32,000 nucleotides of DNA. It comes from Candidatus Thorarchaeota archaeon. Lineage in GTDB: Archaea > Asgardarchaeota > Thorarchaeia > Thorarchaeales > Thorarchaeaceae. The stretch lies in assembly GCA_003345555.1 (NCBI GenBank), contig PRDJ01000026.1, positions 1-32,000 of the forward strand, written 5' to 3'. The position numbers and the translations under genes were made by a program. The notes beneath the pieces were generated by a model, which worked only from the letters and a program-made list of their open reading frames with translations, made no database searches and was not told the DNA's origin. Of this stretch, positions 1 through 32,000 are shown piece by piece. Every line of letters begins with the position of its first letter. Within the stretch, counting starts at the first letter, position 1.

Positions 1-1
1 A

Positions 2-193
2 GAATTGAGCGATGCCGTACTCAGAAGGAAGAACCATGCAGCAATCGCAGATGAGATGGCAGATGTCTTGGCTTGGGTATGCTCTTTCGCAAACTTGCTG
101 AATGTGGATCTATCAGCGGCCTTGGCCAAGAAGTACAATGGTGTATGCCCTCGGTGCAAAAAGGCTCCTTGTGAATGTACTGACACACCCTAG
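2..193 (+). CDS. MazG-like nucleotide pyrophosphohydrolase, 3' part only (5' end outside window)
   Basis: Frame open from base 2. EMADVLAW..FAN...VDL..A..KKY followed by CPRC..PCEC is typical of archaeal MazG-like proteins. Confidence 0.8.
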   Translation, partial: ELSDAVLRRKNHAAIADEMADVLAWVCSFANLLNVDLSAALAKKYNGVCPRCKKAPCECTDTP

Positions 194-294
194 GCCAAGT
201 TGCTCTAGCGGGTATCTGACTAACCGGTCAAATGATAGGTCAAAAGGATTAAAAGCTAAGGACAGAGAGAGCCTCACGCCTAGGAGATAGGACA

Positions 295-474
295 ATGCCA
301 AAGACTGCTAAGAAACGGAAGGGCAGGAGAGGCGAAGGACCAATGCCCTCAGGAGGCGCAGGGCTCATCAGGTTCTTTGAGGATGAGACGCCGGGCATCA
401 AGATAGGTCCGACCGTGGTTGTGATTTTCGCAGCAGTCCTAGTGATCCTGACAGTCGCGGCCCATATCCTGTGA
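295..474 (+). CDS. secG: Preprotein translocase subunit Sec61beta/SecG (59 aa, not in ORF track)
   Basis: Hand translation: MPKTAKKRKGRRGEGPMPSGGAGLIRFFEDETPGIKIGPTVVVIFAAVLVILTVAAHIL*. It has the AGLIRFF(D/E)E..GIKI.P signature, a basic N-terminus and one C-terminal TM helix. AGGAG lies at 282-286. Confidence 0.93.
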   Translation: MPKTAKKRKGRRGEGPMPSGGAGLIRFFEDETPGIKIGPTVVVIFAAVLVILTVAAHIL

Positions 475-514
475 TTCGGCACTCGGCTAGATTCGCTGTG
501 CCGCGCCCCAAGGG

Positions 515-521
515 TTATAAA
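515..521 (+). promoter_or_regulatory. TATA box candidate for rpl44e
   Basis: TTATAAA about 45 nt upstream of the ATG at 566, in intergenic DNA. Confidence 0.6.
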
Positions 522-565
522 CAGCTCACGGCGGGTGTTGACGGCTTAATGCTGGTGATCCTGAC

Positions 566-847
566 ATGAACATTAAGGGGTCGATGAACAAGTACTGTCC
601 AAGATGTCACAAGTACACTGAGCATACCATATCCACGTACAAGAAGGGTCAGGATCGAAACAGGGCACAGGGAAAGCGGAGAATGGACAGAAAGACCAAA
701 GGCTACGGTTCTTTTCCAAAGCCGATACAACACCGCTTCGCCAAGACCACAAAGAAGACTGCACTGAAGTACAAATGCAAGGATTGTGGATACATAATCC
801 AGACGAAGGGCATGAGACTAAAGAGGCTTGAAGTGGTAAGGACTTGA
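566..847 (+). CDS. rpl44e: 50S ribosomal protein L44e (eL42)
   Basis: YCPRCHKYTEH, YKKG, GYGSFPKP, KTTKK and KCKDCG motifs. Confidence 0.97.
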   Translation: MNIKGSMNKYCPRCHKYTEHTISTYKKGQDRNRAQGKRRMDRKTKGYGSFPKPIQHRFAKTTKKTALKYKCKDCGYIIQTKGMRLKRLEVVRT

Positions 848-957
848 TTGGAGGAAAGCCACGTAGCCGCCTCAATTATCACACGTTCTCTTCTTGTGAC
901 TTCTTTCAGCAACGAGACCCTATCTCTACGTAGTTACGTTGAGTTGTGTCGATAGAG

Positions 958-963
958 TTATAA
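958..963 (+). promoter_or_regulatory. TATA box candidate for rps27e-aIF2alpha-nop10
   Basis: TTATAA within the 208-nt rpl44e-rps27e spacer. Confidence 0.5.
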
Positions 964-1055
964 TGAAACTCCCACCCGGCCGTAATGAGTGCCTAGGTAG
1001 GGCACCATTTGCCGACTAGAGCACACAAATGATACAGACTGCAGCGGTGGTAGTA

Positions 1056-1256
1056 TTGACTAAAGGAGATGTCGTTCAGCAGCCCCGTTCGCGATTCATG
1101 AAAGTTAAGTGTCTGGACTGCGAGAATGAACAGATTATCTTCGGGTATGCCACGACCGAAGTAAAATGCCTCAAGTGTGGGAAGGTCTTAGCCAAGCCCA
1201 GTGGAGGAAAGGCAAGACTGGAAACCAATGCCAGAGAAGTTGAGGTATTTCAATAA
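1056..1256 (+). CDS. rps27e: 30S ribosomal protein S27e
   Basis: PRSRFMKVKCLDCENEQIIF...KCLKCG..LA.PSGGKA. TTG start at 1056 preferred (GGTGG at 1046-1050) over the track's ATG at 1029. Confidence 0.96.
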   Translation: MTKGDVVQQPRSRFMKVKCLDCENEQIIFGYATTEVKCLKCGKVLAKPSGGKARLETNAREVEVFQ

Positions 1257-1298
1257 GGAGCATCTACGTTATCGTGTCGGTCCGGAGGTCTTGAATCT

Positions 1299-2093
1299 AT
1301 GGTCAAGAAGCGTGCTGAATGGCCACAGACCGATGACTATGCGGTAGCTGTCGCAACCAAGGTTGCTCCTTATGGGGCGTATGTGACATTGCCCGAATAT
1401 GGAGACAAAGAGGGCTTCATCCATATCTCGGAGATAAGCAGCACTTGGGTAAGGAACATCCGCAATCATATTCACGAGAATATGAGGACAGTCGTGAAGG
1501 TACTTCAGGTAGACACTCAGAAGAAACACATAGACTGCTCACTCAGGAGAGTCTCTGCTGAGGCAAAGAGAGCGAAGAACAACGAATGGAAGAGATCACA
1601 GAAGGCAGAGAAGCTCCTCGAAGTGGTTGCCAAGGAGAACAAGATGACGCTCGAACAGATATACGATAGTCTTGGCTGGCCAATTGAGGATACCTTCGGG
1701 GAAATCTACAAGGGACTCGAACGCGCCGCCGATGCGGGGGTCGAAGCACTCAAGGATGTGAATGCGCCCAAGGACGTGCTAGAGCAGATAGCCAATCTAG
1801 CAAAAGCACGTATCGAGATTCCTTCAGTCGACATCGATGGCGAGCTTTCCATTGTTGTTCCCGGTCCTGCCGGAATCGAGGTAATAAGGACAGCTTTGAC
1901 AACCGCGCTTAATCAAAGAGCAGACTACGAGAAATCCACCATGGATATCTATGCCTTGGGAGCACCCCGTTATAAGTTGCATATTGTCAGCCCAAACTAC
2001 AAAGAGGCAGAAGAGATTCTTCAGAATATCATGAACTCTATCACCAAGGGCATTGAGGGCAGTGGCGGGACCGTGAGTTTCGCCCGCAAGTAG
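1299..2093 (+). CDS. eif2a: Translation initiation factor 2 subunit alpha (a/eIF2alpha)
   Basis: S1 domain (YGAYVTLPEYG..EGFIHISEISS.WVRNIR, IDCSLRRV) and C-terminal GAPRY. Canonical rps27e-aIF2alpha-nop10 order. Confidence 0.97.
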   Translation: MVKKRAEWPQTDDYAVAVATKVAPYGAYVTLPEYGDKEGFIHISEISSTWVRNIRNHIHENMRTVVKVLQVDTQKKHIDCSLRRVSAEAKRAKNNEWKRSQKAEKLLEVVAKENKMTLEQIYDSLGWPIEDTFGEIYKGLERAADAGVEALKDVNAPKDVLEQIANLAKARIEIPSVDIDGELSIVVPGPAGIEVIRTALTTALNQRADYEKSTMDIYALGAPRYKLHIVSPNYKEAEEILQNIMNSITKGIEGSGGTVSFARK

Positions 2094-2096
2094 GTC

Positions 2097-2282
2097 GTGC
2101 CGACTATGACCCACCTCTTCAAGTGTGCTAGATGCGGCAAGTACACTCTTCATGATGATGCATGTCCAATCTGTGGAGGCCATGTCAAAGACCCACAGCC
2201 GGCCAGATTCTCAGTCCAAGACAAATATGGGGAATACCGTCGGAGGGCAAAGAGGGGTTCTGGCAAAGTACCTGCCGCCTAG
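2097..2282 (+). CDS. nop10: H/ACA RNP protein Nop10
   Basis: KCARCGKYTL...CPICG...PARFSVQDKYGEYRR. Alternative ATG at 2106. Confidence 0.95.
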   Translation: MPTMTHLFKCARCGKYTLHDDACPICGGHVKDPQPARFSVQDKYGEYRRRAKRGSGKVPAA

Positions 2283-2332
2283 CGACTAGGCGAATCAGGA
2301 AAGCGGAGACCAATGTCTGCGCACGAACGACT

Positions 2333-5107
2333 TCAGTATAGCTGCACAGGGATCCAGATTGTTCGCCACTCAGATGCCAGTGTGGGCTCGCCAGATGTAA
2401 CTCCATCCCAGAATAGGATACGAATCTGATAGTTCATTCCGGGCCGAAGGGTGACATCTTCAGAGCTTGAAGCGCCTAGCGGTAGGAAGAACTCTGTGAT
2501 GTTCGTACCGGTTGCGAAGTGAGTAGCATTGGCGCCGCCAGTGTCATAGGACCAGTCGCCGTTATAGTCTATGTGGCCGTCGTAGGCCTGGTGACCTTGG
2601 TAGTTGATAATGCGCAGGTCTGACTTGTCAACTGAGCCCAACGGGGCAATCTGTATGCCTAGAGCATCGTTGCCCGTCTGGTAGCCGGGCAGATTGACAC
2701 CAAAGTATATGCGACTGGAGTTGCCTTGGATGTAGACTTTCGCGTCAAACCCGCTTCCCAAGACTGCATCAAAGCTCGCGAATGCCTTCTCACCAGTAGA
2801 CAGGACACCGTCCATTTTGGCAGACGTAAGGTCACCAATCTTTGGTGCCCACTGGGCATTGGTTCTGTTGATGTAATGATAGTACATCGTGTAGTCGATA
2901 TCATAGATCTTGACGAGACCATAGTCTGAGCTAACATAGGCATTCGTGAATGCGCCATGCAAGTCAACTGGCATGTGACCAATCCAGCGAGAGTCGTACA
3001 TATAGCCACCATTATACTCATCGACACTCAGGCGAGCTGAACTGAGGCCCATGGAATTGCCCTCATCTGGACTCGTGGGTTCTCCATAAGACAGCAGCTT
3101 GAACAGTGTTGACGAGTAGAATGCGTCGAGTGTGTAATCGGTCTCGTGAATACTGGTGGTCGATGGATCATCACCTAGATATGTGGCATCATCTATCGTC
3201 TTGGTTCCGAGATAGTCCTCAGCGATACGAACCATCCAAGGCCATTTTCCATCATCCCCACCGAACCCAGCGATCTCATGTCCCCAGTAGACGAGTATCT
3301 GTGTTGCGTTCCAAAGCTTGAAAATCCTAAGGGACTCGGTGAGATTGAGTGCCATCAAAGCATAGCCCATCAGAGCTATCTGAGTGCCGTTGATGGTTGC
3401 ATTATCAACAACTGTGTCGGCTCCGCCTGCGCCGTTTATCCAGTATCCATAATCCCACCAGCTCGCAACTGTGGCTCCACTAGGCATGACGCTGCGTACG
3501 TGTGTCATGGCAGTCTGCCAGTCCCGCCACTGCCCTGAAGTCGAATAGATACTGATGGGAGCAAACTCGGGACCGCCCATGTTTACACCATACTGAATTC
3601 CCAAATAGACATTGACCGAAAGCAGAAGACCGACGAACGTGAATGCTGCGAGTGCATGTTCTGATGTCAAGGATGTACTAATCCTGAATCGTCGACGCTC
3701 AAAAACCGACTTCTGAGCAACGACCTTAGCGAACGGTGCAAGAACGAAATCCACCGCGACTGCTGCAAGCAAAGCTACTGCAGGAGCCAGAATGAGACCA
3801 AGACGAATCATGCTACCGGTGAAGTATACTGCGGCCAATCCAAACAGCACAACAAGCCAGTCTTCGTCCTTACCTCTCTTAAACAGGAAATACATACCGA
3901 GAGGAAACAGGAATATTAAGACTGAAAGTGTCTGATAGAAGCTCGCCCAAGGAGCGGGCAGATGCTCGGCGACGGAGTTGAAGATTCGCTGCTCTAATCT
4001 GAAAAATGGATTTATTACAGCCAAGAACTTCCCGCCTACGAACGTTATAGGATTAGACCCGACTGTTGATATTGACAGGTTCTGACTTGTTTCGTAGGCG
4101 AAGTATGCAGCGACTCCCACGATAGGGGCTACTAAGCCGAGTAGAATTGGTTTTGCGTGGGGTGCAAGAGCGCCTGCGGTGGCGTGACGGTATCTCGCTA
4201 CCCGTAGCCACACCTCATAGCACGCAAGCACGGCCCCGACACCGACGGGAGCAAGGAATGCGAGAGATGTGAGAGTACCCGAAGTCTCGAAACTGCTTCT
4301 AGGCAGCAAACCTCCTATAAACAGCCCAATGCTGAGTGTGATTAGGTAGCTAGACAGAAGCCGCCTGCTGTATCGACCCGTGACCAGCATGAGTGCTCCA
4401 AAAAGTGCGAATAGATCGGTTAGAAAATCGGAAGCACCCCATGAAATCTGAAGATAGCCTAAGCAAAGTCCTGCAGCTACAGCGGATGGCAAAGATCCCC
4501 TCTTGAGAGCGCGAACAAAGAACAAGAGTGTGATGACGATTGCAAAGATACCAACAGACTCGTTATCAAAAAAGCCGGCAGTGGTTCTCTGTATGTAAGC
4601 CGGCATGAATGCCATGAACAACGAGCTCAATAGGCCGACGGCCTTGTTTGAGAGTTCCTTGCCCAGAAAGAACGTGATCAGTGTCGTGCATGCGCCCATG
4701 AATGAGGACATCATTATAGAGACCGTTAACACATCGATGCTGATGCCGAGGCCATTAACAATGAAGTATAGTGTCGCAGCTGTAAACGGCACACCAATGT
4801 ATGTCGAAGCAGGAATGCTGCGGCCGAACGGAACCCAGCTGGTATAATCGTACCAGCTGAAGAAGGATGCGTAACCATTTGCCGCGACGTACTCTGTCAC
4901 TTTGAGCTGGTACCAGCAGTCAAACTCGTGGACTACTGGCTGCGAGCTCATCATAGGCGCCAGACGGACTGCCAAGGCCGCAAAGAACAGAATCGTAAGT
5001 GCGACTACTAGGAGAATAGAGCCTCTAGATATCTTCGCCTTTGGTTTATGGAAGACCTGTCGGAACAGCCTTCCGATTGATTTCTTGAAGCTTCTGAGAC
5101 TCGGCAT
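2333..5107 (-). CDS. aglB: Oligosaccharyltransferase catalytic subunit STT3/AglB with extra C-terminal domain
   Basis: EFD, GFFDNE, SVAEH, WWDYG, DNATINGT and DDGKWPWMVRI motifs with many TM helices. ATG 5107 is preceded by GGAG; the track extends to TTG 5146. Confidence 0.95.
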   Translation of the reverse strand: MPSLRSFKKSIGRLFRQVFHKPKAKISRGSILLVVALTILFFAALAVRLAPMMSSQPVVHEFDCWYQLKVTEYVAANGYASFFSWYDYTSWVPFGRSIPASTYIGVPFTAATLYFIVNGLGISIDVLTVSIMMSSFMGACTTLITFFLGKELSNKAVGLLSSLFMAFMPAYIQRTTAGFFDNESVGIFAIVITLLFFVRALKRGSLPSAVAAGLCLGYLQISWGASDFLTDLFALFGALMLVTGRYSRRLLSSYLITLSIGLFIGGLLPRSSFETSGTLTSLAFLAPVGVGAVLACYEVWLRVARYRHATAGALAPHAKPILLGLVAPIVGVAAYFAYETSQNLSISTVGSNPITFVGGKFLAVINPFFRLEQRIFNSVAEHLPAPWASFYQTLSVLIFLFPLGMYFLFKRGKDEDWLVVLFGLAAVYFTGSMIRLGLILAPAVALLAAVAVDFVLAPFAKVVAQKSVFERRRFRISTSLTSEHALAAFTFVGLLLSVNVYLGIQYGVNMGGPEFAPISIYSTSGQWRDWQTAMTHVRSVMPSGATVASWWDYGYWINGAGGADTVVDNATINGTQIALMGYALMALNLTESLRIFKLWNATQILVYWGHEIAGFGGDDGKWPWMVRIAEDYLGTKTIDDATYLGDDPSTTSIHETDYTLDAFYSSTLFKLLSYGEPTSPDEGNSMGLSSARLSVDEYNGGYMYDSRWIGHMPVDLHGAFTNAYVSSDYGLVKIYDIDYTMYYHYINRTNAQWAPKIGDLTSAKMDGVLSTGEKAFASFDAVLGSGFDAKVYIQGNSSRIYFGVNLPGYQTGNDALGIQIAPLGSVDKSDLRIINYQGHQAYDGHIDYNGDWSYDTGGANATHFATGTNITEFFLPLGASSSEDVTLRPGMNYQIRILFWDGVTSGEPTLASEWRTIWIPVQLY

Positions 5108-5204
5108 ACGGCGTTCTCCGTTCGGAGCTGCTTTCGACCGACGCAATCTTGGATGCGCTAAAAAGGTTGCTGTTCGTAGAGCTATCGTACATCAATGTCT
5201 GGAC

Positions 5205-5254
5205 AAAAAGCGGCTGTCCGGACCAAGGATGCCTCATACTCCGTTCCCGGACAG
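5205..5254 (-). terminator. Hairpin plus U-tract downstream of gcvH
   Basis: 8-bp stem CTGTCCGG (5214-5221)/CCGGACAG (5247-5254) with a 25-nt loop, followed on the minus strand by CCGC-TTTTT. Confidence 0.4.
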
Positions 5255-5294
5255 ATGATCAACTATTGACGACTGGAAGCGAATGCATCTCGTT

Positions 5295-5702
5295 CTACTT
5301 GGAAACTATGAAAGCAGAATAGGCTTTGCTGTCCATAAGCTTCTTCAAATCCTGCTTTGGATTTGAACACTTGATTTTGCACATCCAGCCTTTACCATAA
5401 GGATCCTGATTCACAATCTCAGGTGCGTCATCTAAGGCCGTATTCACCTCAGCAATCTGGCCACTGACTGGTGAGAAAACGTCGGAAGATGCCTTCATGG
5501 ACTCAACAAGGCCGCATTCCTCGCCAGCAGTCACATCGGTGCCGGGCTCTTTAATCTCGACAAAGGTGATCTCATGAAGAGCGTTCTGTGCGTAATCGGT
5601 AATCCCGACGATGACCATGTCACCTTGCACCTTCGCCCATTCATGTTCCTTCGTATAGTATAGTCCATCAATGACTTTCGTGCCTTTAGCGCCCTTCGAC
5701 AT
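5295..5702 (-). CDS. gcvH: Glycine cleavage system H protein
   Basis: YYTKEHEW, VGITDYAQ..L.EITFVE, lipoyl-lysine motif VESMKASSDVFSP, VNQDPYGKGW. Confidence 0.97.
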   Translation of the reverse strand: MSKGAKGTKVIDGLYYTKEHEWAKVQGDMVIVGITDYAQNALHEITFVEIKEPGTDVTAGEECGLVESMKASSDVFSPVSGQIAEVNTALDDAPEIVNQDPYGKGWMCKIKCSNPKQDLKKLMDSKAYSAFIVSK

Positions 5703-5758
5703 CCAAGCTCACCTTCGTCTTTGAGTTCAAATGAGACTGCTTTAAATCACTTTGCATT

Positions 5759-6904
5759 CTACCGAGCACGATTCTCGCCATATTTCTGAGGATCGTAGAA
5801 AGGCCATCCAGTCACCTTCGCCTTTCGTACCCGGCCCTTGATATCAATCTCTACTGTATCGCCCTCTTTCGCACTTTCCGGCTTCACGTATGCCATCGCA
5901 ATACCACAATCTAGTACGGGGGACATACCACCGCTCGTAACCATTCCTATCTTCTCACCGTTAATCAAAACGGGGTATTGCTCACGAGGAATCCCTTTGT
6001 CAACCATTACTAGTCCGATACGTGTCTTGGTGACACCGGCCTCCTTCTGCTTCGAGAGAGCATCGTATCCAATGTAATGCGGCGCGACTTTGAATTTCAC
6101 CGCGTATGAGATTCTGGCCTCAAGTGGAGTTGTGTTCTCGTCGAGCTCATGACCGTACAGCACTAATCCGGCCTCAAGACGTGTCGAATCTCTCGCACCA
6201 AGCCCACACGGTTTGACCCCGAAGTCCTTCCCCTGCTTGAGTATCTCTTCCCAGAAAGCAATGGCCTTCTTCTTCCCTGCATCATTGAAGGGAGTGTTGA
6301 GCAAGAGTACTTCGCCGCCCTCCTCGCCCGTGTAGCCAGTCCTGCACAGATAGCAGTCATGCCCAGCAAGCTTCACAGAATTGCAGCTGAATCGTGGCAG
6401 CGCCCTCGCATCTAACCCCGCCATCTTTGACAGCAGCTCCAGCGCGTTTGGCCCTTGCACCGCAATCATCACCACGTCCTTGGATCGGTCCTCGACAACG
6501 ACTTTGAAGCGCTTGGCATTTGCTATGAGATGAGACTTAATCTTCGGGCCATTCGACGCATTGGTAATCCATATGAATTCCATTTCCCCGATTCTGTAAA
6601 TCATTAGGTCATCGTGGATTCCGCCTTTCTCATTGAGACACGTAGCATAGTGACCCTCATTGAGCCCAAGCTTGGCAACATTGTTTGTGGTCAGAGTCTG
6701 CAGAAAATCAACAACCTGCGGACCGCTCACAAAGAAACGCGACATATGTGTCGTGTCAAATATCCCGACAGCTTCCCTAACAGCCATGTGCTCTTCACGG
6801 ATGTCAGTATAACGGACAGGCATTTCCCATCCTGCAAAGGGGACTACATCGCCATGGGATTTGTGCCATTCGTAAAGGTGAGTTCTATCTAGCTTCTCAC
6901 TCAA
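5759..6904 (-). CDS. gcvT: Glycine cleavage system aminomethyltransferase T
   Basis: FAGWEMPVRY, EH.AVR...GIFDTTHM, RTGYTGEEG.E, GLGARDSTRLEAG. TTG 6904 follows GGTGA; GTG 6916 is an alternative start. Confidence 0.96.
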   Translation of the reverse strand: MSEKLDRTHLYEWHKSHGDVVPFAGWEMPVRYTDIREEHMAVREAVGIFDTTHMSRFFVSGPQVVDFLQTLTTNNVAKLGLNEGHYATCLNEKGGIHDDLMIYRIGEMEFIWITNASNGPKIKSHLIANAKRFKVVVEDRSKDVVMIAVQGPNALELLSKMAGLDARALPRFSCNSVKLAGHDCYLCRTGYTGEEGGEVLLLNTPFNDAGKKKAIAFWEEILKQGKDFGVKPCGLGARDSTRLEAGLVLYGHELDENTTPLEARISYAVKFKVAPHYIGYDALSKQKEAGVTKTRIGLVMVDKGIPREQYPVLINGEKIGMVTSGGMSPVLDCGIAMAYVKPESAKEGDTVEIDIKGRVRKAKVTGWPFYDPQKYGENRAR

Positions 6905-7051
6905 TGATATCACCACTTCCGGGCGAGACGTCGAACCCTCTAGGTTTTATCTCCTTCCATACATCTCCTTCAGAGCAGGTGAAAAACCATCGGTTGCCGC
7001 AGCAGAAGCATATGTGGGCTGGAAGTTGGAGGAGGACAGCGGATCAAAGTC

Positions 7052-8194
7052 ATGGGAGTCCTCAACCTTTCACCAGAGTCGTTCTACCAAGGTTCCGTTC
7101 TTAGTGATCCAAGCCAGGTCTATGAGACGGTACAAAGGATGGAGAAAGACGGAGCGGATTTCATCGATGTGGGAGCGGCATCGACGGCACCTAAGAATGC
7201 CTATGGAACAATAGAAGTGAGCCAGCAGAAAGAACTGAAGAGAATCAGAGAAACGTTGGGATTGATTGTAGAATGTACAAGACTACCAATATCAATCGAC
7301 ACTAGGTCGGCCTCGGTTGCAGAAGAGGCTCTACGTATGGGCGCCGCTCTAATCAATGATACTTCTGGTCTTCGTGCCGACAGTCAAATGGCGAAGCTTG
7401 TAGCGGATAATGCAGTACCCATCATCCTAATGGCTAATTGTGGAGAACCGTGTCTGAGTATTGAATCGAGCTTAGATTCTCTTGGAGTTAGCATAAGGAC
7501 TGCGTTGGGTGCAGGGGTGAATTCAGACCTAATTATCATAGATCCGGGGATTGGATTTGGCAAGCCTGCAGAGATAGACTGCGCTATCTTGAGAGGCCTG
7601 AGAGCTTTCTCATTGCTCGGACATCCGCTATTGGTTGGGGTCTCTAGAAAGGCATTCATTGGCAACCTTCTCGGTTTGCCGGATCCAGCACAGCGACTTG
7701 CTGGAACTATAGCTGCTACGTCAATCGCCGTTCTGAATGGTGCGGATATCATACGCGCACACGACGTAAGAGAAGCACGCGTTGCTGCTGCAATCGGTGA
7801 AGCACTAAGAACACCAGTGTCAACCGCAGGAGATAACGTAGAGATTCTTGCACCATGCAATGAGCGAGAAGCAGAGCTGCTGATACGTCAGGTAGGTGCC
7901 AGTTCAGAGATTATTAGGCAACTGGCGAATAAGGCATTGACGCTCAGTGTTGTGGTCAGAGATGTACTGACCCCGGCAGCTCTAGTACTAAAACAGGAGA
8001 TGCTTGCCTTAGGAGGAGATGCTGCCTATCACTATGACGTAATAGATCATAAGACGGACCGAACAGATGTCCTAATAATCGGGACTCCGCTTCATCTCAG
8101 CAAGCTGGTCAAGAGAATATCGACAATGCGGGATTTCGGACTGGACAAGATTGGCGCGCGAATTCGAGATGTTATGAGCAAGCGCAGGTGTTAA
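7052..8194 (+). CDS. folP: Dihydropteroate synthase with C-terminal Prd-like extra domain
   Basis: MGVLNLSPESF, GADFIDVGA.ST, SIDT, INDTSG, IDPGIGFGK, GVSRKAFIG, IIRAHDV. The true start may lie upstream (see findings). Confidence 0.93.
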   Translation: MGVLNLSPESFYQGSVLSDPSQVYETVQRMEKDGADFIDVGAASTAPKNAYGTIEVSQQKELKRIRETLGLIVECTRLPISIDTRSASVAEEALRMGAALINDTSGLRADSQMAKLVADNAVPIILMANCGEPCLSIESSLDSLGVSIRTALGAGVNSDLIIIDPGIGFGKPAEIDCAILRGLRAFSLLGHPLLVGVSRKAFIGNLLGLPDPAQRLAGTIAATSIAVLNGADIIRAHDVREARVAAAIGEALRTPVSTAGDNVEILAPCNEREAELLIRQVGASSEIIRQLANKALTLSVVVRDVLTPAALVLKQEMLALGGDAAYHYDVIDHKTDRTDVLIIGTPLHLSKLVKRISTMRDFGLDKIGARIRDVMSKRRC

Positions 8195-8209
8195 TCGGGG
8201 TGATTATGG

Positions 8210-8923
8210 ATGGATTGGTCTGATTGGCAGCCGGTCTATCTAGCTATAGCGAAGAGACTCAGTCTGGACATTGATGCCGACAGGAAGGCCACTGCTCTAC
8301 TCACTTCGTTGCTTGAGGACATTGACCCGGCCCCCCTTCTCAACAAGCTCGAGAACAAAATCCGGAACCGTATTGTCGTGGTCTGTGGGGCAGGTCCGTC
8401 TTTGGGACAACAGCTGGATGAAGTAATGTCAATGCCAGAAACGGTCGATGCCATCTATGTGGCAGCTGATGGTGCTGCATCGGCATTCTTGGAACTCGGC
8501 AGGAAATGCGATATTCTCGTGACCGATCTCGATGGAAACAATGATGATCTAAAGACCATGATGAACCATGGAGCTCTGCCAATAATACACGCCCATGGCG
8601 ACAATATGCATAGAGTAGAGGAATTTGTCCCAACACTTAACACAGCGCTCGGCAGCACGCAGGTAGAACCGACTGATAGGGCATTCCTATGGGGGGGATT
8701 CACTGACGGAGACAGAGCATGTCACATCACTCTTCATTATGCGCCCCGACGTCTCATACTTGTCGGCATGGACTTCGGCAATGTAGTCGGGCGCTGGTCG
8801 AAGCCCAACAGACCGCTCCACTACGAAGCAGATGACAGAAAACGAGTCAAACTGGAGATAGCAGAGGAACTCGTCTTGGGTTTATTGGCAAGGACCAGTG
8901 TCCCATGCAGTTTCATGATCTGA
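8210..8923 (+). CDS. mptE: 6-hydroxymethyl-7,8-dihydropterin pyrophosphokinase, archaeal type
   Basis: GAGPSL, AADGA, VTDLDG, HAHGDN, GGFTDGDRA and GMDFG motifs. GGGGTGA ribosome-binding site upstream. Confidence 0.92.
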   Translation: MDWSDWQPVYLAIAKRLSLDIDADRKATALLTSLLEDIDPAPLLNKLENKIRNRIVVVCGAGPSLGQQLDEVMSMPETVDAIYVAADGAASAFLELGRKCDILVTDLDGNNDDLKTMMNHGALPIIHAHGDNMHRVEEFVPTLNTALGSTQVEPTDRAFLWGGFTDGDRACHITLHYAPRRLILVGMDFGNVVGRWSKPNRPLHYEADDRKRVKLEIAEELVLGLLARTSVPCSFMI

Positions 8924-8980
8924 TAGCATAGGGTCTAACATACCTAGTCTCTGTCTACAATTAGTGGTCTGCTATCGAGT

Positions 8981-9424
8981 CTAAGTCTTCAGACCATAGA
9001 GGTAGCTGATGATAAGGAACGCAGTCCCTGCGAGTACTGCGCCAAGAATCATCAGACGAGTTGCATATCCCGGCTGGAAAACGTACTTGGAAGCGAGGTA
9101 GATCAGTCCGACACCAACAGTACCGATGAATATCACAGATGAGGCTACGATTCCTTCTAGTCCTAGCTGAACATCAATACTGGGTGCAATCAAGATGGGA
9201 TTGCTTGATGCATCAACGGCAATTGCCGGAGGAGTCTTGACAAGAGTGTAGATGTTGCCGCCGAGGATGAATAGAACAGCCAGAAACATTGCTCCGAAGA
9301 TGACTATGTCAGGAGGACGTGCTGGCATGCGAAACCGGGGTCTTGAAAGCCGGACTCTTGGTTTAATGATGAACCGCGGCCACCATACGGGCAACTGACG
9401 AACCTCGCGGGCAGAGTCATGCAT
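8981..9424 (-). CDS. OSTC/DC2-like (OST3/OST6 membrane-domain family) protein, 3 TM
   Basis: GGNIY....PP, Q..LEG, three hydrophobic segments and an N-terminal P.F...P..RL..P...MP. All are colinear with recalled eukaryotic OSTC. Confidence 0.75.
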   Translation of the reverse strand: MHDSAREVRQLPVWWPRFIIKPRVRLSRPRFRMPARPPDIVIFGAMFLAVLFILGGNIYTLVKTPPAIAVDASSNPILIAPSIDVQLGLEGIVASSVIFIGTVGVGLIYLASKYVFQPGYATRLMILGAVLAGTAFLIISYLYGLKT

Positions 9425-9490
9425 CTCCTTTTAAAAATATCGTGAAATGCAGACTTGTACTATGACAGGGATATATCATTCGAGGCACTG

Positions 9491-9497
9491 TTTAATA
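9491..9497 (+). promoter_or_regulatory. TATA box candidate for topA
   Basis: TTTAATA about 46 nt before GTG 9544. GGTGA RBS at 9533-9537. Confidence 0.5.
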
Positions 9498-9543
9498 CCG
9501 TATGCTCATCAACGGTGAGAGAGTCACAGAAAGGTGACCAAGA

Positions 9544-11676
9544 GTGTCTCGTGTCCTTGTGATTTCTGAGAAACCGAATGCAGCTAAGAGAATAGCCCAA
9601 GCTCTCGATGAGAAAGGACAGCCCCATGAAATCGCGGTCGGTAGCGTCACATACTACGAGTGTACCAAAGACAATGACACGATACTAGTTACCTATGCCC
9701 TTGGGCACCTATACGAACTGCGACAGACAGAGGGTGGGTGGAACTACCCTAGGCTCGAGACTGAGTGGGTTCCGAAATATGAAGTCGAAAAGAAGGCTGC
9801 CAAAACCAGACCCCTAATCGCTCTTATCAAGCGGCTGGGAAGACAAGTAGATAGATTCGTAGTGGCGACCGACTACGATATCGAGGGCAGTCTAATTGGT
9901 TACTTGGTGCTAAAGTATGCCTGCGAGATCGATACTGCCAAGGCCCAAAGGATGGTGTTCTCGTCGCTCACTAAATCAGATATTGTGGAGGCATATGAGA
10001 GTGCTAGACCTAACCTAGACTTCACGATGATAGAATCGGGTTGTGTGCGGCACAAAGTGGATTGGCTCTATGGGATCAATCTCACTCGAGCTCTTACTTT
10101 ATCAATCAGGAAGTCTGCTGGATGGTTCAAGATAGTATCTACGGGAAGAGTACAGGGGCCGATCTTGGAATTTGTCGCCCTGCGTGACAAGGAAATCAAC
10201 CTGTTCGTGCCCACGCCATTCTGGAATATCGCTGTTCAAGGAATCTTCGAGAAACATGAATTGTCATTGGAGTTCAGTAACGGCCGCATTGATAACAAGG
10301 AGATGGCCTATGCACTGGCTGATGAAATTCGAGGAAAGACTCCATATGTTGACGCCGTAAGAGAAAAATCAGTTGTGCAGTCTGCGCCGCCGCCATTCAA
10401 TCTCAGCGACTTGCAGACAGAAGCATACCGACTCTTCGGCTTCAGGCCCAGTAAGACTCTTTCAGTAGCACAGAAGCTCTATCTTGATGCTCTGATTTCC
10501 TATCCGAGAACAAGTAGTCAGCGGCTTCCCCCTAGTCTTGATATCAACGCAATACTGAACGGGCTTCAGAAGATTGCAAGATTGGGCCCTCTTGTCAGAC
10601 GGCTGCTCAAGCAGGCACAGCTTACACCAACTCAGGGTGAGAAGGAGGATCCTGCACATCCAGCGATACACCCTACTGGAACACAACCAACCGAAGAACT
10701 GAGGCCAAATGAAAGAAAGATCTTCGACCTTGTCGTGCACAGGTTTCTTGCATCGCTCGGAGAAGCGGCTGTCAAGAAAATCGTGAAAGCGGACATTCTT
10801 TGTGGTGAGCGTCTCTTCTACGTGAGAGGAGTGAAAGTGCTGATCACAGGGTGGATGGATTTCTATGGCCCATTCGTACTAATGAAGGAGAAAGCATTGC
10901 CAGATCTTAGCAAAGGTGACGAAATCCAACTGACATCAGTGAAGGTGGATGAGAAGTACACGTCACCGCCATCTAGGTACAACCCGTCAAGCTTGTTGAG
11001 ACTTCTTGAAAGAGAGAACCTTGGCACGAAAGCGACTAGGTCTGAAATCATTGATTCGCTCAATTCACGCGGGTACACCGTAGGCGACAGATTCGAATTG
11101 TCAGCATTAGGCTACGCCATCTACGAGACCCTCAAGCAGTATGTTCCAACAGTGCTATCCGCCGACATGACTCGTCGATTGGAAGAGGAGATGGAAGAGA
11201 TACAGCGGGGCGCGGGTAGCAGAGAGAGCGTACTCTCAGAAGCCAAGGCCAATCTCCTTACACTACTTGGCAACTTCAGGTCTCAGGAAGATACGATTGG
11301 TCAAGCACTAGTGAAAGGTCTACAGAGATACTGGAGAGAGGAACAAGACATGGGGCCGTGCCCGAACTGCGAGGACGGAACCCTCACTCTGGTCTATTCG
11401 CCGAAGAGTGGTAAGAGATTCGTTGGATGCTCGAATTACCGAAATGGTACATGTAGTACGACATTCCCGCTGCCCCAGAAGGGTAAAGTCTTGCCGCTGA
11501 AGAAACAGTGTCCATATTGCGGCTATAGAATGATAAGGGTACTATCGGGCAGAAAGGCTTGGGAAACATGTATCAACTGGGCAGAGTGCACGGGGCGACA
11601 AGACGAACTCAAGGCCCTTGAAGAGAAAAGGACAACCAAAGAAAGAACCAAACCAGTAGAGGACGAAGACATATGA
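9544..11676 (+). CDS. topA: DNA topoisomerase I (type IA)
   Basis: ISEKPNAAKRIA, ATDYDIEG, STGRVQGP, catalytic ISYPRT, LGTKATR, and two C-terminal Zn ribbons. Confidence 0.96.
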   Translation: MSRVLVISEKPNAAKRIAQALDEKGQPHEIAVGSVTYYECTKDNDTILVTYALGHLYELRQTEGGWNYPRLETEWVPKYEVEKKAAKTRPLIALIKRLGRQVDRFVVATDYDIEGSLIGYLVLKYACEIDTAKAQRMVFSSLTKSDIVEAYESARPNLDFTMIESGCVRHKVDWLYGINLTRALTLSIRKSAGWFKIVSTGRVQGPILEFVALRDKEINLFVPTPFWNIAVQGIFEKHELSLEFSNGRIDNKEMAYALADEIRGKTPYVDAVREKSVVQSAPPPFNLSDLQTEAYRLFGFRPSKTLSVAQKLYLDALISYPRTSSQRLPPSLDINAILNGLQKIARLGPLVRRLLKQAQLTPTQGEKEDPAHPAIHPTGTQPTEELRPNERKIFDLVVHRFLASLGEAAVKKIVKADILCGERLFYVRGVKVLITGWMDFYGPFVLMKEKALPDLSKGDEIQLTSVKVDEKYTSPPSRYNPSSLLRLLERENLGTKATRSEIIDSLNSRGYTVGDRFELSALGYAIYETLKQYVPTVLSADMTRRLEEEMEEIQRGAGSRESVLSEAKANLLTLLGNFRSQEDTIGQALVKGLQRYWREEQDMGPCPNCEDGTLTLVYSPKSGKRFVGCSNYRNGTCSTTFPLPQKGKVLPLKKQCPYCGYRMIRVLSGRKAWETCINWAECTGRQDELKALEEKRTTKERTKPVEDEDI

Positions 11677-11906
11677 CGGAGTGTCCCATCTGCTTCCGCC
11701 AGTCCATGAACGGCACTGAACTCTGTGAATATCATGAGGAGGCACTCACTAGACTTCGTGCTGCATTCGCAGAATGGGAGAAAGCTCTGGGTGTTGGATG
11801 GATAGATTACCTATCATTAGTGTATCGAACTCAGGAGCTGGGATTGTGGGTCCGCGAGATAGTGGCTTATCTCACCTCAAGAAGTGCTGCTTCAATGCTT
11901 TCGTGA
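11673..11906 (+). CDS. Small hypothetical protein with CxxC...CxxH motif
   Basis: ATGA overlap with the topA stop. CPIC-x10-CEYH followed by an amphipathic W-rich helical part. Confidence 0.75.
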   Translation: MTECPICFRQSMNGTELCEYHEEALTRLRAAFAEWEKALGVGWIDYLSLVYRTQELGLWVREIVAYLTSRSAASMLS

Positions 11907-12216
11907 TATCGACCATAAGAGCCCGGGTCAGATCCTTCACGGCTATTATCATCATGCACATGCGGCCAGTGCTCTTGGCAACATTCTCTGCGAGAATGCG
12001 GACCTGCATGGCATCTTCTCCAAGCGAAAGAAACCCTGTTGATGTCGGTTCCCCGCGGCCCTGACCTGCTGGAATTGCCACTGCTGATAGCCCTAATCGA
12101 AAACGCTCGGCGTCAGATATCAGCACTAGCAGTCCATTCTCAAGGTCCATTAATCTAACTCTCAGACGACCGTGCTCCGTTTCGTGTTCAAAATCACGGA
12201 CATCATCAAGTGCCAT
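11872..12216 (-). CDS. Proteasome assembly chaperone PAC4/PAC3-like protein
   Basis: Pattern M.L.NGLLV.I....LG..AVAIP....P.ST..L.......LA..VA..TG..... fits recalled PSMG4. ATG 12216 preferred over 12246. Confidence 0.6.
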   Translation of the reverse strand: MALDDVRDFEHETEHGRLRVRLMDLENGLLVLISDAERFRLGLSAVAIPAGQGRGEPTSTGFLSLGEDAMQVRILAENVAKSTGRMCMMIIAVKDLTRALMVDITKALKQHFLR

Positions 12217-12379
12217 TGTGCAAATCCCTGCTTGCACTAGGCGCAATTGACCATAAATCAGTAGCGAGCAGACCTGGAGACGCTATGTCTTGTCCAGTCA
12301 AAGGCTGCAAACAACATTGTTATGTGTCAGGAGAAACCTGTTCGTGTCGGAATCGGCAATGAGTGGCAGGCGCTCTCAC

Positions 12380-14287
12380 ATGGACTACTTTCCTTACCCG
12401 GAGACTCGGAAAGGACAGGATGACATGATGCAGCTCATTGAGAGTTCAGTTAGAGAGGGAAGAGACGCATGCCTCGAGGCACCGAACGGTTTTGGGAAGA
12501 CCTGTGTAGCGCTTTGTGGAGTCTTGCCTTGGGTGAAGGAGAACAACGGTAAGATTCTCTATTGTGCTAGGACACATAGACAGCTAGACCGCGTAATAGA
12601 GGAACTTGATGTTGTTTCCAAGCGCATTGATGTGACAGGCGTCGCCTTCAGAGGAAGGCAACATATGTGTCTGAACGAGTTCATCGTGAAGAACGCGGAT
12701 TTCGTGACCCCAATTAGCGAGATATGTGGCCAACTTAAGGCTGCACATAGTTGCTCGTACTTCGAGCATTTCAAGAACTTGGCCGCTTTAGACAATCCTT
12801 TCGAGGACATGCCGAAGAAAGCAATCAATGCTCTGGAGATTATTACGGTTGCAAAGGAATGGAGAGTGTGCCCATACGAACTGGCCAAAGCACTCGCGAG
12901 AGTCGCCGATGTTATCGCCCTTTCATATCTCTACGTGTTTGACCCATTCATACTCGAGTCCTTTGCACCAGAGATTGGAGCGCCCATGTCGATGGTTGTG
13001 CTTGTCCAAGACGAGGCACACAACGTTCCCTTCACAGCTCTCGATTCAGCCAGCGATTCACTAGCTCTTGGGACCATTAGGCAGGCAATGAGAGAAGCCG
13101 AGACGTACAACGATCATATATCGAGAAACTTCTGTCGGGAACTCGCGAAGAGCATACTGGAAGTATCCAATGGTATGGGGGAAAGCGAAGAGGAGAACAT
13201 CAGTCCTAGAGATCTCTATGACTCCATCGTTGGAGCGTCCGGCATAGCTCCGGAAACACAACCACTTCCCTATATGAGCAGCCTCGGTTCCAAGATTAGA
13301 ATGGGTCTCCTGAGAGCTGGTAAGTTTCCCAAATCAGCAATCTACAGAGTGGCAGAGTTTCTTCTAAAATGGCTGCGATACAGTGAACGTGATGATTACG
13401 GTTTCTTGCTGACTTCGAGACATAAGAACGGGCAAAGTAGAGGGGTCTCCATTGACCTTGTAGCACTAGACCCGACGAATGTAACTGAACCGATATTAAA
13501 ACAGGTTCATTCTTCCATAGCTATGTCGGGCACGATATCGCCACTTGATGCTTACGCGGAAATGCTGGGACTAAGAAAGGACAGCATAAAGGCAGCCTTT
13601 CGTAGTCCTTTCGGGCCGCGCAACAGGCTTGGCATAATCGTGGAGGGCTTGGATACATCGTATGAAGGCAGAAGCGCAACTCTATTCCAGCGAATGGTCG
13701 ATCACTGTGTTGCTGTCGCTAATGCTACAAACGGCAATACGGGCATTTTTGCGGCCAGCTACTCGGTCGCAGAATCTTTGGTCAGAGCAGGACTGGAAAA
13801 GAGACTCAAGAGAAAGCTGTTCATTGAGAGGCAGGGAATGAAAACAATCGAAAACGACACCATGATTGATGAGTTCAAGAGGAGGGGGGAAAGCGGCGGA
13901 GCTGTCCTCCTAGGCGTACAAGGAGGACGCAATTCCGAGGGTGGTGATTTTCCCGGTCCAGCTATGGAGAGTGTAGTAGTCGTTGGTGTTCCGTATGCTA
14001 AGCCAACTCCCCGAATTGATGCACTAATACAGTATTTTGACAAGCGCTTCTCTGGTAAGGGCAGAGAATACGCTTACGTCCTGCCCTCGATGACAAAGGC
14101 GATTCAGGCGGCCGGTAGGCCTGTGCGTCGCCTATCCGATAGAGGGGCGATCGTGTTCTTGGACCAGCGCTTTGCATCACCTTATCTTCGAAGATACTTG
14201 CCTTCTTGGCTTGATGAAGTGACAAGTACAATACCTGACGATCCCACCGCAGTTGCGGAAAGAATACAGGCTTTCTTCTCAGACTAA
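12380..14287 (+). CDS. xpd: XPD/Rad3-family Fe-S DNA helicase
   Basis: Q motif (RKGQ), EAPNGFGKT, four Fe-S cysteines (HMCLN, ICGQ, SCSY, VCPY), DEAHN, SGTISP, QAAGRPVR. ATG 12359 is an alternative start. Confidence 0.93.
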   Translation: MDYFPYPETRKGQDDMMQLIESSVREGRDACLEAPNGFGKTCVALCGVLPWVKENNGKILYCARTHRQLDRVIEELDVVSKRIDVTGVAFRGRQHMCLNEFIVKNADFVTPISEICGQLKAAHSCSYFEHFKNLAALDNPFEDMPKKAINALEIITVAKEWRVCPYELAKALARVADVIALSYLYVFDPFILESFAPEIGAPMSMVVLVQDEAHNVPFTALDSASDSLALGTIRQAMREAETYNDHISRNFCRELAKSILEVSNGMGESEEENISPRDLYDSIVGASGIAPETQPLPYMSSLGSKIRMGLLRAGKFPKSAIYRVAEFLLKWLRYSERDDYGFLLTSRHKNGQSRGVSIDLVALDPTNVTEPILKQVHSSIAMSGTISPLDAYAEMLGLRKDSIKAAFRSPFGPRNRLGIIVEGLDTSYEGRSATLFQRMVDHCVAVANATNGNTGIFAASYSVAESLVRAGLEKRLKRKLFIERQGMKTIENDTMIDEFKRRGESGGAVLLGVQGGRNSEGGDFPGPAMESVVVVGVPYAKPTPRIDALIQYFDKRFSGKGREYAYVLPSMTKAIQAAGRPVRRLSDRGAIVFLDQRFASPYLRRYLPSWLDEVTSTIPDDPTAVAERIQAFFSD

Positions 14288-15054
14288 TTCGAGTCGTCCA
14301 ACAGCTTCTCTAGAGATGTACCGCCAGTCAGTACTGAGCGTGCCCGGCCAGTTGTCAGGGACCTTCTTCCGTCAGTCAGACGAGCAAACAGTTGCTTCAA
14401 AGACCGCACATACTCCTCTTTGGGTTCGATCAGAATATCCGAGCCACTAGGAACGCGTCCGTGTCGAGATGCGATTATTGTTGCAGAAGATTGGTCGGAG
14501 TCAGCGCCACCCCCCACTGTGGTATGATGTTCGTTCACGAGCTCTATTCGGGTCGCTGTAATCTTACCAAGAATACCCCGCAGATACAACACGGAGTACA
14601 AAGGAGAACCAGTTCCCACCCTTACTAGGGTCTCGCCCTCAGAATACTTCTTTGTGACGTGATAGAGCCAATCCAGAGTGAGCTTTGCTGCCTCAACTGG
14701 TGATGAGACCGTCTTTGTGTGCACCGGACGACCATCCATGGTTATGGCCAGTCCGATACGCATGCCTGGATCAACACCAATGGCAGTAATTGATGGACGC
14801 TTTATTCCAAGCAGTCTCATTTTGACTTCAATAGCTGTGAGGTCAGGGTCTGGGTCAGGCCCTACTTTCACAATGCGGCTATCTATTGCAGACCACGCCT
14901 CATCCTCTGTCGTGATTACAACATTGGCAGTGTCACATTCTGAATCGCCGGGATTGCAGACACTGAATCCAACTTCGAGACTCTCAAGAAGCTTGACTGT
15001 TTGGTAGAGCACCTTCGGGTTGCGGGTGGCAATTGTGACCTTAGTCTCACCCAT
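14284..15054 (-). CDS. RNase H-fold (YqgF/RuvC-like) nuclease-domain hypothetical protein
   Basis: IGVDPG.R.GLA, VRVGTG, ELVNEHHTT and DQSSATIIA match the YqgF pattern D.G / DER.TT / D..AA..I. Confidence 0.7.
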   Translation of the reverse strand: MGETKVTIATRNPKVLYQTVKLLESLEVGFSVCNPGDSECDTANVVITTEDEAWSAIDSRIVKVGPDPDPDLTAIEVKMRLLGIKRPSITAIGVDPGMRIGLAITMDGRPVHTKTVSSPVEAAKLTLDWLYHVTKKYSEGETLVRVGTGSPLYSVLYLRGILGKITATRIELVNEHHTTVGGGADSDQSSATIIASRHGRVPSGSDILIEPKEEYVRSLKQLFARLTDGRRSLTTGRARSVLTGGTSLEKLLDDSN

Positions 15055-15093
15055 TGTTCGAGCCCTTCTCGGTAGACTTATGACCCATCAGTC

Positions 15094-15843
15094 ATGATGG
15101 TGTTGGTGGTGGCTCCGGATTTGATTCTTCCGTCTGGCGTCTTGCCGTTGGATCATGTCTTGAATGGCGGCCTACGCACAGGTTTAGTCACGCACGTCTA
15201 TGGTGAGGCCGCATCAGGCAAGACCACCATGGGCCTGCAGTTTGTGAACGCGGCGTGCAAGCTGGGAGCGCGCTCGATGTACATCAACTCTGAAAGCACC
15301 TCAATAATCGAGAGACTGGAACAAGTCACAGGCAGAGAGTTCAATGAGATCGAGGATCTGGTCAGGATTCTCGCTCCAAAGGGTTTCGCTGAGCAAGGCA
15401 TGCTTATTGATGAACTAGACCTCTACGCAAGAGAGGGCACAAAACTGGTTGTCGTCGATACTCTTACTCGGCTTTATAGAACTGTGCTCGAAAACAAAGA
15501 TGCCACTTACGCAGCTCACCGAGAGTTGAATCGACAGACAGGCTTCCTGAAGGGGCTTGCAAGACAAAGAGACATGGCTATTCTAATACTCAATCAGGTT
15601 AGGGGAGTGCCAGACAGTCATGATTTGCTCGAACCAGTCGCCAAGAACATTCTAGACTACTGGGCCGATTATGTCCTCTGGATGCGCTTGGGACAGACAA
15701 GAGGAGAGAGAAAGATAGACCTGATCAGACCCGGAGAAAAACATCGACGAGTCGTTCTATACATCACTGGTTCCGGCATCGCTTCAGTACCCGACGAACA
15801 GGAAACAGTGAAATCGGGTGCAAAGAGACACAGAGAGGAGTAG
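15094..15843 (+). CDS. radB: RadB-like RecA/Rad51 paralogue
   Basis: LDHVLNGG, Walker A YGEAASGKTT, Walker B LVVVDT, ILNQV. No N-terminal HhH domain. Confidence 0.82.
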   Translation: MMVLVVAPDLILPSGVLPLDHVLNGGLRTGLVTHVYGEAASGKTTMGLQFVNAACKLGARSMYINSESTSIIERLEQVTGREFNEIEDLVRILAPKGFAEQGMLIDELDLYAREGTKLVVVDTLTRLYRTVLENKDATYAAHRELNRQTGFLKGLARQRDMAILILNQVRGVPDSHDLLEPVAKNILDYWADYVLWMRLGQTRGERKIDLIRPGEKHRRVVLYITGSGIASVPDEQETVKSGAKRHREE

Positions 15844-15848
15844 TCCCA

Positions 15849-16409
15849 ATGTATGAGGCCATCGCAGTAATTGAATTGGCAGTCTGGCTTGGATTGCCGG
15901 CGTGGGTGGCGAACTTCACGCCAGTTATTTTCGGAGGGGGAATGCCCATAGATCGAGGAAGGGTTCTTCGTGATGGACATAGATTGTTTGGCGACGGGAA
16001 GACAGTCAGAGGATTCATAGCAGGAGTGATATGTGGTACAGTGGCAGGAGTAGCTCAAACCATCGCGGGTCCGTTCTTGGAGCCGATACTGAGCTGGTAT
16101 GTGGTCGTCACCCCTGACATGGAAACAGTGTTGCTGATGAACCTGCCTGCAGCGTTTCTGCTATCCCTCGGTGCGCTTACCGGTGACCTTGCAGGATCCT
16201 TCATCAAGAGAAGAGCAAATATCAAGAGTGGAGGCCCATCACCGATGCTCGACCAGCTCGGCTTCGTAATCGTCGCTCTCATTGCGGCATCGTTTTTCTT
16301 GCGGCCTGCTCCAGAATATGTCCAGCTACTCATACTCATTACGCTCGGTGCGCACTGGTTGAGTAATGCATTAGGCTACTTGGTGGGTCTCAAGAAACAC
16401 CCTTGGTGA
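15849..16409 (+). CDS. carS: CDP-archaeol synthase
   Basis: PAWVAN..PVIFGGG.PID, GDGKT.RG, GDL.GSFIKRR, LDQL and the terminal GLKKHPW. Confidence 0.96.
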   Translation: MYEAIAVIELAVWLGLPAWVANFTPVIFGGGMPIDRGRVLRDGHRLFGDGKTVRGFIAGVICGTVAGVAQTIAGPFLEPILSWYVVVTPDMETVLLMNLPAAFLLSLGALTGDLAGSFIKRRANIKSGGPSPMLDQLGFVIVALIAASFFLRPAPEYVQLLILITLGAHWLSNALGYLVGLKKHPW

Positions 16410-16517
16410 CGCCGAGAGTGAAACACCTGAGCTCTTGCGTCATTTCCCGAATTCATAAGTGCTTGTTGATGTCAATATGCAAATGGCCAAAGATAGACAT
16501 AAAAGGTGTAGAACCCT

Positions 16518-16604
16518 CTCAGTGTTGCTCTGAGTAGAATACCGATTGGCTCAGTCTGTGAAGAGCTCAATCGGAATCTAATACTCTTCTACTACTCTTG
16601 GAGT
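16518..16604 (+). other. Structured intergenic segment upstream of the CBS gene
   Basis: Core stem CCGATTG-GCTC/GAGC-T-CAATCGG (16542-16574) with several alternative flanking pairings. Confidence 0.45.
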
Positions 16605-16613
16605 TGTTATACA

Positions 16614-17489
16614 ATGAAGGTATCCGAATGCATGCGGTCAGATGTTCCATATTTGACAGTGCCAGGTACCCGAGAAGATCTCCTGCAATTGATGGCAGAA
16701 ACACAAGCTAGCGGCTTTCCTATCTGCAAGAAGGGTACCAAGACAGTCGTGGGAGTGATCACAAGGAACGACCTTCTTCGAAAGCCAGATGAGAACCAAT
16801 TGGGCATGTTAATGGTGAGAGACCCCGTTATAGTCAGTCCAGATGCAGACATCAAGAAAGCAGTGGACCTCATGCTCGAGAAGGGCTTTAGAAGAATCCC
16901 AGTGGTGAAGAGTGGCGAGTTGGTCGGCGTCATATCCATCCCAGATATCCTTGGGTGTATCCTAGAAGAAGAGGAGGAATATCAGACCGCAACCATAGCT
17001 GACTATGTCAATAGGACTGTTGTGTCTGTATGGGAGCAAACGCCACTAATCCTGTCTTACATGATTATGGAAATGGCAGGCAAGAATGCGATCATAATCG
17101 TGGACGATACAGGCAGATTGGCAGGAATGATTTCAGTCAGTGATTATATTCGACTGTCGGAAGTGAGTGTTGAGGATAACGTGTCCAAGACCTACAGCGG
17201 CACCGAGCACTCGGTCGAATGGGGTTGGACTTCCAAAGACTACTTGATGGTTACCAAGAAGCTCCTGAGACTCCCGGATATTCCTGTTAGAGAAGCGATG
17301 ACCAAGAACATAATCAGCGTTAGCGAAGTCTCAACGATTTCAGATTGCGTGAAAATCCTCAGGAAGAATGAAATCGATGAAGCACCTGTGGTTTCAGCCG
17401 CGGGTCTGCTTACGGGAATCATCGAGGACAGAGAGCTGCTGAAACTCGCAGCAAAGCGAATTGCTCCCGTGCAGAAAACGGAAAGATAG
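16614..17489 (+). CDS. Four-CBS-domain protein
   Basis: Repeated CBS units (VVGVITRNDLL, LVGVISIPDIL, LAGMISVSDYI, LTGIIEDRELL) with a W-x-W insertion. Confidence 0.92.
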   Translation: MKVSECMRSDVPYLTVPGTREDLLQLMAETQASGFPICKKGTKTVVGVITRNDLLRKPDENQLGMLMVRDPVIVSPDADIKKAVDLMLEKGFRRIPVVKSGELVGVISIPDILGCILEEEEEYQTATIADYVNRTVVSVWEQTPLILSYMIMEMAGKNAIIIVDDTGRLAGMISVSDYIRLSEVSVEDNVSKTYSGTEHSVEWGWTSKDYLMVTKKLLRLPDIPVREAMTKNIISVSEVSTISDCVKILRKNEIDEAPVVSAAGLLTGIIEDRELLKLAAKRIAPVQKTER

Positions 17490-17550
17490 CTGGGCAAAGG
17501 ACCAACTGGATTGAGATGCACAAGTTCGCGCGGGAGAGGATAATCTGGAT

Positions 17551-20500
17551 TCAGAGGAAATCGGTCAGAGACGTTTGGTCGGATAAAAACAACGAGCTCA
17601 TGGCCGAATCAATCAATCTGAGCCCATCTTTCAGATACTGCCCGAGATTATGTTCTTCGATTATCCTTTGAGCGATTGGCAGATACTTCGATATGTTCTT
17701 TCGTCTCACGGTCAGCGACAAACCGAAACCACATTCGCATTTGCCTGAAAGCGGAATTCTGCGGTAGATCCGGTGACACCTAGTGCATTGCATTTTCTGA
17801 GTGGAATATGCTCTGAGATTCCCCTTTATGTCACGGATGAAGTGATGCGATAGAACCCGTTCGGCAACATCGCGTGCATCTACCGCATCTATCAAGCTCG
17901 CTAGGCGCAACTGTGCATCAAGCTTCTCGTCCATCCCCCCGAGCGCCTTATACCTAGTATTGCGTGGTCCAGCGTCAATTGATGATGTGCCATGCGTAAA
18001 GCCAAAGCCTTCATACTGGGCTTCCGTGTTCAGCCTCGATGCAACGATGTCAACCAAGTGCTCTGCTTCCTTGGGGTGACGTGCTTGCGCCACAATCTCA
18101 AAGAACTGTGCAGGATACCGAGTACATACGTCTAGGTTGTGAGCTTCACTATCCACTTCAGAAGGATTGAGGATAACCGACAGGACAAGGGGAGCATCCA
18201 TGAAACCACCCCGGCCTGCGGGAAGATATGACCTCGAGAAGTTGATCAAGGCATCCATGACAAGAAGAAGAGCGTCTTCATCGCCATCACAGTTTCTTCG
18301 CTTTGCGGCGTGCCAGTAGGGATGTGCATAGCAGACACTTGCATTGGTGAAACCGATTATTCTTCCAATTATCCCTGCAGACGTATGTGGTGCCAGCCCG
18401 ACCACGAGCTGCCCTACAACATCGTCTTGCGATTCAAATCCATAGAATCGCTTCAGACCGTATATCTTCTCGAGACAGTCATCAACAAAACAACCGACCC
18501 TGTAAAGATACTCCACACAATTCTCGGATACGACCAAGTCCTGTACTTTCAGCTCTACAACCTGCTCATCGGAATCAAGGGGTTCACTTCGGCAGTCTGT
18601 GAGATACCCCATCTCACGCAAACGTGCAACGGACACACCTATCTCTTTGGGCGTGAAGTGCGTGAGCGGTGCATCGGTTGCGTCAAAGCGGGCAGTTCCA
18701 TCTCGATAACAATACACAGCATGTTTTGCACGCAGAATCCCTTTTCCAAGGTATTCGGGAATCTTGCGTTCATTTGTCAATCCGAGGACACCCCGTAGTC
18801 CATGAGATTGGGGCTCGCCGACTTCGGTCCGGACACGGTCAAGCAGCCCTTGAATATCCACTTTGACCTTCTTCGAAGCACGAATCATGTTCACATCATG
18901 GCTCAAAGGACACATTCCGGTGGTTTCGTCTATGGATCGGCCGCAACCTTCCTGAGAGCACCAACGACGTATTTCGGTATGGGCGAGACAGTTTGGACAT
19001 CGAGACTCAAACGTCTCAGACTGGCAATGAGGACATACGCGTGAAACCAATTCAATCTCAGGACCGGAGACATTTGCGGGTCGGCCATCCAAGCGCGTTT
19101 CATCATCTGACAAGGCCAGAGTCGAAATGTGCTGTGCGGACCCCGCAACCTTCTCAATCCGCCTTTCGCTGGCCAGAGTCCTACCAACAGGAAAAAGTAC
19201 GTGGACGGGTGGATGCATTTTTCGTTCTTCGGCCTTCTCTGGTCGACCCATTCGTGCCCCAATGGAAAAGCCGACCTTGTCTCTGAGTGGAACATCGGCG
19301 ACAGAACTCAGTAGTTCCATAGACTCCTTTCCACTGGGCGATTTGCTTCTTGCCCCCAGCTGTGCTAGGATAGTGAGAGGACTGTCAGTCAGTTCTATGT
19401 GCTTCATGTCACTGCTGAACCTGTGAGGAAGACCAACTCGCTCCAAGAGCGTCTTGTATCGCCTGTCATTTGGAACAAGAATCGATTCTCCTTCAGAATA
19501 GTTTGTTTTGTTCTTCTTGGAGAGAAGCCATTCCCTCAAATCCAGAATCTCGTCTGCAGTGAGAACCGACCATCTATACTGATACTTAGGGTGTAACGGT
19601 ATGTCAAACTGCTTGGAAAGCTGAAGCGCCTGATGCGGAGTGGGAATCTTTGACAGAGGTAAGTCTATGAATGCAGTGAGTTCTTCTGGAGGAATCCCTG
19701 CACCTGATAGGCGTTTCTTCAGCTGTTTGTCTTCGAGTCTCGAACATGCCCGCTCCAAATCATGAGACCACCATTCCTCACAGTATCCGGACGGTACAAG
19801 AGGGTGGTTGTTTTCAAGAAACTCACCCATCGCGACCAGAATATCGCCTAGGAAGATTATCTTCTCGAGTTTGCCCTGAAGACGCTTGGCCTCCTCGGTA
19901 TCTTCGACCTGCTTGACAGTACCGTCCTTGAGCAAGACTATCGGCCCTTCGATTGTATCAACTGGCGCGACGATGGCCCCTTTTCCAGGACGCTCGGTTC
20001 TGATGTGAGTACCAGTGGCAAGAAACTCGTCCACCAAGAACATCGTTGCGGGATGAATGCCAACGCCAGCTAGTCCTGTATTCCTCGATCGTCCGTACCT
20101 TAGTCTGAAACCGCCTACACGAGAGGGATGAGCAAAGACTGGTCGTCCGCCTATTACATCTGCCAAGTACTCATTTTTCGGAGCGAGCTTTTTGGTCATG
20201 GACTCCTCTGCCTCGGATGATCTGGCCTTGGAGGTCTTCTCGGCAAGCTCAGTCAGCCAATCCCATCCCTTTATGCGAAGCCTATTCACAATCTTGGCAA
20301 GTTTCGGCGACCTGCCAACAACCCCGTCACTAAGAACTAGGACAAAACCACTACGGACCCGATTTGTTTCGATTCGTTCAAGGTCGCGGCCGCCAGAGAC
20401 CTCATAGTCCTCCGTGGGTTCGCCAGTGAGCATAATAGGTAATTTTGAGGCTGCAAACCGGATTAAGTCGGGATACACTGGATACTGAAGGTGTGATGCT

Positions 20501-21096
20501 CTTGAATAGAGCTCGACCTCTTCGACAGCACGCTCTACCTCCTCCGAGGTGGCTTTGAGTAAAGGCAGACCAAGCACCTGTCGAACCTGATCGGTAACCA
20601 ATACTGTCATGGCGGCATCCGTGCCACCAGCAGCACGAATTGGACCCGCAAGATACAGTGCAAGGTATCGCTCGTCTCCAGAACCCCTGATGCGCACTCT
20701 TGCAATACCTTCCAGAGGAGCCGCAGTGATGCTCTCGGTCATTATGGCCAAAGCAACTCGGACTGCCTTGTCAGCAGCCTTTTCGGGGTCTGTAATCCCT
20801 CCGAGTTCGCCCGCGGCTATTTCCCGTGCGATTGAGAAGGCGACTTCCTCCCTTGGCAGTTTTAGCTGGAGTTCTCTAATGCGTTGGGCAACCCCTACGG
20901 GCCCGTCTAGAGTAGCTTCTACCCTTGCTGCCACATCGTGTGCGGGAGGTATCTCAACTCTGGTGCTGGGGTCAACGCCCTTTGCCCGTGCCTGTTCTGC
21001 CACTGCATAGATTCTCTTGACTTCTTCACTGAGGGCAGCGAAGTATTGACCATAGCTAATACTGTGTTTGGGTAGGCTTGGTTCTAAATCGCTCAC
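17551..21096 (-). CDS. polC: DNA polymerase D large subunit DP2
   Basis: AGPIRAAGGT, GGFRLRYGRSRNTG, ERPGKG, catalytic RRNCDGDED, Zn fingers and a C-terminal PIP-like QTSLTDFL. Confidence 0.98.
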   Translation of the reverse strand: MSDLEPSLPKHSISYGQYFAALSEEVKRIYAVAEQARAKGVDPSTRVEIPPAHDVAARVEATLDGPVGVAQRIRELQLKLPREEVAFSIAREIAAGELGGITDPEKAADKAVRVALAIMTESITAAPLEGIARVRIRGSGDERYLALYLAGPIRAAGGTDAAMTVLVTDQVRQVLGLPLLKATSEEVERAVEEVELYSRASHLQYPVYPDLIRFAASKLPIMLTGEPTEDYEVSGGRDLERIETNRVRSGFVLVLSDGVVGRSPKLAKIVNRLRIKGWDWLTELAEKTSKARSSEAEESMTKKLAPKNEYLADVIGGRPVFAHPSRVGGFRLRYGRSRNTGLAGVGIHPATMFLVDEFLATGTHIRTERPGKGAIVAPVDTIEGPIVLLKDGTVKQVEDTEEAKRLQGKLEKIIFLGDILVAMGEFLENNHPLVPSGYCEEWWSHDLERACSRLEDKQLKKRLSGAGIPPEELTAFIDLPLSKIPTPHQALQLSKQFDIPLHPKYQYRWSVLTADEILDLREWLLSKKNKTNYSEGESILVPNDRRYKTLLERVGLPHRFSSDMKHIELTDSPLTILAQLGARSKSPSGKESMELLSSVADVPLRDKVGFSIGARMGRPEKAEERKMHPPVHVLFPVGRTLASERRIEKVAGSAQHISTLALSDDETRLDGRPANVSGPEIELVSRVCPHCQSETFESRCPNCLAHTEIRRWCSQEGCGRSIDETTGMCPLSHDVNMIRASKKVKVDIQGLLDRVRTEVGEPQSHGLRGVLGLTNERKIPEYLGKGILRAKHAVYCYRDGTARFDATDAPLTHFTPKEIGVSVARLREMGYLTDCRSEPLDSDEQVVELKVQDLVVSENCVEYLYRVGCFVDDCLEKIYGLKRFYGFESQDDVVGQLVVGLAPHTSAGIIGRIIGFTNASVCYAHPYWHAAKRRNCDGDEDALLLVMDALINFSRSYLPAGRGGFMDAPLVLSVILNPSEVDSEAHNLDVCTRYPAQFFEIVAQARHPKEAEHLVDIVASRLNTEAQYEGFGFTHGTSSIDAGPRNTRYKALGGMDEKLDAQLRLASLIDAVDARDVAERVLSHHFIRDIKGNLRAYSTQKMQCTRCHRIYRRIPLSGKCECGFGLSLTVRRKNISKYLPIAQRIIEEHNLGQYLKDGLRLIDSAMSSLFLSDQTSLTDFL

Positions 21097-21165
21097 GGGC
21101 TATCAATCCTCTCCAGCTGGGTGCGGCCTTTTCTGCTTTCTCTTAGGCGATTTGCTACCCGCTGT

Positions 21166-21187
21166 TGATTCATGGTTCCATGAATCA
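21166..21187. promoter_or_regulatory. Perfect 10-bp inverted repeat, operator candidate between polC and rpa
   Basis: TGATTCATGG-TT-CCATGAATCA. Confidence 0.55.
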
Positions 21188-21197
21188 TTATCAGAGC

Positions 21198-21207
21198 CCT
21201 TTAAAGG
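21198..21207. promoter_or_regulatory. Palindromic TATA element in the divergent polC/rpa spacer
   Basis: CCTTTAAAGG reads TTTAAA on both strands. Confidence 0.55.
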
Positions 21208-21260
21208 ACTGCAACCAGACAATTCCACGCCATACACCAGGAATCGGGACGGTATACATC

Positions 21261-23030
21261 GTGCTCACACTCGAAGAGACCATAGAGCTGATTCTGAAGA
21301 ATTCATCAGAGTACGATCGAAAGGATATACTCAAGCTCATTGAGGACAAGCGTAAGGAACTCGGACCGGAAGTCGTCAACGAAGAGTCGGCTGCAATGAT
21401 TGTGGCCCGCGAACTCGGGATAGACCTGCAGCAGGTCTCTCCTAAAGCGCGTCTCAGGATAGAAGACGTTACAGAGGAGAATAGAAGTGTCACATTGACT
21501 GCCAAGGTTGTAAACGTAGGCACGATACGAACTTTCTCAAGGCCGGGAGGAGGCGAAGGCAAGGTTGCAAGCATCATCGTAGCCGATGAGACTGGCCAAA
21601 TCAGAGTTGCACTGTGGGATGAAATCACCTCTGCAATAACTGAGGGAGCTATCACTGTAGGTTCTGTGATTCAGGTTAGAGGAGCTTATGTTAAGAAGGG
21701 ATTGCGCGGCGCCCTTGAACTGAATCTGGGGAGAATGGGGGGAATCACGGTGCTAGAAGACGATGAGGCGAAAGAGCTGGATATCAAGACTGCTGAGAGC
21801 GGCAGCGTGCATGTAGGCGATCTTCATGACAAAATGTTCGATGTGACTCTAGTATTGAGATTGGACAGACTTCAGAATCTTACCACGTTCACACGCAAGA
21901 CCGATGGTGCAGAAGGCAAAGTGATGAGTGCTGTTGGAGTAGACGAGACCGGCAGTATCAGGGTCGTCTTTTGGGACAATCATGCAGAACAGATGCAGGG
22001 TGCAAAAGAAGGCGAGGTAATCAAGCTGACAGGGTCTTACACGAAGGCAGGACGCAACGGCGAGGTGGAAATCCACGTAGGAAGATCCGCGAAGATAGAA
22101 CGAGGACTGAAGGAGAAGATTACTGCGGCCAAGATAAAGGAATTTCCCGTCGCTGTTCAAATCATCGGAAAGAAGAACATCAGTGACCTCTCAGTAGAGA
22201 TGAGAGACGTAGATATTGAGGGTAAGGTTGTCAAGGTCTTTCAGCCCACGTCTTTTGAGAGGGAAGGAAAAGCTGGAAAGGTACAGAACATGATTGTCGC
22301 TGATGAATCAGGAACTACAAGGGTCACATTCTGGACCGAACAGGTAGACCTGATTAAGGACTTGCAGCAAGGTGACGTAATCAGAATAAGACACGGATAC
22401 ATCAAGGAAGGTCTACGTGGGGCAATGGAGTATCATGTTGGCAGGCGTTCCGAGATAGAGATCAATCCCGAGGATTCTAATGTTGGTCAGCTGGACCTGT
22501 CAGAGTTGGCCCAGAGACCTGCTGTCCAAGCAGGTAGGGTAATGGTTGGTCATATTGGCGATGAAACGGAGGGCAAGACGGTCGAGTTATGCGGCATCAT
22601 TGTCGCTGTTGCTCGTACGAGCCCGGTCTACGCCTCCTGCCCCAACTGCCGAAAGAAAACAGAAGAACGGGATGGAAAATACTTCTGTGCTGTATGTGGC
22701 AAAGTGGACAAACCGGAATACAGGATGCTTTACAAGGTCACTCTTGATGACGGCTCCGGCTCAATACGAGCTACTTTGTTTGGAAAGACAGGCGAGGACC
22801 TTCTTCAAATGACGGCACAGCAGGCGCAGGACTTGATGGTCAAATCAGGGAATAAGAGCTTCCCTATGGAACAGAATTCTAACAAGATGCTCGGAAGATA
22901 CGTCACCATACGTGGCCGGGTGAGTAAATTCAGGGATACTCTGGAGATTTCAGCATCAGAGCTGCTATTTGCGGATCCTATTGAAGAGATAAGACGCACT
23001 CGAGAAGACGTAGTCAAGTTGGCAGGTTGA
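21261..23030 (+). CDS. rpa: Replication protein A (four OB folds, the last with a Zn ribbon)
   Basis: Three repeats of DE(T/S)G..RV..W, then CPNC..CAVC and LDDGSG.IRATLFG. GTG 21261 preferred over the track's TTG 21165. Confidence 0.92.
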   Translation: MLTLEETIELILKNSSEYDRKDILKLIEDKRKELGPEVVNEESAAMIVARELGIDLQQVSPKARLRIEDVTEENRSVTLTAKVVNVGTIRTFSRPGGGEGKVASIIVADETGQIRVALWDEITSAITEGAITVGSVIQVRGAYVKKGLRGALELNLGRMGGITVLEDDEAKELDIKTAESGSVHVGDLHDKMFDVTLVLRLDRLQNLTTFTRKTDGAEGKVMSAVGVDETGSIRVVFWDNHAEQMQGAKEGEVIKLTGSYTKAGRNGEVEIHVGRSAKIERGLKEKITAAKIKEFPVAVQIIGKKNISDLSVEMRDVDIEGKVVKVFQPTSFEREGKAGKVQNMIVADESGTTRVTFWTEQVDLIKDLQQGDVIRIRHGYIKEGLRGAMEYHVGRRSEIEINPEDSNVGQLDLSELAQRPAVQAGRVMVGHIGDETEGKTVELCGIIVAVARTSPVYASCPNCRKKTEERDGKYFCAVCGKVDKPEYRMLYKVTLDDGSGSIRATLFGKTGEDLLQMTAQQAQDLMVKSGNKSFPMEQNSNKMLGRYVTIRGRVSKFRDTLEISASELLFADPIEEIRRTREDVVKLAG

Positions 23031-23046
23031 TCTCTTCAAGACTTTC

Positions 23047-24294
23047 TCACGAGGTTTGCTCGATAAGCGTTTGGAGCCCTGTCAGAAAGATGCTGATATC
23101 GTTTGAGTTGTTGTAGATGTAGATTGATGCTCGCGCGGTCCCCTTGGACGGCGGAATTCCGATTTGGTAGTGGAAAGGCGCTGCGCAATGCCATCCGCTC
23201 CTAATCATGACGGCATACCTGTCGTTGAGGAAAGTTGCGATATCATGTGCAGACTCAACCGTGTCGATAACAAACGTCAGAAGTCCAGTCCGAAGGTTCA
23301 CATCGTCTGGTCCAAGGAAATGGACATGACTTAGCTGCTTGAGCCCTTCCAACGCCGCTCGAAGGAGATCCCTTTCGTGTTGCTCGATTTCACGCATTCC
23401 GATTGACTGCAGGTATTCGGCCGCTGCCCCGGCGCCTATGGCACCGGCATAGTTCTGCAATCCTGCCTCGAACTTGTGCGGAGGAGGCAGATAGGAAGGT
23501 ATGATGCGGCCATCCTCAAACCTCACGTCACTGACGGTATCGCCGCCGACAAGAAACATGTCCATTGACTCAAGGAGGCTCATCTTGCCATAGAGTACGC
23601 CCATTCCCGTTGGTCCACACATCTTGTGAACTGAAATGGCAGAGAAGTCTACGTCAAGATTCTGAACGTCAAGCGGATGATGTGGAGCGTATTGTGCATC
23701 ATCCGAAACCACCAATGCTCCTCGATCGTGTGCAATTTCGATTATCTCTCTCAGTGGCGCTATTGTGCCTGTCACATTGGAAGAATGAACGACTGATACA
23801 ATCCTTGTACTGCTGTCTATTGCTCTCTTCCAATCCTCGATATCGAAGGTTCCGTCGTTCCGGGCCCTAACTACTTCCAACTTCAGACCAGTTTTCTTTG
23901 CTCTCTCCACAAAGGGCAACGAACCGCTATGATGCTCCAAGCTCGTCGTTACAACCTTAGACCCTCTTTCAATCTTTACAGAGCTGGCGACAATATTGAG
24001 TGACTCCGTGGCGTTGCGGGTCCAAATACACTCACCCGGTTCTGCTGCATTTATGAATCTCGCCAACTTGCCTCTGGCCCTTGAATATGCGTCAGAAGCC
24101 TCTTCGCCGAGTCTATGAATACTCCTGCCGCCGCAGGCAGGAAAACGCTCGTAATACTCGTTCATGGCACTGATGACCTGACGAGGTTTTAGTGCCATGC
24201 ATGCACTATCAAGATACACAATGGGTCGGCCGTTTATTTTCCGTTTGAGAACCGGAAAATCCGATCTTATTCGAGACCAGAATCTGTCGTTCAT
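23047..24294 (-). CDS. sufS: Cysteine desulfurase, SufS/CsdA (group II)
   Basis: IRSDFPVL, YLDSA, EHHS, DDAQ, PLP-lysine SVHKMCGPTG, RSGWHCA. Real start is ATG 24294, not 24417. Confidence 0.92.
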   Translation of the reverse strand: MNDRFWSRIRSDFPVLKRKINGRPIVYLDSACMALKPRQVISAMNEYYERFPACGGRSIHRLGEEASDAYSRARGKLARFINAAEPGECIWTRNATESLNIVASSVKIERGSKVVTTSLEHHSGSLPFVERAKKTGLKLEVVRARNDGTFDIEDWKRAIDSSTRIVSVVHSSNVTGTIAPLREIIEIAHDRGALVVSDDAQYAPHHPLDVQNLDVDFSAISVHKMCGPTGMGVLYGKMSLLESMDMFLVGGDTVSDVRFEDGRIIPSYLPPPHKFEAGLQNYAGAIGAGAAAEYLQSIGMREIEQHERDLLRAALEGLKQLSHVHFLGPDDVNLRTGLLTFVIDTVESAHDIATFLNDRYAVMIRSGWHCAAPFHYQIGIPPSKGTARASIYIYNNSNDISIFLTGLQTLIEQTS

Positions 24295-24296
24295 TC

Positions 24297-24530
24297 TCAG
24301 CCCCTCACTATCTGCCAGTGGTATCCGCCCTTTCCAATTTTCCTCGTGATGATACCCCGCTCTACCAGCTGATTGGCCGCTATGACAAATGTGTCGCCAC
24401 CTGCACAGTCCTTGCATACCTCTGCATATTCAGCCCTCCGTGCTAGTTCCAGAATCTCAGAAGTGGTAAATGAGCCTCCGGCTTCGAGGATCTTCAGTAT
24501 GCACTGAGCATTTCTTGATAACGTGGACAT
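24297..24530 (-). CDS. Small winged-helix protein with CxxC (77 aa)
   Basis: C-terminal part of the 161-aa track ORF: MSTLSRNAQCILKILEAGGSFTTSEIL...CKDC...LVERGIITRKIGKGGYHWQI. Its stop lies 2 nt before the sufS ATG. Confidence 0.75.
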   Translation of the reverse strand: MSTLSRNAQCILKILEAGGSFTTSEILELARRAEYAEVCKDCAGGDTFVIAANQLVERGIITRKIGKGGYHWQIVRG

Positions 24531-24562
24531 CATTAATGGGGTCCGGGATGCGGAATAAGAAG

Positions 24563-24572
24563 TCTTCGAAGA
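24563..24572. promoter_or_regulatory. Palindrome between putative TATA and start of the wHTH-sufS unit
   Basis: TCTTCGAAGA directly adjoins TTATAT (minus strand, 24573-24578). Confidence 0.35.
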
Positions 24573-24691
24573 TATAATTGCCCTGCAACTTAACATAATA
24601 CTTAAATGATATCCATCGAGGCTAGAACCCGTTCTGTTTCTTTCCGTGCCTAGTAGCTCGGTCTGTGTGAAATAGGCGAAGGTGTACTGTG

Positions 24692-24943
24692 ATGGGAAGA
24701 AGAAGAAGGCAGAAAATCCGGAGAAGACCTCAGAAGCGAATTCCAGATGTGTATCAGTGTCCGGATTGTGGCAACGCTGCAATCAAGATAGAGCTGTTCA
24801 GGGACAAGAGTCTCGCGACAGTGAAGTGTGGGTCATGCGGTTTGGAGATGACCATTGACGATGTGAGTTCGCTTACCGAGCCAGTAGACGTTTACGGTAG
24901 CTTCATAGACAAGTTCTATGAAGGAGACAAGACGGAGAAGTAG
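24692..24943 (+). CDS. elf1: Transcription elongation factor Elf1
   Basis: MGRRRR basic N-terminus, YQCPDCG...KCGSCG, and EPVDVYGSFID. Confidence 0.93.
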   Translation: MGRRRRQKIRRRPQKRIPDVYQCPDCGNAAIKIELFRDKSLATVKCGSCGLEMTIDDVSSLTEPVDVYGSFIDKFYEGDKTEK

Positions 24944-25009
24944 CCCGCTCGTCTCACTGCACTCAGCAATGATTATAAGTATGGCTCAAGCAGGAGATGT
25001 TCGACGCCT

Positions 25010-25120
25010 ATGCAGCAGAGCCTCATCCCGATTGTTAACATTGTCTTGAGCATTTTGGGTATTGTGGCCCTTCTCCTTGTGCTAGGTTATATCGCATACG
25101 GTCAAGAGGAAGAGGAATAG
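25010..25120 (+). CDS. 36-aa single-TM microprotein, OST4-like candidate (not in ORF track)
   Basis: MQQSLIPIVNIVLSILGIVALLLVLGYIAYGQEEEE*. It fills the elf1-hypothetical gap and has TTATAA at 24973-24978 and AGGAG at 24992-24996. Confidence 0.7.
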   Translation: MQQSLIPIVNIVLSILGIVALLLVLGYIAYGQEEEE

Positions 25121-25143
25121 CATCCTTTATCGAGTGCTTCCCT

Positions 25144-25383
25144 ATGAACCCCTTAGAGTCGGTGCTTCACCTCGCCTTCGATAATTCCGCGCCGTATGTC
25201 ACCAACTTGGACGCTGTAAGATCACTGATTCAGCAAGCAGTGGCTCAGACCACCTCTGTCGATGATGCAGTCACCTACATCGAGAACAGATTCCCAGACG
25301 CAGAGATCACGCTCAAGACTGATATTCGCATCTTAGTTGCTGCCATTCGCCATGCCGCCCGACAAAGGAAGTTATCTGGATGA
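25144..25383 (+). CDS. Hypothetical helical protein (79 aa)
   Basis: Fills the gap, has protein-like composition and an ATGA overlap with the lhr start. Confidence 0.7.
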   Translation: MNPLESVLHLAFDNSAPYVTNLDAVRSLIQQAVAQTTSVDDAVTYIENRFPDAEITLKTDIRILVAAIRHAARQRKLSG

Positions 25384-28220
25384 GCGCGTTTGAGTCGCTA
25401 GGACCGGAAATTTCCAGATTCCTATCTGACCATGGTATCGGCTCACCAACGCCCATTCAAGAGCTGGCAATTCCCGCCATCCTACATGACCGCAGCGATG
25501 CGTTGCTCTTGGCCCCCACAGGCAGTGGCAAGACAGAAGCGGCTCTCCTACCGCTACTGAGAATCCTGAAAGAGAGACAGTCGCAGAGCGAGTTGTATGG
25601 GATCTACATTCTGTACATCACGCCTCTCAGGGCACTAAATCGAGACGTGCTCTTGAGAATCGAAAGCCTATGCAATCGTCTTGGCCTGAGTGTAGCTGTG
25701 CGGCACGGCGATACGACGCAGTATGTGCGGAGACAACAGGCCCTTAATCCCCCGAATCTCTTGATAACAACCCCGGAATCGCTTCAGGCAATTCTGCCAG
25801 CCCAGAGACTTAGATATCATCTAAGGACTGTCTTTGCGGTCGTCGTCGACGAAATTCATGAAATGGCAGATAGCAAGAGAGGCACACAGCTTAGCTTGGG
25901 TCTTCAGCGACTGGACAGAATCGCGGGTACAAGGACCCAGCGTATCGGGCTTTCTGCAACGGTTGGAAATCCAAAGGATGTCGCAAGCCTATTGGCTGGA
26001 ACAGGGCGACAAGTCAAGATTCTATGGGCCGGATATGAGCTGAGGAAGATGAATCTAAGGGTCGAGATGCCTGTCCCGAATGCAGAGGATCAGGAGACAT
26101 CGAGAAGAATCTCATACCCTTTGAACTCAACAGCGCGACTCCGCAGGATAATCGAGCTTATTTCATCACACGGCTCGACGATTCTATTCACGAACACAAG
26201 ATCGTTTGCGGAAGTCCTAGGAGCCAAGATGCATGCGATTGGGCCGCCGTTTGATTTTGATGTGCACCATGGGTCGCTGTCAAAAGATGCTCGTATGACG
26301 GCTGAGACTCGACTAAAGCAGGGGCTATCAAGAGCCATAATCGCAACCTCTAGTCTTGAGCTTGGTATCGACATAGGTCATGCAGATCTCGTGTTACAGT
26401 ATTCCTCTCCGAGAGAGGTATCACGTGCTCTGCAACGCACAGGGCGAGCTGGTCATCGGTTAGGAATGGTAGCGGAAGGTGTGTTCATAGCCACTATGAA
26501 CTTGGATGATGTCACTGAATCTGGAGTCATACTCAGACGGGCTCAATTGAACAAGGTTGAAGATGCCCGAATTCCAATAAAAGCATGGGATGTCCTCTGC
26601 CATCAGATTGCCGGGATTCTTCTTGACGTCGGCGGAGCTGATGTTGATAGTGTCTTGAGATTCATCCGTTCGACACAACCCTACGCGGAAATGACCCTTG
26701 AGGAGATGAATTCCCTTCTTCATTTCATGACTGAGAAGAAAATCGTGAGTACAAATGGGAGTAGGGTCAATGGAACGCGAGCAACCCGCCTTTTCTATTA
26801 CGACCATCTGAGTACGATTCCTGATATCCGGCAACTGAGTGCCCTAGATATGACTACACGCACCCCGATTGGCGTCTTGGATGAAGATTATGTAACAGAG
26901 AATATCCAAGCTGGCTCTCTGTTCGTAATCAGAGGCCGACCTTGGACTGTCGTGAGTGTGGATGAAGACGAGGTTATCTGCGCTCCAGCAAGTGGCTCCG
27001 ACAGTGAGGCGCCACATTGGATAGGAGAGATGATTCCTGTGCCCTATGAAGTTGCTTCGGAGGTCTCGGAACTATGGCAGCATGTGCTCGAAGGAACTGA
27101 GGACGAGGTCAAATTGTGGCTACAGTCGCGATATGGAATCGCGGGGTCTCCTCAGGAATTTATTATCAGAACTGTAAGAGAGAGCAGTGAGGCTTTGGGA
27201 TGCCTTCCGTCTTTAGAGTCTCTTCTTGTTGAGGACTTCGGCACAGGTCTGGTTATTCATGTGCCACTTGGTACAAGGGCAAATGAAACATTAGGAATCG
27301 TTGTAGCGGCCTTGCTCACAACATGCATGGGAATAGATGTGAGTGTGGAAAGAGACCCGTATAGGATTCTGCTAACCGCGACTGGTCGTCTGGACCCTGA
27401 ACGGGTTGTCGATATTCTCAGAGGCTATGACGGCAAGCAGGCGTCGTCAATTCTCAGACTTGCGGTCAAGCACACACAGAGCTTTTCTTCTCGCTTCGTC
27501 CATGTCGCTCGCAGAATGGGCGTGATACGAAGGGAGACCAGAACCAAGGATGTTCCAATCAGGCGACTCATAGCCAGCCTTGAAGATAGTCCCGTCTTCC
27601 AAGAGGCAATGAGGGAGATACTGCAAGAGAAACTCGATGAAGAACGAGTTATTGACTTGTTCAATGATATTTCTGAAGGACTAATAGATATCCGAATTGT
27701 CACTACCACAAAACCATCGCCTCTCGCTAGATTGATAGTTGAAGAAAAGACACGATTTGAGATACTGGGCGAAATCACAGATGAAAGCGAAGTTCTCAGG
27801 CTTGTCGAAAACAGACTGAACGCTAGGCAGTTAAGGCTGGTATGCATGGCGAATGGTGATTGGGATTCCGTCCGAACCATATCTACGCTAAGCGACGCAA
27901 TAGAATGTCCGAAGTGTGGATCGAGAATGATAGCTGTGATTTCCCCTAGTGAATCCACGCTCACAGCGATAATGAAGATGAAACGAAAGGGCAAGACTCT
28001 CTCGAATGATGAGATGAATCAGTATTCAGCGGCAGTATTGACAGCGGAGCTTGTATCGACATACGGTAAGAGCGCGCTGATGGTATTGGCTGCACATGGT
28101 ATCGGACCGAGAACCGCATCACGCATTCTGCAATCCGGGTCCACTGATAGGCTTGCCCTCCTTAGAGAGATTGTGAGAGCGGAACGTGAATATGCAAGGA
28201 CAAGACCATTCTGGCAATGA
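25380..28220 (+). CDS. lhr: Lhr-family SF2 helicase with C-terminal Cys-rich/HhH region
   Basis: APTGSGKT, ITPLRAL, RHGDT, DEIHE, GLSAT, HHGSLS, TSSLELGIDIG, QRTGRAGH, STIPD, then CPKCGS and HGIGP..A.RIL. Confidence 0.93.
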   Translation: MSAFESLGPEISRFLSDHGIGSPTPIQELAIPAILHDRSDALLLAPTGSGKTEAALLPLLRILKERQSQSELYGIYILYITPLRALNRDVLLRIESLCNRLGLSVAVRHGDTTQYVRRQQALNPPNLLITTPESLQAILPAQRLRYHLRTVFAVVVDEIHEMADSKRGTQLSLGLQRLDRIAGTRTQRIGLSATVGNPKDVASLLAGTGRQVKILWAGYELRKMNLRVEMPVPNAEDQETSRRISYPLNSTARLRRIIELISSHGSTILFTNTRSFAEVLGAKMHAIGPPFDFDVHHGSLSKDARMTAETRLKQGLSRAIIATSSLELGIDIGHADLVLQYSSPREVSRALQRTGRAGHRLGMVAEGVFIATMNLDDVTESGVILRRAQLNKVEDARIPIKAWDVLCHQIAGILLDVGGADVDSVLRFIRSTQPYAEMTLEEMNSLLHFMTEKKIVSTNGSRVNGTRATRLFYYDHLSTIPDIRQLSALDMTTRTPIGVLDEDYVTENIQAGSLFVIRGRPWTVVSVDEDEVICAPASGSDSEAPHWIGEMIPVPYEVASEVSELWQHVLEGTEDEVKLWLQSRYGIAGSPQEFIIRTVRESSEALGCLPSLESLLVEDFGTGLVIHVPLGTRANETLGIVVAALLTTCMGIDVSVERDPYRILLTATGRLDPERVVDILRGYDGKQASSILRLAVKHTQSFSSRFVHVARRMGVIRRETRTKDVPIRRLIASLEDSPVFQEAMREILQEKLDEERVIDLFNDISEGLIDIRIVTTTKPSPLARLIVEEKTRFEILGEITDESEVLRLVENRLNARQLRLVCMANGDWDSVRTISTLSDAIECPKCGSRMIAVISPSESTLTAIMKMKRKGKTLSNDEMNQYSAAVLTAELVSTYGKSALMVLAAHGIGPRTASRILQSGSTDRLALLREIVRAEREYARTRPFWQ

Positions 28221-28806
28221 ACTGAACAAACCACTTGTGGTGGTTGCCGGGAGAAGTAATGTTGGAAAAAGCAGTCTAGTCAGAGCTCTCACCGGCAAGA
28301 GAGTCAGAATCGGCAAGCGCCCCGGCACTACGGGGCATGAAGAACTCATCGACCTAGAGTCCATAGTACTTGTGGATATGCCCGGATTTGGCTATGCTGC
28401 AGGAAAGGATAGGGCGGCCATAAATCGATTGAAGACCGGAATCGTACACAGACTCGAGAACTGGGAACGCCGACTACTCATAGCCATCCTAGTCATAGAC
28501 GTGTCACTATTCAGAGAGCTTGTGGAGAGATGGGAAAGCCGAAACGAAGTTCCTGTTGATGTGGAATTCTACGGGTTCCTTTCCGAGATTTCACAGTATG
28601 TTATTGTCGCTGCAAACAAGACCGACAAGGTGGCGAATAAGGACAAGTCGGATGAGTTCGGTTTTCTGCGTATGAAGCTATCAGAGGTCGGACAGGCCCC
28701 GGACATTATTCCTGTTTCAGTCAGAGATGCAGAGAGCATCAGAGACCTCAGAGTGAGGATTGAGAGCATCTTGAAACAGGAGGGGTTGGAAGTCCCAAGC
28801 TGGTGA
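28192..28806 (+). CDS. engB: EngB/YihA-family GTP-binding protein
   Basis: G1 GRSNVGKSS, RPGTT, G3 DMPGFG, G4 NKTD. Start is uncertain and overlaps the lhr 3' end. Confidence 0.9.
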   Translation: MQGQDHSGNELNKPLVVVAGRSNVGKSSLVRALTGKRVRIGKRPGTTGHEELIDLESIVLVDMPGFGYAAGKDRAAINRLKTGIVHRLENWERRLLIAILVIDVSLFRELVERWESRNEVPVDVEFYGFLSEISQYVIVAANKTDKVANKDKSDEFGFLRMKLSEVGQAPDIIPVSVRDAESIRDLRVRIESILKQEGLEVPSW

Positions 28807-28815
28807 GCGCAGGTA

Positions 28816-29910
28816 TTACTGCTTTCCCTTCTTGAATACGTAAATTACGATGCCGACAAAGAACAATGCAGAGGATACAATGAGCATAGGAAGAATAGCC
28901 GAATCGGGTGTAGCACGACCCGAAGTCAGCCAACTCACCATATTCATGAACAAACGAGCATTGTCAGCGGCGTAGTACCATTTCAAGGTCGCCTTCGGAA
29001 TGTCAATCGGACGACCGGTAAACATGATTGTTGAGCCAGAGATTATCACTCTGCTCCCATTGTATTCGAAAGCGGAGAGCCATGGTGGCAGTGTCCCGTT
29101 GATAGCAGAGTAGTTCAATGGCCACGTCTGTGATTCCTCTAGGGTCATATTAGGGAAGGAGATGTTTCCCCACGTATATGGACCCTTTCTGAACTGAGCA
29201 AACGAACTCTTGTATCCCCGGGCAATCGAACTTGACAGGGATAGAGGCTTGAGCGTGGCCGTCATTAGTATGAGCCCATTGATATCTTTGAATATCGGAT
29301 GGTTTGTGTTCCAGGTTGTCGAATCCAGTTGCATGACCCAAGGATACGAACTGTTCAGATTACGCTCGTAGTCAAACATGGTATCTGCCCATAATGTGCT
29401 CTCGCTCGTCGCGTTGATGCTGAATCGCACGCCTGTTATGTTGAGCATGTCTAGGAGCCGGTTTATTGCGATATTGTCTCCTAGGCTCTGAAGAGCCGAT
29501 TCAGTCCAATACGTGGAGTTCTGAGAAATAGTGGGATCGCCAAGTATCATTAGTGAACTGCCGTTATTCAACATCCTGACAATTGAAGCAGCCTCGGAAC
29601 TGGCAAACGGAGACCCCGCACTCGGAGAAGCGATGATGAGAACATCTGCGTCTGTCAGTACAGTATCGTTCAGATGCGAACCGTTGTAGATGCGAACCAT
29701 ATACCGGGTTGATGCATTCACAGCGTCAAGCATGAGTTTCAGTCCGTCGTCCGCATCACTGGCCGCAAAGTGTGGCGAGTGACTAGCGTCGAAGAGTATG
29801 ACTATCGGGTCTAGGGGGACTTGAGCACTAGCGGTACATTCTAAGTATGAGACAGATAGAACTACTATGAAAAGGGTGCTGCATATTTGGATTCTATTCA
29901 GCCGCCTCAT
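28816..29910 (-). CDS. Type I membrane glycoprotein with GIFT (GldG/IFT52/DUF4350-like) ectodomain
   Basis: Signal-peptide-like N-terminus; ILFDASH, DVLIIASP, SLMILGD, RVIISGS..MF, DNARLF.N...WL; C-terminal TM plus KKGKQ. AAGGAG before ATG 29910, TTTAAAAA at 29960-29967. Confidence 0.75.
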   Translation of the reverse strand: MRRLNRIQICSTLFIVVLSVSYLECTASAQVPLDPIVILFDASHSPHFAASDADDGLKLMLDAVNASTRYMVRIYNGSHLNDTVLTDADVLIIASPSAGSPFASSEAASIVRMLNNGSSLMILGDPTISQNSTYWTESALQSLGDNIAINRLLDMLNITGVRFSINATSESTLWADTMFDYERNLNSSYPWVMQLDSTTWNTNHPIFKDINGLILMTATLKPLSLSSSIARGYKSSFAQFRKGPYTWGNISFPNMTLEESQTWPLNYSAINGTLPPWLSAFEYNGSRVIISGSTIMFTGRPIDIPKATLKWYYAADNARLFMNMVSWLTSGRATPDSAILPMLIVSSALFFVGIVIYVFKKGKQ

Positions 29911-30001
29911 GGCTCCTTTCAACCTTCAGGCTCAGATTGCAAGCCTTACAGGAGAGCGTTTTTTAAACTTATCCTCAAAGTAATGGGGACTGCATGGTCC
30001 T

Positions 30002-30388
30002 CTAGTCAGTCCTTCTCCAGTAGACAAAGAGGATTCGCCTTTCCGCGTCTGTCGACTCGACAACCTCATAGGAATTGCGGATTTGTGCGATTCTCTGGGC
30101 AAGGAGATGATAACAGGCATCCACTTTCCTTGCTATTACAACTGACTGATAGAAGCTCCTGCAACTGCAGTAGATTTCTGGAATAACGAGGTACTCCCGT
30201 CTGAGCCCTCTGATAATCCAAGCAGTTGAGCCGCTTGGTTTGAAATGGTATTCTGCGACACGGCACTCCTCGACAGCTCTTAACGCTCTAATGAACCTCA
30301 GTCCATACTTGCCCCGGAAGTACTCGATATCGGCCTGTTTCAGTTCGTCTTTGGATATGAGGGCGACTTCATGAGCAGTGAGTGTCAT
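30002..30388 (-). CDS. SWIM zinc-finger protein, SWS1/ZSWIM7-like
   Basis: YCSC..F..SV......CYHLLA SWIM motif, preceded by AL..V...PSG..WII.G...Y. Confidence 0.82.
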   Translation of the reverse strand: MTLTAHEVALISKDELKQADIEYFRGKYGLRFIRALRAVEECRVAEYHFKPSGSTAWIIRGLRREYLVIPEIYCSCRSFYQSVVIARKVDACYHLLAQRIAQIRNSYEVVESTDAERRILFVYWRRTD

Positions 30389-30451
30389 TTCTTATCACGC
30401 AACTACCCATATGGCTATGCTAAAATGCTACGGGCCTCATTCACGCAATCA

Positions 30452-31285
30452 ATGGAGATAATCTTCGAGGACAGATGCCTTGTTGTTCGGTCCGATGTAT
30501 TGAATGCGCTTCTAGTGTCCGATATACATTTGGGTTTTCGTGTCGAACTAGAACATCGTACAGGCATTAGTTATCCCCCAGACCATCCACTGTTGTTGAA
30601 CCAGCTTCAGGCTATTGTCAAGAAACACTCTGTATCTGCACTGTACATAATTGGTGACCTTAAGCACACCATAGTCCCCGACAATTCATATGATTGGGAA
30701 ATCATCCCCGAGTTCATGACAATGATTTCAAGGGATATTGACACAACCATCATACCTGGTAACCATGATGGGTCAATAGAAGGGCTCCTTCCCAGGAAAG
30801 TCGGAATCGCAGATGTTCATGGATTGACTATTGGACATGATAGTGACACACTCGGTCTCCTTCACGGTCACGCATGGCCATCAGCAGACGTTCTTCGTTC
30901 TTCGGTCATCGTTGTCGGCCACAACCACCCAAGTCTGAATCGCATTAGGACTGTTTCAGCCCGACTAAATGGCAGGCAGAACCGAAGAAGATCAGTCGGA
31001 TTCATGCCAGTGGTATTGCGCTCGAGATTGAACAAGAACTGTGTCCGCATGAATATCGGAGAGCCAGAAGACCTGATTGACTCTGAGGGCATTCTGATAA
31101 CTCTGCCAAGCTTCAACCCTCTGATTTCCGGGATTCAAGTTAATCTATCAGGTTCGAGACTGCAAGGACCGATTTTCGAAACCGGATGTGCGGAGCTTCG
31201 AAGCTCCGAAGTCTATAGCGTCGATGGCGTGTTTCTTGGGACTGTAGATACACTACAGGCGTCAGTGGACGAAACCATTAAATGA
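30452..31285 (+). CDS. Calcineurin-like metallophosphoesterase (ICC-like, Lhr-associated MPE type)
   Basis: SDIHLG, GDLKH, GNHD, HGH, GHNHP and LPSFNPL. ATG 30452 preferred, since 30371 would overlap the divergent SWIM gene. Confidence 0.88.
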   Translation: MEIIFEDRCLVVRSDVLNALLVSDIHLGFRVELEHRTGISYPPDHPLLLNQLQAIVKKHSVSALYIIGDLKHTIVPDNSYDWEIIPEFMTMISRDIDTTIIPGNHDGSIEGLLPRKVGIADVHGLTIGHDSDTLGLLHGHAWPSADVLRSSVIVVGHNHPSLNRIRTVSARLNGRQNRRRSVGFMPVVLRSRLNKNCVRMNIGEPEDLIDSEGILITLPSFNPLISGIQVNLSGSRLQGPIFETGCAELRSSEVYSVDGVFLGTVDTLQASVDETIK

Positions 31286-31310
31286 CGCCCGCCGTGAATG
31301 GTGGGTGCAT

Positions 31311-31418
31311 GGGTCGGTAGTCTAGCTTGGCTATGATTCTTGGTTCGGGACTCAAGAACTGATATCCAGATCTTGACCGAGCAAGAGGTCGCCGGTTCAA
31401 ATCCGGCCCGGCCCACCA
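31311..31418 (+). tRNA. tRNA-Pro(CGG) with a 30-nt intron (31352-31381) and encoded CCA
   Basis: Acceptor GGGTCGG/CCGGCCC, T arm GCCGG-TTCAAAT-CCGGC, anticodon CGG at 31346-31348. The stem CTTGG/CCAAG is restored after removing 31352-31381. ATTAAATG TATA at 31277-31284. Confidence 0.92.
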
Positions 31419-31589
31419 CTACTTTGTTCATACAAGGCCAACTCGTCTGATAGGTATCAGCACTTCCCGCAAGCTACCATAGTTGAACCCCACTCAGGTG
31501 CCTGACGACGACACATGGCACAATGCCGAAGAATAAGTTCAAAAGTACCGAAAGGCATGCGCGGGAAGCTAGACAGCAGGGAGAGAGAA

Positions 31590-32000
31590 TTGGGTCAAGG
31601 ATCTGGCAAGGGCAAAGTCATTCTGTTTGGCGAACACTTCGTAGTATACGGCCTTCCAGCACTTGCAGCAGGCATCGCCGCAGAAACGACTGCGAAAGTG
31701 ACTAGATTAAAGACAAGTGGATGGACCATTGATGACCTTAGGCCAGAGACACCAGGCTACAAGGCTGAAAAGGCCGATGAGCAGAAGGTGTCGACAGACA
31801 ACGTCATACGTCACTTGGGTTTGGATCTTTCGAAACAAGGTATTCACATTGAACTTGGAGGAGACCTAGTAGCCGCGTCTGGAATTGGAGCAAGTGCTGC
31901 GAACTGTGTCGCGTTGGCCCGGGCACTGAACGAGGAGTTTCGACTCGGTTTGAACAATGACCGGATTAACGAAGCCGCCTATGAAGGCGAAAAGGGCTAT
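31590..32000 (+). CDS. mvk: Mevalonate kinase, 5' part (runs off window)
   Basis: GKGKVILFGEHFVVYG.PALA and the GHMP loop ASGIGASAA. TTG 31590 follows AGGGAG; ATG 31557 is an alternative start. Confidence 0.92.
   Translation, partial: MGQGSGKGKVILFGEHFVVYGLPALAAGIAAETTAKVTRLKTSGWTIDDLRPETPGYKAEKADEQKVSTDNVIRHLGLDLSKQGIHIELGGDLVAASGIGASAANCVALARALNEEFRLGLNNDRINEAAYEGEKGY

Follow-up and report, generated by a model that had tools for sequence, protein, structure and literature searches.

A conserved 36-residue membrane micro-protein of Thorarchaeota with Ost4-like features and a predicted seat on STT3

Eukaryotic OST4 (PF10215; 1RKL, 2LAT, 6EZN, 6S7O), the closest described system to the micro-protein analyzed here, has 36–37 residues, one transmembrane (TM) helix in an N-out/C-in topology, an MI[ST]D start, a Gly followed ten residues on by a Tyr and then a His near the cytoplasmic end, and a neutral or basic tail. 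According to a review of cryo-EM structures, Ost4 sits between TMH1 and TMH13 of Stt3, and the Stt3–Ost4–Ost3 subcomplex is disrupted when charged residues are introduced at Ost4 positions 18–24 (PMC7226087). Homologues of Ost4 and Ost5, small subunits of the oligosaccharyltransferase (OST), were reported in most Asgard classes (Eme et al., 2023, Nature 618:992; PMC10307638), so the earlier statement of a sequence-only reading of this DNA that no archaeal OST4 was known is outdated. In this study, the Pfam Ost4 profile (PF10215; gathering score, 25 bits) passed its cut-off in 0 of 400 Asgard genomes, therefore the published calls must rest on more sensitive, manually curated searches.

The window, that is, the whole 32,000-nt stretch of Candidatus Thorarchaeota archaeon DNA that was analyzed, carries a micro-ORF between genes for the elongation factor Elf1 and a 79-aa protein, with genes for STT3 and an OST3/OST6-family protein elsewhere on the opposite strand (Table 1). 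The micro-ORF starts with ATG 66 nt 3′ of the elf1 end, comprises 36 codons and ends 24 nt 5′ of the 79-aa ORF. Its product begins with MQ, has one hydrophobic TM helix at approximately residues 5–30, and ends in an acidic tail (QEEEE).

Table 1. Features of the window, and one candidate locus elsewhere in the same genome
Feature	Position	Strand	Basis
STT3/AglB catalytic OST subunit, predicted partner	2336..5107	-	Pfam PF02516, alignment, hydropathy, complex model
OST3/OST6-family membrane protein, 147 aa	8981..9424	-	PF04756, 29.7 bits (cut-off 27); genome search agrees
Elf1 transcription elongation factor	24689..24943	+	PF05129, E 2e-18
Promoter element, BRE/TATA-type, tcagcaatgattataag	24963..24979	+	Kept in relatives' upstream DNA
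Micro-ORF, 36-aa single-pass membrane micro-protein	25010..25120	+	Thorarchaeota family conservation, HMM
Four-helix protein, 79 aa, MJ1579/PF2048.1-like	25144..25383	+	AlphaFold pLDDT 92.5, Foldseek 6E4J
Lhr-type helicase	25380..28220	+	Pfam DEAD, Helicase_C, WH_Lhr, DEAD_assoc
MMR_HSR1-type GTPase, overlapping Lhr end	28186-28806	+	
Metallophosphoesterase	30371-31285	+	
Candidate Ost5 subunit, 69-codon open frame, locus L239	G000 contig C61:19265-19426	+	Ost5/TMEM258 24.7 bits, E 6e-5

The micro-ORF is a real gene under purifying selection with its own promoter. It was found 3′ of elf1 in all 25 genomes of the Thorarchaeota family that were sampled first, and a family HMM recovered a single, intact copy from 85 of the 86 family genomes, with E values between 1e-13 and 1e-19; the sole genome without a match is 87% complete. 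The frame is open at all 110 loci compared, which comprise 66 distinct DNA versions and 62 distinct peptides, with a dN/dS of ~0.32 (Nei–Gojobori, 110 loci). Lengths across the micro-ORF family run from 33 to 44 aa. Among the 62 variants, Y27 and G31 are invariant and G17, L13, L21, and A20 are near-invariant, and the conserved residues share one helical face. Upstream, TTATAA at 24973–24978 is part of the longer element with the consensus cAGCAAyGrTTATAAG, lying ~30–45 nt 5′ of the ATG in the window, and a TATA-like element occurs at −50 to −25 relative to the ATG in every one of the 67 distinct upstream sequences from the family. Based on archaeal promoter geometry, a short-leader transcript would begin just 5′ of the micro-ORF. 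These data bear out the earlier proposal of a 36-residue TM micro-protein with its own TATA; its description as unannotated held only in part, since identical and related peptides stand as "hypothetical protein" in several public records.

Public protein collections, searched with a 41-aa family member as the lead query, contain 142 clusters of the family, all "hypothetical" and none with a Pfam family. Outside the Thorarchaeota family, the weak matches of the first HMM are small open frames of 34–45 codons, and reading them revealed clear micro-ORF relatives in four more Asgard families; in some distant families a conserved TTG or GTG start stands behind an SD-like GGAG. With the widened profile, relatives were detected in 16/22, 5/6, 3/4, and 1/3 genomes of those four families, and in essentially none of the largest other Asgard families (0/31, 2/135, and 0/19 genomes). 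Searching 5′ of homologues of the 79-aa gene added three lineages with a similarly built micro-ORF, which start with MID.., MIVE.., or MIS.. and keep the same Tyr and an acidic tail. In total, members of the micro-ORF family occur in eight or more GTDB families within the Asgard archaea. In one Asgard family (L063, L064, L067, L072, and L073), the TTG start lies 8–10 nt after GGAG, the tail is long and acidic (NEEEEE..EEE.E.), and the gene is placed between herA–nurA and the gene for ribosomal protein S3Ae.

It is very improbable that the product has no function of its own, as a chance ORF or as a regulatory upstream ORF whose translation controls the MJ1579-like (79-aa) and Lhr genes. Its place as the first ORF of the operon, behind a short leader, would fit an upstream ORF, and the sole contig that an RNA-library run gave in this region (236 nt, 25516–25751) lies inside Lhr and is uninformative on micro-ORF expression; against this stand the 62 variants with their dN/dS and their invariant Y27 and G31 and near-invariant G17, the relatives in eight families, whose start codons and contexts differ, and the one family in which no MJ1579-like or Lhr gene lies downstream.

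In build, the micro-protein is similar to OST4 in its 36-residue length, its single TM helix, and a Gly with a Tyr ten residues on in the same register, to which a modelled N-out/C-in topology and a predicted seat between STT3 TM1 and TM13 can be added. The yeast and human OST4 sequences given in the sequence-only reading were letter-for-letter those of PDB chains 1RKL and 2LAT (36 and 37 aa), and an ungapped 15-residue alignment gave 6/15 identities to yeast and 6/15 to human OST4. Aligned by hhalign to an Ost4 alignment of human, yeast, and two Asgard ORFs (L098 and L082, see below), the Thorarchaeota family gave a probability of 12.5% (P 0.0023) and the eight-family alignment 24.6% (P 0.0008). 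Both runs chose the register G17=G15, Y27=Y25 (G-x9-Y), so the G...Y register proposed earlier is also hhalign's own choice, although at a probability of just 12–25%. Shuffled Ost4 TM-core columns reached the real score in 5/300 and 3/400 trials. Under the family HMM, yeast Ost4 would rank 15th and human OST4 219th among the 55,929 small ORFs of the genome, and in the reverse test an Ost4 profile ranked the micro-protein 89th of the 55,929. No better Ost4-like small ORF was found in this genome by six-frame Pfam search, Ost4-profile ranking or phmmer, the last of which, run with Ost4-like queries on every small ORF, returned no credible match.

Searches for family membership were negative. At E≤10, the Pfam Ost4 profile matched neither the peptide, nor any of 25 family members, nor the six-frame translation of the genome. 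In the PDB, OST4 chains were likewise absent at E≤10 from the matches of the peptide and of its profile, and a sister-family member retrieved none either. As had been stated before, the ISD/ITD N-terminal motif and the His are absent and the C-terminal tail is acidic: all 62 variants have M, S, T, or I where OST4 has the His behind its Tyr, the Thorarchaeota members begin with MQ instead of MI[ST]D (the MID, MIVE, and MIS starts of the synteny-found sister families are closer), and the tail reads EEEE where that of OST4 is neutral or basic. The gene is, in addition, embedded in an Lhr helicase operon. The claimed resemblance to OST4 therefore stands for size, modelled topology, register, and predicted site, and not for family membership by sequence. 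Judged from these comparisons, the sequence likeness appears real but weak, exceeding what composition alone would give and insufficient for membership. Common descent with eukaryotic OST4 is plausible rather than demonstrated, with a chance that we put a little short of even.

Two Asgard micro-ORFs, L098:1459-1587:+ and L082:1480-1593:+, both from other Asgard families and picked up by the Pfam scan, served as the positive control, as they matched only yeast or human OST4 in the PDB (E 0.07–0.15); therefore canonical-looking Asgard Ost4 ORFs exist and the PDB test can detect them. Their products are 43 and 38 aa long, combine YH or HY with a basic tail, and probably represent canonical Asgard Ost4; one of them is conserved within its genus, and a search with a canonical-looking Asgard ORF as the query matched only itself. 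They share with the micro-protein a small size, a single TM helix, the G-x9-Y spacing, and the phylum, and under the micro-ORF HMM one of them outscored all 55,929 small ORFs but the gene's own, as did five of the eight Asgard ORFs picked by the Ost4 profile. In contrast to the micro-protein, they keep the YH/HY and the basic tail, match OST4 in the PDB, and occur in other families. Among the genomes searched, none carried an Ost4-profile match together with a member of the micro-ORF family, which has little weight as the canonical type was sparsely detected. A further small-ORF family, observed in L218, L226, and L227 of the largest Asgard family sampled, ends in ..FLGIILLI.ILIY.LLTS[KR]Q[DE]; these ORFs outscored all small ORFs of the window's genome but the gene's own under the micro-ORF HMM, and all of its small ORFs under the Ost4 profile. 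This family may be an intermediate form.

STT3 of the window has 924 aa from the first ATG, with TM1 at 31–49, TM12 at 438–456, and TM13 at 486–504 by hydropathy and the WWDYG motif at 550–554, and each genome has one STT3. The complex of STT3 residues 1–640 (alignment of 23) with the micro-protein (alignment of 24) was predicted with an ipSAE of 0.75 (runs 0.75, 0.77, and 0.73), while the best of three controls scored 0.00. In a calibration set, 58 of 80 solved complexes and 2 of 110 mismatched pairs attained this mark, counts that hold only roughly here because custom alignments were used. The runs agreed in at least 89% of contacts, with a partner pLDDT of at least 75. Modelled contacts fell on STT3 residues 28–54, 154–167, 453–464, and 489–509, which include TM1, the end of TM12, and TM13, so in the model the micro-protein docks in the TM1/TM13 groove, the site of Ost4. 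On the side of the micro-protein, the lowest-error contacts were residues 17, 20, 21, 23, 24, and 27. In the model the contact pairs run antiparallel to STT3 TM1 and TM13, which would place the N-terminus outside and the C-terminus inside, as in Ost4.

The predicted interface was then compared with conservation and with Ost4. The most conserved residues all lie within the contact set, and the mean entropy is 1.24 at contact vs. 1.64 at non-contact TM positions. With the offset of +2, Ost4 residues 18–24 correspond to micro-protein residues 20–26, so that the stretch critical in Ost4 includes the lowest-error contacts 20, 21, 23, and 24. No clear pattern of compensatory changes was seen by eye in STT3 TM1 and TM13 where G17 is replaced. 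The complex model supports STT3 binding but does not show it. Because OST complexes have been solved and the controls held no TM decoy, the result may reflect a memory of a small helix beside STT3; the two partner controls were low-confidence, unrelated proteins of 36 residues and not hydrophobic helices, and the micro-protein with an unrelated 581-residue protein scored 0.00.

The same caveat leads to a different assignment, in which the micro-protein is a subunit or regulator of another membrane complex (transporter, ATPase, respiratory, or secretion) and its docking on STT3 an artefact of the remembered Ost4 groove. Short TM peptides align easily, family members give scattered sub-threshold matches to unrelated TM families (DUF4500, Sarcolamban, and holins), and the PDB profile matches are helices of CP43, MrpC, and PsaX. 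This assignment is considered unlikely, as the score with the unrelated 581-residue protein was nil, the predicted interface is the evolutionarily conserved face, the Ost4 register beats ~98–99% of shuffles, and neither the neighbourhood nor the family matches point to an alternative partner. Two leads were discarded: the DUF4500 match (18.7 bits, cut-off 27) appeared in only 3 of 25 members and was taken as a chance TM match, and the ESM Atlas look-alikes (best 0.83–0.85), all hypothetical or YldA-like, were below a meaningful level.

Other OST parts were also found in this genome, which is 93% complete. OST3/OST6 is the third member of eukaryotic subcomplex II. The OST3/OST6-family protein of the window covers just the C-terminal TM part of OST3_OST6 (183–288 of 294), and as the thioredoxin domain is absent it is a DC2/OSTC-sized form. 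The Ost5-like frame at L239, on another contig, is just below the Pfam cut-off (24.7 vs. 27.4 bits). The Ribophorin I profile (PF04597) was silent everywhere, controls included, and was thus uninformative. STT3 itself carries in its first 30 residues an unusually basic cytoplasmic N-tail that is near-invariant across the family (consensus ..KRS..RFLRQVFH.PKAKISRGS), conserved far above what is usual for such a tail. Pairing of this tail with the acidic tail of the micro-protein was considered and rejected, since the two charges do not vary together across families: the STT3 tail is least basic in the family whose micro-protein has the longest acidic tail.

The genes that accompany the micro-ORF most faithfully are not OST genes but those for the MJ1579-like protein and Lhr. 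The micro-ORF lies directly 5′ of the MJ1579-like gene in at least seven Asgard families, with gaps of 12–130 nt or a stop/start overlap, and Lhr and then the GTPase usually follow; the order micro-ORF, MJ1579-like, Lhr, GTPase also occurs in another Asgard family. The adjacency to elf1 is confined to the Thorarchaeota family, and one family has the micro-ORF between HerA–NurA and rpS3Ae instead, with no MJ1579 or Lhr gene downstream. In the window, the stop of the 79-aa gene overlaps the Lhr start and no terminator-like signal was found between the genes of the operon; Lhr is probably co-transcribed with the two small genes. The location about 20 kb from stt3, noted earlier, was confirmed, but the distance carries no weight: ~20 kb is family-level synteny in the Thorarchaeota family, and it is 59, 87, and 375 kb elsewhere.

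This arrangement could mean that the function of the micro-protein lies with the operon: it would anchor the MJ1579-like protein and Lhr at the membrane or regulate them (e.g., through the acidic cytoplasmic tail) and have no part in glycosylation. The conserved gene order, the HerA–NurA neighbours in the one further family, and the lack of a terminator-like signal between the genes in the window all speak for it. Distant MJ1579-family genes, however, stand without a micro-ORF or Lhr, so the pairing is an Asgard arrangement rather than a rule of the MJ1579 family, and it is not obligate. Besides, the conserved residues lie in the membrane on one face, which suggests a membrane-protein partner, whereas the MJ1579-like protein and Lhr have no TM segment; the model with STT3 reached 0.75 while its controls stayed at 0.00; and conserved archaeal neighbourhoods of housekeeping genes often contain unrelated genes. 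A role confined to the operon partners is thus held to be improbable.

The assignment to which we give somewhat better than an even chance is that of an Ost4-like accessory subunit lodged in the groove between TM1 and TM13 of STT3. The ORF would be translated into a single-pass membrane micro-protein, a small accessory subunit of the archaeal OST, whose conserved face (L13, G17, A20, L21, L/I24, and Y27) is predicted by the model to pack into the groove of STT3 TM1/TM12/TM13, with the N-terminus outside and the acidic tail in the cytoplasm; eukaryotic Ost4 is placed and oriented in this way. From the analogy with Ost4, we infer that it would stabilise STT3 and help to dock an Ost3/6-like subunit (subcomplex II), the STT3 binding itself being predicted in silico. 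The micro-protein probably works like Ost4 in a divergent form, and common descent is a separate question.

A broader proposal, possible yet rather doubtful, starts from the acidic-tailed family, which was found in at least eight Asgard families and in none of the searched genomes alongside the canonical type with YH and a basic tail. It may represent a second line of Ost4-type STT3 clamps, either deeply diverged or convergent. The STT3–Ost4–Ost3 subcomplex would then be pre-eukaryotic, and the coupling to the MJ1579-like and Lhr genes could also mean an unrecognised tie between glycosylation and genome maintenance. Should the micro-protein prove to be a true STT3 subunit, the whole subcomplex II (STT3, Ost4, and Ost3/6) would be present in Thorarchaeota and in several other Asgard lineages, the case for a multi-subunit N-glycosylation machine older than eukaryotes would be stronger, and a concrete 36-residue target would be at hand for biochemical tests. 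As the main idea of an Asgard Ost4 was already published in 2023, the gain is incremental. Such subunits are missed by gene callers and Pfam, and synteny with the MJ1579-like gene can find them.

Some further features of the neighbouring genes were observed. The 79-aa protein resembles Pyrococcus PF2048.1 (6E4J) with TM values of 0.80/0.87 (Foldseek), and while the 79-aa ORF itself had no match in the Pfam library used, which lacks PF27357, that family (MJ1579) is annotated on its homologues. A T-D motif (T59 and D60) is invariant in the 79-aa protein, which has 197 representative relatives at E≤0.001; PF2048.1 is an uncharacterised protein, and its 79-aa relative is tightly coupled to Lhr in Asgard archaea. 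The 79-aa profile also matched 16–17 separate stretches in the giant proteins P0122 (5165 aa) and P0215 (3006 aa), which may be repeat proteins of the 79-aa helical unit or coiled-coil noise. Finally, the set of metallophosphoesterase, micro-ORF, MJ1579-like, Lhr, and GTPase genes recurs in another Asgard family (L248), which suggests that the Lhr-centred neighbourhood is conserved.
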